A DNA stretch of 62,916 nt, counting the filler, from Reclinomonas americana ATCC 50394 (lineage: Eukaryota): assembly GCA_048213135.1 (NCBI GenBank). It is 17 parts of 17 records of this genome, joined end to end, with 100 filler letters (N's around TTAATTAATTAA, not from the genome) between each part and the next. Parts side by side here need not be neighbours in the genome. Positions count along the whole stretch, not along the records: positions 53,268 to 62,916 come from AFZH01022251.1; 16 more parts are not named here. One strand, written 5' to 3'. Numbering within the stretch: the first letter of the stretch is position 1; each line of letters starts with the position of its first letter. This document shows, one piece after another, positions 1 to 62,916 of this stretch. The translations under genes and the position numbers were made by a program. The notes under the pieces are model-generated. The model did not search any database. It saw nothing but the letters and a program-made list of their open reading frames with translations, and was not told where the DNA came from.

Positions 1-21
1 AAGGGGAGAGGGTTGCGCAAC

Positions 22-1831
22 TCGGTTGATAGTCGCGCTGCGGCTGTCCGCCGTCGGCATCATCCGACAAGTACGGCGTCTTCCACACAAAGAGGAAGGC
101 CATGAAAGCCGACTGTGTGAGGCGGGGGAGTGAGAAGTGATGGATAAAGCACAAGCAACACATACTCTCGCTCTCTGCGTGTGTGCTTCAAGTCTCTCCT
201 CGCAAGTCTGCATCGTTTCTCTCTCGTCACATCGATCTTCACACGTCTTCACCAGCATCACTGAATCGCACACACTCTCGCTCGCTTACCCTGTGTGCTT
301 GACAACCTCGCTGTTCGTCTTGTTTGATGCCTTCCCCTTCTCCTCATTTTACATCTATAACCCTTCTTCGCTGCACTAGGCTTTGCCACCAGAATTACAC
401 TATCGCTCGCATTCCCAGTAGAGATTCGCACACGACTGTTTTCCATTTGCAGTTCTGGTCCTCTCCCATTCCTTCTCTCTTTCTCTCTCGTTGCACAAAG
501 TATTGCACTCCTGTTCATCGTTACACTTGCATCACGCATCAAAAACACACTCTCGCTCGCTTGCCCTGTATGCATCTCTCGTTGATCAACTTCGCTGGTC
601 GTCTTGTCTATTGCGTTCCCCTTCTCTTCTCTCCCGCTGCATCACACACCACAAAACACACTCTCGCTCGCTTTCTCAGTCTGCACTTCTCGTTGATACG
701 ACTGCCTTCATCACTGTTCGTCGTGTCTGTTGCGTTCCCCTTCCCCTTCTCCCGTTGCACAAAAACTACGCGCTCGTCTTCTCCTGTCCACGATGAAAAA
801 CACACATCAAACGCACTTTCGCTCGCTTTCCCAGTCTGTGACTCTCTCATTGAACCATGTCTTGTGTTGCTGCCGCGGTTCCTCTTCTCTTCTCATTCTA
901 CATTCGTGTTATCTCGCATTCGATTCTCTCCTCCTCTACTCCTTGCTGAAGCTGTGTTGCTACGTACATACGCCCTTTCGTTCTCCTCCCCCCTTTCTCT
1001 CTCGCTGCACGAAGCTTCACAAACGCCTTCATCCTGAATACGTTACTCATCCTGTCGTTCCCTCCTATTCTCCTCGTCCTCTCCTCGCCATCCCTTCCCT
1101 CCCCACTCTCTCTGTCTTCCACCCTTTCACCCTCTACTCTCTTTCCTCGTGATCCCTTTCCCTCCCTGTCCCTCATCCAACGCACCACCGGAATGAGCTG
1201 CAGAATGCAAAACACCGACAACGCCTTGAACGCATCATCGCCATAATCCGACGCCACAAAGCCCAAATCCAACAGCGCAAACAACAAGCAAATGCACATG
1301 CCGACCAGCTGCACACAAGAGAGATCAAATTCGATCATTTCTCTCTCACTTACACAAAACGCCAGCGAGTGATGTGTATAGTGTATACGCAACTCCACCA
1401 AACATGCTCTCACGTGGCCTGAACTGCAGCACCAAGTAGGCGCACACAGGGAACGACAAAATCAACATGGGAAGCGCCACAAAGTAAAAGCGACGTCCGC
1501 TTGCAGATTCGCCCCATAGCTGCAACAGAGGGAGAGAGGGGAAAGTGAGAGAAGAGTGTGGCGCAATGTCGTGCAACAACAACAACAAAAAAGCAACAAC
1601 ATAAAAAGTGTGTGTGAGATGTCGCGTGCACGAAACTCTGCCAGCTGCTGTCCACGCCGACACGCACAACGCAAAGTCGAGCACGGCAATCACCAGGATG
1701 AACACGACAAAGATCTGTTGTGTGCGTGTGTGCGTGCTTGTGTGTGTGAGAGAGTGAGAAAGACATGTGCACCGAACATCGCCGCGCACCCTGCTCTTGC
1801 GATCGACGCCCAGGAAGCTAGGCCACTTCAT
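22..1831 (-). CDS. Eukaryotic spliced gene, 4-TM membrane protein of unknown family (3' end lies beyond the window start)
   Basis: Manual exon model 1831-1790, 1714-1637, 1519-1394, 1308-1186, 112-22 with GT..CAG introns. It splices in frame to MKWPSFLGVDRKSRIFVVFILVIAVLDFALCVSAW...FYFVALPMLILSFPVCAYLV...LVGMCICLLFALLDLGFV...LSVFCILQLIPVSAFMAFLFVWKTPYL, which has four hydrophobic segments. Confidence 0.7.
150..870. repeat. Degenerate tandem repeat (about 110-150 bp units) inside a long intron
   Basis: The core (a)cacactctcgctcgctt recurs near 160, 270, 400, 545, 655 and 815 with similar flanks. Confidence 0.6.
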
Positions 1832-1963
1832 ATTCAGCCCACCAAACACACACACGCACAAAACACGCACACGATGAGCGTTGTCGTCGAGGGACAGAGA
1901 CAATGCACGCGAGCATTCGCGCCACTGGTAACTGTCCCATTTGCTTTGCTGCGTGAGAAACAA

Positions 1964-3577
1964 ATGAGCGAGGCCAGCAGCAGCGGCGGTGCCACGTTGC
2001 AACTCAAACTGAGTTGCGTGCTTTGATACCTTCACACACAAGAGAGTACAGTGCTCACCTGTGCTACGCGCAGGTGCCAAACAAGAGGACTCTTTCTGCA
2101 AGTTTTACCGCACACTTCCGGTGCGCGCGCGCTCTCTCCTTCTTCTCTCTACCTTGCACATGCTCATTGTGCGGTTGCGGCGCAGGATGCTCCCAACGTC
2201 ATTCGACTGTTTGATCGCAAGGCACACATGAATTTGTGTGTTGTTTGTCTGCGTTGTCTCCTCCGAGTGCTCATTGCTTCACAGGAGTACTACACAGTGC
2301 ACGGCGACCAGGCCATCTCGATCGCCACCGAGTACCAGAATACGACGTCGGGAGTGCGCGAAATCTCCGCCTCCAATGGCTCCTTCCGGTTGGCCTCGCT
2401 CAGCGTCAACCAGCGTCTCTTTGAGCAGCTGGTCACCGACCTGTTGCTGCGGAGAGGCATGACTGTTGCGTCTGTCGCGCACGACAAGCACCCCAGACCA
2501 TGCTTTGTTGACACTTGTGCGTCTGTGCGCAGGTGGAGGTGTGGGCTGCCGAGTCGGGCTCCAGCGAGTGGAAGTGTGTCAAGCGGGTGCGTGAACGGTG
2601 GCTCTCCTTGTGCGTGGAGGGTGTGCCCACCTGTACACATACACACAGGGAACGCCAGGCAACCTCGGTGAGTTCGAGGAACTGGCACTGGGTGCGGCGG
2701 CGGGACACGAGAGCGGTGTGGTGGCTGCTGTGCGCTTCTCCACTGCGGATGGACGCAAGGTTCTCATTGTGTATGCTTGCCCCCCGCCGGAGGTGAGGTG
2801 GATGCGGCTGACTTTGTGCGCGCGCTCGCAGGCTGTCGGTCTGGCGTACGCGCTGCTCGGGCAGCGGCGATTCGGAGTGGCCGAGTTTGTGGAGAACGAC
2901 CAGTATGCCAACCTGGAGAGTGCCCTGCTGCAACTCGGCATCAAGGAGGTGGTGGTCGCTTTCGATCCGACTGCATGCGACGTCAAGAAAGTGAAGGACG
3001 TGCTGGCGCGCTGCGACGTGGTGGCCACCGAGAAGAAGAAGAGTTGAGTGTGGGAGAGGGGGCTGGAGGGGAAGGCAATTGTCTCACTCGATGTGCAGGT
3101 CTCTTCAAGCCCGAGGACGCGGAGAGCGCACTCGGCAAGTTGCTCGACGATCCGCGTCGGAGCGCCAATGAGATGCAAAATGTGCTGGCGATGAGTGCCC
3201 TCGCGGCATTGATCAAGTACTTGGAGGTGCGACTCTTGAGTGTCTCGACTTGTTGTGTTCACTTGACTCACATCGGCGTTTTCAGCTGCTGGACGACGAA
3301 TCCAACATGCGCTCCTTCAAGCTGCAGCGGTTCGCGCTGGAGGACTATGTTCGACTCGACTCGGCCGCCGTTCGTGCCCTCAATCTGTTCCCCAGCCCCG
3401 GCGATGGTGGGTAGGCACAAGTTGTCATCACACCAGCATTCGTGGTTCTCACTGCTCCTCGCGCAGGCAATCGTCACATGAGCCTCTTTGGCCTGCTCAA
3501 TCGCTGCAAGACCAACATGGGTTCTCGCATGCTGGCACAGTGGATCCGTCAGCCGCTTGTGCATGCCGAGGATATCA
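1964..3577 (+). CDS. MSH2: Eukaryotic DNA mismatch repair protein MSH2, 5' part (10 exons)
   Basis: Exons 1964-2012, 2074-2120, 2186-2221, 2285-2464, 2533-2586, 2649-2759, 2832-3042, 3099-3226, 3286-3406, 3467-3577. They splice to MSH2 hallmarks IRLFDRKEYYTVHG, GTPGNLGEFEE, EFVENDQYANLESALLQLGIKE, LDSAAVRALNLF, SLFGLLNRCKTNMGSRMLAQWIRQPL. Confidence 0.93.
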
Positions 3578-3605
3578 GTTGCGTTCACGGATAGTAGAGT
3601 ATTGC

Positions 3606-3812
3606 GAGTGAGTGAGTGAGTGGGAGAGTGGGAGAGTGGGGGAGTGGGGGAGTGAGTGAGTGAGAGAGTGAGTGAGTGAGTGAGTGAGTGAGTGAGTGAG
3701 TGAGTGAGTGAGTGAGTGAGTGAGTGAGTGAGTGAGTGAGTGAGTGAGTGAGTGAGTGAGTGAGTGAGGGAGTGAGTGAGAGAGGGAGTGCGTGAGTGAG
3801 TGAGTGAGCAAC
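3606..3812. repeat. (GAGT)n tetranucleotide microsatellite in MSH2 intron 10
   Basis: Long near-perfect gagtgagt run. Confidence 0.95.
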
Positions 3813-3934
3813 TGGGGCAGTGTGTGTGTGAGTGAGTGACGGTGTGAGCAAGAGTGTGTCGTGTTGTGCTTTAAGTGTGTTGTGTCATGTTGCGCTGCGG
3901 GTGAGTGAGTGAGGGCATGTCTGCATGTAATCGT

Positions 3935-4034
3935 NNNNNNNNNNNNNNNNNNNNNNNNNNNNNNNNNNNNNNNNNNNNTTAATTAATTAANNNNNNNNNN
4001 NNNNNNNNNNNNNNNNNNNNNNNNNNNNNNNNNN
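3935..4034. other. Artificial contig spacer (44 N + TTAATTAATTAA + 44 N); first of 16
   Basis: Identical spacers start at 7991, 11011, 12633, 15033, 21093, 22381, 25528, 26813, 29258, 30704, 32485, 34930, 37807, 41679 and 53168. The linker has stops in all six frames. Confidence 0.99.
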
Positions 4035-4724
4035 CTCTCGCCGGAGGCCTTCGTCGAGGCGCTCGATCCGCTGCAGCCGCGGCTCTACTCGATCTCCTCC
4101 TCCCACAACGCCACGCCGGGCCGCGTCTCGCTAACGGTCGACGCCGTGCGTTACCGGATCGGCACGCGTCCGCGCTGGGGCGTGGCCTCGACCTTCCTCG
4201 CCGAGCGCGTCCAGCCGGGCGAGGCGGTACCGGTCTATGTCCAGCGCGCGCATGGCTTCGGCCTCCCTGCAAATCCTGACACGCCGATCATCATGTGCGG
4301 CCCGGGAACCGGCATCGCGCCGTTCCGCGCCTTCCTGCATGATCGCTGGGCGACCAAGGCGCCGGGACGCAACTGGCTGTTCTTCGGCCATCAGCGCCGC
4401 GCCACGGACTTCTTCTACGAGGACGAGCTGAGCGCGATGAAAGAAGAGGGTCTGTTGACCAACCTCACCCTCGCCTGGTCACGCGACGGCGACGAGAAGA
4501 TCTATGTCCAGGATCGGATGTGCGAGCGCGGCGCCGAACTCTTCGACTGGCTCGAACAGGGCGCGCATTTCTATGTCTGCGGTGACGCCAAGCGCATGGC
4601 CAAGGATGTCGAGTTGGCGTTGGTCGACATCGTCCTCGCCCATGGCGGGCGCTCCGCGGAGGCGGCCCAGGCTTATCTCGCCGGGCTGAAGAAATCCGGC
4701 CGCTATCAGGCCGACGTGTACTGA
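4035..4724 (+). CDS. cysJ: Sulfite reductase flavoprotein alpha subunit-like (CysJ/FNR family), C-terminal part
   Basis: RLYSISS, GVASTFL, GPGTGIAPFRAF, WLFFG, KIYVQD, FYVCGDAKRMAKDV, RYQADVY motifs. Confidence 0.85.
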   Translation, partial: LSPEAFVEALDPLQPRLYSISSSHNATPGRVSLTVDAVRYRIGTRPRWGVASTFLAERVQPGEAVPVYVQRAHGFGLPANPDTPIIMCGPGTGIAPFRAFLHDRWATKAPGRNWLFFGHQRRATDFFYEDELSAMKEEGLLTNLTLAWSRDGDEKIYVQDRMCERGAELFDWLEQGAHFYVCGDAKRMAKDVELALVDIVLAHGGRSAEAAQAYLAGLKKSGRYQADVY

Positions 4725-4826
4725 TGCGGCCTGGAGAGGATCTGATGAGAGAAGCGAGGGCGAACAACCCCGAGAATGCCCGATGGAAGGCGCGCTTGGA
4801 CTGGTGCTCCGGACAGTGGGCTGGTC

Positions 4827-5801
4827 ATGGATAAGTTGGCGAAGCTCCCGATCTTTCTCAATCTCGCGTCAAAGCGCGCCGTCGTCGTCGGCAGCGGCAA
4901 TGGTGCTCTCTGGAAGGTGCGATTGCTGGCTGCGGCTGGAGCCGAGGTTGCCGTTTTCGCTCCTGCGCCGAGTGACGGCATGCTGGCCTTGGCGGCGCAG
5001 GCCAGCAGCCGGATCACGTTTCATCGTCGCGCGTGGTGCACTGCCGATTTCGCGGATGTCGCGGTCGCTCTGCTCGAGCCGTCGGGAGACCAAGCCGAGA
5101 TCGAGCAGTTTCGTAGGCAGGCCCGGTCCGCGGGAGCGCTGGTCAATGTCATCGATACTCCCGAAGCCTGCGATTTCCAGTTCGGGACGATCGTCAATCG
5201 GTCTCCTGTGATCATCGGCATCTCGACTGACGGCGCCTCTCCAATCCTTGGCCAGGCCCTGAGGCGACGCATCGAGGCGATCCTCCCTTGCGAGATCGGC
5301 TCTTGGGCACGGGCCGCCAAGCGATTTCGGGCGCATCTGGCGGAGAGGCTTCCAGGCCGAATCGAACGCCGGGCATTTTGGGAACGGTTCGTCGACCTCG
5401 TGCTGGCGGGTCGGGGCACGGAAGGCTCGATTGCCCGGCTTGAGGCGATCGTCAATGAGATCCACGCTGACTTACCACACAAGGAACGTGACGCCGTCAC
5501 TTCAGTCGTTGTCCTGACGGTGGATCCCGCTGATCCGGGGGAATTGACGCTGTCGGAGGTGCGCACCCTGCAGGCGGCAGATATGATCGTGCATGATAGA
5601 GCGATCACCGAACCGGTGTTGGAACTTGGGCGTCGCGAAGCAACTCGCGTTGCTGTGTTGAACGACGCTCAAGCCGCTAGGTCGCTTAGCCGTCTCGCCT
5701 CGGGAACCTCACTCAGAATCGTCCACCTTCGCTCCAGGAGAACCTGCGATGCGATCGGATCGGCAAGCGACGACAGAGCACCGATAGGCCACCTATCGTA
5801 G
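4827..5801 (+). CDS. Siroheme synthase-like: precorrin-2 dehydrogenase/ferrochelatase domain plus a degenerate, truncated methyltransferase domain
   Basis: LPIFLNL..VVVGSG, VNVIDTPEACDF, IGISTDGASPIL, RRAFWE; remnant DPGELTL..LQAADMIVHD. Confidence 0.8.
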   Translation: MDKLAKLPIFLNLASKRAVVVGSGNGALWKVRLLAAAGAEVAVFAPAPSDGMLALAAQASSRITFHRRAWCTADFADVAVALLEPSGDQAEIEQFRRQARSAGALVNVIDTPEACDFQFGTIVNRSPVIIGISTDGASPILGQALRRRIEAILPCEIGSWARAAKRFRAHLAERLPGRIERRAFWERFVDLVLAGRGTEGSIARLEAIVNEIHADLPHKERDAVTSVVVLTVDPADPGELTLSEVRTLQAADMIVHDRAITEPVLELGRREATRVAVLNDAQAARSLSRLASGTSLRIVHLRSRRTCDAIGSASDDRAPIGHLS

Positions 5802-6685
5802 CTGCCCGGTGCCGGTCTGCGCGAATGGCTGACAAAAGAGCGCGCCGACCTGAGCCTCGCGGTGCCTGGACCTCTTAGCTTAACGAGGCGTTGTTTTAGT
5901 CGACGCGCGGCCGCGACTATCACGGCCAGCGCATCCACGGTGCCGTTGGCCTCGCCCTTCTCGAAATCGCCTTCCTGGCCCATTTGGTTGGTGACGTGGG
6001 CGAAGCAGACGACTCGCTTGCCGCATGCCTGCGCGAAGGCATAGAGCGCGGCGGCTTCCATCTCGACGGCGAGCAGGCCGCGTGCGGTCATGGCGGCAAT
6101 GGCGCGCTCCGTCTCCCGGAAAGGCGCGTCGGTCGTCCAGGTCGCGCCGCGCAGCACTGGCTCGCGCAATTCATCGAAGGCGCCCTCCAGCGCCGCTATT
6201 ACACCGGTGTCGGCCTGGGCGAAGTCCGATGGCGAAAGGTAGTGGTAGCTCGTGCCTTCGTCGCGCAGGGCCTGTTCGATCAGGATGAAATAAGGAGGCT
6301 GCCGGACCGGCTGCAGTTGCCCGGACGAGGTCATGCTGATCAGGAGCCTGCAGCCGGCGGCGAAGAGCTGTTCCGCCACCAGCACGGCATAGGAGGCGCC
6401 AACGACGCAGCCGACGATTCCAAAATCGACGTCGCCTTCGACGAAGCGATCGAGCTCGCTGTGATAGCAGGCCCAGTCTCGATCAGCCGTTGCGCGTCCG
6501 TCCCGGCGCAAGCGTCGGACGAGATCGCCGTCGGGGTCGAGCACGCAGATCGCCGGCACCTCGCTCGCGGCCAGCCCTTTCTGGCGACGCGCTTCGCGCA
6601 GCAGGTTTCCCGGCTGGAAGGCGGATTCTTCGGCGTAGTGCTTGTTGGCCAGAATGGGCGCCGAGCGGTCGCGGGGTTCGGTCAT
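5669..6685 (-). CDS. Nucleoside phosphorylase (PNP/UDP family)
   Basis: ALRDEGTSYHY, TWTTDAPFRET, AVEMEAAALY. The ATG at 6685 overlaps the upstream stop. The last ~75 codons look non-conserved. Confidence 0.85.
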   Translation of the reverse strand: MTEPRDRSAPILANKHYAEESAFQPGNLLREARRQKGLAASEVPAICVLDPDGDLVRRLRRDGRATADRDWACYHSELDRFVEGDVDFGIVGCVVGASYAVLVAEQLFAAGCRLLISMTSSGQLQPVRQPPYFILIEQALRDEGTSYHYLSPSDFAQADTGVIAALEGAFDELREPVLRGATWTTDAPFRETERAIAAMTARGLLAVEMEAAALYAFAQACGKRVVCFAHVTNQMGQEGDFEKGEANGTVDALAVIVAAARRLKQRLVKLRGPGTARLRSARSFVSHSRRPAPGSYDRWPIGALSSLADPIASQVLLERRWTILSEVPEARRLSDLAA

Positions 6686-7326
6686 GGTTCCGCTGCCGCC
6701 GACGTCGGCGTCTTTCTGAACAGACACCAGATGAAGTCCTGACGATTCCCAACCGGCGTCACGTGCGTCTGCAACTTCTGGTCGATCAGGCGATAGCGCG
6801 GGCCAAGTTCCGCCTGCAGCAGTTCCGCCGAGTAGCGCCTGACGGGGAGCCCGCTGCATCGTTCGGGGCCGCTGAGTGCGAAGGGCGCGAGGATGACGTA
6901 GCCGCCGACGCTGACGCCTCGATCAAGCGTGCGAACATAGGCGACCCGGTCGGCGTCCTCGACGAGGAAGTGGAACACGGCGCGATCATGCCAGATCGAG
7001 AAGGCGTCCTTCGGAGGCTGCCAGGCGGTGACGTCCTGCGCGATCCAACTCACAAGCGCGGCGCGCTCGCCCAGGCGTTTACGTGCGACGGCGAGGCCGG
7101 CGTCGGCGATGTCGAGCACGGTCACGGCCGAATGGCCGCGATCCAGCAACCGGTCGATCAGCACCGAGGCGCCGCCACCTATGTCGACGATGGGATCGTC
7201 CGTGCTCAGACCGGTCTGCGCGATCATGTCGAGTGACGGCGTCGGGTCGTCCTGGAACCAACTGACCGTGTCGGCCGGCTTGGTCGTGTAGACGTCGTCC
7301 CAGTGGCTTCGTCGTGGGCTGGTCAT
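6682..7326 (-). CDS. Class I SAM-dependent methyltransferase
   Basis: HWDDVY..VSWFQ, IVDIGGGAS, WHDRAVFHFL, GPERCSGLPV. Confidence 0.9.
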   Translation of the reverse strand: MTSPRRSHWDDVYTTKPADTVSWFQDDPTPSLDMIAQTGLSTDDPIVDIGGGASVLIDRLLDRGHSAVTVLDIADAGLAVARKRLGERAALVSWIAQDVTAWQPPKDAFSIWHDRAVFHFLVEDADRVAYVRTLDRGVSVGGYVILAPFALSGPERCSGLPVRRYSAELLQAELGPRYRLIDQKLQTHVTPVGNRQDFIWCLFRKTPTSAAAEP

Positions 7327-7537
7327 CGCCGGCTCCCTGTCTTGCGGAGACCATAGGGTGGCCAGCCGGATTAATCGATCCGGCTGGCCGCTTCGTGAGA
7401 CGCCGTCAGCCGCGCGGGCGATCTACGCACGGAGCCCGAGGGCGTTGATAGAACCGATCGGCCGCGCGGCAATGCTGGCGCTCACTATGCACGACCACCC
7501 GATGTCGCATCCATTAGGAGCGGTGCGAGCGACGTCA

Positions 7538-7990
7538 TCACGCTCGCGATGAAACCACCTCGACGATGCGGCCATCGCGCAGATGGACCATGCGGTCGAG
7601 GCGCGAGAAGATTTTCTCGTCATGCGTCACGACGATGACCGCAGCGTCTCGTTCGATCGCGACCTGCTTCATCAGATCGATGACGATGGCGGCTCGTTCC
7701 GAATCGAGCGCTGCGGTCGGCTCGTCGGCGAGGATAATCCGCGGCTCGTTGGCGAGCGCGCGTGCGATCGCGACGCGCTGGGCCTCGCCGCCCGACAGCT
7801 TGGAGGGCAGCGCGTCGGCGCGGTGGTCGACCTGCAGATAGCCGAGCAGTTCCATGGCGCGGGCCTTGGCCCGCTCGGGGCTCTCGCCCATCAGGGCGCG
7901 AACGATCGCCACGTTCTCCCAGGCCGAGAGGAACGGCAGCAGGTTGTGGAACTGGAAGATGAACCCGATCGTCTCGAGCCTCAGCCGCCT
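7538..7990 (-). CDS. ABC transporter ATP-binding protein (LolD/MacB-like), C-terminal part
   Basis: LSGGEAQRVAIARAL, ILADEPTAALD, VVTHD. Confidence 0.9.
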   Translation of the reverse strand, partial: RRLRLETIGFIFQFHNLLPFLSAWENVAIVRALMGESPERAKARAMELLGYLQVDHRADALPSKLSGGEAQRVAIARALANEPRIILADEPTAALDSERAAIVIDLMKQVAIERDAAVIVVTHDEKIFSRLDRMVHLRDGRIVEVVSSRA

Positions 7991-8090
7991 NNNNNNNNNN
8001 NNNNNNNNNNNNNNNNNNNNNNNNNNNNNNNNNNTTAATTAATTAANNNNNNNNNNNNNNNNNNNNNNNNNNNNNNNNNNNNNNNNNNNN

Positions 8091-8355
8091 GCCTATCCCC
8101 TCGTGTGCCTTGGCACGCTTCCAGGTCCCTCGTGTCCCGCGGCGGGCGCGAGCTCTCGGCAAAAGGGCCCCTTTTGCCCGCTTCGACGACCCAGGCATCG
8201 GCCCCGGCACTGCGGACCAAGCCGAGCGCCTCGGCAACCAGCCCGCGATAGATGCCGACCATGCCCATGACGACGCCCAGCAGCAGGCTAAGGCCGACGC
8301 AGGTGAGGATGAACCGTCCAAGCCCATGCTGGACATCGCGCCAGGCGAGGTTCAT
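8091..8355 (-). CDS. ABC transporter permease (FtsX/MacB-like), N-terminal part
   Basis: MNLAWRDVQHGLGRFILT followed by a TM helix; coupled to the upstream adaptor gene. Confidence 0.8.
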
Positions 8356-9521
8356 CGGCGGCTCTCGGAGGCCACCACCTTGCGCCCGACCGTGAATCCG
8401 TCCGCGGGCACAGAAACCACCGCACTCGCGCCGGCGGGAAGGCCCCCGGCGATCAGCACGCGGCCGTCGAGCAACCGGTCTCCGAGAGCGACGAGACGCC
8501 GGTGGAGCTTGCCGTCCTCGACGGTCCAGATCATGCCCGCACGACTATCGAAGCCGCTCACGGCACGTAAGGGAACGAACAGACCCTCCGGGACGACCCG
8601 CTTGATGATCTCGATCTCGGCCTGCTCGCCGAGATAGCGGCCCTGATGTTCCGGCTCACAGGTCAGGCAGCGCACATAGACCCGGCGCTCCTCGGTGACG
8701 CGGTCGTTCTCCTGGTCGATCCGGACGATCTGCGCCTCGACGACGGTGTTCATCTCGGAGCGCAGCCGCACCAGCGCCTTCTGCCCGATCGCCAGACCAC
8801 CCGACACGGCCTCGTCGATGAAGGCGCGCACCCAGACCGAGTTCGGTTCGATCAGCGTGAAGACCACCTCACCGACACCGGCGACAGCGCCGGCCTCCTT
8901 CAGACGCGACAGGATGCGCGCGCGAAAGGGCGCAATGAGCCGGTGCTGGTCGAGCAGGACCTGTTCGATGGTCAGCGCGGCGGCGACGTCGTCACGGGCC
9001 GCTTCGGCCACGCGGACCTCCGCTTTGGCAACGGCGAGATCGGCCTGCGCGAGCGTCTCGTTGGTCTGGGCTTCGTCGGCCTGCTCGCGCGAGACGCTGC
9101 CGCGATCGACGAGCGACTGGCGGCGCTGGTTAACCAGCACTCGTTGCTGGAGGTTGGCCTCCGACCGCTGCAACAGCGCCTGCGCCTTGGCCAGAGCCGC
9201 CTGCACCTGGAGCTTCGCCACTTCCGCCTTGGCGACGCGGGCGCGCTGCGAGCTGTCCTCGAGGGTGGCGAGCACCGTGCCTGCCGGGACGATCTCGCCC
9301 TGGTCGGCGGCGAGCTTCACGATCCTGCCCGCAACCTGGAAACCGATCCGGGACAGCACCTGCGCCTCGACGCTGCCCAGCCCGAAGACACGGATTTCGA
9401 CATCGCGCTCGACCCGCGCGACGTCGACGGTGACGGGGCTCAACTTGCGGACATAGAGAATGCCGGCCATCGCCATCGCGACGAGGAGCAGAACGGACGG
9501 CAGCGCGAGGCGCTTGGACAT
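8352..9521 (-). CDS. Efflux periplasmic adaptor (membrane fusion protein)
   Basis: N-terminal TM, GLGSVEA, GRIVKLAADQGEIV, coiled coil, LIAPF. Confidence 0.9.
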   Translation of the reverse strand: MSKRLALPSVLLLVAMAMAGILYVRKLSPVTVDVARVERDVEIRVFGLGSVEAQVLSRIGFQVAGRIVKLAADQGEIVPAGTVLATLEDSSQRARVAKAEVAKLQVQAALAKAQALLQRSEANLQQRVLVNQRRQSLVDRGSVSREQADEAQTNETLAQADLAVAKAEVRVAEAARDDVAAALTIEQVLLDQHRLIAPFRARILSRLKEAGAVAGVGEVVFTLIEPNSVWVRAFIDEAVSGGLAIGQKALVRLRSEMNTVVEAQIVRIDQENDRVTEERRVYVRCLTCEPEHQGRYLGEQAEIEIIKRVVPEGLFVPLRAVSGFDSRAGMIWTVEDGKLHRRLVALGDRLLDGRVLIAGGLPAGASAVVSVPADGFTVGRKVVASESRR

Positions 9522-9650
9522 GGACAGTTTCGATCTCGGAAGGGCGCGACGATCCGCAAGGCCTCGTTCAGCCAGCATCCATCACGGCAGCCTCACCTGC
9601 ATTGCGCAGCGTCAATGACCGGACAGACAGAAGCGCGTTCGCTTTGATTG

Positions 9651-10238
9651 TCAGTGACGCGTCGAAATCGGCTGAGGCGTCTTGGCCGCAGGCTCCCGCA
9701 CCTCGTCTGGGCGAAGGTCGAGGCCCAGCGCGTCATACAAGCTGGCCCCATCGGCCGTGAGTTGATCCAGGTTGATCTCTCGCGCCATCGCACCGGCGAA
9801 GAGGCGCCAGCTTTCGATGTTGCGCCAGGGTACGGCGATCAGAAGCGGCAGGCCGGCCTCGATCGCCTCGGCGATCAGGGGGCGGAACCCCGCGCCCTCC
9901 GCTTCGGTCTTGCCGAACTTGTTCAAGATGACGAGGTCCGGCCCCGTGTCGAGCGCCGCCCGCACGATCTGCATCGCACCCAGCAGTTGACCGACATCCA
10001 AAGCGCAGCCGCGCGCCAGGGGACCGCGATCTTGTGAAATGCCGATCAGCTCACCACTCGAGAGCTCCTCGAGCACCATGTCGCAGCGCGACCGTCCCGG
10101 GCGCGCCGTGTTGTGCTGGACCAGCCCGGCGAGCCGAAAACCCCGCTCGATCAACGTCATGGCGACGTCGCGCAGGGCGCGGTCCGCCGTATCGCTGTCT
10201 GTATAGATCAAGGCCGTGATGGTGATGATGTCTGACAT
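9651..10238 (-). CDS. DUF2478 family protein (P-loop-like; often near Mo/nitrate genes)
   Basis: LAGLVQ, ISQDRGPLARGCALD, DLVILNKFGKTEAEGAG. Confidence 0.8.
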   Translation of the reverse strand: MSDIITITALIYTDSDTADRALRDVAMTLIERGFRLAGLVQHNTARPGRSRCDMVLEELSSGELIGISQDRGPLARGCALDVGQLLGAMQIVRAALDTGPDLVILNKFGKTEAEGAGFRPLIAEAIEAGLPLLIAVPWRNIESWRLFAGAMAREINLDQLTADGASLYDALGLDLRPDEVREPAAKTPQPISTRH

Positions 10239-10260
10239 CGGGGTCGCTCTTGTCTCGGGT

Positions 10261-11010
10261 TCAGCCATGACCGGGAGGGTGGAGACCGGCAGCCCTGCAG
10301 CAGGGCGCATCCGCGTGCTCGACCGCGGCGAGGTTTGCGAAGGCGTCCAGGGCCTGGCGCCTCAGTGCGCTCACGGCTTCGACGGGATGAAGGACGCGAT
10401 GATCGATCGAGGGCAGCGCATCGCGTTGGTCGACCGACGATAGATGAGGACCGAGGTCACGCAGCAGGCCGTCCTCGATCGCATAGATCCAGCCATGGAG
10501 GTTCAGCTCCTGGCCGCGCGCCCACGCATTCTCGACGATCGGTGTCTGTGCGAGCCGGCGGACCTGCATCTCAACGTTGATCTCGCACATCCGGTCAAGG
10601 CGGCATGCGTCATCCGGGATGAGCGCGAAGGTCTCACGGTGCTTGCGGTGGAGCATCGAGATCGGCTGGAGCCAGTGGTCCAGCATGGAGCCGCGTTCCG
10701 TCACCAGCGCCCGCTGAACGCCGCCGCAGCCATAGTGGCCGCAGACGATGATGTGCTCGACCCTCAATTGCTCGACGGCATATTCGATCACCGAGAGGAT
10801 GTTCATGTCGCTGGTGTGGACGACATTGGCGATGTTGCGATGGACGAAGACCTCGCCGGGATCGAGGCCGAGGACGTCGTTGGCCGTGATGCGGCTGTCC
10901 GAGCAGCCGATCCAGAGATAGCGCGGCGTCTGCTGCTCGGCCATGCGGCGGAAGAAATGGGGATCGGCCCGGGTCTTGGACTGAGCCCAGGTGACGTTGC
11001 GATCGAAGAG
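10261..11010 (-). CDS. can: Beta-class carbonic anhydrase (5' end in gap)
   Basis: WIGCSDSR, FVHRNIAN, VCGHYGCGG. Confidence 0.93.
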   Translation of the reverse strand, partial: LFDRNVTWAQSKTRADPHFFRRMAEQQTPRYLWIGCSDSRITANDVLGLDPGEVFVHRNIANVVHTSDMNILSVIEYAVEQLRVEHIIVCGHYGCGGVQRALVTERGSMLDHWLQPISMLHRKHRETFALIPDDACRLDRMCEINVEMQVRRLAQTPIVENAWARGQELNLHGWIYAIEDGLLRDLGPHLSSVDQRDALPSIDHRVLHPVEAVSALRRQALDAFANLAAVEHADAPCCRAAGLHPPGHG

Positions 11011-11146
11011 NNNNNNNNNNNNNNNNNNNNNNNNNNNNNNNNNNNNNNNNNNNNTTAATTAATTAANNNNNNNNNNNNNNNNNNNNNNNNNNNNNNNNNN
11101 NNNNNNNNNNCCGCGTCAGAAGGGCTCCGAGCTGCATGGCAGGCTC

Positions 11147-11995
11147 CTATTGAACGAGGGGGGACTGGCTCGCCGCGATCTCGACGCCGGTGATCTCGGC
11201 GCGTCCGGCGAGGATCGTGATGTATTGTTGGATCGCCATGCGGCGGACCTTTTCGTCGAGCCAGGCGGCGATCCGCGGCCGAACGGCTTCGAAGGGCAGC
11301 GGCTGGCCGGGAATGCGGCGCTCGACCCAGACGATGTGGAAGCCGTAGCGGGTCTCGACGGGGTCCTCACCGACGGAGCCGATCGGAAGCCGGCCCAGTG
11401 CGGTTTCGAACTCCGGCACCGTTTGCCCCGGGCCGATCTGGCCGAGATGTCCGCCGGTCTGGCCCGAGGGACAGGCGGAAACGGCCGCGGCCAGCGCGGC
11501 GAAGCAGCTGGGATCCTGCTGGATCTGCAGGATCAGCAGCGAGGCCTGGCGGCTCGCCTCCATCCGGGCCGGCGCGTCGCCCGGCGCCGCCGGCAGCAGG
11601 ATGTGGCGCGCCTCGATGATCGCAGGCGACTGGAAGCGGATGCGGTTGGCATCGAAATAGCGCCGGCAGCTGGCCTCGTCGGCCTGTGGCGTCACCACCT
11701 CGTCTTCAACGAGCTGGCGGATCAGCGCCTCTTCCTCGGTCTCTCGCCTGCCCTCCCCGTCCTGGGCCGGCGCGGGAGACAATCCGAGCCGGCGCGCCTC
11801 CTGCAGCAGCAGTTCGCGCACGACCAGGGCATGGGCGGCGGCCTGCCAGGCCTCGATCGGCTTTGCGGCCGGATGGTTTTGCGTCTCCTGCGCGATGGCG
11901 GCGCGGGCGATGGCGACGCCATTGACGCTGACGGTCTTCGGCTTGTGCGAAACGGCCGGCTTGACGGCGCAGGCGGAGGTCGTGGTGTTGGTCAT
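11147..11995 (-). CDS. PpiC/NifM-type peptidyl-prolyl isomerase associated with nar operons
   Basis: ARHILL, SACPSGQTGGHLG, VPEFE, ETRYGFHIV; directly downstream of narI. Confidence 0.88.
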   Translation of the reverse strand: MTNTTTSACAVKPAVSHKPKTVSVNGVAIARAAIAQETQNHPAAKPIEAWQAAAHALVVRELLLQEARRLGLSPAPAQDGEGRRETEEEALIRQLVEDEVVTPQADEASCRRYFDANRIRFQSPAIIEARHILLPAAPGDAPARMEASRQASLLILQIQQDPSCFAALAAAVSACPSGQTGGHLGQIGPGQTVPEFETALGRLPIGSVGEDPVETRYGFHIVWVERRIPGQPLPFEAVRPRIAAWLDEKVRRMAIQQYITILAGRAEITGVEIAASQSPLVQ

Positions 11996-11999
11996 GATC

Positions 12000-12632
12000 T
12001 CACTCCGCCGGCTGGTTGGGGGACCGGGCCGACGGTCCGGCCGTCAGCACGCGGCGTGTCCGGACGACCTGGTAGCCCTTGCGGCCGAGATACCAGACCG
12101 GCGCGGACCAGATGTGGACCAGCCGCGAGAACGGGAAGATCAGGAAGATCGTCATGCCGAGCACGAGATGGACCAGATAGGGCCAGTTCAGCCCTTGCAG
12201 GGTCTGCGCATCGACCGGCTGGACCGTCAGGATGCCCTGCGCCCAGTGCGACAGCACCAGCATGACCGAGGCGTCGTGGTGGCTGAAGGAATAGGGCAGC
12301 GTCACCAGGCCGAGCACGAGCTGGACCCAGAGGATCGCCAGCACGCCGAGGTCCATATATGTCGAGGTCTGGCGGATGCGCGCGTCGAACAGTCGCCGGT
12401 GCAGGAGCAGCGACAGGCCAACGAAGCAGATCGCCCCCGCCACGCCACCCGCCACGATCGCGATGAACTGCTTCTGCTCGGGCGTGATCACCAGCGTGTA
12501 GAGCGCGGTGGGCGTCAAAAGCCCGACCGTGTGACCCATCAGCAAGAAGAGAATGCCGATGTGGAAGAGGTTGGAGCCCAATGCGAGCTGCTTCTTGCGC
12601 AGCATCTGGCTGGACGATGCCTTCCACGTGTA
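12000..12632 (-). CDS. narI: Respiratory nitrate reductase gamma subunit (5' partial)
   Basis: SNLFHIGIL..GH, HLVLGMTIFLIFPFSRLVHIWS. Confidence 0.95.
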   Translation of the reverse strand, partial: YTWKASSSQMLRKKQLALGSNLFHIGILFLLMGHTVGLLTPTALYTLVITPEQKQFIAIVAGGVAGAICFVGLSLLLHRRLFDARIRQTSTYMDLGVLAILWVQLVLGLVTLPYSFSHHDASVMLVLSHWAQGILTVQPVDAQTLQGLNWPYLVHLVLGMTIFLIFPFSRLVHIWSAPVWYLGRKGYQVVRTRRVLTAGPSARSPNQPAE

Positions 12633-12732
12633 NNNNNNNNNNNNNNNNNNNNNNNNNNNNNNNNNNNNNNNNNNNNTTAATTAATTAANNNNNNNNNNNN
12701 NNNNNNNNNNNNNNNNNNNNNNNNNNNNNNNN

Positions 12733-13504
12733 GAAGCCGACTCAGCCCGCCCGTCTCCTGGACGCGGACATAGCGGGCCGGCCCGCCGGTCCGGTAGGGA
12801 TCCTCAACGAGGTTGTATTTGTCTAGGAGCCGCGCCCGCACCACCGAGAGCGGCAGGAACTGGTCGATGCGCCCGGGCTCTATTTCGCCCAGCGGCATCA
12901 CCTCGATCAGGGTCAGGTCCATGCCGAGACCATGCGCCCAAATCATCAGGCTCTCGATCTCGTCCTCGTTGACGCCCTTCAGCGCGACAGCGTTGATCTT
13001 GACCCGCATCCCGGCCTTGCGCGCCGCCTCGATGCCGCCGAGCACCTTGTCGAGATCGCCCCAGCGCGTGATCTGGCGAAATTTGTCGGGGTCGAGCGTG
13101 TCGAGCGAAACGTTGATCCGCCGCACGCCGTAATCGGCCAGCTCCTGCGCGTAGCGGTCGAGCAGCGAGCCGTTCGTGGTCAGCGTCAGCTCTTCGAGCG
13201 CGCCCGAGGTCAGGTGGCGCGAGAGCGAGCGGAACAAGCTCATCACGTCGCGCCGCACCAGCGGCTCGCCGCCGGTAAGGCGCAACTTGCGCGTGCCGCG
13301 CGCGATGAAGGCGGTGGCGAGGCGGTCGATCTCCTCCAGCGTCAGCAGGTCGCGCTTGGGCAGGAAGGTCATGTCCTCGGACATGCAGTAGACGCAGCGG
13401 AAATCGCAGCGATCCGTCACCGAAATCCGCAGATAGGAGATGTCGCGGCCGAATGGGTCGGTCAGCACAGGCCGCGCCAGCGGCGCGATTGGGTCAAACC
13501 ACAT
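12733..13504 (-). CDS. moaA: GTP 3',8-cyclase (3' partial)
   Basis: [36 protein letters not shown]. Confidence 0.95.
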
Positions 13505-13517
13505 GGCTTGGGGATCC

Positions 13518-14768
13518 TCAGCCTTGAAAAGCACCAGAGAACGGGTGAAACCGGATCAGATCGCCAGGACGAAGGTCCTCGCATTCGGCGGCGATCTCGG
13601 CGAGCCCGTCTGCGAGGGCGAGTGGGCGAAGCTGTGCTGCACCGCCCTTGCCGATGATCTCCGCCCTGACCTCCTGTCCCTTGTTGGACACGAGCCGCGC
13701 AGGCACAAACTCCGTACGACCGGGGCGCCGCGCAAACCCCGCCGCGATGGGCAACGGATAGCCAATGTGCGGACGATGAAGCCGTCCCTGCAGAGCCCCC
13801 ACCATGGCTTGTCCCAGGATGAGCCAGGACACGAGGCTTGCAACCGGATTGCCGGGGAGCCCGAGATACGCAGCCGGTCCGATTCTGCCCACGATCGCCG
13901 GTTTGGCTGGCTTGAGGGCAATCTTCAGCACCCGGCCGCTTCCTCCGGCATGTCTTAGGGCCGCAAGGCTATGGTCCTCTTCGCCGACCGACGCCCCTCC
14001 CGTGCTGATCACGAGATCAGAACGCTCCGAGAGCATCTGCAGCCGTTCTGCGATCTCCGAACGCGAATCCGCTGCCCGGCCGCCGTCGATCGCGTCGTGC
14101 CCCGCTTGGCCGATCAGCGACAGCAGCATGGGGCGGTTCGAGTCATAGACCGCCGCGCCCCTCAGCATGGCGCCCACATCCTGCAACTCATCACCTGTGG
14201 AAAAAACGGCTATGCGCAGCCTGGACCTGACGGCGACGGTTTCTTCTCCCTGAGCGGCGAGCATGGCGACATGGCGAGGATCAAGCCTGATGCCCGGCTT
14301 CAGGAGCGGTTCGAGCGGCTCGATATCCTCGCCCTGATGACGGACGTTGTCGCCGGCAGTCATTCGGCGCGTCAGTACGATCGATGTATCGTCTCGTTCG
14401 ACATGCTCCTGCATCACGACGGCGTCCGCGCCCTCCGGCATCGGAGCGCCCGTGAAAATGCGGGCGGCTTCGCCAGCCGATAAACGCCGGCCGCTGCGCC
14501 CGGCGGGCACACGATCCACGATCTTGAGTCGCGTGCCTTCAGACATGCCTGAAGCCGCGACCAAGGCATAGCCGTCCATCGCCGATTGAGTGAAGGGAGG
14601 TGAAGCCATGCACGCCACGAAGGTCTCGGCAAGAATCCGTCCAGCGGACTCGACCAGCCTAACGGATTCGCCCCGCGAAACCGTCCTGGCGCAAGCAATC
14701 GCGGCGGCGCAGGCCTCAGCGATGGACATGAGCGTGTTGCGGGAGAACTGGTCGACGACCGCGTCCAT
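13518..14768 (-). CDS. moeA: Molybdopterin molybdotransferase
   Basis: [45 protein letters not shown]. Confidence 0.93.
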
Positions 14769-14949
14769 GGGGTCTCCCTTTCAAGGGGGTTGGGTTCATT
14801 GACGGACGGTGACTGGAGGTCCGACCCAGGGCCGTATGATCCAGCCGCACCTGAACCACCCTTGCACTTAGACAAAGGTCAAGATCGTTGAACGACCGCA
14901 GAGGCAGCTGGGCCTAAGGCCACAATCTTCAAGTTCGTTTTGCAAGTCT

Positions 14950-14963
14950 TTGACCGAGGTCAA
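14950..14963. promoter_or_regulatory. FNR/FixK/NnrR-type box
   Basis: TTGAC-CGAG-GTCAA upstream of moeA. Confidence 0.7.
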
Positions 14964-15132
14964 ACAGGAGAGCTGCATCTTTATCGTACGCGTTACCGCG
15001 GGGGTCGCGCCCGTATCGTCATCACCGACAACNNNNNNNNNNNNNNNNNNNNNNNNNNNNNNNNNNNNNNNNNNNNTTAATTAATTAANNNNNNNNNNNN
15101 NNNNNNNNNNNNNNNNNNNNNNNNNNNNNNNN

Positions 15133-16531
15133 TCTCGATGCGGGCCATCGCATCGACCGCCTTGCCGGCGATGGCGCCGCCCGTCTGCGCCGCCTGCATG
15201 GCCTCCGTGGCAACACTCGCCGCCTGGCGCGAGGCTTGGGCGGTGGCCTTGACCGAGGCCGCGAGCTGCTCGGTCGTCGCCGCCGTCTCTTCGAGCGACG
15301 AGGCCTGATCCTCGGTGCGCTTCGACAGGTCGTCCGCGCCCATATTGATTTCTCGCGCGGCAAGCAGGATCGCGTGGGATGTCGAACTGATCGCCCCGAC
15401 GATTTCCTGGAGCCGCTCAGTGGTCATGTTGATCGCCCGTTGGAGCTCCGCAAACCGGCCCGAATAGACGCCATTGATACGGTGTGTCAGATCGCCCTGG
15501 GAGATGGCACCCATTGCAGCGGCAAACTCACCGGTGGCTTCCTCGACGGATTGATTGATTGCGTTGATACCCTCGACGAGCCTGTTCAGCCCCTGCTCCG
15601 AAACGCGAACTGAAGCCCTGGCCGAGAAGTCGCCCCGTTCTGCGCTGGCCACGATGGCCGCGACATCGTCAACCACGCGCTGAGTAGCCCGGTTCTTTTC
15701 ATCGGAGCTCATGGCTTCATGACGCATACTTTCCTGGTCAGCCTCGGCACGCTTTTGCAAGCCGCTCCGAAAGAGGTCGACCGCGCGTGCAATTTCGCCC
15801 ACTTCGTCCCGCCGAGAGCCACCCTTGACCTGGGCATCCAGGTGGCCCGCCGCCAATTGCGACATCGTCTGGATCAGAGCCCGCAATGGCCGCGATACGC
15901 TGAGGTTCAGCCAAGCGGCGACCGCCATGTATCCAAGCAAGAGCGGCAGAAGCACAATCAGAACCGCGTTCAAAAGCTCCCCGAACGCCGATTGGATGTC
16001 TGAGGTATGTAAGCCGGCCGCGACCACCCAGCCCCATTCCGGCACCGCCTGAACATACGAAATTTTCTCGGAAGGGATGTCATCCCCGGGTTTCTTCCAC
16101 GAGTACGCGATAAACCCTGCCCGTTGGGATTTAGCCAGATCGACCATCTCCTGAATGATAGGACGACCGGTTGTGTCCTTGACGCCCAGCGCCGACTGCC
16201 CCTCCAACTTCGGCAGCATGGGATGCATCACCATCTGGCCCTTTGTGTCGAAGATGTAGATGTAGTTGCCGCCGTCAAAGCGAGAGGAGCGGAGCATCTC
16301 TGCCAATCGCGACTTGACCTGCTCTGGCGCTTCGCTCGCCGCCCGTGTCGACCGCTGGCCTTCGATCACGGTTACAGCCGCTTCGACCAGAAAACGGATT
16401 TCCGAACGCTTCTGCGCGATCATCGCGTCACGAGCGCGCGTCAAACTGAAAGCTACAGCACCAACTGCTATGATCCCGCTGAGAAAGGCGAGCAGCGTAA
16501 AACGACGGGAAATAGTAAGGCTTAGGGTCAT
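15133..16531 (-). CDS. Methyl-accepting chemotaxis protein with sCache_2 sensor and HAMP domains (3' partial)
   Basis: [49 protein letters not shown]. Confidence 0.92.
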
Positions 16532-17240
16532 AACCTGCCTCAAAAACAAGCAACGACTTCCGATACGTCAGTTCAGATTTCGAAATCGTTAAACAAACTG
16601 GATAGGCAGTCGCTCCCGCGCAGCCGAGCCGAGCCGCCGCGGGTGATCGCTCGAACACGGGTCGAACGATTGCGGAGACAAGGGAAACATAGCGCTGAGC
16701 AGCGATGCCATACGCTCGCACCAGATGCGTATGACCGTCACCTCGGCGACGAGGCCCCAGTCGACCGAGCGTCCGGTCCTCGCAATGTCACCCAGGTCCC
16801 GCCGGAGGACCCGGTCGCCGCCAGCCGTATGCTCGGCACGCTGACGGCATTCCTGCTGAAGGCCCGCTAGGCCGAGGAAGCCGACGGGCCGGGCGTCATC
16901 ACTGCGATGGAGGCGGCTCACGAGCGCCTGGTGCGACTCAGCGAGCGCCTGAAGACCCGGGCTTGATCCCGTGCCCCGTCACCATTTCGGTCGCCCCATC
17001 GCCTCCGCGACGCCGTCACGCCCTTCCATGGCGGCCCGACGCGGATCGGCTTCTGCCCGCGGCTCAACAGGCAGTCCTTGCCCAACGTCAGCACATATGC
17101 TTGCGGTTTCGTGAATTATTGACCAGAGCGACCCGAGCTCTATCACCGCGCCGTCGTCTAGCCAGCCCTGCAAATTCGCATATTGCGCTGCGGCAACCCG
17201 CCGCACTAAGGTCCCGCCGTTGATCGGTTCGGGGGGACCT

Positions 17241-17618
17241 ATGAACTACAAGAGCGCGCGTCACGTGCTGATCGCCGAAGCGCAGGCGATCATCGCGATG
17301 GACCTGGAGCAATCGCTCCGCGACTCGGGTTACGAGAGCATCGCCATGGCAACGTCATGCGCCGAGGCAGAGGCCGAACTGGCGCGGCAAATGCCGAATA
17401 TCGCGGTGCTCGACGTGGACCTGCTCGATGGCGTCTGTCTGCGACTGGCGATGGCGCTGCGCGAGCGGTCGGTTCCTTTCATCGTTTTCTCGGGCCGTAG
17501 CGACCGCTCGGCGGTCGACCCCGTCTTCTCGCACGGCACATGGCTGGCGAAGCCCGCGACAGCGGACGTCGTCGTGGCGGCGATGGAAGCAATCCTGCCG
17601 CACCGCGGCGTCACTTGA
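17241..17618 (+). CDS. Single-domain response regulator
   Basis: VLIAE..IIAMDL, AVLDVDL, PFIVFSG, LAKP. Confidence 0.85.
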   Translation: MNYKSARHVLIAEAQAIIAMDLEQSLRDSGYESIAMATSCAEAEAELARQMPNIAVLDVDLLDGVCLRLAMALRERSVPFIVFSGRSDRSAVDPVFSHGTWLAKPATADVVVAAMEAILPHRGVT

Positions 17619-17964
17619 CGAGGGTCGTCGGCGGTCCGCAGACGGGCTCGACGAGTTTGCGCAGCTGACTCTTGACCGGATCGGGTTGGAATGCCGACAG
17701 AGCCCAGATTTGGAAACAAACGCGCTCGACCAGCTGGATAAGCTCGTCGATAGAGACCACGTCGACATCGCCTTTTTGGCGCAGCCATTCCCGCATGTCG
17801 TCGAATGAGCGGTTAATCGGATGGGCGTCTTCATGCGCGACCCCCAGGAACGCTATCCCGGCGGCTAGCGATGCCGTGAGCTTCAGCGCCGTCTCGATCG
17901 CCTCGCGTGCCGGCATCAAGCGAAGCCCAGCTTCAATTTCCGGGTCGAGCGGAGTGCGAGGCAT
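17611..17964 (-). CDS. Hypothetical protein
   Basis: Open ORF with plausible composition; no motif recognised. Confidence 0.45.
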   Translation of the reverse strand: MPRTPLDPEIEAGLRLMPAREAIETALKLTASLAAGIAFLGVAHEDAHPINRSFDDMREWLRQKGDVDVVSIDELIQLVERVCFQIWALSAFQPDPVKSQLRKLVEPVCGPPTTLVK

Positions 17965-18788
17965 GGGGGACTCAAAGTAAGGCGGCAACCGCGGCTGACT
18001 TAACGGCAGCCGGTTAATGAAGCATCAAGCATGTGGTATTGCGCTGTCGCCTCCGGGACAATTGCTCCGTCCGAAATCGCGATGGAGTCCCTGATGTCCG
18101 AACCTCCCCGACACCCCTGCGAGGGCCTCTTGGTCGCGGCCCCCGCGACTTTCGAGGCCATAGTCCTGGGGTAGCGCAAGCGGCATCTCGTCGCCGCCAT
18201 CACCGAGCTCTGCCGGCATGGCCTCATCGTCGCACACCCGGCCGCCGGCTGGAGCGTCCCCACACCACTGCACATCGCGTTCTGCAAAAGGTGCGCAACC
18301 CAGGAGCCTTTGTCATGAGCGAGAACGCAACCCTCGGCTACGTGGTGCGCACAGTACCGACGTTCAACGACGTCGTGCACCCGTGCTTGGGACGCGAGGC
18401 CCTGAAGCCGCCGGCGCGGCGCATGGAGACGTGTACGTGTCTCGCCGACGAGATGATGACGCCGTTGGCGACCGCCAGAGCGATGGCCTCGACACATTTG
18501 GCGCGTGAATTGACCTATCGCGCGAACTTGAACGCCTGCCGCGCGCTGGCTTTCAGCCGCAGCGTCGGAAATGCCGTTGAGTCCCGGATGTCGCCTTTGC
18601 CGCGTGTCGCCAGGGCGTCCGTCAACTGACGATCGAGATATCGACCAGGCAGGCCGCGAGGCCGGTGCCATCTTGGTAGGCGCTGAGCACGAAGACAGGT
18701 TCCAGCCAGGACGGGCGCGACCCCGTTGTTCAATCTCAGATGCTGGTGCGAAGAAGGTCCGGTGAGTCGGATGAAGAAAGAGGGGAGC

Positions 18789-18813
18789 GGAACGACTCCG
18801 CCAGCAGGACGTT
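18789..18813 (+). promoter_or_regulatory. EcfG/sigma-T (general stress response) promoter
   Basis: GGAAC-N16-CGTT about 40 nt upstream of the yciF-like ATG. Confidence 0.8.
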
Positions 18814-18852
18814 GCAGTGGCAATTCATTCCACTTGAAACGGAGTCCCGCAC

Positions 18853-19365
18853 ATGGCCAATACGCCCAAAGCTCTCGACGACCTTTTCCACGACATGCTC
18901 AAGGACGTTTATTACGCCGAGAAGCAGGTCCTGAAGGCCCTACCGAAGATGGCCAGGATGGCCCAGTCGCCCGAACTGAAAAAGGCCTTCGAGACCCACA
19001 AAGAGCAGACCTCCGAGCAGATCGAGCGCCTGGGCGAGGTCTTCGAGATGATCGGAAAGGCGCCTCGCGGAAAGACCTGCGAGGCCATCCTCGGCATCCT
19101 CGACGAGGGCAAGTCGGTCATGGAGGAATATGCCGACAGCCCGGCGCTGGATGCGGGCCTTGTCGCCTCCGCACAGGCGGTCGAGCACTACGAGATCACC
19201 CGCTACGGCACCCTGAAGGCCTGGGCCCAGCAGCTCGGTCACAAGGACGCCGTGAAGCTGCTGGAGGCGACGCTGGCCGAGGAGACGCAGACGGACGACC
19301 TGCTGACCAAGATCAGCGGCACCACGAACAAGGCGGCGGTGCAGAAACCGGCGAAGGCCGCCTGA
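18853..19365 (+). CDS. yciF: Ferritin-like DUF892 (YciE/YciF) protein
   Basis: LKDVYYAEKQ, CEAILGI, AQAVEHYEITRYGTL; Shine-Dalgarno GGAG. Confidence 0.92.
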   Translation: MANTPKALDDLFHDMLKDVYYAEKQVLKALPKMARMAQSPELKKAFETHKEQTSEQIERLGEVFEMIGKAPRGKTCEAILGILDEGKSVMEEYADSPALDAGLVASAQAVEHYEITRYGTLKAWAQQLGHKDAVKLLEATLAEETQTDDLLTKISGTTNKAAVQKPAKAA

Positions 19366-19378
19366 TACGGCAGGACCG

Positions 19379-19408
19379 GGCCCGCCGAGCTCCCTCGGCG
19401 GGCCTTTT
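19379..19408 (+). terminator. Rho-independent terminator
   Basis: Stem ggcccgccgag-ctcc-ctcggcgggcc followed by TTTT. Confidence 0.85.
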
Positions 19409-19427
19409 CATTTCAACGAGGTGCCAC

Positions 19428-20209
19428 ATGGGTAGCCCCTTCACGATCCGCCTGCAGAACCAGTGCGGCCTCGGGGTCCTCGATGCGGCCTTAATCGACA
19501 AGCAGTTGCGGCTGCTGCCATCGTTCCCGCCTGGGTCGACGGTCTGCGACGGCTCCGACGCCTCGGAGAACGTCCGGATCATCGTGTCCGGGCTCGCTTA
19601 CCGCTGCCGGATGACGCCGGAGGGCGGAAGGCACATCTCGGCATTCTTGCTTCCAGGGGACGCCTGCGACGTCTCCACCCTCTACATCCGATCATCCGGC
19701 CATAGCGTCGTCGCGGCATCCCGCTGCGAGGCGGCCATCATCCCGTGCCGGACGCTGATGCGCCTCGTCGACGACCACCCGACGATCATGAGGGCAATGT
19801 GGATTCTGAGCCTGCTCGACGAGGCGATGGTTCGCGAGATGGCGTTCGGCATGGGGCGGCAAAACGCACAGGGGCGCATGGCGCGACTGTTCTGCATACT
19901 GCACGCTAGGCACGACCAAGTCGGAGTACCGTCGACGGGGACTTCACGTTCCCCGTCACGCAAATCGTCGTCGGCGACGCGCTGGGCCTGTCGCCCGTCC
20001 ACACGAACCGTACCTTGAGCGTATTGAAGCCGATGGGGCTACTCGAATTCCATGGCGGCCAAGTCCGGATCACTGACGTGAACCGTTTACGGCGGTTCGC
20101 TCGCTTCGATCTGAGCCACCTGTCGGTCGATCGGCTCCGGATGATCGGGATGACGCCGAGTAGGGGGCTAGTCGAGCCTCCGGCCCGGCCTAGGCTAGCC
20201 CTGAACTAG
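19428..20209 (+). pseudogene. Crp/Fnr-family regulator with a frameshift near 19925 (real or sequencing error)
   Basis: cNMP domain (GLAYR..EGGRHISAFLLPGDACD) is in one frame; the HTH (TQIVVGDALGLSPVHTNRTL) is in another. Confidence 0.75.
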
Positions 20210-20213
20210 ACCT

Positions 20214-20447
20214 TCAGCGCGACTTTATCCTTCCTTGCGCGACATCATGCTGGACGCGGTAGACAAGCCGCCGCCGCGCGTCGATGACGGACATCCAGAT
20301 CCTGGGAACAGTCGCATACCAGGCCATCTCGCGCAGGGCCACCTCGGCAGCCTGGCAGGCGTGCTTCAAGCTCGCGTACTCTAGGGCTTCCTCGTCCGGC
20401 TCGATGTCGTCGCCGTCCTCGGTCGCCGAGAAGTAGAATTTGGGCAT
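20214..20447 (-). CDS. Small DUF6894-like protein
   Basis: MPKFYF...DEEALEYASL..A...LREMA pattern. Confidence 0.65.
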   Translation of the reverse strand: MPKFYFSATEDGDDIEPDEEALEYASLKHACQAAEVALREMAWYATVPRIWMSVIDARRRLVYRVQHDVAQGRIKSR

Positions 20448-20575
20448 AGCGGGCGTCTCTATAGGCCACCGAAGGTCTCAACGAGGATCCCCTGCCCCCG
20501 GGTCCTGTCTGCCCCCGGAAATTTCAATCGTCTCATAAGGCGTGCCGTCCGGCATCAGGGTCACGACGATGCGCT

Positions 20576-21092
20576 TCATCGGCCCCTCGGCGGGGCGGCG
20601 GCACGATCGAGGGCGATCATCACGGCGTCTCCGGCTTCACGATGCACCAGACGCGCCGAGCTTCTGCCGGCGATCGTCAGATCGGCGAGTTTGCCATGGA
20701 AGGTAAGCCGCCCCGCCGCGTGCAGGGCTGTGAGCCCTTCGAGGAAGAGCCTGCGGAACAACCGCGAGAGCACGCGCACGGGCAGAAAGAAGCCGGGCCT
20801 GCACGCGATCCAGCGCGAGCCATCCGGCGACAGGCCGCCGCCGGGCCCGATGATGTGGAGATGGGGATGGTGGGTCATCGCCGATCCCCATGTGTGCAGG
20901 ACGCTGGTGAAGCCGATGCGGGCGCCGAGATGCCGGGGATCGCTCGCGATGGTGGCGAGCGTCGCGGCCGCGGCCCTGAACAGCAGACCATAGACGGCGG
21001 CCTTGTTCTGGAAGGCCATAGTCGCGATCGGCGCCGGCAGGGTGAAGACGAGATGATAGTAGGGCACGGGCAGGAGATCGGCCTGGCGATCC
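20576..21092 (-). mobile_element. IS91-family (Y2, rolling-circle) transposase fragment
   Basis: YYHLVFTLP, VLHTWGSAMTHHPHLH (HUH motif), FFLPVRVLSRLFR; the C-terminal half is missing. Confidence 0.88.
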
Positions 21093-21257
21093 NNNNNNNN
21101 NNNNNNNNNNNNNNNNNNNNNNNNNNNNNNNNNNNNTTAATTAATTAANNNNNNNNNNNNNNNNNNNNNNNNNNNNNNNNNNNNNNNNNNNNTGTCGAAT
21201 GCCTTGCTGACGGCGGTTGCCGTAAGGTAATTAGGCCCACTGTTTTCGGAGGCCGTC

Positions 21258-21497
21258 ATGCCATTGCGCAATGCATTCACTGATCCCCGCGAGCTTCTAG
21301 TCGCGGAGGCTATCCAAGCCCGCGCTTGGGAAATGCTCGCCCGGGACGCTGCGGTCGTAGCCATGGGTGAGCGCTTTGCCAAGGAGTGCTTGGCAGCCAT
21401 TGTAGCGCGCCTCATGGACCAGCGGGACAAATCGATCGGCGATCTTTCCAAAATGGCCATCTTTGAGTTCAAGCGCGACGGTCAAACCGCAAGCTGA
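21258..21497 (+). CDS. Small hypothetical protein
   Basis: GGAGG Shine-Dalgarno before the ATG; 79 aa. Confidence 0.55.
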   Translation: MPLRNAFTDPRELLVAEAIQARAWEMLARDAAVVAMGERFAKECLAAIVARLMDQRDKSIGDLSKMAIFEFKRDGQTAS

Positions 21498-21713
21498 TAC
21501 GCGCGCTGCGATGGCGAACTGAGCGTCGCGCTGGTTAACGCTGGATGGCAAAGTGAACCGTGCCGGGCTTCGCGAAAGCATTCGCTTAAATGGCCATGGT
21601 CGACGGCTGCAGTTAAGTGTGCCATCGGCGCAACGCGTATGCTAGCTGTTTGGTAGTGCCTCATTATCAGCAAGTGCGCGGTACAGTGTATCTTAGCCGA
21701 CGAGACCTCGGCC

Positions 21714-22064
21714 CTACGAACCACCGGATCGGCAGTTCTCAGCGCTAAAGCCAACCTTCCGGTCGATCTGGTCTATTGTGACAATTGACATCGCAGTCGT
21801 GACTGCAGCCGCGGTTTCGCTAATGAGGCGGGTCGCATCCGCACCGCTGATTGCATTTATACCGTGAAGGGTTTCTATGGCGATCATAGCCACTCGTGTT
21901 GACGCAAAGTAGGCGGCTGCGGTTTGTGGAATGACATCGGCTCGCATTTTTGCTTCGTTTGACTTGTGCTCGTTGATGATTTGCCACAGCGCGTCCCGAC
22001 ACAGATTAATCATCGTATCCTTATCCACGTAGATTTCCTCGACTGATCCGATTTGACGACGCAC
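21714..22064 (-). CDS. Hypothetical protein in a lower-GC segment
   Basis: 116-aa ORF; no motif recognised. Confidence 0.35.
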   Translation of the reverse strand: MRRQIGSVEEIYVDKDTMINLCRDALWQIINEHKSNEAKMRADVIPQTAAAYFASTRVAMIAIETLHGINAISGADATRLISETAAAVTTAMSIVTIDQIDRKVGFSAENCRSGGS

Positions 22065-22294
22065 TATTTATGACCGACTAGCGGAATGTCGCTTCTGTGC
22101 CATTGAGCTATCGCAATCTCGGCCCGGTATTAGGATCATTCGACGGGCGAGCCAACGTCGTTGGACGTCCCAAGAGCATAGGCGCCTATGGTCGGCATAA
22201 AGGACAATGGGGCATAATCGTCGCAGCCAAGCGTTGAGCATAACGTCCTAACGATCACGTTCCGCAACGGCGTGCGTGGTGCCACACAGCGATT

Positions 22295-22380
22295 TTAAAA
22301 TTCCGCCCAGCCTGAGTCGCCGGCGCGGCTGTTGGCGACCTTCCTGGCTGGGGCCGGCGCGGGGGCGGCGGCTTTGGCCG
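22295..22380 (-). CDS. C-terminal tail of a chemoreceptor ending in the pentapeptide GWAEF
   Basis: AKAAAPAPAPARKVANSRAGDSGWAEF*; probably continues the MCP across the gap. Confidence 0.8.
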
Positions 22381-22480
22381 NNNNNNNNNNNNNNNNNNNN
22401 NNNNNNNNNNNNNNNNNNNNNNNNTTAATTAATTAANNNNNNNNNNNNNNNNNNNNNNNNNNNNNNNNNNNNNNNNNNNN

Positions 22481-25049
22481 GGGCTCGTGCGAAGGCCGTT
22501 TCCGCGAGCTGACGCAGGCGGGCGGGCTCGGCGGAAGCCGACATCGTGCCATGGCCGGAGGGAGCTCCATCGTGCCCGGTCTTAAAGGCCGCGACGAGGT
22601 CGTTGAGCTGTCCGATGCGGTTGGAGAGCGAGCCGGCCGAGGCCGCGCTCTGCTCGGCCAGCGCCGCGTTCTGCTGGGTCATCTCGTCGAGATGCGCGAC
22701 CGCCTGGCTCATCTCGTCGATGCCGTTGGCCTGTTCGCCGGAAGCCGCCGAGATGTCGGCGATGGTGGCGGCGACCTTCTTCGAGGCGGTGAGGATCTGG
22801 CTGAGCTGCTCGCCCGCCTGACGCACCAGCTTCACGCCCTCGCCGACCTCCGTGTTCGAGGACGAGATCAGCGCCGAGATGTCCTTGGCCGCCTCGCTGG
22901 AACGCTGGGCGAGCGTGCGGACCTCAGAGGCAACAACCGCAAAACCCTTGCCGTCATCGCCGGCGCGGGCCGCTTCCACCGCCGCGTTCAGCGCCAGCAG
23001 GTTGGTCTGGAAGGCGATGTCGTCGATCACCCGGATGATGTCGGAGATCTTGGTCGAGGCGCCCTCGATGCGGGCCATGGCGTCCACAGCCTGGCCAGCA
23101 ATGGTGCCACCGATCTGCGCCGCCTTCATCGCCTCGTCGGCAATCGCCGCGGCATTGCGCGAGGCCTGGGCCGAGGCTTTCACCGAGGCCGCGAGCTCTT
23201 CGGTGGTCGCGGCGGTCTCCTCGAGCGAGGAGGCCTGCTCCTCGGTGCGCTTGGAGAGATCATCCGCACCCATGTTGATCTCGCGGGCGGCCAGACCGAC
23301 ATCGGCAGAGGTCAGCTGTATGGTCTGGACAGTCTCGGCCAGACGCTGAACGGTCCCATTGATGCTGCTTTTGAGGGCCCCGAGCACACCACGATAATCG
23401 CCTTGGACCGTATGGGTCAGGTCGGCTCCGGCAACGGCGTCCATGACCTCCGCAAATTCTGTCGTGGCCTTCTCCACCAGGGCCGAGACGTTGTTGAGGC
23501 CGACGGCGATTTCGCGAACGAACCCGTCCTTATTGTCGAGCGGAAGCCTCGCCGAGAAGTCGCCGTTCTGGGCGGCGCCAACGACGGCCGCGACTTCGGC
23601 CTGACCCAGGAGCTCGGCTGTCACGTTGCGCCAGACGAGCGTGTGGCCAATCGTCGAGCCATCGTCGGCGCGAATGTAGGCCATGTCGACCAGGATGGTC
23701 TCGTCGCCAATGTCGTAGCGGACCTTCCGGATATCGCCATTGTCGACCAGCAGTTTCCTGGAGAGATTGGGGTTGGTGCGGTAGTAGTCGAGATGCTGAC
23801 CGACCATTTTCTCAACAGCGAAGTCGCCCTTCACGGCACGGAAAACGGGTTCCATTCTCATCAGCATCTCGACCAAGGACGCGCTGAGGAAGGTGATGTT
23901 CTCGTTCGGATCGGTGATCATCAGCATGGTCGGCGACTGGTTCATCGCCGCGATCGTGAGCGCGCTGGCCTCGGCCTCGTGCTTGCCTCGATCCAGAGCG
24001 CGCGCGATCTCGCCGATCTCGTTGGCGAGGTTCAGATGTGGAACGGGCTCGGAGAAGTCGTTCTTCTGGAACCGGCGCATCGTTTTGATCAGGTCCGCAA
24101 TGGGATTGCGGATCGACCTGACGAAGCTCAGCGCGATGCCCATGGCCACGAGCACGCCGAGAAGCGCCAATGCAAACTCGATGAATGCTTTTGATTTCAG
24201 ACCCTCGATGCGCTGATCGAGAAGGCTGACGAGATTGCTCTCGACGGCCTGCCAGAGAGCATCCGATCCTGCGGCGATAGCTGCCTCGGCGGCGTCAAAT
24301 TCGGCGGGCTTCAGCGGATTGGGAAGGTTGCTGGCGATCACCTTCCGAAGGGTGGTGGTCAGCGACGACAGGCGGTCTGCGGCAGCGTTGAAGGTTGCCA
24401 GTTGCTCGCCCAGTTTGGAGCCAAGGTCCTGCCGACTATCCTGTGCTGACTTGATTGACGAGCGCAGAGCCGAAAGTCCCATGTCGAAGCGCGTCGAGGC
24501 TTGAATGAACGCCTCGTACTCGGTCATCGACACCTCCCGGCCAACACCGACGAACGCCTGATAGCTCTGCTCCATCAGCGCCCGCGCCACGACGATCTCG
24601 GGAAGCCTGACTGTCGCAGCGTCCATCAGGTAGTAGGTCGTGACCTCGGGATCGAGAGTCAGATTGGAACCGTCGGCGATCTTCTGGATGGCGACCTGAC
24701 CGCGGTCCAAGGCAGCCTCGCGGTCTTGCGCATTGGCGAGCGCCTGCCGGAACGCCTCTACCGCTGCCGTTGCAGAGAACCGACCCGAGACGGTCTCCGC
24801 CCGCTTCACGGCTTCCACAGCAGCAGGGTTGAGACTGCTGTCCGGTCGGGCCGCTTCAGCCAATCCAGCCCAAACGTCCCTGACCGCCTTGGCGCCCTCC
24901 ACCTCAAGCGATGAGAAGGCGACATCCTTCTGAACGGACTGTGCGATTAGCCAGGCAAAATGCCCGATGGGGAACATCAAAACGACCATGATCGCGGCGA
25001 TTTTCGCGCCCACGCTGAGGGACGCGATCCGGGTAGCCAGCGTTTTCAT
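22481..25049 (-). CDS. Methyl-accepting chemotaxis protein (TM-periplasmic-TM-HAMP-PAS-like-HAMP-MA)
   Basis: [39 protein letters not shown]-like [13 protein letters not shown]. Confidence 0.95.
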
Positions 25050-25627
25050 CGATGGGGTTCCGCAGCCGGGATAGGCAGCTGGAATCGTGCGACGCACACA
25101 TTAAATACTACCTAAGGGAATCACATACTCGGCCGGTTGAATGCGCCCACTCGGATTGGGAGACGCATCCGGTGGAGGTCGGCAAGGAGGCTCGGAGGCG
25201 CTCAGCGAGATGCCGCAACGTAATTGAAGTATCAGCCTTTTCTGTCAGTCGATCTTGGAGGGTACGAATTTTTTACCCGACCTCGCGAATAGAAGTGCCT
25301 GCGTTTCGAGGATGGCAACGAGTTCCTGAACAATCCCAGTTAGTTGGAGGCTGCCCTTGTTTCCTGACGTGGCGACCAGTTGGATCGACCAATGCCCATC
25401 CTGTCCTAGGTCGAAGACCGTGATCGCGGCCCCACCGTCGAGGTCGGCAATGTCCCTGATGGCCGCGATCTGGCGGCGCTTCTCAACCGCGGCGCCCTCG
25501 AGTTCCAGGAGGTCCGGTCGGCCGACANNNNNNNNNNNNNNNNNNNNNNNNNNNNNNNNNNNNNNNNNNNNTTAATTAATTAANNNNNNNNNNNNNNNNN
25601 NNNNNNNNNNNNNNNNNNNNNNNNNNN

Positions 25628-25887
25628 ATTGGCGCATCGCCCCGGAAGCGGCCCTGAAAGGCCTGCTATGGGTCTATGCCGAGGGGCAGGTGACGGCCGC
25701 GATCAAGCTGGTGCCGCTCGGGCATACCGCCGGCCAGCGCCTGCTGATCAACGCCGCCACCGCGATCGACGAGGCCGCTTCCCGGGCCCGCTCGCTGCGC
25801 GACGACGAGGTCGGCAATCTCGCCCCCGCTTTGGCGATGGCCAGCGCCTGGCACGAAACGCAGTACAGCCGCCTGTTCCAGTCTTGA
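25628..25887 (+). CDS. ureF: Urease accessory protein UreF, C-terminal part
   Basis: AAIKLVPLGHTAGQ...HETQYSRLFQS. Confidence 0.92.
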
Positions 25888-25977
25888 GCAGCTCCACGAC
25901 CAGCCCCAAGCCTCGCAATTCCCGGCAAGCCGACCTATCCTGCGACGGACAGGGGTTTGCCGGGAGCAGGATCCAGG

Positions 25978-26451
25978 GTGGAACGGGTCACGATCACCAT
26001 CGATGCCGACTTGCTGGCCTTCGTCGACACGCTGAGCGCGACGAAGGGCTATGGCAGCCGCTCGGAAGCGATCCGGGACATCCTGCGCAAGGCGGCCCGC
26101 ACCGAGCGGCAGGCCGACCCGGAAGCCCCCTGCTTCGCGACGCTCGCCTATGTCTACGATCACGAGACGCGCGACCTCGCCCGCCGGCTGACCAACCAGC
26201 AGCACGATCACCACGATCTCTCCATCGCGACGCTGCATGTCCATCTCGACCGGCACGAATGCCTGGAGGTGGCGGTGCTGCGCGGCACCAGCGGGGCGGT
26301 ACAAAGCTTCGCCGACGGGGTGATCAGCCAGCGCGGCGTCCGCCACGGACAGCTCCATCTCCTGCCCGGCGCGCCCGATGCCGCGCATGGGCATGAACAC
26401 GGACATGAGCATGGGCCCGGCCATGCGCATTCGCACGCGCACGACGACTGA
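25978..26451 (+). CDS. nikR: Nickel-responsive regulator with a His-rich tail
   Basis: RVTITID..GYGSRSEAIRD (RHH domain), YVYDH, QHDHHD, LHVHLDRHECLE. Confidence 0.95.
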   Translation: MERVTITIDADLLAFVDTLSATKGYGSRSEAIRDILRKAARTERQADPEAPCFATLAYVYDHETRDLARRLTNQQHDHHDLSIATLHVHLDRHECLEVAVLRGTSGAVQSFADGVISQRGVRHGQLHLLPGAPDAAHGHEHGHEHGPGHAHSHAHDD

Positions 26452-26509
26452 AGCGCGGCAGGCGCCATCGGCTCCGACGCGGATTCGCGTTTGCCACCAG
26501 GGTCGCGCG

Positions 26510-26543
26510 GCCGTATGATGTTTTTCTGAAAACATCATACGGC
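26510..26543. promoter_or_regulatory. NikR operator
   Basis: GTATGA-N16-TCATAC (26513-26540) inside a 15-bp-arm inverted repeat just before the ABC binding-protein gene. Confidence 0.9.
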
Positions 26544-26551
26544 GAGCACCC

Positions 26552-26812
26552 ATGGCAAGGCTCCTTCCCGCGTCGCTCGCAGTCGCCCTCTGCCTGGCCG
26601 CTCCGGGCCAGGCCACCGATCGACAGCCCGCCTTGCGCGTTGCCGAAATCTGGGAAATCGCCACGCTCGATCCGACCCAGGACGGCACGTTGATGAAGGA
26701 AAAGGCCATGGTCACCGAGACGCTGGTGATCGGCAGGCCCGATTTCACTCTGGCGCCCGGCCTCGCCACCTCCTGGCGCCGCGACAGCGACACGCTCTGG
26801 ACCTTTACGCTG
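26552..26812 (+). CDS. ABC substrate-binding protein, family 5 (NikA-like), N-terminal part
   Basis: Signal peptide, TLDP, ETLV, PGLATSW..WTFTL. Confidence 0.8.
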
Positions 26813-26912
26813 NNNNNNNNNNNNNNNNNNNNNNNNNNNNNNNNNNNNNNNNNNNNTTAATTAATTAANNNNNNNNNNNNNNNNNNNNNNNNNNNNNNNN
26901 NNNNNNNNNNNN

Positions 26913-27341
26913 GGCGAGGTCATGTCCGCCCTCGGCCAGATCGACGAAGCTGTCACCGAAGGCGAGGTCGAGCTCAAGCTGCGGGTGTCGGCGCGCGAGA
27001 TCGAGCAGGATCGGCATGACGCAGCAGCGGCCGAACAGCACCGGCAGCGCCACGCGAAGCCTGCCACGCGGCTCGCCGAATTGGTCGGCAGCGAGCGCAT
27101 CGGCCGCCTCGGCCTCTGCGAGGACGGTCTTGCAGCGTTCGTAATAGGCACGGCCGAACTCGGTCAGGCTCTGCCGCCGCGTCGTGCGGTTGAGCAGGCG
27201 CACGCCAAGCCGTTCCTCCAGGAAGCGGACATGCTTGCCGACCATCGGCGCCGACAGGCCCAGCTCTGATGCAGCCGCGGCGAAGGAGCCGAGGTCGACC
27301 GCCCTGATGAAGACGCTCATGCTGGTGAGGCGATCCATCAT
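26913..27341 (-). CDS. LysR-family regulator (3' partial)
   Basis: GSFAAAA..LEERLGVRLLNRTTRRQSLT. Confidence 0.93.
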
Positions 27342-27435
27342 CCGAAATCACCAGTTCTGATTATCGATCACGGAGCGAAATTTATCGCAGGATGACGCTC
27401 TGCCATAGCTCATTCATTCGCTCTGTTTTGGAGTC

Positions 27436-28431
27436 ATGAGCATGGCCCGCACGATCCGCTTTCACCGCCATGGCGGCCCCGAGGTCCTCACCATCGAGGA
27501 CGTCGATATCGCACCGCCCGGCCCCGGCGAGATCCGGATCCGGACCAGGGCACTCGGCCTCAACCGCGCCGAGGCGCTGTTTCGCTCTGGTAGCTATATC
27601 GAGCAGGCGCAGTTTCCCTCGGGTATCGGCCTCGAAGCCGCCGGCCTGATCGAGAGCATCGGCGCCGGCGTCGAGGGCCTCTCGCCCAGCGATGCCGTCA
27701 GCCTTGTGCCGCCGCGTTCGATGGTGAGCTGGCCGGTGCATGGCGAGTTCGTCACCGTCCCGGCCGAGCTGGCGATCAAGCACCCGCCGACGCTGAGTTG
27801 GGAAGCGGCCGCGGCCAGCTGGATGCAATATCTCACGGCCTATGGCGCGCTGATCGACATCGCCCGGCTCGGCCGCGGTGAACATGTGGTCATCACCGCC
27901 GCGTCGAGCAGCGTCGGCCTCGCCGCGATCCAGATCGCCAACCGGGTCGGCGCGATTCCGATCGCGGTGACGCGGACCTCGCGGAAGGCAGAGGCGCTGC
28001 GCGACGCCGGCGCGGCCCATGTCATCGCCTCAGCGGAGGAGGATATCGAAGCCCGGCTGAAGGAGATCGCCGGCGAGGGCGGCGTCAGGGTGGTGTTCGA
28101 CGCCGTCGGCGGGCCCGCCTTCCTGCCGCTGACCGCTGCGATGGCACGCGGCGGCATCCTGATCGAGTATGGCGGCCTCAGCCCGGAGGCGACGCCCTTC
28201 CCGCTCTTCAACGTGCTGAGCAAAGGCCTGACGCTGCGCGGTTACCTCGTCCACGAGATCACCGGCAATCCCGCACGTCTCGCTGCCGCCAAGGCCTTCA
28301 TCCTCGATGGACTGAACGACGGCTCGCTGAAGCCGATCATCGCCCGGACCTTCCCGTTCGAAGAGGTCGGCGAGGCGCATCGCTATCTCGAAGCGAACGA
28401 ACAGTTCGGCAAGGTCGTGGTGACGCTTTAA
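27436..28431 (+). CDS. MDR-family quinone oxidoreductase-like protein
   Basis: GGPEVL, LGLNRAE, GLEAAG, ITAASSSVGLAAIQ, FGKVVV. Confidence 0.9.
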   Translation: MSMARTIRFHRHGGPEVLTIEDVDIAPPGPGEIRIRTRALGLNRAEALFRSGSYIEQAQFPSGIGLEAAGLIESIGAGVEGLSPSDAVSLVPPRSMVSWPVHGEFVTVPAELAIKHPPTLSWEAAAASWMQYLTAYGALIDIARLGRGEHVVITAASSSVGLAAIQIANRVGAIPIAVTRTSRKAEALRDAGAAHVIASAEEDIEARLKEIAGEGGVRVVFDAVGGPAFLPLTAAMARGGILIEYGGLSPEATPFPLFNVLSKGLTLRGYLVHEITGNPARLAAAKAFILDGLNDGSLKPIIARTFPFEEVGEAHRYLEANEQFGKVVVTL

Positions 28432-28475
28432 AGGCCCCTGTCTTCAATGGACTAGGCTTCGACAGCAACCACGGT

Positions 28476-28585
28476 GTCGTCCCGGACAAGCCGCGTAGCG
28501 GCGCCGATCCGGGACCCATGCCGGAACCTCTCCGACCAAGGTTCCGGAATGGGTCCCGGGTCTTCCTTCGGTCGCCCGGGACGAC
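28476..28585. repeat. REP-like nested palindromic element
   Basis: gtcgtcccgg...ccgggacgac outer inverted repeat; inner ccgggacccat/atgggtcccgg and ccggaacc/ggttccgg; lies between convergent genes. Confidence 0.8.
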
Positions 28586-28618
28586 TCGCGCTTTGTTGGC
28601 AGACGCTGGAAACCTCTT

Positions 28619-29257
28619 TCAGCCCCAGCGCCTGAACAGCACGCTGGCATTGACCCCGCCGAAGCCGAAGCCGTTCGAGATGGCGTGCTCCATCGCAAGC
28701 GGCCGCGCCGTCTTCGCCACCAGGTCGAGCCCGGTCGCATCCTCGTCCGGGTTCTCGAGATTGAGCGTCGGCGGCGCGACCTGGTCGCGCAGGGCAAGGA
28801 TCGTGAAGACCGCCTCCAGCCCGCCGGCGGCGCCAAGCAGATGACCGGTGGCGGACTTCGTCGCGCTGATCGCGATGCCACCTTCCTCGCCGAACACGGC
28901 CTTGATCGCTGCGAGCTCGCCGCGATCGCCGACCGGCGTCGAGGTCGAATGCGCGTTGAGATGGGCGACATCGCCGGGCTTGAGACCCGCCTGCTTCAGC
29001 GCCGTCTCCATCGCCCGGCGTGCGCCCGAGCCGTCCTCGGGGCCGGAGGTGATGTGATAGGCGTCTGCGCTGGTGCCGTAGCCGGTGAGTTCCGCGATGA
29101 TCGTCGCGCCACGCGCCTGCGCATGCTCCAGCGCCTCGATCACCAGGATCCCGGCGCCCTCGCCCATGACGAAGCCGTCGCGGTCACGGTCGAAGGGGCG
29201 CGAGGCCTTCTCCGGCTCGTCGTTGAACCCGGTCGAAAGCGCCCGCGCCGCGGCGAA
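28619..29257 (-). CDS. fabF: Beta-ketoacyl-ACP synthase II, C-terminal part
   Basis: GFVMGEGAG, NAHSTST, KSATGHLLGAAG, SNGFGFGGVN. Confidence 0.92.
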   Translation of the reverse strand, partial: FAAARALSTGFNDEPEKASRPFDRDRDGFVMGEGAGILVIEALEHAQARGATIIAELTGYGTSADAYHITSGPEDGSGARRAMETALKQAGLKPGDVAHLNAHSTSTPVGDRGELAAIKAVFGEEGGIAISATKSATGHLLGAAGGLEAVFTILALRDQVAPPTLNLENPDEDATGLDLVAKTARPLAMEHAISNGFGFGGVNASVLFRRWG

Positions 29258-29357
29258 NNNNNNNNNNNNNNNNNNNNNNNNNNNNNNNNNNNNNNNNNNN
29301 NTTAATTAATTAANNNNNNNNNNNNNNNNNNNNNNNNNNNNNNNNNNNNNNNNNNNN

Positions 29358-29776
29358 AGCCCGCCATAGATCGCCTCGAAGGCCGGGCTCGGCGTCAGCA
29401 TCTCGCGCACGACGAAGCGGGCGACGACCTCGCTCTCCGGCACCGTCGTCAGGAAGGCGACGACCCGGTCGATCAGCGCGAGCAATTGCTCGGTGGCGAC
29501 CTCCCGGTCGGCAGCTTCGAGTGCCATCGAGACCGCAGGCGCCCCGCCGACCAGCACAGCCTGCATGCGGGCGATGATCGCCTCGGCACAGGCTTGCCGC
29601 AGCCCATCCTTGCCGCCGAAGTGATAGGCGATGCCGGCGCTGTTGACCTTCGCCGCCTGGGCGATCTCGCGCGTCGAGGTCGCATCGAAGCCATTGCGGC
29701 CGAACAGGTCGAGCCCGGCGCGGATCAGCGCCTGCCGCGTGCCCTCGGCGTCTTTGAGGATGGATATGCGTGCCAT
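29358..29776 (-). CDS. TetR-family regulator (CecR/YbiH-like), 3' partial
   Basis: FGRNGFDATSTREIA..IAYHFGGK. Confidence 0.88.
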
Positions 29777-29800
29777 GCCAAAGCATATCATCAACACTCG

Positions 29801-29824
29801 CTTCAATCAATCGATTGATTGAAG
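29801..29824. promoter_or_regulatory. Perfect 24-bp palindrome, likely TetR operator
   Basis: CTTCAATCAATCGATTGATTGAAG, about 25 nt upstream of the TetR ATG. Confidence 0.8.
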
Positions 29825-30267
29825 ACTGAGGACATCAAACGCCGACGCGGCCGAATTCGTCTCAAGATGCAGAAAGTTTGTCACGCCCCTCCGCGCTTCT
29901 GCGTATATCAATGGGCGTAGGGCGAAGGCACTCATCGACAACAAGCAAAATGGCCCGGTGAGCCGGCACTTACAGCTCGCGCCAGTCCCGGAACTCCGGC
30001 CCCCGCCCGAAAGCAGACCTCTGCGACGCAGTTGCCGTGACCGCGCGCAAGCGAGGCATTACCGCGTCCGGCTCGGAGGGTGCGGAATCTCGTCGACCTT
30101 GACCGACTCAACCAGGTCGTTAACCCATAAACGTTACGAAGCCGAAACGAGTGGAGAACGAGCTTTTGTCCCCCGAAGACTGCCATCGGATGCCTAACGG
30201 ATAACGGACGTTCGGGCAGTGGCCAGGCCGGTCACACCCGCCGCGTGCGCATCCAGTACAAGACGGC

Positions 30268-31280
30268 TTAGAACGGGTTGACGTAATTCGTGATCGCGAT
30301 CTGGCGCAGAAGTACTTTGCGGATCACGTGGGCGGCCGCGACCCGGTCCGTGAAGATGGCGGCGTCACCGGCACTGCCGGCGGGCAGGGTCCGGGCGAAG
30401 ACCTCATCGTCTAGTTTGACCCGCACGGCGAATGGAGCCGCCTGTATCGCCTTCGGTGTCACCGCCAGGCCGGATGCCTGCACCTGGCCGCTGGCGATCG
30501 CCTGGAACACGCTTTCGACCTTGCCGGTGTAGATGGTGCCCGGACTGAACTTGAAGGTGAGCTCGACCGGCTGACCGGAAGCGATATAGCGGGCGTCGAC
30601 TTGATTGATCTCGACACCGACGATGGTCTCCGAGGTGTCTATGAAGGCCATGGCTGGCGCGAGTGGCAGGTTCGCAACCCGGGCGCCCTTCCTCAAAGCT
30701 AGANNNNNNNNNNNNNNNNNNNNNNNNNNNNNNNNNNNNNNNNNNNNTTAATTAATTAANNNNNNNNNNNNNNNNNNNNNNNNNNNNNNNNNNNNNNNNN
30801 NNNAACCGTCGTCTTCTCCAGGTTCCACCTGGCTCCTTCCAGCTGCGCCTTGAGCTGGTCGACGGTAGCCTGCCGCTCCTCGACGTCGAAGGCGCGTCCC
30901 GTGCCGCTGTTCTGCAATTGCGACATCTGCGCAAGCCGTGTCTCGGCCAGCTTCAGCTGCGCATCGATCGTGTCCACCTGGGACTGGAAAGGCACTGGAT
31001 CGATCTTGAAGAGCACGTCTCCGGCCTTGAGGGGAGCGTTCGCCCTCGCCGCGACCTCGACGACTTCTCCCGCGACATCCGGAACGATAGCGACCGAGTT
31101 GCGAAACACAAGCGCTGAGCCCTGCGGCGCGCCCCAGTTCATCGGAATGAAGAGACCGATCATCAGCAACAGGAAGACGATGACCGGCGACACCTTCCAG
31201 AAGGTGTTGAACGGCACGACTTTCGTCTTCACCAGCACGAAGAGCAGCGCCAGGTAGACATTGAGGAGGACGACGATCAT
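30268..31280 (-). CDS. HlyD-family secretion protein split by an assembly gap
   Basis: N-part (31280-30804) has PDVAGEV..GDVLFKID; C-part (30703-30268) has LPAGSAG. Confidence 0.85.
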
Positions 31281-31522
31281 GGCGCGGGAACCCGGCGCGG
31301 GTTTGTCGGTACGTCGACATAGGCCCAGATCAGGACGACGGGCCAGAGCACGAAGCCGAGGAACAGGGTGACCCAGCCGCCGACTGTGACGGCCTCGGCC
31401 CATGGGTGGTTGCGCTTGCGGGCTATGACGCCGGGCAGCGATCCCATGAAGGCGATGACGATGACCGTGCTAACGATCAGCACGACCAGGACGATCCAGG
31501 CGAAGATATCGAGCGGCGCCAT
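31277..31522 (-). CDS. DUF3302 small membrane protein
   Basis: LPGVIARKRNHP.AEAV..GW..LWP..LIWAY. Confidence 0.88.
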   Translation of the reverse strand: MAPLDIFAWIVLVVLIVSTVIVIAFMGSLPGVIARKRNHPWAEAVTVGGWVTLFLGFVLWPVVLIWAYVDVPTNPRRVPAP

Positions 31523-31529
31523 GGCGATC

Positions 31530-31856
31530 TCAGCTCGCCGGCCGTGCGTCGGGGAACTTCCACCGGCCGCTCAGGATCTCAGCCTTCGGGCGGTACAGCC
31601 GGACCATGTAGTTCCAGTCCTTCATGATTGGCAGACAGTTCGGCACCTTCCCATCGCAGCCTCCGAACCTGACCGTCACCGAGCCGTCCGGGTCCTTCGC
31701 CGCCGTAATGTTGTTGAGCGAATAGGCGTTTAGGTCGTTCTTCTGGTAATAGCCCTCGCCGTTATAGAGGCTGATCGACCAGAAGCCGTTGACCGGCACG
31801 TCCTTGACGTTGAGCACGTAGTTTGTCGCCCCGTCATTCTTCGGCGGAGTCACGTT
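31530..31856 (-). pseudogene. DUF1214-domain protein, C-terminal remnant
   Basis: VPVNGFWSISLYN, NCLPI..WNYMVRLYRP; the 5' end is replaced by an IS remnant. Confidence 0.8.
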
Positions 31857-31859
31857 GAT

Positions 31860-32100
31860 GGCGGATCACCATCCTCTTCGACCGAACAAGCATCGAGAAA
31901 TGCCGCGCGTAGATGATCGGCGTATTCTGAACGGTATCCTCTGGGTTTTGCGCTCCGGTGCGCCGTGGAAAGACCTGCCGGGTGGAAAGACCTGCCGGAG
32001 CGCTATGGCCCCGAGCGCCGGCACCGCGCGCGAGGGCAGCATCGAGATGATCGATAGCACTTCCGTACGCGCATATCAGCAAGCTGCGACGACAAGGGTC
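31860..32100 (+). mobile_element. Decayed IS5-family transposase fragment
   Basis: [26 protein letters not shown], then MIDSTSVRA after a deletion. Confidence 0.85.
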
Positions 32101-32273
32101 CACGCCATATCGGGCAGCGACAGGTTGATACTCCGGCCAACGCAGCTGCGAAAGGATACAGAAGGCGAAGGAGCGGAAGTTCCGGGATCATCGATCTGCG
32201 CGAAACTGGGCTATCCAAGGCCGATCCGAATGTATGCCCCGAAGCCAGACCGAGCGGATATTCACCGCTCAAT

Positions 32274-32484
32274 TCAGGCGGCTCGTCCGCCAGTTTGAAC
32301 CACGGCAAGTGCATCTTCGGCGATGACCGCTTCCTCGTCGGTAGGGATCACGAAAGCCGCAACACGGGCACCAGCCCGGCTGATCAGCGGCGCGCTGGCG
32401 GCATTGGCGGCCTCGTCGAGTTCGAGGCCGAGCCATTTCAGTCGTTCCACCACAGCTCTTCGGATCGGCGGCTGGTGCTCGCCG
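32274..32484 (-). CDS. ackA: Acetate kinase, C-terminal part
   Basis: GEH..IR..V..L.WLG.ELD..AN...[11 protein letters not shown]. Confidence 0.85.
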
Positions 32485-32584
32485 NNNNNNNNNNNNNNNN
32501 NNNNNNNNNNNNNNNNNNNNNNNNNNNNTTAATTAATTAANNNNNNNNNNNNNNNNNNNNNNNNNNNNNNNNNNNNNNNNNNNN

Positions 32585-33956
32585 CGGCGACAAGTTTCGC
32601 CAGCGCGGCCGAGGCGATGCGCGTCTTCAGGGAGTCGGCCCGGCTCGTCAGGATGATCGGCACGCGCGCGCCGAGCACGAGCCCGGCAGCATCAGCATTG
32701 GCAAAGTAGATCAACTGCTTGGCGAGCATGTTGCCGGCCTCCAGATCGGGCACGAGCAGGATGTCGGCCTGTCCGGCGACCGGAGAGACGATGCCCTTAG
32801 TCCGTGCTGCTTCCGGGCTGATCGCGTTGTCGAAGGCGAGCGGACCGTCGACCTTCGCCCCGGTGATCTGGCCCCGCGCCGCCATCACGGTAAGCGCGGC
32901 GGCATCGAGCGTCGAAGGCATCCTGTCATTGACGGTCTCGACCGCAGCAAGCACTGCGACCAACGGCTGCTCCAGCCCGAGCACATGCAGCATGTCGATT
33001 GCGTTCTGGCAGATATCGCGCTTCTGCATCAGCGTCGGCACGATATTGACTGCCGCATCCGTCACGATCAGCGGCTTGGAATAGGCCGGCAGGCTCATCG
33101 CATAGACATGGCTGATGCGACGCTCCGTCTTCAGGCCCGAGCCAGGGGCCACGACGGCGCCCAGTAGTTCATCCGTGTGCAGGCTGCCCTTCACGAGGGT
33201 CGCAACCCGCCCCGCCACGGCGAGCTCGACAGCGCGCGCGGCAGCGGCATGGCTATGTGGGGCGGGCTCGATCGCGATCCCATCGAGCGAGACGCCGGCC
33301 TTCTCCGCGGCAGCCTGGATCTTCGCCTCCGGGCCGATGAGGATCGGCTGCAACAGCCCTTCGTCACGAACCTCGATCGCTGCGAGGATTGCTTCCGGTG
33401 AGCAGGGATGGACGATCGCGGCGCTCAGGGACGGCAGGGCGCAAGCTTGCGCCACGATGCTGTCGTAGCGGTCGGAATGTTTCAGCGTGACCTCGGGCAG
33501 ACGCAGGCGCGGCCAGCTCACGCGCTGGCCGGGCGCCTTCACCGTAGCGGCCCCTGAGAGCACCGTCTCGCCCCGCTGGTTGGTACAGACCGTATCGAGC
33601 ACGACCGTTCGCTTCGAGGCCTCCTTGCTCCGGACCGTGACGGTCACCGTGATGGTATCGCCGGGGGTGACCGGCTTCAGGAAGTGCAGATCCTGCCCGA
33701 GATAGATCGTGCCCGGGCCGGGCAGCTTGGTACCGAGCACCGCCGAGACCAGCGCCGCGGTCCACATCCCATGCGCCACGACATGCCCGAACGGATCGCC
33801 AGCCGCGAAGGCCGCATCCAGATGGGCGGGATTTGCATCTCCCGAGACGGCAGCGAACAGTTCGATATCATCGATGCGGACGATACGGACCAGCGAGGCG
33901 CTTTCGCCGATGGCGACCTCGTCGAAAGTCCGGTTCGTGAGGAGTTCCTGGTCCAC
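32585..33956 (-). CDS. MaoC-like dehydratase / phosphate acetyl(butyryl)transferase fusion
   Basis: FAAVSGDANPAHLD, LPGPGTIY; KGSLHT, TDAAVN, DGPLAFDNAI, PDLEAGNMLAK. Confidence 0.92.
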
Positions 33957-34344
33957 GTCTCACCTTTGCGTCACATAGGGTGTCGGCACGCCGCAGTGCG
34001 GCTCGCAGCCGCATCCGACGCAGCTGATTTCGGGGGTACGATCTGGCCGTCGGATGGTAGCGACCGGGCCATTCCGTCCAAATCCGCCATGACGCCCCTT
34101 GCTTGTCCATGCCGCACCGAACCGTTCGTCGGTTTTGAGGCAGATATCGCCAGTGACGTTCAGCGTGGCCAAGCTCGCTGACGATGCCGACATCGTGTCC
34201 GCTGCGCATCAGCGCGAACGTCAGGTCGGCGTCAGTCAGCATGCTCGACTCATGGCTTCCGGACCAACCCGGTTCGTAATGAGGAATGCGTAGCCTCTTC
34301 CTTTGAGAGCTTCGCAACCATGCGCTTCGACACCGACGCGCGCT

Positions 34345-34358
34345 TTGAGCTTGGTCAA
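34345..34358. promoter_or_regulatory. FNR/FixK box
   Basis: TTGAG-CTTG-GTCAA between divergent genes. Confidence 0.6.
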
Positions 34359-34411
34359 AGCCGATCCCTCTTCGCCCCTGTATTTTTACGGGCGTAGATC
34401 AGGGGTGGCCC

Positions 34412-34929
34412 ATGAAGGCGACGATTCTGAACGCTGCGAACCGCGCCCGTATCGAGGAACGCTCCCCCTACCTCGTAGCTGCCTCGATCGGATGGTGCGG
34501 CCGGCGACGTGACGGCAGCGCTCGAGATGCGAGTCCCGATGGCTTCGGTGCGGCCGCTCACATCCTCGCACTGATGCAACGGGCGATCAATCGTCGCGTG
34601 GCGCAGCGAACTCGTCTTCTGCGGCGCTTCGGCGACGAAATCCTGTCTCCCTCAAGAGCAGAAGCCGGTGCCCGCCGGTTCGATGAGGTCTTCGCGGTCG
34701 ATATCGGCGTCTTCGAAATAAAGTTCACTCTCAATTTCCTGATGAATCTGACCTACTCCCTTGGCAGTCTGCTGGTACTCGGTATCGGCTGTGTGCTGGC
34801 GGTTCGGGGACAGACCGAAATCGCAACCGTCGTCACCTTCCTGTCCGCCACAACCAAGATCGTCGATCCCTGGAACGACATTGTCGACTGGGCGCGTGGC
34901 CTCGCGATGACGACCGTGAAATACGATCT
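34412..34929 (+). pseudogene. ABC transporter transmembrane-domain fragment
   Basis: MQRAINRR..KFTLNFLMN..G.TEIATVVTFLS..DPW; the N-terminal TMs are absent. Confidence 0.55.
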
Positions 34930-35029
34930 NNNNNNNNNNNNNNNNNNNNNNNNNNNNNNNNNNNNNNNNNNNNTTAATTAATTAANNNNNNNNNNNNNNN
35001 NNNNNNNNNNNNNNNNNNNNNNNNNNNNN

Positions 35030-35750
35030 TTAGACGAACCTCCTGCCCGATCCTGCCTCTCGCGGCGATTTCGGCATTTCCGCAATCGGCCAATTGGTCG
35101 ATGCCGTGACGAAGGAAGGGGACGTCAGCGAGATGCGGCTTCGCCAACGTCTGGCGCGCCTCGATCCCGCGCACGAGGTACGCCGGCTCGATGCATTCCC
35201 CGGGCTTCTCGAACAGGCCGTCGCCAGTGAAGCCCGCTGGAACGACCTCTTCATCGCAACCTGTCCGCGCGATGACGAGCATGGCCGCTGGCGGCCCTTG
35301 ATTGAGAGCGTGATGTTCGATGGCGGCAGAGGCCTCCTGCTGCTGCCGCCAAAGCTCACATCGTGCTCTCCCATCAGGACTGTCCTGGTCGGCTGGACCG
35401 ACACGCGGCAGAGCGCCCGAGCCGTCGCCGAGGCCCTGCCTCTGATCGCTCAGGCGACACAAGTCCATATCGTCACGGTCAGGGAGGAGGCCCATGGGCG
35501 GATGGGAGGTGCCGAAATCCTCGCCGACATCAGTGCCCATCTTGCCAGGCACGGCGTCGAGGCGACGGCAACCGTCCTCAGCACGGAGACGTCGCCGACC
35601 GAAGCGCTCCTCGCCGAAGCACGGAGAATTTCAGCGGACCTGATCGTTGTCGGCGCCTACGGCCATTCGCGCTTCAGGGAATGGGTGCTGGGCGGCGTGA
35701 CTGCGGATCTGCTCGACCTGTCCCCTGTCCCGCTTTTCCTCGCCCATTAG
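35030..35750 (+). CDS. Universal stress protein (5' partial)
   Basis: VLVGWTDTRQSARAV, DLIVVGAYGHSRFREWVLGGVT. Confidence 0.92.
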
Positions 35751-35841
35751 CCCGGCCAAGGCCGGTAGCGCCTGCCCGCTTCCGTTGGCGACGGCCCGCC
35801 TACATAGCCGTCATATTGCTGAGGCTCGTCGCGAAGCGGCT

Positions 35842-36974
35842 TCACGCGAAGATCACCTTTCGGAAGCGGGCGAGCGCGACAGCGAAATAGGCGACGCCGA
35901 TCGCGACGATCTTCGCGATCTCGGGCCAGACGACGTCGAGCCCGGCGCCGCGATAGAGCACGCCTTGCGAAAAGGCGACGAAATGCGGCGTCGGCGAAAA
36001 GATCCGCATGATCCATTGCAGCCAGATCGGCATGCTTTCCATCGGCGTCGTCGCGCCCGAGAGCAGCTGCGTGACGACGAAGACCGGGATGGCGAGCAGG
36101 CCGAACTGCCCCATCGTCGTCGCCAGCGTACCAAGCAGGATACCGAGCGCCGCCACCGCGAAGGCATAGATCGCCGTTCCCAGCACGAAGAGCAGGAGCG
36201 AGCCGGCGATCGGCACACCCAGCGCCCCTTCGACCACGAAGACGAGCGAGGCCACGGCCGCGATCAAGATGACCAGCGCGTTCGCGGTCATCTTGGCGAG
36301 CATGATCTCCACCGGCGTGATCGGCATCACCAGGAGATGCTCGACCGTGCCCTGCTCGCGCTCGCGGATCAGCGCCGCGCCGGTCAGGATAATGGCCAGC
36401 AAGGTGACGTTGTTCAGCACTTGCATCACCGAGCTGAACCAACCGGAATCGAGATTGGGATTGAAGCGCGCCCGAACCACCAGGTTGATCGGCAGAGAGG
36501 TCGTCGTCTCTCGCCCGGCCTGCCGGTTGGCGATCTCCTGCGCGATGATCTGCTGGATATAGACCGCGCCGTTGCCGGCCTGGGTCATCGCGGTGGCGTC
36601 GATATTGAGCTGCACGGCCGTCTGCCGCCCGGCCAGCAGGTCCGCCTGGAACCGGGCGGGATTTCCAGCACGAAGACGAGACGGCCGGAATTCATCTCGG
36701 CGTCGATCTCATTGGCAGCGATGCGTTTCGAGACCTTGAACAGCGGCGGGCCGAAAGCGCCGAGCAGGCTGCGCGAGAACTCGGACTGGTCCTCGTCGAC
36801 GATCCCGATGGTAAGGTCGCGCGCCTCCAGTTTCACACCCGTTGCAACCGTGTAGACGGCAACGGTGAAGGTATAGGCCACCAATACCAGCATGATCGGA
36901 TCGGCCCTGAGGCTGCGCAGCTCCTTCACCACCAGGCGCAGGATGTTCTGGAGATGGATCAAGAGCACGGCCAT
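35842..36974 (-). CDS. ABC-2 permease YhhJ-like, frameshifted at about 36655
   Basis: KELRSL..D, REREQGTVEHLLVMP, LLSGATTPMESMP; one extra C restores LEIPPRFQADLLAG. Confidence 0.85.
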
Positions 36975-36975
36975 C

Positions 36976-37806
36976 TCAGGCTTCCTGCTTGCGAAGCGCC
37001 AGCTGCGCGACAACGAGGAAAAGCAGAAAGAAGCCGCCAAGCGCCAGCAGATTGGGCCAGAGCTCGGCCGCGCCCAGCCCCTTGGTGAAGACGCCGACGC
37101 TGACCGGCTGGTACCAGGCCGGCGGCAGGCTCATGCCGATCATGCGGCCGCCTCCCGAGAGCGAGGCGACCGGCACCATCAGGCCGGAGAAATTCACCGC
37201 CGGTATGATCGACAGGATGGCGGTGGCGAAGACGGCCGCGACCTGCGTGCGCGTGAAGCTGGAGATGAGCTGGCCGAAACCGGTCGTCGCCGAGACATAG
37301 AGCAGGGTCGCCAGTCCCAGAACCCAGGCCGAACCCTTGATCGGCACCGCGAAGACGATCAGCGCGATCAGGACCAGCATCACGAAGCTGCCCATCGCGA
37401 TCGCGATATAAGGCAATTGCTTGCCGAACAGGAACTCGAAGCGGCTGATCGGCGTCGAGCGGAAATTGGCGATCGAGCCGGTTTCCTTCTCGCGGACCAC
37501 GCCGATCGCCGACATGATCGCCGGGATCAGGATCAGCATCAGCATGATCACGCTCGGCACCATCGCATTGGCGCTCTTGAAGGCCTGATTGTAGCGGAAG
37601 CGGGTCTCGATCATGACGGGTGTCGGCGCATGGCTCGACGCGGCCTGGGAGGCCGCGAAGCTCTGCACATATTGCGTCGCCAGCCCCGTGACATAGCCGC
37701 GCGTCGTCTCGGCCCGGAACGGCATGGCGCCGTCGAGCCAGACCGAGAGTTCCGGCGTGCGGGTCGCCATCAGATCGCGACCGAAGGAGGGCGGGATCTC
37801 GATGAC
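36976..37806 (-). CDS. rbbA: RbbA-like ABC ATPase/permease fusion, C-terminal part
   Basis: LDGAMPFRAET, ETRFRYN, VREKETGSIANF, GKQLPY. Confidence 0.88.
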   Translation of the reverse strand, partial: VIEIPPSFGRDLMATRTPELSVWLDGAMPFRAETTRGYVTGLATQYVQSFAASQAASSHAPTPVMIETRFRYNQAFKSANAMVPSVIMLMLILIPAIMSAIGVVREKETGSIANFRSTPISRFEFLFGKQLPYIAIAMGSFVMLVLIALIVFAVPIKGSAWVLGLATLLYVSATTGFGQLISSFTRTQVAAVFATAILSIIPAVNFSGLMVPVASLSGGGRMIGMSLPPAWYQPVSVGVFTKGLGAAELWPNLLALGGFFLLFLVVAQLALRKQEA

Positions 37807-37906
37807 NNNNNNNNNNNNNNNNNNNNNNNNNNNNNNNNNNNNNNNNNNNNTTAATTAATTAANNNNNNNNNNNNNNNNNNNNNNNNNNNNNNNNNNNNNN
37901 NNNNNN

Positions 37907-38263
37907 GCGCTGGGCGATCAGCGCCTCGGCCTCCGCAAGCGCCTGCCGCGCGCGCAGCACCTGAGCCTGCGCGGCACGCAATTGCGCCTCGTATTCCGGC
38001 GAGGAAATGCGTGCGATCACCTGCCCGGCCGTGACCTCGTCGCCTTCCTTGACCGTGACCTCGGCCAGGCGGCCGGCATATTTCGAGGCGACGTCAATCT
38101 GCGTCGCTTCGATACGGCCATTGGTCTTGACGATGCCGTCGGGCATCGTGTCGCCGCGCAGCCGCTCGATCAGTGCCTTGATGCGGGATTGCGCCTGCGC
38201 CCCTGGCGCCGACAGGATGAGCGCAGCGAGAAGGGCTGTCGCTGCAGCGCGAAAGGGGCGCAT
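37907..38263 (-). CDS. HlyD-family adaptor (YhiI-like), N-terminal part
   Basis: NGRIEATQIDVASKYAGR..VKEGD. Confidence 0.88.
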
Positions 38264-38563
38264 CTTGGATCTCCAAAAGAAGCAGGCATATGCGTTCAAG
38301 AGACTATTATCTTAGCATGCGACAAGCAGCCGGCCAGGCTGAGCAACCGCATCGGCGAATGCGTACGGCGGCGCCATGCGACCTTCGGCCGGCCTGTTGC
38401 ACCTGATCACAGGGCAACAAGCCATGGCGCCAAAGTTCTCCGCGATCGCCGGCTGGCCGGTGCTGGGCAGGACAACGAAGAATGTCGATCGGGGATGACA
38501 AGCCGGCTTGAGCCCGAGCTCTTCATGCTCACGCCCGCCAGCCTGCCACGCCTAACCCGGCAC

Positions 38564-39082
38564 TTACCCGAGTCTCTTCCTGAGCACGACGAGGCGAACA
38601 TCATCGGGACACTCGTCGACCTCGAATCCCTGCTCGCGCTCGATCTCGATCGCTTCGTGATTTTGACGATCTTCCAGGGATTCGACGACTTTTACGCCCT
38701 TGGTCTCGGCGAAATTGCAGATGTGCCTGAGCAATTCCCAGCCGACGCCCTTGTGCTTGTATTCGCTCCGGATCGAGATCGCGACCTCCCCTCTCTCCAA
38801 GGCAGCGTCACAGGCCAACATGCCGGTGGCGACGATCGTCTTTCCGTCCTCGGTAAAGGCGATGAAGCTCTCGGTCTGTCGATGATCGATTTTCGTCATG
38901 GCTGCCAGACGATCGTGCCCCACCTCCCTGACGGTGGTCAGAAAGCGGAAGCGCAGATCCTCAGGCGTCACATGCGTGAAGAACTCGGCCAGTCCCGCCT
39001 CATCGTCGGGTTCGGCAGGCCGGACATGAAACGTGAAGCCCGTTCGGGTGCTCAAATCCCGGCTCAGATCGTCGGTGATCAT
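38564..39082 (-). CDS. GNAT acetyltransferase (Pat GNAT-domain-like)
   Basis: VRPAEPDD, DLRFRF, KGVGWELL. Confidence 0.85.
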   Translation of the reverse strand: MITDDLSRDLSTRTGFTFHVRPAEPDDEAGLAEFFTHVTPEDLRFRFLTTVREVGHDRLAAMTKIDHRQTESFIAFTEDGKTIVATGMLACDAALERGEVAISIRSEYKHKGVGWELLRHICNFAETKGVKVVESLEDRQNHEAIEIEREQGFEVDECPDDVRLVVLRKRLG

Positions 39083-39334
39083 GCGGCTTTCTCCAGTCAC
39101 TGCGCCCCTGCGCAGGCTCCATTCCTGTTCCGACGCCCTCCGGACATTGCGGCCTCACTGCGCGATGCCTGGCGTTCCAAGGGCGTCGAGCCGGGGCGTC
39201 CGGCATTTGGGCTGGCTGATAACCCGTCTCATGCCTTCTGCGAGGGCGGCCACGAACAGATCGACGTCATGATGATGTTCGATCATCCCCGTTCCGGTAC
39301 GGCTATTCCGTACTCGCGGAATGTCTGAGCCGCT

Positions 39335-39348
39335 TTGCGGCAAATCAA
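39335..39348. promoter_or_regulatory. FNR/FixK box
   Basis: TTGCG-GCAA-ATCAA. Confidence 0.65.
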
Positions 39349-39835
39349 AGCGCGCAACGACAGCGCACTACAATTGCCTCGTGTGACGTCCTGAAGGGAA
39401 TTCTCGTTCTCCCTGAAGGCATTCTCATCGGCAGCGCATGAAAGAACGAGGTTCCCATGCTGCATCTTTCGGACCAAGCGCGGCATGATCGAAGTAGCAT
39501 CGCGGCATGAGCTTGCCGCCAATGTGCTCCTCTGTGTCGCCGCAGTTCATGCTCTGGCGGCACTGCATCATCGGCTGGCGCGAGGGGACGGCCTGCTCAA
39601 GCGCATCCGGTTCGCCACGCGGAAAGCGCCTCAGCGATGGGAGTAAGACGCCCCGTCTCCGGTGTCGGTCGAGCCGGACTTGAATGGTGCCGGCACAGCA
39701 TCTGCCCGTCCCCGCGAGCACGTCTCGAAGAGCGTGATGTGTTCGCGCCGATAGCTGTCCTGGCGCGCTGTCGCGGGATGTTAGACCCGTCGACCATATT
39801 GTTTTTGTCGATCGCAGGCGTGTTTTCTCGCGGTT

Positions 39836-39849
39836 TTGCGTTGAATCAA
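39836..39849. promoter_or_regulatory. FNR/FixK box
   Basis: TTGCG-TTGA-ATCAA, 60 nt before the ADH ATG. Confidence 0.7.
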
Positions 39850-39908
39850 ATCCAACCGGACCAGTTCACGGCAGGCTGATTTCATCTCGGCGCTTCCGGA
39901 GAGCGATC

Positions 39909-41042
39909 ATGTCCCCTGCCCTTCAATCAGATCTGCTGCCCACGACGCAGACGAGGCAAAAGCGTCAATCCAAGATGATGTGCGCGGCCGTTTTCGTCGA
40001 GCCCGGCCGCATCGAGCTCGAGGACAAGCCGGTGCCTGAGCCCGGCCCGCTCGATGCGTTGCTGCGCATCACGACCACGACGATCTGTGGCACCGATATC
40101 CATATCCTCAAGGGCGAGTATCCGGTGGCTCGCGGGCTGACGATCGGTCACGAGCCGGTCGGCGTGATCGAGAAGCTCGGGTCGGAGGTGAAGGGCTTCC
40201 GGGAGGGCCAGCGGGTGATCGCCGGCGCGATTACGCCATCGGGACACAGCGCCGCCTGCCTTTGCGGCTGCCTCTCACAGGACGGTCCCGGCGAGCGCCA
40301 TGGCTTCAAGGCCATGGGCGGCTGGCGCTTCGGCAACACCATCGACGGCGCGCAGGCCGAATACCTGCTCGTGCCTGACGCGATGGCCAATCTCGCGCAT
40401 GTCCCTTCCGGCTTGACCGACGAACAGGTTCTGATGTGTCCCGACATCATGTCGACCGGCTTCTCCGGCGCCGAGAGCGGTGGAGTGAAGATCGGCGATT
40501 GCGTCGCCGTCTTCGCGCAGGGACCGATTGGCTTGTGCGCCACGGCAGGCGCCCTGCTGATGGGAGCAACTCGCATCATCGCCGTGGAAAGCATTCCGGA
40601 ACGCCAGCAGATAGCGCGCCGGCTCGGGGCGGACGAGATCGTCGATTTCAGCAAGGGCGATCCGGTCGCCGAGATCATGCGGCTGACTGATGGACGCGGC
40701 GTTGATGTCGCGATCGAGGCGCTCGGCAAGCAGGAGACATTCGCGGCAGCACTCGCAGTTCTACGTCCCGGGGGAACACTGTCCTCGCTCGGCGTCTATT
40801 CAGGTGACCTGACGATTCCGCTCGGTGCCTTCGCAGCGGGTCTCGGCGACCATCGCATCGTCACCACGCTATGCCCTGGCGGGAAGGAACGGATGCGCCG
40901 CCTGATCGACGTCGTCGACGCTGGGCGTATCGATCTGTGCGCGCTGGTCACGCATCGCTTCCCGCTGGAACGCATCAAGGAGGCGTATGAGCTCTTCGGC
41001 TCGCAGCGCGACGGCGTCCTCAAGGTCGCGATCACGCCCTAG
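39909..41042 (+). CDS. Zn-dependent NAD(P) alcohol dehydrogenase
   Basis: ICGTD.H, GHEPVG, GAQAEY, CPDIMSTG, QGPIGL. Confidence 0.93.
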   Translation: MSPALQSDLLPTTQTRQKRQSKMMCAAVFVEPGRIELEDKPVPEPGPLDALLRITTTTICGTDIHILKGEYPVARGLTIGHEPVGVIEKLGSEVKGFREGQRVIAGAITPSGHSAACLCGCLSQDGPGERHGFKAMGGWRFGNTIDGAQAEYLLVPDAMANLAHVPSGLTDEQVLMCPDIMSTGFSGAESGGVKIGDCVAVFAQGPIGLCATAGALLMGATRIIAVESIPERQQIARRLGADEIVDFSKGDPVAEIMRLTDGRGVDVAIEALGKQETFAAALAVLRPGGTLSSLGVYSGDLTIPLGAFAAGLGDHRIVTTLCPGGKERMRRLIDVVDAGRIDLCALVTHRFPLERIKEAYELFGSQRDGVLKVAITP

Positions 41043-41322
41043 CCGGCCGGGGAGAGCAGGTAATCCCGGCCGCTCGTCGCGGCGAAAATTCCGCAGCAGC
41101 AATCGCAGCCGAAGTTTTTTTGCCAGATTGAATGAAAGCCGCGACGCTCTGTTAAAGCGCCGCATGTCGACCGGTGGCTGCGGCGCAGCTCCGCGGCAAA
41201 TTTCGATCGTTTCCAACTCACGGAACACGTGCTGTATTGATCCGGCGGCATGATCCGGGCGGGCGTGATTCCGGTCGAGGTCATGGCTTAGCGTCAAGCC
41301 TCGGTCTCTTTTTGGAGCCCGG

Positions 41323-43074
41323 ATGCAGAGATCAACGGAAGCACACGAGATGCTGGCCGAGACGGTTCCGGCTGACATCCCATCCTCGGACACGGTCGAG
41401 CGGTTCGTTCTTCTGGTGCTCGACGCCAGCGGACGGATTTGCAGCGTCAGCGCAGGCTGCGAGCAGGTGATCGGATGGAGCGCTGGCGAGCTCTGCGGGC
41501 AGTCACATCATCTGTTGTATGGCGAACAGGATCAGGGGACGGGACGCCCAGCGTCCGACCTGCGCGCTGCCGAGCTGAAGGAACTCAGGCTCGAGGCGCC
41601 GCGCCGGACCAAGAGCGGCACCGAATTCGAGCTGATCATCAGTCTCGGCTCTCGCACGGGGATCGGAAAACGACTCCGNNNNNNNNNNNNNNNNNNNNNN
41701 NNNNNNNNNNNNNNNNNNNNNNTTAATTAATTAANNNNNNNNNNNNNNNNNNNNNNNNNNNNNNNNNNNNNNNNNNNNGGGTAACCTAACGGACGGTCCG
41801 TACGGGACGGGCCCGGCCCGCCGGCCCGAACCGAAGACGGCGCCGACGTACTAGAGCGCGCAGCCGTCGCGCTGGCGGGGGATCGGAAACAGATCCTCGG
41901 CTTCGGAGTGGTGCTCCGCGACGCAAGCCAGCAGCGCAGCGCCGAAGGAGTCCTGCGCGCCAACGAAGCGCATTTGCGTTCGATCCTCGATACGGTGCCT
42001 GACGCGATGATCGTCATCGACGAACGGGGCCGCGTTCAATCGTTCAGTGCCGCGGCGGTTCGGCAATTCGGCTACGAGCCGGAGGAGGTCATCGGCCAGA
42101 ACGTTAAGATGCTGATGCCGGACCCGTACCGCTCGCAGCATGACGGCTATATCGGGCGCTACCTCACGACTGGCGAGAAGCGGATCATCGGAATCGGCCG
42201 TGTCGTCGTCGGTCAGCGCAAGGATGGCTCGACCTTCCCGATGGAGCTCTCGGTCGGCGAGATGCGCTCGGGCGGCCAACGCTATTTCACCGGCTTCATC
42301 CGCGACCTGACGGAACGCCAGCAGACGGAAACCCGCCTGCAGGAGCTTCAATCCGAGCTCGTGCACATGTCCCGCTTCACTGCCCTCGGCGACATGGCTT
42401 CGACGCTCGCTCATGAATTGAACCAGCCGCTGACGGCGATCACGAACTACCTCAAAGGCTGCCACCGCATCCTGCAGAGGTTCGAAGGCGACGAGTTCCA
42501 GCTGCTGCGCGATGGAGTCAACCAGGCGGCCGAGCAGGCCTTGCGGGCCGGCCAGGTGATCCGGCACCTGCGCGAGTTCGTCGCGCGCGGCGAGAGCGAG
42601 AGGCATGTCGAAGCGCTGCCGAAGCTCATCGAGGAAGCGAGCGCACTGGCGCTCGTCGGCGCCAAGGAAAAGGGTGTGCGCATAACCTTCGCGCTCGATC
42701 CTGCGGCCGCTTACGTTTTGGCAGACCGGATCCAGGTCCAGCAGGTCCTGTTGAACCTGATCCGCAACGCCCTCGAAGCCATGTCCGGCTCGCAACGGCG
42801 CGAACTTTCGATCGCGACCCGGGCTGCCGGCGACGAGTTGATCGAGATCAGCATCGCAGACACGGGCGCCGGCATCAGCCCAGCCGTCGCCGAGCAGTTG
42901 TTCCAACCGTTCATGACGACCAAGAAGCAGGGCATGGGCGTCGGCTTGTCCATCTGCCGAACCATCGTCGAAGCGCATGGCGGGAAGATCTGGGCCGATA
43001 GTCGTTCTGGCGAAGGGACCACCTTCAGCTTTACGTTGCGCGCGGTCGATCCCGGAGAGTTCCAAAATGGCTGA
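41323..43074 (+). CDS. fixL: Oxygen-sensing heme-PAS histidine kinase with N-terminal PAS, split by a gap
   Basis: [74 protein letters not shown] fragment lies at 41323-41678. Confidence 0.93.
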
Positions 43075-43690
43075 AGAGCCGGTCGTTCATATCGTTGATG
43101 ACGACGCGGCAGTGCGACAGTCACTGTCGTTCCTCCTTGCCTCGGATGGCCTGCCGGTCAGGCTGCACGAGTCGGCGGTCGCATTCCTCGACAAGGTCGG
43201 CGCCGGTGGTAGGGGCTGTGTGGTGACCGACGTCCGGATGCCCGAGATCGATGGCATCGAATTCCTGCGCCGTCTCAGGCAGAACGGCTACGCCATGCCG
43301 GTCATTGTGATGACCGGCCATGCCGACGTGCCCCTGGCCGTCGAGGCGATGAAGGAGGGAGCGCTCGATTTCGTCGAGAAGCCCTTCGACGACGAGACGA
43401 TCCTCGGCGCGGTCCGCTCGGCATTGAGCCGCCATCGTGAGCGTTTCCGCATCGACAACGAGACGCAGGAGATCAGGCAGCGCCTTCAATCATTGTCCGA
43501 ACGCGAACGTCAGGTGCTGGATGGGCTGGTCGCAGGCAAGGCAAACAAGGTGATCGCCTTCGACCTCGACATCAGTCCTCGGACAGTCGAGATCTACCGC
43601 GCCAATGCCATGACGAAAATGCAGGCGCGTAGCCTGTCCGAGCTCGTCCGCTTCGTGCTTCTTGCCGGGGCCAAGGAAGACAAGCCCTAA
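43067..43690 (+). CDS. fixJ: Response regulator FixJ
   Basis: VDDD, TDVRMP, MTGHADV, EKPF, Lux[21 protein letters not shown]. Confidence 0.95.
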
Positions 43691-43700
43691 GGGATTTCCC
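43687..43700 (+). promoter_or_regulatory. Candidate FixJ binding site
   Basis: CTAAGGGATTTCCC; an inverted copy lies at 44148-44161. Confidence 0.55.
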
Positions 43701-43740
43701 GGAATTTCCGAAGAGCCTGGCGAGCGCGATAACGGCTCGC

Positions 43741-44151
43741 ATGTCTGTCGAGAACCTTCCGACGTTGGAAGCCACCGGGCCGGTGATCATCGTCGACGAT
43801 GATCCCGCCGTCCTGCGTTCGCTGAAGTTCGCCCTCGAGATCGAGGGGCTCGACGTCCGCATCTATGGCGATGCGCAAAGCCTTCTTTTCGACGACGATC
43901 TTCCTGCCCGTGGCTGCCTCCTCATCGATTATGCGATGGCCGGGATGGATGGCTTCGAGCTGGTCGAGCGGCTGAGGCGTCGCAACGTTTGGCTTCCGGC
44001 AATCCTCATGACCGGTCTTCTCAGCCGGGAGGTGCGAGAGCGCGCGAGACGGGCGGGCTTCTGCAAAGTGCTCGAGAAACCCCTGCATGACGGCGCGCTG
44101 CTCGACGGAATCCGAAGCGCCCTGACGCGATCGCAAGAACGGCCTCAGTAA
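43741..44151 (+). CDS. Single-domain receiver (FixT-like)
   Basis: VDDD, IDYAM, MTG, EKP; lies between fixJ and fixK. Confidence 0.85.
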   Translation: MSVENLPTLEATGPVIIVDDDPAVLRSLKFALEIEGLDVRIYGDAQSLLFDDDLPARGCLLIDYAMAGMDGFELVERLRRRNVWLPAILMTGLLSREVRERARRAGFCKVLEKPLHDGALLDGIRSALTRSQERPQ

Positions 44152-44227
44152 AATCCCTTAGGAGTGTATCGGATTTTGGCCGGGTTCCGCGGGAGGTAGA
44201 ACGTCATCACAGATTGCAAGCGGAGAC

Positions 44228-44899
44228 ATGCCGATGCAGACCGCTCTTCAATATCCCCGCGCCGGGCATGCGTTACCAGGTGCCATCGTCCAGAAACACG
44301 CCATTGCGTTCATCGATGTCCCGACACGCTTCAAGAAGGGGCAGACCGTCTTTTCCGAAGGCTCTACTGCCCTGCACTTCTACGAGGTGGTCTCCGGAAC
44401 GGTTCGGACGTCGCAGCTCCTCAAGGACGGGCGGCGCCAGATCGACGCCTTTCACCTGAAGGGGGATCTTTTCGGGTTCGAGGCTTCTTGCCTGCACCGG
44501 GTCGGCGCCGAGGTCGTCGAAGACGCGACGCTCCGGATCTATCAGCGCTCGCAGCTCGAACGGATGCTGGCGGAAGATGCCGAATTCGCCCAGCGCGTGG
44601 TGGCGGCGATGATGCATGCAATCGAGCGCGCACAGAGCCATATGCTCCTGCTCGGCCGCAAGAGCGCACTGGAGCGCATCGCGACCTTCCTGCTGGATAT
44701 GTCGGGGCGACTGTCCGAGATGAGCCATCTGGATCTGCCCATGTCGCGCAGCGACATCGCCGATCATCTCGGTCTGACGATCGAGACCGTTTCTCGCACG
44801 CTGACGCAGCTCGAGCGTAAGGGTGTCATCGAGCTGCCGACCCATCGCCGATCGATCGTCCTGCGCGATCGGACCGCCCTGCGGCGTCTCGACGCCTGA
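44228..44899 (+). CDS. fixK: Crp/Fnr regulator FixK
   Basis: DGRRQI..F..GD.FG, LPMSRSDIADHLGLTIETVSR; no N-terminal Cys cluster. Confidence 0.9.
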   Translation: MPMQTALQYPRAGHALPGAIVQKHAIAFIDVPTRFKKGQTVFSEGSTALHFYEVVSGTVRTSQLLKDGRRQIDAFHLKGDLFGFEASCLHRVGAEVVEDATLRIYQRSQLERMLAEDAEFAQRVVAAMMHAIERAQSHMLLLGRKSALERIATFLLDMSGRLSEMSHLDLPMSRSDIADHLGLTIETVSRTLTQLERKGVIELPTHRRSIVLRDRTALRRLDA

Positions 44900-45211
44900 C
44901 GCGCGACGCGGCGGCTGCGGTTAGTCGATCTTCGCCACCAGATGACGAGTGGCGAAGCCTGCTACCCGGACTGGTTGCGTTTCGGAACAGCCCACTCGCT
45001 ATCGTTCGTCGGCCACCATGCCAGACCCGATGCCGCGCAGAAGCTCAACGCACTGGCCGACCGGATATCGGTAGAGCGCAGTTCCGGCGCGGTCACCAAC
45101 TCCGGGAAGCAATGGTCGATCTCGTCAATCGATACCACGTCCTGCCGCCGCGCTGTTACCGCGGCTGGTTGTCTTGCAGCATGGGGCCGCGCCGGATTCG
45201 GTCAACAGCTG

Positions 45212-45460
45212 TTATGAGCGGCTGGTTGCTTCGAAGAACCGGGCATTTGGACAGAAATCGGGGCCGCGCTCGGCATTTTGATGCTGCTCGATCCATTTGC
45301 CGCACTCTTCATGAGCGGCGCACCAGAGACAGCGGCGATTGGCGGCGTCATAGAGCCGCCCGCGACTTGCCGCCAATTCGGGCTCAATGCCAATTCGCTC
45401 CATCATGGCGCCCATCAACCGGGCCTGCCGTTCGAAACGGCGCCTGAGCCAGATGCGCAT
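45212..45460 (-). CDS. DUF6455-like Cys-rich small protein
   Basis: RCLWC..C..W...FCPNA. Confidence 0.75.
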   Translation of the reverse strand: MRIWLRRRFERQARLMGAMMERIGIEPELAASRGRLYDAANRRCLWCAAHEECGKWIEQHQNAERGPDFCPNARFFEATSRS

Positions 45461-45521
45461 GGTGGTGCTCCATCGGTTGCAAGTCGAGCACATATTATCG
45501 GGATCGACCGACATGCTCGCC

Positions 45522-45580
45522 TTGATCTCGGACAAGTCCGCACATGGCGACCCGGTTGAGGGGGCTTTGACCCGCATCAA
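45522..45580. promoter_or_regulatory. Two FNR/FixK boxes in a divergent promoter
   Basis: TTGAT-CTCG-GACAA (45522-45535) and TTGAC-CCGC-ATCAA (45567-45580). Confidence 0.8.
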
Positions 45581-45638
45581 GGCGGAGCCCAACGCGCGAT
45601 CTAGGATCGTCTCCGATAGTCATCAGTGGGAGGCTCCG

Positions 45639-46463
45639 ATGTCCTACGCCGAGATATTGGTTGCCCTGGGCGAAGACGATGCCGCCTATCAGCGAGCCAG
45701 CTATGCGGGAATGCTCGCTGGCCAGCTCGGCGCGAGCCTTCTGGGTGTTCTGTCGCGATGGCCGCACCCGCCGGACGTCGAGCCAAACGCCACAATCGGG
45801 ATGGTGGGTGAGCTGCTCGCAGAAGCGCGCGCCAGCTGCCGTCTCGACCTCGCCACAGTGGAGGCAGGGTTCCGCGCCACGGTCGAACCGAGCGTCGACC
45901 AGGTCTTCTTTGCTGGCGGAATCGGATCGATGACCGAAGCGGTGCTGCGCGAAGCCCGGCGCGCCGATCTGATCGTGATCGGACGATCGACACCGTCGGG
46001 CGACGATGATGGTTTCTGCGATGCGCAGGTGCTGCTCGTCCGCGGCGGGCGGCCCGTCCTGGTCGTGCCGCCTGCCTACGAGGCTCGCGCGTTGCCGCGA
46101 CATATTGCGATAGCCTGGCGCGACTGTCGGGCCTCGCGACGCGTTGTACGTGAGGCTCTGCCGCTGTTGCGCCGGGCGCAGCGGGTCAGCGTTGTTACCT
46201 TGAACGAGGTACTGTCGGCCACACCGGCAAGCAGTGCCGCCGATATCGTCGGTTTCCTGCAGAGCCACGGTGTTCCTGCGAGGGCTAGCGGTCGAAGCGG
46301 GGCAGCGCCGCGGCGAGAGCTCCTGCACATCCTCGACGAAGACGATGCCGATCTGCTCGTCGCGCCCGCCTATTGCAGCAATCAGCTCGTGTGTTCCGAG
46401 CTGATGCGGCAGACGACGCGGATGTTGTCGCGCTGCCGTATTCCCTGCCTTCTCTCCACCTGA
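45639..46463 (+). CDS. Universal stress protein (divergent)
   Basis: ARRADLIVIG, GRPVLVVP, IAIAW; the C-terminal GAYG motif is degenerate. Confidence 0.8.
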   Translation: MSYAEILVALGEDDAAYQRASYAGMLAGQLGASLLGVLSRWPHPPDVEPNATIGMVGELLAEARASCRLDLATVEAGFRATVEPSVDQVFFAGGIGSMTEAVLREARRADLIVIGRSTPSGDDDGFCDAQVLLVRGGRPVLVVPPAYEARALPRHIAIAWRDCRASRRVVREALPLLRRAQRVSVVTLNEVLSATPASSAADIVGFLQSHGVPARASGRSGAAPRRELLHILDEDDADLLVAPAYCSNQLVCSELMRQTTRMLSRCRIPCLLST

Positions 46464-46548
46464 CTGCGAGCAGCGCCGCTCCGAGATAGGCTGTGGACAC
46501 GCATGATGGGCCCGATCAGGCTAGCAAGGCGCGATCGGGCCGATTTTT

Positions 46549-47397
46549 TTAGTGAGACATCAAGCAACAAACCGGTGTCGATTCCAGTAGGTCCGCGGTC
46601 ATCCCGCCGAGCAACCACTCGCGCATTCGGCTGTGGCCGTATGCGCCGGATACGATGAGATCGGCCTTCTGACGGCGCGCGCAATCGATCAGTTCCTGCG
46701 CCGCGAAATTGGTGATTTTGGGCCGCACGTCGAGGTCAGCTGCAACACCGTGCAGAGCGAGATAGTCGCGTACGTCATGGGTACCCTGCTCGGCAGCCCC
46801 CTCTCCGACGGATACGATGGTCACAGTCTTGGCGCGCTTGAGGAACGGTAGAGCATCCCAGACGGCGCGTCGCGCCTCCCGCGTGTCGCGCCAGGCGATC
46901 ACGATGTTCTCGGCAGAAAGCTCGGCGACATCCGGCGGCGCGACGAGAAGCGGACGCCCGAGATCCATGACGAGATCGGCCGGGTCGAGCGCCATCCTGC
47001 CTTGCGGCGTGTCAAGTGAGGACTGCCGGCCCACCAGGACGACATCTGCAGCGCGAGCGTTGCGCGTGATGTAGGGAAGCGGCGTGTCGATGGCGCTGCG
47101 CCAAACGATGTCATTGTAGTGCCCAGCGACGCGCCGAAAGATTGCCTCCGCTTTTGCGAGGTCCTCTTGCGCGGCCTTCGTGGCCTCCTCGACAAGCATC
47201 GCATCGACGCTGACTGTACCGTCTCCAAGGTAAAGGACAGCTCGTTCCTGAGCGGCAATGCCGATCAGACGACTGCCGAAGCGCTCTGCGAGCGACAACG
47301 CGAGTCTGACACGATCGGCTGCGCCAGCGCCGAGATTGATCGGGACCATGACGCTCGCGAGGCCAGCATCCTGTGATGAGGCCGTGTTCCGTTCCAT
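46549..47397 (-). CDS. Universal stress protein
   Basis: VIAWRDTREARRAV, DLIVSGAYGHSRMREWLLGG. Confidence 0.92.
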   Translation of the reverse strand: MERNTASSQDAGLASVMVPINLGAGAADRVRLALSLAERFGSRLIGIAAQERAVLYLGDGTVSVDAMLVEEATKAAQEDLAKAEAIFRRVAGHYNDIVWRSAIDTPLPYITRNARAADVVLVGRQSSLDTPQGRMALDPADLVMDLGRPLLVAPPDVAELSAENIVIAWRDTREARRAVWDALPFLKRAKTVTIVSVGEGAAEQGTHDVRDYLALHGVAADLDVRPKITNFAAQELIDCARRQKADLIVSGAYGHSRMREWLLGGMTADLLESTPVCCLMSH

Positions 47398-47454
47398 GAC
47401 GATCTCCCTGGTTGGAGTGACAAGGAAGCTTCGACCTGAGTGGAGAGAACGGCA

Positions 47455-47468
47455 TTGATTTGCCGCAA
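47455..47468. promoter_or_regulatory. FNR/FixK box
   Basis: TTGAT-TTGC-CGCAA, 58 nt upstream of the USP gene. Confidence 0.75.
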
Positions 47469-47510
47469 GCAGCGGCACGCTTGTCATGCGTGCGCATCGG
47501 TGGCGCCAGC

Positions 47511-49022
47511 TTAGCCGAGCAAGACGCGCTTCACTGCCGCGGCTACGGTCGCCGCTTCGACGTCAGCGCGGATCGTGGTCCAGTCGGTCGGCGCCCCATG
47601 CCTGGCGATCTGCTGCGCCACCACATCCGGCGTGGCGTCGGACGGATCGTCCCGTCGGTGTGCGACGCGATCGACCAGGGTCTTCTCTGGGGCATCCAGC
47701 CAAACGCCTCGAAACGTGGCACCGGCGCGAGCCGCTATCCCGGCGAAACGACCGCGATCGGCCTGCCGGTCGAACACTGCGTCGGCGATAACGGATCGGC
47801 CACCTCGTAGGACGCGCTCTGCAGTTTCGGCGAGCTCAGTATAGACGCGGAGGGAGACCTCCGCCCGATACGCATCTGCCGGCAGGCGGGCGCGCGCCGC
47901 GACCCCGAACAGGCGTCTCCGGAAGCGATCGCTGGAGAGGACGCGCGCGCCGGGCGCGGCTCCCAGGCACGGCGCGACTGCGGCAGCGACAGTCGATTTC
48001 CCGGAGCCGGAATAACCGCCGATCGCCGTAAGTGTTGGTGGGCTTTCGCGCAGGAGTTCACGGCAGAGATCGAGATAGCCTTGAGCTTCGAGAGCGTTTT
48101 GGCCGGTAGTCGCGGTTCGCGCCGTGACATGGGCCCGGACCGCCGCACGCACCGCCATGAAGAGCGGCAACAGGGCGAGGCCGGCATCGTCTCCGGTCGC
48201 GTCGAGATAGCGGTTGAACAGGATGTTGGCCAAGTGCTTCGCGCCGCGATGCCATAAGTCCATCAGCGCGAAGGCGAGATCGTAGAGCACGTCGGTGGTG
48301 GCGAGGTCTTCGTCGAATTCGAGGCAATCGAACAAGGTCGGCTGGCCGTCGATCAGGCAGATGTTGCGAAGGTGCAGATCGCCATGCACGCGCTTCACGA
48401 AGCCGTCTCGTGCGCGCTGGTCGAGCAAGGCGGCATGACGCGTCAATGCCGCACGGCAGGCGGCATCCGCGGCGGCGACGGCATCCGGCTGAAGCTGCGG
48501 CGCGTCTGCGAAGCCACGCGTATTGACGTCGAGCACGCGGCGCAGGCGCTCCGCGCCGCCGGTATCGCCGGCGACAGGCGCGGACCGATGGAAACCGGCG
48601 ATGACATCGGCGAGATCCTCGATCTGGGCTCCGGTCAATGTCCCTGCGCCTGCCAGCTTGTCGAACAGCATGGCGCCGTCGAAGCGCCGCATCTCGAGGA
48701 CAGCGTCGACGAGCGGGCCGCTGCCGTTCAATGCGAGTTCGCCATCGGGCTCGATGGTAATGCGGTGCACGCGACGATAGAGATCCGGCGCCGTCTGCCG
48801 GTTCAATTCCAGTTCGCGCTGGCAAAGCTGGAGCCGGCGCTCCGGGCTGGAAAGATCGACATAGGCAAGGCGCACCGGCCGCTTCAGCTTGAGAGCACGC
48901 TCGCCAAGCAACAGCACCGTCGAGATATGCGTCGAGATCGTCTCGTCCGGCGGCCGATCCGCGCCGAACGCCCGCCGCGAGCACAAGAAGGCGATGATGT
49001 CGTTCTGCCCGTCGGCATCCAT
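47511..49022 (-). CDS. Bifunctional APH-fold phosphotransferase / AAA_33 kinase
   Basis: THIS..KLKRPV, HGDLHLRNI, FDCLEF; GGYSGSGKST, SDAT. Confidence 0.9.
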   Translation of the reverse strand: MDADGQNDIIAFLCSRRAFGADRPPDETISTHISTVLLLGERALKLKRPVRLAYVDLSSPERRLQLCQRELELNRQTAPDLYRRVHRITIEPDGELALNGSGPLVDAVLEMRRFDGAMLFDKLAGAGTLTGAQIEDLADVIAGFHRSAPVAGDTGGAERLRRVLDVNTRGFADAPQLQPDAVAAADAACRAALTRHAALLDQRARDGFVKRVHGDLHLRNICLIDGQPTLFDCLEFDEDLATTDVLYDLAFALMDLWHRGAKHLANILFNRYLDATGDDAGLALLPLFMAVRAAVRAHVTARTATTGQNALEAQGYLDLCRELLRESPPTLTAIGGYSGSGKSTVAAAVAPCLGAAPGARVLSSDRFRRRLFGVAARARLPADAYRAEVSLRVYTELAETAERVLRGGRSVIADAVFDRQADRGRFAGIAARAGATFRGVWLDAPEKTLVDRVAHRRDDPSDATPDVVAQQIARHGAPTDWTTIRADVEAATVAAAVKRVLLG

Positions 49023-49076
49023 GCTGCGGTCTCCGGCTGCACGACGAAAGAGTAGCCGGCACGGACACTAGCGGCC

Positions 49077-49090
49077 TTGACGTCTCTCAA
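49077..49090. promoter_or_regulatory. FNR/FixK box
   Basis: TTGAC-GTCT-CTCAA with flanking ggcc arms, 55 nt upstream of the ATG. Confidence 0.75.
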
Positions 49091-49193
49091 GGCCGAGCCT
49101 TTGCCGCCGCAATGTGCACTGAACCCAAGGCAGCGCAGTGGTTCCCGCGTGAAGCGGTGGCTGGTCGCGAGGGCGAACGCGCAAACACGCGCG

Positions 49194-51092
49194 TCAGTCG
49201 CTCAGCGCCCGCAGCGCGTTGAGCACCACCGCGACATCGATCCCCTCTTGCAACAGAGCCCCCTGCACGGGGGTCAGCCATCCCATGGCCGCCGCCGCCA
49301 TGCCCAGGAGTGACAGCCCGATACCGGCGAAGACGCTCTGGAGCGCGACTTCGCGGGCGCGTTGTGAGACCCGCAAAGCTAGCGGGAGACGATCAAGGCT
49401 ATCGACCAACAGGATCAGGTCGGCCGTCTCGGCGGAAGCGGCCGAGCCGTGCGTGCCGAGCGCGGCCCCAATCGTCGCAGCGGCGAGCGCCGGGGCATCG
49501 TTGACGCCGTCGCCAACCATCATGACCGGCCCGTATCGCTGCTCCGCCTTGACGATAGCGACCTTGTCGGCTGCGGATTGGTCGGCGTGTACGGCATCGA
49601 ACGGCAATCCCGCGGTCATTGCCGCCGCGATCTTCGGCTGGTCTCCGGTGGCCAGGACCACTCGCTCGACTCCGAGGGAACGTAATTCGCCAAGCACGTC
49701 TTCCGCGCCATGGCGCAGGCGGTCGGAGAGCAGGATCCTGCCCGCGAACTTGCCATCGATCGCGACGGCGACGATTGGCCTCCCATCCGGAACATATGCC
49801 GGGCTCTCCGTGTCGCACGGCGCGATCAGGCCCATCACGAAATTCGAGCCGCCGAGGACGACATGCAGTCCCTCGACGTCGCCGGAAATGCCCTCGCCTG
49901 CCGTTTCCCTCACCGTGTCGGGAACGGAGAGGGAAAGGCCACGGTCCCGCGCTTCGTCGACGAGGGCACGGGCCGCGACATGGGGTGACGCCTGGTCAAG
50001 GGACGCTGCGAGCCGCAGCAACGTGGTCTCGTCGCAGACGGGTGGCTCGGCCAGTTCGATGCCGGCAAGGCGAAGGCGCCCTTCCGTCAGCGTGCCGGTC
50101 TTGTCGAGCACGATCGTGCGAATGCCGGCGAGACCTTCGATGACCTGGGCGCCCTTGACGAGGATGCCGTGCCGGGCTGCACGCGACATGCCGGCCACGA
50201 GCGCGACAGGGACCGCAAGCAGCAGAGGGCACGGGGTGGCGATCACCAGGACAGCGACGGCCCGGACGGCATCGCCGCTCGCGGACCAGGCCAAGCCCGC
50301 CAGTGCAACGGTGATCGCGAGAAAACCCAGCGCATAGTGATCGGCTAGCCGCGACATCGGCGCCTTGGAACGTTGCGCTGCTTCGACCATGCGGACGATG
50401 CCGGCGTAGACGCTGTCCTTCGCCGCGCGGGAAGCGACGAGCTCGAAAGCCTCGCCGATATTGCTTGCCCCGCTGGGGATCTCGGCGCCGATCTCGCGAT
50501 GAACCGGCAGCGATTCACCGGTCAGTGCCGACAGGTCCAGCCGGGCAATCCCCTTCCTGATCAGCCCGTCGACCGGCGTGACGTCGCCCTGCCGGATCAG
50601 CAGTCGATCGCCGGGTGCGATGCTTTCCGCCGGCACCTCGTGCAGCCTGTCGCCGTCGAAGCGCATCGCCCGCACCGGCCGGCGCGAGAGCAGCGCGGTC
50701 ATGTCACGTTGTGCGCGTCTCTCGGCGAAGGCTTCCAGATACTGTCCGCCGGCATACATCAGAGCGACGATCGCGGCGGCCAGACTCTCGCCGACAAGGA
50801 GCGCGGCGCTCATCGACAAGGCCGCCGCGATGTCGAGCCCGAACTCGCTGCGACGCAGGCTGACGATGATGTCGAAGGCGAGCTTGGCGAGGACCGGCAG
50901 CGTCGCGATCATCCAGGCCAGGTTCGCCGCAGCTTCAGCGCCGTAGAGCCGTAAGGCGAGCCCGAGCGGCAGCCCCACCAGAGGCGCTGCCACGATCCCG
51001 CGCTTCATCCGGCTGCGGAACGAGGTTGTCACCCCCCGCCTGTCCCTGCTTTCCGAATGAGCGGAGAGGACTTGAGGGGGCGAACTGATCAT
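49194..51092 (-). CDS. Heavy-metal P1B-type ATPase (P1B-5-like)
   Basis: LTGES, ATPCPL, DKTGTLT, GDGVNDAPALA, LQEGID. Confidence 0.92.
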   Translation of the reverse strand: MISSPPQVLSAHSESRDRRGVTTSFRSRMKRGIVAAPLVGLPLGLALRLYGAEAAANLAWMIATLPVLAKLAFDIIVSLRRSEFGLDIAAALSMSAALLVGESLAAAIVALMYAGGQYLEAFAERRAQRDMTALLSRRPVRAMRFDGDRLHEVPAESIAPGDRLLIRQGDVTPVDGLIRKGIARLDLSALTGESLPVHREIGAEIPSGASNIGEAFELVASRAAKDSVYAGIVRMVEAAQRSKAPMSRLADHYALGFLAITVALAGLAWSASGDAVRAVAVLVIATPCPLLLAVPVALVAGMSRAARHGILVKGAQVIEGLAGIRTIVLDKTGTLTEGRLRLAGIELAEPPVCDETTLLRLAASLDQASPHVAARALVDEARDRGLSLSVPDTVRETAGEGISGDVEGLHVVLGGSNFVMGLIAPCDTESPAYVPDGRPIVAVAIDGKFAGRILLSDRLRHGAEDVLGELRSLGVERVVLATGDQPKIAAAMTAGLPFDAVHADQSAADKVAIVKAEQRYGPVMMVGDGVNDAPALAAATIGAALGTHGSAASAETADLILLVDSLDRLPLALRVSQRAREVALQSVFAGIGLSLLGMAAAAMGWLTPVQGALLQEGIDVAVVLNALRALSD

Positions 51093-51267
51093 GTCTGCAC
51101 CTGGTCCTCGTCGGCTGCATCTGCCGCCGGCAAGATCTCGACCGAAAAAAGTGAGACTTTGCTGCGGCGGACGAGCTCGACGGGCTTGGAGGGCTTGTTC
51201 GTCGGCATCGCGATCCTCCCGTTCGCCGATGGGCATATTCAGGGGTGGCCGTTCGACGGCGGACCGT

Positions 51268-52487
51268 TCAAGTCGGCTGGTCCATGAATTCCACGCCCAG
51301 CTCCTTTTGCCGCCGCCAGCGTACTTTCACCTGCCGCCTGTGAGCTTGGTGAGGCAGCATCAGCTCGAACTCCTCCGGAGCCACCAGGCTGCTGTTGATC
51401 CGCAGTCGTGCACCGGTCGATGAGACATCAAGAACCGTGCAATCGATTGTTGCGTTGAGGTGCGGGAGGATGAGCTTGGCGCGCTTGTTGACGCGGGATC
51501 GTTCGCCGAGGCGACGGTTCACTTTGCGACCGCGCCCGCGGGCAAATGAATGCTGCAAGGGTACGCCATAGGTATCCGCATCGGCGATATGGTAGCGGAC
51601 TCCTCGTGCGATCGCGTTTTCCAGGGATCTGTCGGCGCATTCGATTGCCAGAAGCGCTTCCTGTGCAATGCCGGAATCGCAGGCACCGATGATGCTTTCA
51701 ATGCGGAAATCCAGGTCGCTCAGCCGCACTGCGAAGCTCAGCTGGTTCGAGATCTGGCCAATCGCCATCTCCAACGCAGCGGCTCCCGACATCGGGATTA
51801 GCAAAGCTACAAAACTCGCATCTGGCCGTCGGCAAAAACAGCCAACCCCCTGGAGCGCCACATTCAGGCGCTTCGCGAATTCGCGGGAGAGCTCCTCGGC
51901 TGTTTGGCGCCCGAATTTAGCGGCGAAGTAGCCAAGCTCCGTGATTTGAATTGCCAGGATACCAATGCCATGGCCGGCGTTTGCCCGCGCCTCGTCGAGC
52001 TTGCGAACCAGCTTTTCCGGGGACAGCAAGTTCATTGGCAGCTGCCCAGCCGCGATGGACTCGTCGTGCGCGTGTGAGCCGGCGAGCGGACCGCGATCAA
52101 ACGCCGTTCTCAGTCGCTCGATCGCCTGGACGAGGTCGTCGGCGCAGGCTTCCGTCATCGTGACGCAGTCGCGTGCGCCAAGACGGAAGGCCTGGATGAC
52201 CGCATCCTGACGTTTTTCCGGCGCCACGAATATGACCGGAGCGCGCCCCGATACGCGGTCGACGACGTTGCCGAGCAGTGGCAACCCCTCATCGAGGCCG
52301 GTGTCCGAGCAGAGCACGCACTCGACGCGATTGCGGCTGACCAAGTGGTCGAGTTCGTCGAGGTTGCCGGCGGCGGACACCATGCAGGCGCTTCGCGCTC
52401 TGAGCTGGGCGGCGAGTTCCTCGCCTTGCGCACCATCACCCCAGAAGGCGGCGATGACCCCGATTTCCGATGTCGCCTGCCCCTCCA
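51268..52487 (-). CDS. Degenerate REC - degenerate GGDEF - PilZ protein
   Basis: AFRLGARDCV (REC-like); KFG..A..L..FA..L and SIIG (GGDEF fold without the GGDEF motif); RRLGER and DVSSTG (PilZ). Confidence 0.7.
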
Positions 52488-52548
52488 TTCCCAACCCCAC
52501 GAGATAGGTGTCGTTGGTTCAGCCAGCGTGAAATCGCTGAGCGCGTCG

Positions 52549-52562
52549 TTGACATAGATCAA
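52549..52562. promoter_or_regulatory. FNR/FixK box
   Basis: TTGAC-ATAG-ATCAA. Confidence 0.8.
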
Positions 52563-52804
52563 ATCGTTCGCAGTGCCGGCTCGATTTCCCCTCAATTGCC
52601 TGCGTCGGACAGCCCGGTGAATGGGTCCGGACGATCTTGTCGACGTCCGGCAGGCCTTTGCCTGATCTGGACAGCCGCCGGCTCATGCCGAGCGGAGGTC
52701 CACCAGGGGCGCTGCCATGATCCCGCGCTTTATGGAGCCGCGGGTCCCGGCAACCACCCCTGCCTGTTCCCTGTCCTCCGGCTGCGCGGACAAGGCCGCG
52801 CCGG

Positions 52805-53167
52805 TCACGCCGCGAGCTTGCCCTTCTCGCCGGTCTCCGCGACCAGCTCGGCCCCGACCGCCGACAGCGAGGCGATGTTGCGGCGCATGACCTCGGACAG
52901 CTGGTTCACTTCGTCCGAGTAGTCCTTGGTGACGCGCTCGGTGAACTGGCGCTGGACGTCGACCGCCTCGCCGAGTTCCTGGCAGCGGCCGAGGCTGCGG
53001 CAGAGATCCGCTTGAGCCTGCAGGCGCCGGCTCGCGAAGCTCAGGAACTCGGACGCGATCGCCCAGTTCGCCTCGATGATCGCCTGCGGGATCGCGGCCG
53101 CCGCCTTGAGCTGCGACTGAGCGGTCCGGGCAATTCCATCCAGCCCGGCGATCGCGTCCTTGGCCGC
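52805..53167 (-). CDS. Phasin-like protein (5' partial)
   Basis: EFLSFASRRL......L.RC....EAVDVQRQF....KDY. Confidence 0.65.
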   Translation of the reverse strand, partial: AAKDAIAGLDGIARTAQSQLKAAAAIPQAIIEANWAIASEFLSFASRRLQAQADLCRSLGRCQELGEAVDVQRQFTERVTKDYSDEVNQLSEVMRRNIASLSAVGAELVAETGEKGKLAA

Positions 53168-53267
53168 NNNNNNNNNNNNNNNNNNNNNNNNNNNNNNNNN
53201 NNNNNNNNNNNTTAATTAATTAANNNNNNNNNNNNNNNNNNNNNNNNNNNNNNNNNNNNNNNNNNNN

Positions 53268-53449
53268 GCGAGCGCAGCGTCGTCTCGGTGGCAAACCTGA
53301 CCCGGGCCGATGCCGCGGAGTTCCTTGCCATCGCGCCTCGCGCCGGCGTCAGGACGACGACGCATGTCTATCGGCTGGATCAGGCGAACGAAGCCCTGGC
53401 CGATCTGAGAGCCGGGCGCTTCCAGGGCGCGGCGGTGCTGGTACCCTAG
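53268..53449 (+). CDS. Zn-dependent alcohol dehydrogenase, C-terminal end
   Basis: SVANLTRAD..EFL...ANEALADLRAGRFQGAAVLVP. Confidence 0.85.
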
Positions 53450-53507
53450 CGCTTCGCAAGCCTGGTCCGCGCGCAGGGCCTGCTGGACGCCGCCAACGGA
53501 GAGGGTC

Positions 53508-53978
53508 ATGGGCACGCTCAGCGCCGGCATTCTGATGTACCGGCGCCGGGACGGGAGCATTCAGGTCCTGCTGGTGCACCCCGGCGGGCCGTTCTGGCGG
53601 CGGCGCGATCTCGGGGCCTGGTCCATCCCCAAGGGCGAACCTGCTCCGGGCGAGACGAACGAAGCGGCCGCGCGGCGTGAGTTCGGCGAGGAGCTGGGGA
53701 CTGTTCCCGCAGGCCCACTCATCCCGCTCGGCACCATCCGGCAGCGCGGCGGCACGACCGTCGAAGCCTTTGCCGTTGAAGGCGAACTCGACGTCGCGGG
53801 ATTCCGCTGCACCAGCCGGTTCGAGATCGAATGGCCACCACGCAGCGGACGCCTACAGTCCTTTCCGGAGGTTGACCAGGCGCTCTGGTGGTCTCTCCCC
53901 GAGGCGCGTGAACGGATACTGCCTGGGCAATGTCCGCTGCTCGACCGGCTCCAGGCGCTCTGCGAAAGCACGAGCTGA
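53508..53978 (+). CDS. NUDIX hydrolase
   Basis: LVHPGGP.W, WSIPKGE..AARREFGEELG, FPEVD. Confidence 0.92.
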   Translation: MGTLSAGILMYRRRDGSIQVLLVHPGGPFWRRRDLGAWSIPKGEPAPGETNEAAARREFGEELGTVPAGPLIPLGTIRQRGGTTVEAFAVEGELDVAGFRCTSRFEIEWPPRSGRLQSFPEVDQALWWSLPEARERILPGQCPLLDRLQALCESTS

Positions 53979-54267
53979 GCCAGGGCGGCTGTTTTCATCA
54001 CCGCGGCGGCCGGTGGGACCGGTCGATTGTCCTACTGCCGAATATGATCTGCCTGATCAGGCTCAGGAACCCCCTGACATGCATCCAGATCGAGATGCGC
54101 GGCTCGCGGTCGAGCTCCCCGGCCAAGTCCCCGCACCGGCGTGCGTCGACCGTTCGGCGATGCTGGCGAAACCTGGCTTTCCAACGATCGAGAGATGAAC
54201 GGGACATGGCGAATGGCCGACGCAGACAATCGACATCGATAGATTGGAGCATCCCCGGCGCACGTCT

Positions 54268-54281
54268 TTGATATCGATCAA
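54268..54281. promoter_or_regulatory. Perfect-consensus FNR box
   Basis: TTGAT-ATCG-ATCAA. Confidence 0.8.
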
Positions 54282-54340
54282 TCCGGATGGGGTTCTCGCC
54301 GAGAAGCAGACAAGCTGGTGGCGCCGGGTGCGCGCCGGGA

Positions 54341-55144
54341 TCAACCGACCCTTTCGTCCGCGAAGATCGTTCGGCCACGTTCTCCCGCGAAATAGGCCTG
54401 GAGCCAGGCGTCGTCATGTGACAGCAGATCGCTGAGCGTTCCGGTCGCGATGACCTTGCCATGTGCGATCGCAGCGATCCTGTCGCAGGTGGCATGGAGG
54501 CTGCTGAGATCGTGGGTGATCATCATCACCGTCAGGTCCAGGCTGTCTCTGAGCGTCAGGATAAGCTCATCGAAGGCATCGGCGGCGATCGGGTCGAGAC
54601 CGGATGTCGGCTCGTCGAGAAAAAGGATCTCGGGATCGAGCGCGAGCGCGCGGGCCAATGCAGCCCGCTTGGTCATGCCGCCCGAGAGTTCCCATGGGTA
54701 TTTGCCTGCGGCATCGAGGGGAAGGCCGACCAGCTCGATCTTCAGCATGGCCATCTCTGCCATGAGGCGCGGCGACAGCTCTAGGCTTTCCCGCATTGGA
54801 AACTGGATATTGTCGGCAACGGTCAGAGAGGAGAACAGGGCGCCGTGCTGGAACATGACGCCGAAGCGCTGCTCCATCGTCCGGCGTTCTCTGGCTGAGA
54901 GCGTATCGACATCCTGCCCGAAGATCTCGATCACGCCGCCGCGCTTTGGCACGAGCCCGAGGATCGTCCGAGCCAGGACCGACTTGCCCGAGCCTGATGC
55001 GCCGATGACGCCGAGGATCTCGCCGCGCGCGATCTCGATATCGAGGCGATCCAGGATCGTCTTGTCGCCAAATCCGACCTCGAGCCCGCGCACGCTGACT
55101 ACGATCTCACGCTGTCGCTGTCCGCCCTGCGTTGTCACCGTCAT
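54341..55144 (-). CDS. MlaF/Mkl-type ABC ATP-binding protein
   Basis: GASGSGKS, FQHGALFSSLTV, LSGGMTKRAALARAL, DEPTSGLDP. Confidence 0.9.
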   Translation of the reverse strand: MTVTTQGGQRQREIVVSVRGLEVGFGDKTILDRLDIEIARGEILGVIGASGSGKSVLARTILGLVPKRGGVIEIFGQDVDTLSARERRTMEQRFGVMFQHGALFSSLTVADNIQFPMRESLELSPRLMAEMAMLKIELVGLPLDAAGKYPWELSGGMTKRAALARALALDPEILFLDEPTSGLDPIAADAFDELILTLRDSLDLTVMMITHDLSSLHATCDRIAAIAHGKVIATGTLSDLLSHDDAWLQAYFAGERGRTIFADERVG

Positions 55145-55584
55145 ATGCCCGTCAGCAGGCGCTCGATCTCCTGGATCGGGTGCTTGGTCAGATCCTTGTC
55201 GATCTCGGCAATGACGGTAGCATGCACGCCATCGTCCAGGCTCTCCCGGAGAGCGGCGAGCATCCGCGGCGGAGCCACCAACACGACACCGTGCGGGCGG
55301 CTGCGATAGAGGGTCCTGAACGCATCGACCGTCTCACGTGCGAATTGCGCCTCCGCCATCTCGTGCCAATCCGTCGCTTCGGCCGCACTGGTCGGGCCGA
55401 AGGCGTTCTGGATGCGCCCGGGACGGTCCGCACCCTGCTTCGCGGTCAATGGATTTGCGGGCGCCTGGATCGCTCGTTCGAGCCGCAGATTCGGAAAGGC
55501 CGCATCGCCCGCATTATGCAGGAACAGCGCCTTGCGGGCGTCGCAGACGAGAATCCAGGCCTTGGGTGGAATGCGCAGTTCCAT
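55141..55584 (-). CDS. Host attachment protein family (AtsE/baeRF12-like)
   Basis: WILVCDARKALFL.N.G, DRPGR, APPRML..LR, KDLTK. Confidence 0.85.
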   Translation of the reverse strand: MELRIPPKAWILVCDARKALFLHNAGDAAFPNLRLERAIQAPANPLTAKQGADRPGRIQNAFGPTSAAEATDWHEMAEAQFARETVDAFRTLYRSRPHGVVLVAPPRMLAALRESLDDGVHATVIAEIDKDLTKHPIQEIERLLTGI

Positions 55585-55653
55585 GGCGTCGATCTCCACA
55601 GCATGCGGCAGCGCCGCCCGTTGCGATGATTTCCGATCGATCGACGGCGTTCA

Positions 55654-55667
55654 TTGATCGAGCGCAA
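55654..55667. promoter_or_regulatory. FNR/FixK box
   Basis: TTGAT-CGAG-CGCAA in a divergent promoter. Confidence 0.75.
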
Positions 55668-55741
55668 AGCCCGGCCGAATGGTCGGTGACCTCATGCAGC
55701 AGCGGGCGTTGCCCTGGTTCGCGGGCATGGGGAGGACTGCG

Positions 55742-56035
55742 ATGCTTAACGGAGAAGGAGTACCGCGCGCTGGCGTACGCCTATCGTTTCATGGCGCGGC
55801 TCAGGCCGTGACCGGATCGTGCTACGCGCTCGAGACCAGCGATGCCCACATCCTCGTCGATTGCGGCATGTTCCAGGGCTCGAAAACGGAGAAGGAGCTG
55901 AACTACAGGCCGTTCCCGTTCAACCCCGCATCGCTCGATGCGGTGCTGTTGACGCACGCCCATATCGATCACAGCGGACTGCTGCCCAAGCTCGCATCTC
56001 GTCCGTCAGGCGCCGGAAACGCTGGTGCGCTTTGA
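55742..56035 (+). pseudogene. Truncated MBL-fold/beta-CASP RNase-like gene
   Basis: [34 protein letters not shown], then an abrupt loss of similarity and a stop. Confidence 0.85.
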
Positions 56036-56267
56036 GGCCAGCAGGCGCCTGATCGCCCTTGGCGGCACGATGCCCGACGCCAAGGCCGCACCGCGTCCAA
56101 AAATGAGCGATCCTGGACACCTCGCCCCTCTTGCGAAGGCATGGCACTGTCGGCATGCCGGCATGATCTAACGCGCAAGTCGGGTCGCAGGCGGACATTC
56201 GCCGAACCCCGGTGGCTGGATTGCAATGCGGGACATGAGCCTCTGGCTTCCAGCGTAAAGCGTGAAG

Positions 56268-57254
56268 TCAGCCCAGGTGCCGGAGCCAGTTCGCCAGGCT
56301 GCCGTCGTCCGCGTCGAGCGAAGGCGACAGGCGCAGATGCGCGGCATCGCGCGGCGCGATACCGAACTGTGCCTTGAAAGCGCGCGAGAAGGCATCGTCG
56401 CTCGAAAAGCCGAACTGACGCGCAATCTTCCCGATGCCGCCCCTTCCGCGCGTTGAAGCATTGAGCGCCAGACGCGCTCGCGCCAGACGGCGCTGGCGGA
56501 TGTAGTCAGAGACACCGCCGATCGGGGCGAAGAGACGGTAGAGCGCCGAACGCGACAGGCCGAATGCGCTGCAAAGCATCCTGGTATCCAGGGCGGGATC
56601 GCCGATCCGGCGATCGATGAAGCGACAGATCATCACCATGGTCGCCGTCAGCGTTGCCGGAGCCTCACTCTCGCGCATCAACGCTGGAGAGAGACAGGCC
56701 GACAGCAGTTGTGCGCTGGCCTTGGCGATGTCGGGGGCTGCTGTCGCTTCGAGCGTGGGCGCTGCCTTCAGCAGGCTGCGCAGATGGTCACCTGCCAGCG
56801 AGCCGAGCGGGCTCGCCCCGGACAGGACGGTGCCATGCACCCGGTCCAGACTGCCGACATCAAGCGCGAGTAGGCTGCGCGGCAACACCAGGTTGACCGC
56901 CCGCATGTCGGAGGCATGCGAGCGCACGGGACGGGACAGGTCGAAAATCACGACGTCGCCCGGGCCGGCGTGGACCTCCTCCCCATCCAGGTCGAGCGTC
57001 GTATGACCCGCCTCATAGCGCTGGATCAGCAGGTGGTCGACGCCGACCGCGCCGATCAGGCTTTCCGAGCGTTCGTAATGCTGGGCGCTCGTCGACACCT
57101 GCCCGACCAGTGCCGTGCTCAGGTGGTGGCGATCGAGCTCGGCATGGAAACCGGCATCCCAGTCGCCCGCAAGCGGCCGAACGTCGAAGATCGGCGCAAT
57201 GGTCTCGCGCCAGCTCCCGAAACGCTGCCGCGCGTGATCGCCTTCGCTGCCCAT
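56268..57254 (-). CDS. AraC-family regulator (FeaR-like N-domain)
   Basis: SRSALYRLF..GGVSDYIRQRRL, FGFSS..AFSRAFKAQFGIAP. Confidence 0.92.
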   Translation of the reverse strand: MGSEGDHARQRFGSWRETIAPIFDVRPLAGDWDAGFHAELDRHHLSTALVGQVSTSAQHYERSESLIGAVGVDHLLIQRYEAGHTTLDLDGEEVHAGPGDVVIFDLSRPVRSHASDMRAVNLVLPRSLLALDVGSLDRVHGTVLSGASPLGSLAGDHLRSLLKAAPTLEATAAPDIAKASAQLLSACLSPALMRESEAPATLTATMVMICRFIDRRIGDPALDTRMLCSAFGLSRSALYRLFAPIGGVSDYIRQRRLARARLALNASTRGRGGIGKIARQFGFSSDDAFSRAFKAQFGIAPRDAAHLRLSPSLDADDGSLANWLRHLG

Positions 57255-57486
57255 GGCCCAGCCTGCCCACCCTCTCGCAGCGCCGCCCGTTACCAAGGCG
57301 TTCGCGACGTTTTCTAGACGAAAGAGAGCTGCGATAACGTAAATGGGCCGATGAGAGAGCACTGATACGTCGCCCCGGATGATTGGGACGCAGCGTCGCC
57401 TTTCCGCCGTCTCCCCGATTTTCGTTCCATGTTACGCGCCGAACGACCGGTCCACGCCTGCTGGACCACGTTGACGAGCCTTGCCT

Positions 57487-60400
57487 ATGCCGATTATCGC
57501 CGCGCGCCGCGCCGTTCTTCGCTGCCTCTGCGCGACCGTGGCGTCGCTTCTTGCCGCTCTCATGCCGGTTGTCGCTTCGGCATCGGATCGACCCGCGCTG
57601 CCGGACGCGTTTTCCGGCCTCCCGGTCCGCAATCTCCCGCGTGCCGCAACGCTCCCCGCGCCCGCGTATTTCGCGACACCCGAATACAACGCCAATTACG
57701 GCCTGGCGCAGATCAACGCCGCCGACGCCTATGCGCTTGGACTCAGCGGCAAGGGCGTACTGGTTGCGGTGGTCGACAGCGGCATCGACCTCACGCATCC
57801 CGAATTTGCCGGCCGGCTCTCGCCGCTGTCGCGCAATTTCGGCTTCGACCTGCCCGGTCCGAACGACATTCTCGATCGGGACAGGTTCTCGCACGGAACC
57901 CATGTGGCCGGGACGATCGCCGCCGCGAAAGACGGCCGCGGCATGCATGGCGTCGCCTACAATGCCGAAATCCTGGCCTTGCGCGCGATCACCCCGAGCG
58001 GCGGGGACACGGCTGCCGCCATCCGCTATGCGAGCGAGCACGGCGCGAAGGTTCTGAACGGCAGCTATGGCCCCGTCTATCCTGCCCTGACCCTGCCGGA
58101 CGGCAGCCCGAACCCGGACTACAGCCTCGTCCCGATCCAGCCCTACCATGTCAACGGCACCTTTGCCGAGGTCTCGGCCATTCGTCAGGCGGGCGCTGCG
58201 GATATGGTCATGGTCTTCGCCGCCGGCAATGAGCGCGAGGACCAGCCGGTGATCGCGCGCAATCCGACGGGAGCAGCCTTCTATCCTGCGATCCGGCCGG
58301 AGAACGCCGGCAAGAATCTCTATGTCTTCCTCGACGGCAATGGCGACCCGGTCAGTTCGAGCAGCCTCAACTATTCGGACCTCCAACCCTACACGATCGC
58401 CGTCGTCGCGGTGGATCGTGATCGCAAGATCGCGTCGTTCAGCAACTATTGCGGCATTGCCGCCGCCTGGTGCCTTGCCGCGCCCGGTGTCGGGATTCTC
58501 TCGAGCGTGACCCCGGCCAATGGCAGCTCCCCGACGGAGCCATACAATCTGTCCAGCGGCACCTCGATGGCCGCTCCGCATGTGGCAGGCGCCGCCGCCC
58601 TCGTTCGCGAGGCGTTTCCGTTCATGACCGCGCCGCAGGTGGTCCAGTCCATCCTCACCACGGCGACCGATCTCGGATCGCCCGAGATCTATGGCTGGGG
58701 CCTGCTCAATGTCGGCAAGGCGGTGCGCGGCCCCGGCCAGTTCGTGCAGACCTTCGATGTCGACACCAAGGGCTATTCGGCGACTTTCGGCAACGACATC
58801 ACCGGCGCGGGCGGGCTGGTCAAGCGCGGCGATGGCCGGCTCGAACTGAGCGGTCGCAACACTTATGCGGGAGGTACCTCCGTCGTTGGGGGAACGCTTG
58901 CGCTGAACGGCTCCGTTGCGTCGACGGTCTCGATCGGCCAGCAGGGAACCTTGCGCGGCACGGGCTCGATCGAGGCGGGCCTGTTCAGCGCCGGCACGGT
59001 CATGCCCGGCAACTCCCCCGGCACGCTGTTCGTTAAGGGGCCGGTGAGATTCGGCGGCACAAGCCGCTTCGTCCTCGACATCGACGGAACCGGCACGGGC
59101 AACGGCGCAGGCAACTATTCGCGTCTCGTCGCGCAAACCGCTTCGGGGCATGTTACCGTCGATGGGCGGATCGGCCCCGTGCTGCGCGGCATCGCCGGCG
59201 ATGCGAGCAACAGCTTTGCGCCCGTGACCGGAACCGCCTTCCAGGTTCTGGTGGCCGAGGGAGGCCTGAGCGGCAGCTTCACCGGGCTGGACCAGCCGGC
59301 CAATGGCTTGCCTGCCAACGCCCGCTTCGACGCCCTTTATGGCGCAACGGGGCTGTCGCTGATCGTGACGCCCAGTTCCTATGCCGCGCTCGCGGGCCTG
59401 AACGGCAATGCTTCCTCGGTCGCACGGGCGCTCGATTCCGTGCGGCCAGCCGCCGGGACGCGCCCCGATGCCGCGCGGCAGGAGGTGTTCGACGCACTCT
59501 ACACGTCCGCACCAGGCACGCTACCCGGTGGGCTGAGCTCACTGTCCGGGCAGAACTATGCCGATGCGCGCATGGCGATGATGAACGCTCAGCGGACGGT
59601 CAGCGCGGCTCTCGATCAGCGCCTGACAGCCGGTTGGCCCTCCCGATACGCTCAGCTCACCGGGCTGGGAGCGGCGAGCTATGCCGGCCTTGGCAGTGCT
59701 TCGGTCGAGGCCGGGCGAGTGCAGCCGGCCAGCAACGGCGCGCTCTGGGGGCAGGCCCTCTACGGTTTCGGGCGGACGGGAGGAGACACGAACAGAACGG
59801 GTTCGAGCTTCGGCCTCGCCGGCGCGATGATCGGTGCGGAAACCGCCTTGCGGACCGGTACGATCGGCGCCGCCGTGGGATACACGCGCTCGAACGGAGA
59901 CCCGAAGGCCAATGCGGCCGGCCGCGTCGCGCTCGACAGCTACAGTCTGGCGACCTATGGCCGCGCCGATTTCGGTGCCCTGACGCTACGCGGCTCGATC
60001 GGCGCCAACTATGGCAAGACGGACGTTCGCAGAACGATCCAGCTCGGCAATGCCCAGCGGATCGCGCATGGCGAGGCTGACAGCTACGGCTTCTTCGGCA
60101 ATGCCATCGCCGGATATCGCCTCGCTTCCGTCGCCGGCCTCGATCTGTCGCCTGAAGCCGGAATCAGCCTGCTTCATTCCCGACAGGATGGTCTGACCGA
60201 AACACAGGCCGGAGCCTTCGCGCTGACCCTGCGTGGTCAAAACTCGACCTCCGCGCGTTCCCTGGCAGGCGCCCGGCTGTCGACGCCCCTGGCCGGCGAC
60301 GCCAAGCTGCGTCTCGACCTCAAGGCCTACTGGTCCCATGAGTTCGCCGACAACGTCGCGGTCCTGCAGGCGAGCCTGCTGGGTGCGGGCATCGTGACGC

Positions 60401-60555
60401 GGAGCCCGGGCGCGGCGCGGGACGGAGCGGTGATCGGTGCAAGCCTGTCGGGCTTCGTCACCCCGCAGATCGAGGTGTCCGGTTCCTATGACGGCGACCT
60501 GCGGCTGGGCGCCACGACCCACCGCTTCTCTTTCCAGGCGATGACCCGCTGGTAG
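57487..60555 (+). CDS. Subtilisin (S8) autotransporter
   Basis: Catalytic residues VVDSG, HGTHVAG, FAAGN, GTSMAAPHV; passenger repeat GGLVKRG.G.L.LSG.NTY.GGT; C-terminal barrel ending in W. Confidence 0.95.
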   Translation: MPIIAARRAVLRCLCATVASLLAALMPVVASASDRPALPDAFSGLPVRNLPRAATLPAPAYFATPEYNANYGLAQINAADAYALGLSGKGVLVAVVDSGIDLTHPEFAGRLSPLSRNFGFDLPGPNDILDRDRFSHGTHVAGTIAAAKDGRGMHGVAYNAEILALRAITPSGGDTAAAIRYASEHGAKVLNGSYGPVYPALTLPDGSPNPDYSLVPIQPYHVNGTFAEVSAIRQAGAADMVMVFAAGNEREDQPVIARNPTGAAFYPAIRPENAGKNLYVFLDGNGDPVSSSSLNYSDLQPYTIAVVAVDRDRKIASFSNYCGIAAAWCLAAPGVGILSSVTPANGSSPTEPYNLSSGTSMAAPHVAGAAALVREAFPFMTAPQVVQSILTTATDLGSPEIYGWGLLNVGKAVRGPGQFVQTFDVDTKGYSATFGNDITGAGGLVKRGDGRLELSGRNTYAGGTSVVGGTLALNGSVASTVSIGQQGTLRGTGSIEAGLFSAGTVMPGNSPGTLFVKGPVRFGGTSRFVLDIDGTGTGNGAGNYSRLVAQTASGHVTVDGRIGPVLRGIAGDASNSFAPVTGTAFQVLVAEGGLSGSFTGLDQPANGLPANARFDALYGATGLSLIVTPSSYAALAGLNGNASSVARALDSVRPAAGTRPDAARQEVFDALYTSAPGTLPGGLSSLSGQNYADARMAMMNAQRTVSAALDQRLTAGWPSRYAQLTGLGAASYAGLGSASVEAGRVQPASNGALWGQALYGFGRTGGDTNRTGSSFGLAGAMIGAETALRTGTIGAAVGYTRSNGDPKANAAGRVALDSYSLATYGRADFGALTLRGSIGANYGKTDVRRTIQLGNAQRIAHGEADSYGFFGNAIAGYRLASVAGLDLSPEAGISLLHSRQDGLTETQAGAFALTLRGQNSTSARSLAGARLSTPLAGDAKLRLDLKAYWSHEFADNVAVLQASLLGAGIVTRSPGAARDGAVIGASLSGFVTPQIEVSGSYDGDLRLGATTHRFSFQAMTRW

Positions 60556-60572
60556 GCCGACCGGAGATGCCC

Positions 60573-61538
60573 ATGCCGTCCTCCTTCGCACGACGCCTGC
60601 TGGGCGCCGGTCTGCCCGCTCTCCTCCTCGCCTGCATCCTCGGGGCCATGCTCTGGCACCAGCATCGCAGTGTCGAGCAGGTCGCGTCTCGCAGCCGCGA
60701 GGAGCAAATGCGGCTCGTCGGGACCTTGCTCGGATCGAGCTTCGATCAGGCTGCCAAGTCCTCGCTCTCGCTCGCCGAATCCTTCGCGCGCAATGCCGAG
60801 ATTCGCGACGCACTCGCGGCCGAGGATCGCACTCGGCTACAGGCCCTGTCGCAGGATGCCTACCAGTATCTCAGCAGGCAAGCGAGCGTGCAGATCTTCG
60901 GCTTTCACAACAGGGAGCTGCGCTACCTGCTGCGCATGCATCGCCCCGATCAGCACGGCGACGACATATCCGCCTTCCGGGCGATGATCGTGGCCGCCAA
61001 CCGGCTGCGGCGTGCCCAGACCGGGATCGAGATCGGTATCGCCGGCATCGGCATCCGCGGTGTCGCGCTGGTCCAGCGTGGTTCGGAGTTCTTAGGGACG
61101 ATGGAAGTAGGGCTCGACATCCGGCCTTTGATCGAGCTCGTCAAGACGGCGACCAACGGCGAGATCGCGGTGGTCGCCGCAGCCTCGCTTACCGGCGTCG
61201 CGCTCGACCCGAAATTGCCTGCGGTCGGCGGCCTCAGCATCATGGCATCGACCGACGACCAGCTTTTCCTGAAGCTGTTGCGCGCCCAGGGAACGCAGCC
61301 GCAGCGGGATGTCGAGTTCGGTCGCAGGCGGATCGACGAACGCAGCTACGCGTTCATGAGCCAGCCATTGGTCGACTTCTCCGGCAAGCTGGTCGGAACC
61401 GTCCTGATGCTCAAGGAAGAGACCTGGTCCGACTGGCGCCGCTTGAGCACCGAGCTATCGGTCATCGCGCTTTGCGGGGGCATTCTCGCGTTTGTCGGCT
61501 TTCTCGTGTTGTCGCGTGCGCGGCGAGCGGGTTCATGA
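60573..61538 (+). CDS. Stand-alone membrane-anchored dCache_3-type sensor
   Basis: TM, then LLRMHRPDQHGDDISAFR..VAAN..GIEIG..GIRG, then TM and a short basic tail. SD spacing favours the ATG at 60573. Confidence 0.85.
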   Translation: MPSSFARRLLGAGLPALLLACILGAMLWHQHRSVEQVASRSREEQMRLVGTLLGSSFDQAAKSSLSLAESFARNAEIRDALAAEDRTRLQALSQDAYQYLSRQASVQIFGFHNRELRYLLRMHRPDQHGDDISAFRAMIVAANRLRRAQTGIEIGIAGIGIRGVALVQRGSEFLGTMEVGLDIRPLIELVKTATNGEIAVVAAASLTGVALDPKLPAVGGLSIMASTDDQLFLKLLRAQGTQPQRDVEFGRRRIDERSYAFMSQPLVDFSGKLVGTVLMLKEETWSDWRRLSTELSVIALCGGILAFVGFLVLSRARRAGS

Positions 61539-62605
61539 TCGGCCGCCTGCTTCTCCTCTCCCTGATCGTCCTCGGCCTCGCTCAAGGCGCATCGGGCGAG
61601 GAAAGAACGGGCAGTAGCAAGGCCACGCTGCCGGAGGCCTTCGGCCTGCCCGTACGCGTCCATATTGCGCTACGCGTGCTCAACGTCCTGGAGATCAAGG
61701 AAGTCTCAGGGCAAGGGCGCTTGCATCTGGAACTGACCCAGCGCTGGCAGGATCCGCGCCTGGCCTTCGACGCTGTCGCGCGCGGCCTTGCCCGGGAGGA
61801 TCGGGTGGGCGAGGAGGCCGACGACTATCTGAAGACCATCTGGTCGCCTGGCCTCGCGCTCGACAACCAGATCGGAGACAAGGACGCGCGCATCGTCGCC
61901 CTTTCAGTGCATGCCGATGGCGAGGTGGTGGTGATCGAGCGCTTCGAAAGCGATTTTCGCTTTCGAATGAACATGGATGCCTTTCCCTTCGACCGACAGA
62001 ACCTGACGATCGGGCTCTCGCTGCCCCGTTACGCGCAGCAGGAGGCGATCGTTCTGACGACGGAGGCCGACCGCCCCTTCTCAGGCGTCGAGGGTACGCT
62101 CTCGGTCGTCGACTGGCGGCCTGTAGGCCTGCGCTTCAGCAACGATCTCGCGATTGGTTGGAACGCGCGCTCCTATTCGCGCCTCAACGCGACCGTGACG
62201 ATCGCGCGCTATGCGGAGCGCTATCATCTGCGCATCTTCGTTCCCATCATCGCGGTCCTCGCCGTCTCGCTGTTCGTGCTGTGGTCTCCAGGTTTGAAGG
62301 AGCAGGACAAGGGCGGCTTGATCTTCTCGTCATTGCTGGCCCTGGCCGCGATCAGCTTCACCTTCGAATCCTCTTTTCCGGGCTCGATCTCGCTCAATAC
62401 CCCCGTCGCCGAGATGATATCGCTCGGATACCTCTACCTCGTCGCCGTTCTGATGTTCGAGATCGCCTTGTCAGTCGCGATCGCTCACCCTCACTTCCGC
62501 TTGCGCGACCAGGCTGCGGATTTGCGCTGGCACCTGCGCTGGGCGGTACCGGCGATCATGTTGACCATCTGCATCGGGGCAGCGGTCCGCGCCCTGCCCG
62601 GATAG
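61535..62605 (+). CDS. Prokaryotic pentameric ligand-gated ion channel (ELIC/GLIC-like)
   Basis: Signal peptide, PVRV, WQDPRL, IWSP, MDAFPFDRQ (Pro-loop), YSRL...R, four TM helices, M1 proline, M2-M3 FP. Confidence 0.9.
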   Translation: MIGRLLLLSLIVLGLAQGASGEERTGSSKATLPEAFGLPVRVHIALRVLNVLEIKEVSGQGRLHLELTQRWQDPRLAFDAVARGLAREDRVGEEADDYLKTIWSPGLALDNQIGDKDARIVALSVHADGEVVVIERFESDFRFRMNMDAFPFDRQNLTIGLSLPRYAQQEAIVLTTEADRPFSGVEGTLSVVDWRPVGLRFSNDLAIGWNARSYSRLNATVTIARYAERYHLRIFVPIIAVLAVSLFVLWSPGLKEQDKGGLIFSSLLALAAISFTFESSFPGSISLNTPVAEMISLGYLYLVAVLMFEIALSVAIAHPHFRLRDQAADLRWHLRWAVPAIMLTICIGAAVRALPG

Positions 62606-62916
62606 CTTCACCATTCGGCTTGGGGCCTCGCTCGAGCAGCATCCCGCGATATTCAGGCTATCGGAAGCCACCCGGATGGAGATGCGCCTGCACGGTGAGA
62701 GGCCGCATTCGAGCGACCGGTAATGCGAGGCGAATACGCCGATCGAGAACTCCCTGCGTCGGTTCCGGGTCATCGCGGGATTGACCAGCGAGGTCTGCTT
62801 TCGGGCGGACCTCGAATTTCTGCTTATAGCGCGAGTCGCCCGTTGTCAGACTCCTTCGGCCGCGGCGGTGCTTGCCGCCAGGCAGCCATCGGTCGTTCTG
62901 ACATTGCCGGAGCAAG

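Follow-up and report, generated by a model that had tools for sequence, protein, structure and literature searches.

The stretch of DNA analysed here (the window, 62,916 nucleotides with filler included, joined from 17 parts of the Reclinomonas americana ATCC 50394 assembly GCA_048213135.1) carries four open reading frames between positions 56268 and 62605, in the part that comes from AFZH01022251.1. The layout given for them in the first-pass annotation, with a short spacer, an ATGA overlap and a divergently facing AraC gene, is borne out by the sequence in all respects. The features of the locus, with the gene products as predicted, are these:

55994..62832, no strand: DNA common to other Bosea genomes at its full extent, as set by the limits of similarity
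56268..57362, minus strand: FeaR-like AraC-family regulator (AraC_binding_2 plus HTH_18), the reading frame reaching a GTG at 57362
57255..57480, no strand: divergent intergenic region between the AraC and protease genes, with an inverted repeat GGTCCA-N7-TGGACC at 57449-57467
57481..60555, plus strand: subtilisin (S8) autotransporter, with signal peptide, S8 domain with D/H/S motifs, PATR repeat and C-terminal beta-barrel
60567..61538, plus strand: stand-alone dCache_3 sensor, with TM1 at about residues 7-31, a periplasmic dCache_3 domain, TM2 at about residues 293-319 and a tail of about 4 residues
61535..62605, plus strand: GLIC-like pentameric ligand-gated ion channel (pLGIC) subunit, with signal peptide (residues 1-20), extracellular domain and M1-M4
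62789..62814, plus strand: terminator-like hairpin 185 nt past the channel stop, with an 11-bp stem of which 7 pairs are GC and a T-rich tail after it

The AraC gene likely starts at the ATG at 57254, because alignments of its orthologues start only around residue 25-37 of the longer frame. The intergenic region that follows is conserved across Bosea loci bearing all four genes, as judged from an alignment of six such loci and a further genome, G015. Read from the sequence, the protease ends with a TAG stop at 60553-60555 and the Cache gene begins with an ATG at 60567, leaving an 11-nt gap; the alternative Cache start is a second ATG at 60573, with a 17-nt gap and a GGAG 6 nt upstream. The Cache stop codon (61536-61538) and the channel start overlap in the ATGA at 61535-61538. 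A consensus scan for terminators, which returned 4 sites against 3.9 expected from shuffles, placed none at the protease/Cache or Cache/channel junction, and it picked up shorter, weak terminator-like sites within two of the genes, at 58599-58612 (protease) and at 61940-61952 (channel). The spacing would suit co-transcription of the three plus-strand genes. A polyA RNA-seq run (X1) gives contigs that cover the whole region at 100% identity, with record 6 running across the protease/Cache junction and record 7 across the one between Cache and channel; DNA carry-over in this library is possible, because a contig (record 2) crosses the divergent AraC/protease region too.

Whether the last reading frame fits the pLGIC fold was a point on which the first-pass annotation would have fallen, and it does fit, by profile and by model. 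The frame matches Pfam Neur_chan_LBD (1.1e-16) and the NCBIfam LIC family TIGR00860 (1.1e-22), and the profile of the channel family matches GLIC over its full length (1.9e-25). An AlphaFold2 model (pLDDT 85.3) finds GLIC as a fold match with an E value of 1.2e-21 and a TM score of 0.85 normalised to the target, and also matches GABA-A, GlyR, ELIC, sTeLIC and DeCLIC (chain 9eva_D), so that an extracellular beta-sandwich ligand-binding domain is present. Hydropathy gives segments at 229-256, 260-278, 290-321 and 336-356, and the model helices at 228-250, 256-280, 290-317 and 324-353, consistent with the four transmembrane helices M1-M4. The Pro-loop motif and a conserved arginine before M1 are defining features of pLGICs, and here the Pro-loop F150 P151 F152 D153 and R225 before M1 are invariant among 37 sequences. 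A GWNAR motif, invariant or nearly so, sits in the loop between strands 194-207 and 213-225, at the loop C position, and channel orthologues hardly vary over the M2 and M2-M3 segment ESSFPGSISLNTP. With acidic residues placed at its inner M2 mouth, the channel is probably cation-conducting, by an M2 numbering and selectivity rule that we presume to hold for the alignment of the channel with GLIC. In all, the channel is predicted to be a homopentameric, GLIC-like pLGIC.

The gene immediately before it encodes a protein with a Pfam dCache_3 match (2.2e-23), and the model (pLDDT 93.1, pTM 0.85) has a full dCache fold between two transmembrane helices, with matches to the double-PDC domains of DctB (Foldseek 8e-9), LuxQ, McpH and PctA. 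The protein ends about 4 residues past TM2, with neither HAMP nor a cytoplasmic output domain. Both transmembrane helices are kept in every orthologue aligned, and the conserved residues (R123, D133, R138, E155, R164 and E180) fall mostly in the membrane-distal module. A HAMP remnant was considered for the long-tailed orthologues and dismissed, as Pfam HAMP matched in only 1 of 8, with an E value of 0.09. Among the best 150 profile hits some 75 are long proteins, and 32 of these were examined: dCache_3 is present in all 32, and in 28 it is joined by HAMP and by an output domain, namely GAF, MCPsignal, SpoIIE or PAS-kinase. Two are MCPsignal proteins in which HAMP was not detected, one shows HAMP only and one a 4HB_MCP module; the last, P0154, shows dCache_3 only, in two stretches. 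The profile also hits many stand-alone dCache_3 proteins of 350-400 aa, at 160-215 bits. Because these long relatives carry dCache_3 mostly together with HAMP and an output, the stand-alone sensor has the look of a receptor whose output domain has gone.

The pairing of sensor and channel is what recurs. In 78 of the 80 loci found with the channel profile a same-strand Cache gene lies directly upstream, and the two loci that lack it are a remnant (L049) and a contig end (L080). Across 301 sampled genomes from the same order, each of the 11 strong Cache matches (at least 190 bits) adjoins a strong channel match (at least 160 bits), and each of the 11 strong channel matches adjoins a strong Cache match; the 47 weaker Cache matches of that sample are almost all in frames of 600-800 aa, and its weaker channel matches, 18 in number, belong to other types of pLGIC. 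In 56 of the 78 loci, with start codons as chosen by the analyst, the channel start overlaps the Cache stop by 4 nt or by 1 nt, and where there is no overlap the gap reaches 134 nt at its widest; a start-type codon overlaps the Cache stop in 76 of 78, which is partly a chance expectation after a TGA stop. Sensor and channel are separate reading frames in 78 of 78 loci. Searches for longer sensor or channel relatives found no Cache-channel fusion, which is weak evidence, and returned only HAMP-type receptors and one SBP_bac_5-channel fusion, with the Neur_chan domain absent from all 32 long sensor relatives checked. The pair occurs in several alphaproteobacterial families and in some Burkholderiales, set in many different gene surroundings, and the sensor and channel distances correlate (r 0.94, 666 pairs) to a degree that shared descent alone would give.

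The upstream two genes have a different distribution. Domain content places the protease among the type Va subtilase autotransporters, with Pfam matches to Peptidase_S8 (3.4e-55), PATR (4e-9) and Autotransporter (2.3e-45), and the catalytic Asp/His/Ser motifs align with those of 8e7f, the best solved relative (1.1e-57). Its match to the NCBIfam EprS model (NF051851, 5e-89) reaches 299.5 bits against a cutoff of 1700, and it is not an EprS equivalog. A role in anti-phage defence was considered and set aside, PADLOC having returned only a generic subtilase match. The regulator matches AraC_binding_2 (2.8e-15) and HTH_18 (6e-13), and at 119 bits against a cutoff of 199 for FeaR (NF007243, 2.7e-34) it is FeaR-like with the same domain make-up and not an equivalog. 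An S8 autotransporter is found in just 9 of the 80 channel loci; in most lineages the pair works without the protease. A FeaR-like AraC gene adjoins the sensor-channel pair in Rhizobiaceae too, and in Phreatobacter a divergent FeaR-like AraC gene and the pair have between them, in the position of the protease, a gene for a patatin-like phospholipase with an N-terminal signal-like segment. Conversely, genome G015 has the divergent AraC/protease pair with no channel match in the genome, and no sensor or channel within 16.5 kb around the protease. The survey of gene neighbourhoods of channel homologues, which the first-pass annotation had named as a check, thus came out well for the Cache gene and poorly for the protease, which is confined to one clade, and a general module of four genes is not supported. 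By these comparisons the conserved unit is two genes, sensor and channel, and not four.

Within Bosea a narrower version of the four-gene proposal survives. Nine loci bear the 6.3-kb block of four genes, and in a quick tree they form one Bosea clade (SH-aLRT 95) nested inside Bosea that have only the pair; all nine keep the protease-Cache spacer at 11 nt. The block loci have no common flank beyond 537-644 nt, whereas 2-10 kb of common flank is seen in pair-only Bosea, in Rhodoplanes, in Rhodopseudomonas and in a group of 19 Rhizobiaceae loci. The window is similar to L012-L014 and L017 between 56266-56273 and 62603-62605, and to L016 between 56182 and 62832, and the breakpoint against genomes G001 and G368 is at 55994-55996. 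The window and locus L009 are collinear on contig C43 of G001, which has a 3.8-kb insertion exactly at 55994/5. In G368 the left flank of the window is syntenic on one contig as far as 55996 and the block lies mid-contig on another; at this empty site homology to G001 and the window ends at about 55996 and does not pick up again with what follows the block in G001, and so the G368 comparison does not define the exact ends of a mobile unit. No terminal repeats were found at the block ends. The four genes are inherited and relocated together, in one clade and with differing flanks, and of the module first proposed it is this much, along with the recurrence of a FeaR-like AraC gene elsewhere, that stands. 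In three block loci (L011, L012 and L015) the protease gene is interrupted with sensor and channel intact, these being metagenome bins in which assembly error is possible. In the block the pair keeps none of its native upstream region, and therefore its transcription there probably begins at the protease promoter or at a promoter within the protease gene, so that control of sensor and channel by the AraC regulator is likely.

The first-pass annotation knew of no characterised operon of this composition, and for the core part of it this claim of novelty has to be corrected. Tasneem, Iyer, Jakobsson and Aravind 2004 (PMC549065) predicted an operon of a stand-alone Cache protein and an ART-LGIC (pLGIC) in Rhodopseudomonas palustris, and described fusions of MCP-N and Cache to pLGICs in Methanosarcina, Cytophaga and Microbulbifer. 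The Rhodopseudomonas loci found here (L042-L046) carry the orthologous pair with gene order and coupling unchanged, the channels being 52-57% and the sensors 39-42% identical. That earlier account, in its available text, is a prediction for one bacterium and has no protease, AraC gene, remark on loss of output or survey, unlike the present analysis, and experimental work on the Cache-pLGIC pairing was not found in a literature search. The fused pLGICs (those with MCP-N and Cache, the PBP-I fusions and DeCLIC, whose N-terminal domain modulates gating according to the available account) likewise place an extra periplasmic sensor module on a GLIC-type core, whereas the sensor here is a separate polypeptide of dCache_3 type with its own two transmembrane helices. 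Among solved relatives GLIC itself, a proton-gated Gloeobacter channel, ranks first by both sequence and fold and shares the FPFD Pro-loop and the four transmembrane helices; the present channel is only about 21% identical to it, and for GLIC no partner gene is described in the literature searched. On the sensor side DctB, LuxQ, McpH, PctA and Mlp24 have the same double PDC/Cache fold and long N-terminal stalk helix, but they run on into kinase or chemoreceptor outputs where the present sensor stops past TM2, and LuxQ offers a precedent for a dCache domain acting via a periplasmic protein partner (PDB title 2hj9). Subtilase autotransporters such as EprS and the 8e7f passenger share with the protease the S8 domain, the PATR/beta-helix stalk and the beta-barrel, and for these systems downstream sensor and channel genes are not reported in the literature searched. 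Separate proteins that tune channels are found in animals as the Cache-bearing alpha2-delta auxiliary subunit of voltage-gated calcium channels (noted in the available text of PMC549065) and among the transmembrane auxiliary proteins bound to GABA-A receptors (PDB title 9fap), these being unrelated channel classes or organisms and so an analogy only.

Taken together, it seems somewhat more likely than not that the functional core is a two-gene receptor-channel unit, placed in the Bosea copy behind a protease gene that faces an AraC gene, with gating in trans. The sensor would be a bitopic membrane protein with a periplasmic double-Cache (dCache_3) domain and no cytoplasmic output, and would serve as the ligand-sensing accessory subunit of a homopentameric channel, making the unit a split counterpart of those pLGICs that have sensor domains fused at the N-terminus. 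Occupancy by ligand would be passed sideways, from the periplasmic domain of the sensor or from its two transmembrane helices, to the gating machinery of the channel. That the sensor gates the channel directly is what we infer; a complex prediction with two channel copies (residues 21-356) and one sensor, in which orthologue alignments were not used, gave 0.00, a score under the tool's mark, and speaks neither for nor against. The strictly conserved and tightly coupled pairing fits the partnership in trans put forward originally, in which the gating step keeps its conditional form. That sensor and channel are mere neighbours, expressed together but with no functional link, is highly improbable given a sensor upstream in all 78 testable loci, the reciprocal adjacency in an unbiased genome sample and a pairing that holds across several alphaproteobacterial families and some Burkholderiales in varied neighbourhoods. 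Quite improbable too is a Cache protein that does not gate and acts as a ligand scavenger, enriching ligand locally for the channel's own site, or as a factor for assembling or stabilising the pentamer. The invariant GWNAR at the loop C position suggests that the channel keeps its own orthosteric site, the available text of Tasneem et al. 2004 (PMC549065) proposes that the associated domains concentrate or sense ligands beforehand, and tight translational coupling would suit an assembly partner; however, a soluble scavenger has no need of the two transmembrane helices that all aligned orthologues keep, and conserved residues lying mostly membrane-distal fit a ligand-binding sensor better than a chaperone.

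The larger proposal of the first-pass annotation was that all four genes form one pathway, in which an AraC-induced surface protease frees peptides or amino acids and the channel opens when the Cache protein senses these products. It can draw on the discreteness of the block, on its conserved spacer and on its being the sole DNA common to the nine Bosea loci, as well as on Phreatobacter, where another hydrolase takes the place between regulator and pair, and on solved dCache domains that resemble the sensor model (PctA, Mlp24 and DctB), which bind amino acids and carboxylates. A protease limited to a single clade, an AraC/protease pair that stands by itself in G015, the interrupted protease genes beside intact sensor and channel genes in the metagenome bins, and only two known cases of a hydrolase in the protease position all tell against it, and a single pathway seems rather unlikely. 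Doubtful in the same sense is the view of the 6.3-kb block as a relocating sense-and-respond cassette that runs from regulator to surface hydrolase, Cache sensor and cation channel and ends in a change of membrane potential; were it true, the patatin-like arrangement of Phreatobacter would follow that logic a second time.

We know of no prokaryotic pLGIC with an established physiological role, and the papers found in the literature searches deal only with biophysical model channels. The two-gene receptor-channel unit offers a pLGIC family with a conserved, obligate-looking partner gene in some 80 species, and so a channel testable with and without its sensor, and the Bosea block adds to it a regulator and a linked exported enzyme that could give a lead on the inducing condition and perhaps also on the ligand. 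Should the sensor act as proposed, a bacterial Cache-domain protein would be a separate auxiliary subunit of an ion channel, something otherwise known from the animal alpha2-delta, and should the cassette reading also be true it would give a prokaryotic pLGIC both a physiological role and a natural source of ligand.

The four genes at 56268-62605 are much as the first-pass annotation described them, and domain, profile and fold matches confirm the observation of four open reading frames with a divergent AraC gene; Peptidase_S8, Autotransporter, dCache_3 and Neur_chan_LBD were all matched.

56268-57362, minus strand, FeaR-like regulator gene (Pfam AraC_binding_2 and HTH_18)
57481-60555, plus strand, subtilisin autotransporter of 1024 residues (Pfam Peptidase_S8 3.4e-55, PATR, Autotransporter 2.3e-45)
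60567-61538, plus strand, Cache sensor of 323 residues (dCache_3 2.2e-23)
61535-62605, plus strand, pentameric ligand-gated ion channel (pLGIC) of 356 residues (Neur_chan_LBD 1.1e-16, LIC 1.1e-22)

The tight packing it reported is also found, with 11 nt between the protease TAG stop and the Cache gene start, and with the Cache stop codon overlapping the channel ATG in the ATGA at 61535-61538. Against NCBIfam FeaR the regulator reaches 119 bits, short of the cutoff of 199, and because orthologue alignments begin at residue 25-37 its start codon is probably the ATG at 57254. The protease gene faces the AraC gene, and the Asp, His and Ser motifs of its product match up with the solved passenger domain 8e7f (E 1.1e-57). 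About 20 nt 5' of the protease start lies an inverted repeat, GGTCCA-N7-TGGACC (57449-57467), which is retained in the block-bearing Bosea loci and may act as an operator or form a hairpin in the 5' UTR. Upstream of the block are genes for a GGDEF-PilZ protein (51268-52500, minus strand) and a Host_attach/baeRF family 12 protein (55141-55599, minus strand). Contigs from a polyA RNA-seq library that bears another organism's label (X1) are 100% identical to the Bosea region over all 7.4 kb, and so a Bosea strain or Bosea DNA was present in that sample.

As a four-gene signalling module the arrangement stands only in part. A channel-profile scan with one genome per species gave 80 loci, spread over Bosea, Chelatococcus, Bradyrhizobium, Rhodopseudomonas, Rhodoplanes, Pseudolabrys, Phreatobacter, Reyranella, many Rhizobiaceae and a few Burkholderiales, and these were searched by tblastn for the window's four proteins. 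In 78 of them the channel gene has the Cache gene immediately 5' of it in the same orientation, the other two being L080, where upstream DNA is absent, and L049, a remnant of the block in decay; nine loci (L009-L017), all in one Bosea clade, have the protease. With start codons by the analyst's choice, 56 of the 78 loci show an overlap of 4 or 1 nt between the Cache and channel genes. The reverse test used a sample of 301 genomes of the order: Cache matches of at least 190 bits and channel matches of at least 160 bits each number 11 and make up the same 11 adjacent pairs, weaker Cache matches falling almost all in frames of 600-800 aa and weaker channel matches in other pLGIC types. Sensor and channel are thus a strictly coupled gene pair, and Pfam annotation of 15 neighbourhoods revealed no other conserved gene near it. 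One genome has two pairs (G114:C1, ~4227024-4229206 and 4388077-4390217), the second more divergent at 214 and 363 bits. In part of the Rhizobiaceae clade (L073, L075, L055) a gene for a CorA-type Mg2+ transporter lies 3' of the pair, with a PhoX gene in between in L055.

The robust unit is therefore Cache plus pLGIC, and here the novelty claimed for the module gives way, as this unit had already been predicted. Tasneem, Iyer, Jakobsson and Aravind (2004, PMC549065) predicted that the Rhodopseudomonas channel, there termed ART-LGIC, shares an operon with a stand-alone Cache gene; they likened this to the fusions with MCP-N plus Cache seen in channels of other prokaryotes and suggested cooperation of the two proteins. 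The window's pair is orthologous to the Rhodopseudomonas loci found here. A literature search, covering papers outside subscription, found no experimental study of it.

The sensor has hydropathy-defined transmembrane segments at 7-31 and 293-319, and its chain stops about four residues after the second. Its confident AlphaFold2 model (pLDDT 93.1, pTM 0.85) has a long stalk helix, two PAS-like modules and a C-terminal helix, and Foldseek matches it to sensor domains of DctB, LuxQ, McpH, vpHK1S-Z8, Mlp24 and PctA; ligands among these closest solved folds are C4-dicarboxylates, amino acids and urate, while LuxQ binds a partner protein. The sensor is thus modelled as keeping a complete ligand-binding fold without an output. 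Of 7799 relatives found by profile among 1.84 billion representatives, the top ~25, those scoring above 260 bits, have lengths of 279-383 aa without exception. Among long relatives chosen from the best 150 of the 7799, dCache_3 was present in all 32 checked, accompanied in 28 by HAMP together with GAF, MCPsignal, SpoIIE or a PAS-kinase, and none of the 32 had a channel domain. A 50-70 aa tail past the second transmembrane segment is retained in Rhizobiaceae and Reyranella orthologues; Pfam HAMP matched one of eight long-tailed orthologues, at E 0.09, and the tail is not called HAMP. By this comparison the stand-alone sensor looks like a receptor that has lost its output, and since it has no cytoplasmic output its signal would have to exit sideways; its sole constant neighbour is the channel.

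The last open reading frame fits the pLGIC fold, a point on which the module had been staked beforehand: a profile of 37 channel orthologues matches GLIC over its full length (1.9e-25), and the model (pLDDT 85.3) superposes on GLIC with a TM of 0.85 and further matches GABA-A, glycine, ELIC, sTeLIC and DeCLIC chains. The modelled fold is an intact GLIC-type one. From the GLIC alignment we take L268 to be the 9' gate position and S265 the 6', with D258 and nearby E256 presumably at the inner mouth. GWNAR at the loop C position is invariant or nearly so across orthologues, and might serve the channel as a ligand site of its own or be where the sensor docks. Further pLGIC types found within the order include P0128, a 788-aa fusion of SBP_bac_5 (a periplasmic solute-binding domain) and Neur_chan_memb, and 785-834 aa frames in G326, G299 and G066.

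Protease and AraC are also a unit by themselves: in G015, orthologues of the two (57% and 56% identity) stand in the same divergent arrangement, with flanks unlike the window's, no channel match genome-wide and no sensor nearby. In a quick channel tree of all 78 rows, with L038 trimmed, the nine block loci form one clade (SH-aLRT 95) nested among pair-only Bosea, which points to one capture event, and the four genes have since stayed together. The 11-nt spacer is at an identical position in all nine, and the AraC/protease intergenic region is well conserved. In DNA comparisons of L009 with L013, L016 and L017, and of the window with L012-L014, L016 and L017, similarity was confined to the block, from AraC stop to channel stop. 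All-against-all comparison of flanks, 5 kb per side, found no more than 537-644 nt in common among block loci; the groups serving as an internal control share ~9 kb (pair-only Bosea) or 2-10 kb (Rhodoplanes, Rhodopseudomonas and a set of 19 Rhizobiaceae loci).

A caution here is that the window and its nearest genome, G001, represent the same locus, with just a 3.8-kb insertion in G001 (MgtC/DUF4010 and BON genes) exactly at 55994/5. In G368, by contrast, another block-bearing genome, synteny with the window's left flank (91-94% identity) extends to 55996 on one contig and the block lies mid-way in another. The nine loci share almost no flank, the block sits elsewhere in at least this genome, and 55994/5 is a recombination breakpoint abutting it. 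A 118-residue open reading frame (55679-56035), covering only the first third of a metallo-beta-lactamase fold, ends at the point of insertion and synteny loss. No terminal repeats were found at the block ends; one locus has an integrase-family open reading frame 1.5 kb downstream. Bosea sp. TAF32 holds an intact block (L013) and, at a second site, the remnant L049 (~7727-8558) without a Cache gene, in which autotransporter residues 847-939 are joined directly to channel residues 171-356; one source names this fused frame (P0104) an autotransporter domain protein. The protease is split by a frameshift in L011 and L012/G016 and lacks ~600 internal residues in L015, with sensor and channel intact; all three come from metagenome bins, where the assembly may be at fault.

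The regulator is missing from most pair loci, an AraC match (E 1e-5 or better) occurring in 20 of 80. Directly 5' of the pair and on its strand, three Rhizobiaceae genomes carry the gene that, genome-wide, best matches the Bosea regulator (31-34% identity, E ~1e-42 to 1e-45); a Rhizobium genome having the pair without an AraC neighbour gave zero matches, and in G001 the single match is the regulator itself. In Phreatobacter G059, where the whole arrangement is at 3470-8140 of L102, the sole match is divergent and 1.6 kb 5' of the pair, and the slot held by the protease in Bosea is occupied by a patatin-like phospholipase gene, likewise found in L064, whose 400-residue product begins with a signal-like segment. 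In Rhodoplanes the regulator lies 3-6 kb from the pair, with purC between, and is not the genome's best match. Given this recurrence, the link of regulator and pair is probably more than chance in several lineages.

The sensor would be the channel's accessory ligand-sensing subunit, and the channel, going by the placement of D258 and E256, is probably cation-selective. In this Bosea clade the pair would be expressed from the protease's AraC-controlled promoter, because its own upstream region is gone. The observation of four adjoining genes is real, and the arrangement is a lineage-specific block of one Bosea clade; the centre of gravity shifts from it to the pair of Cache sensor and pLGIC.
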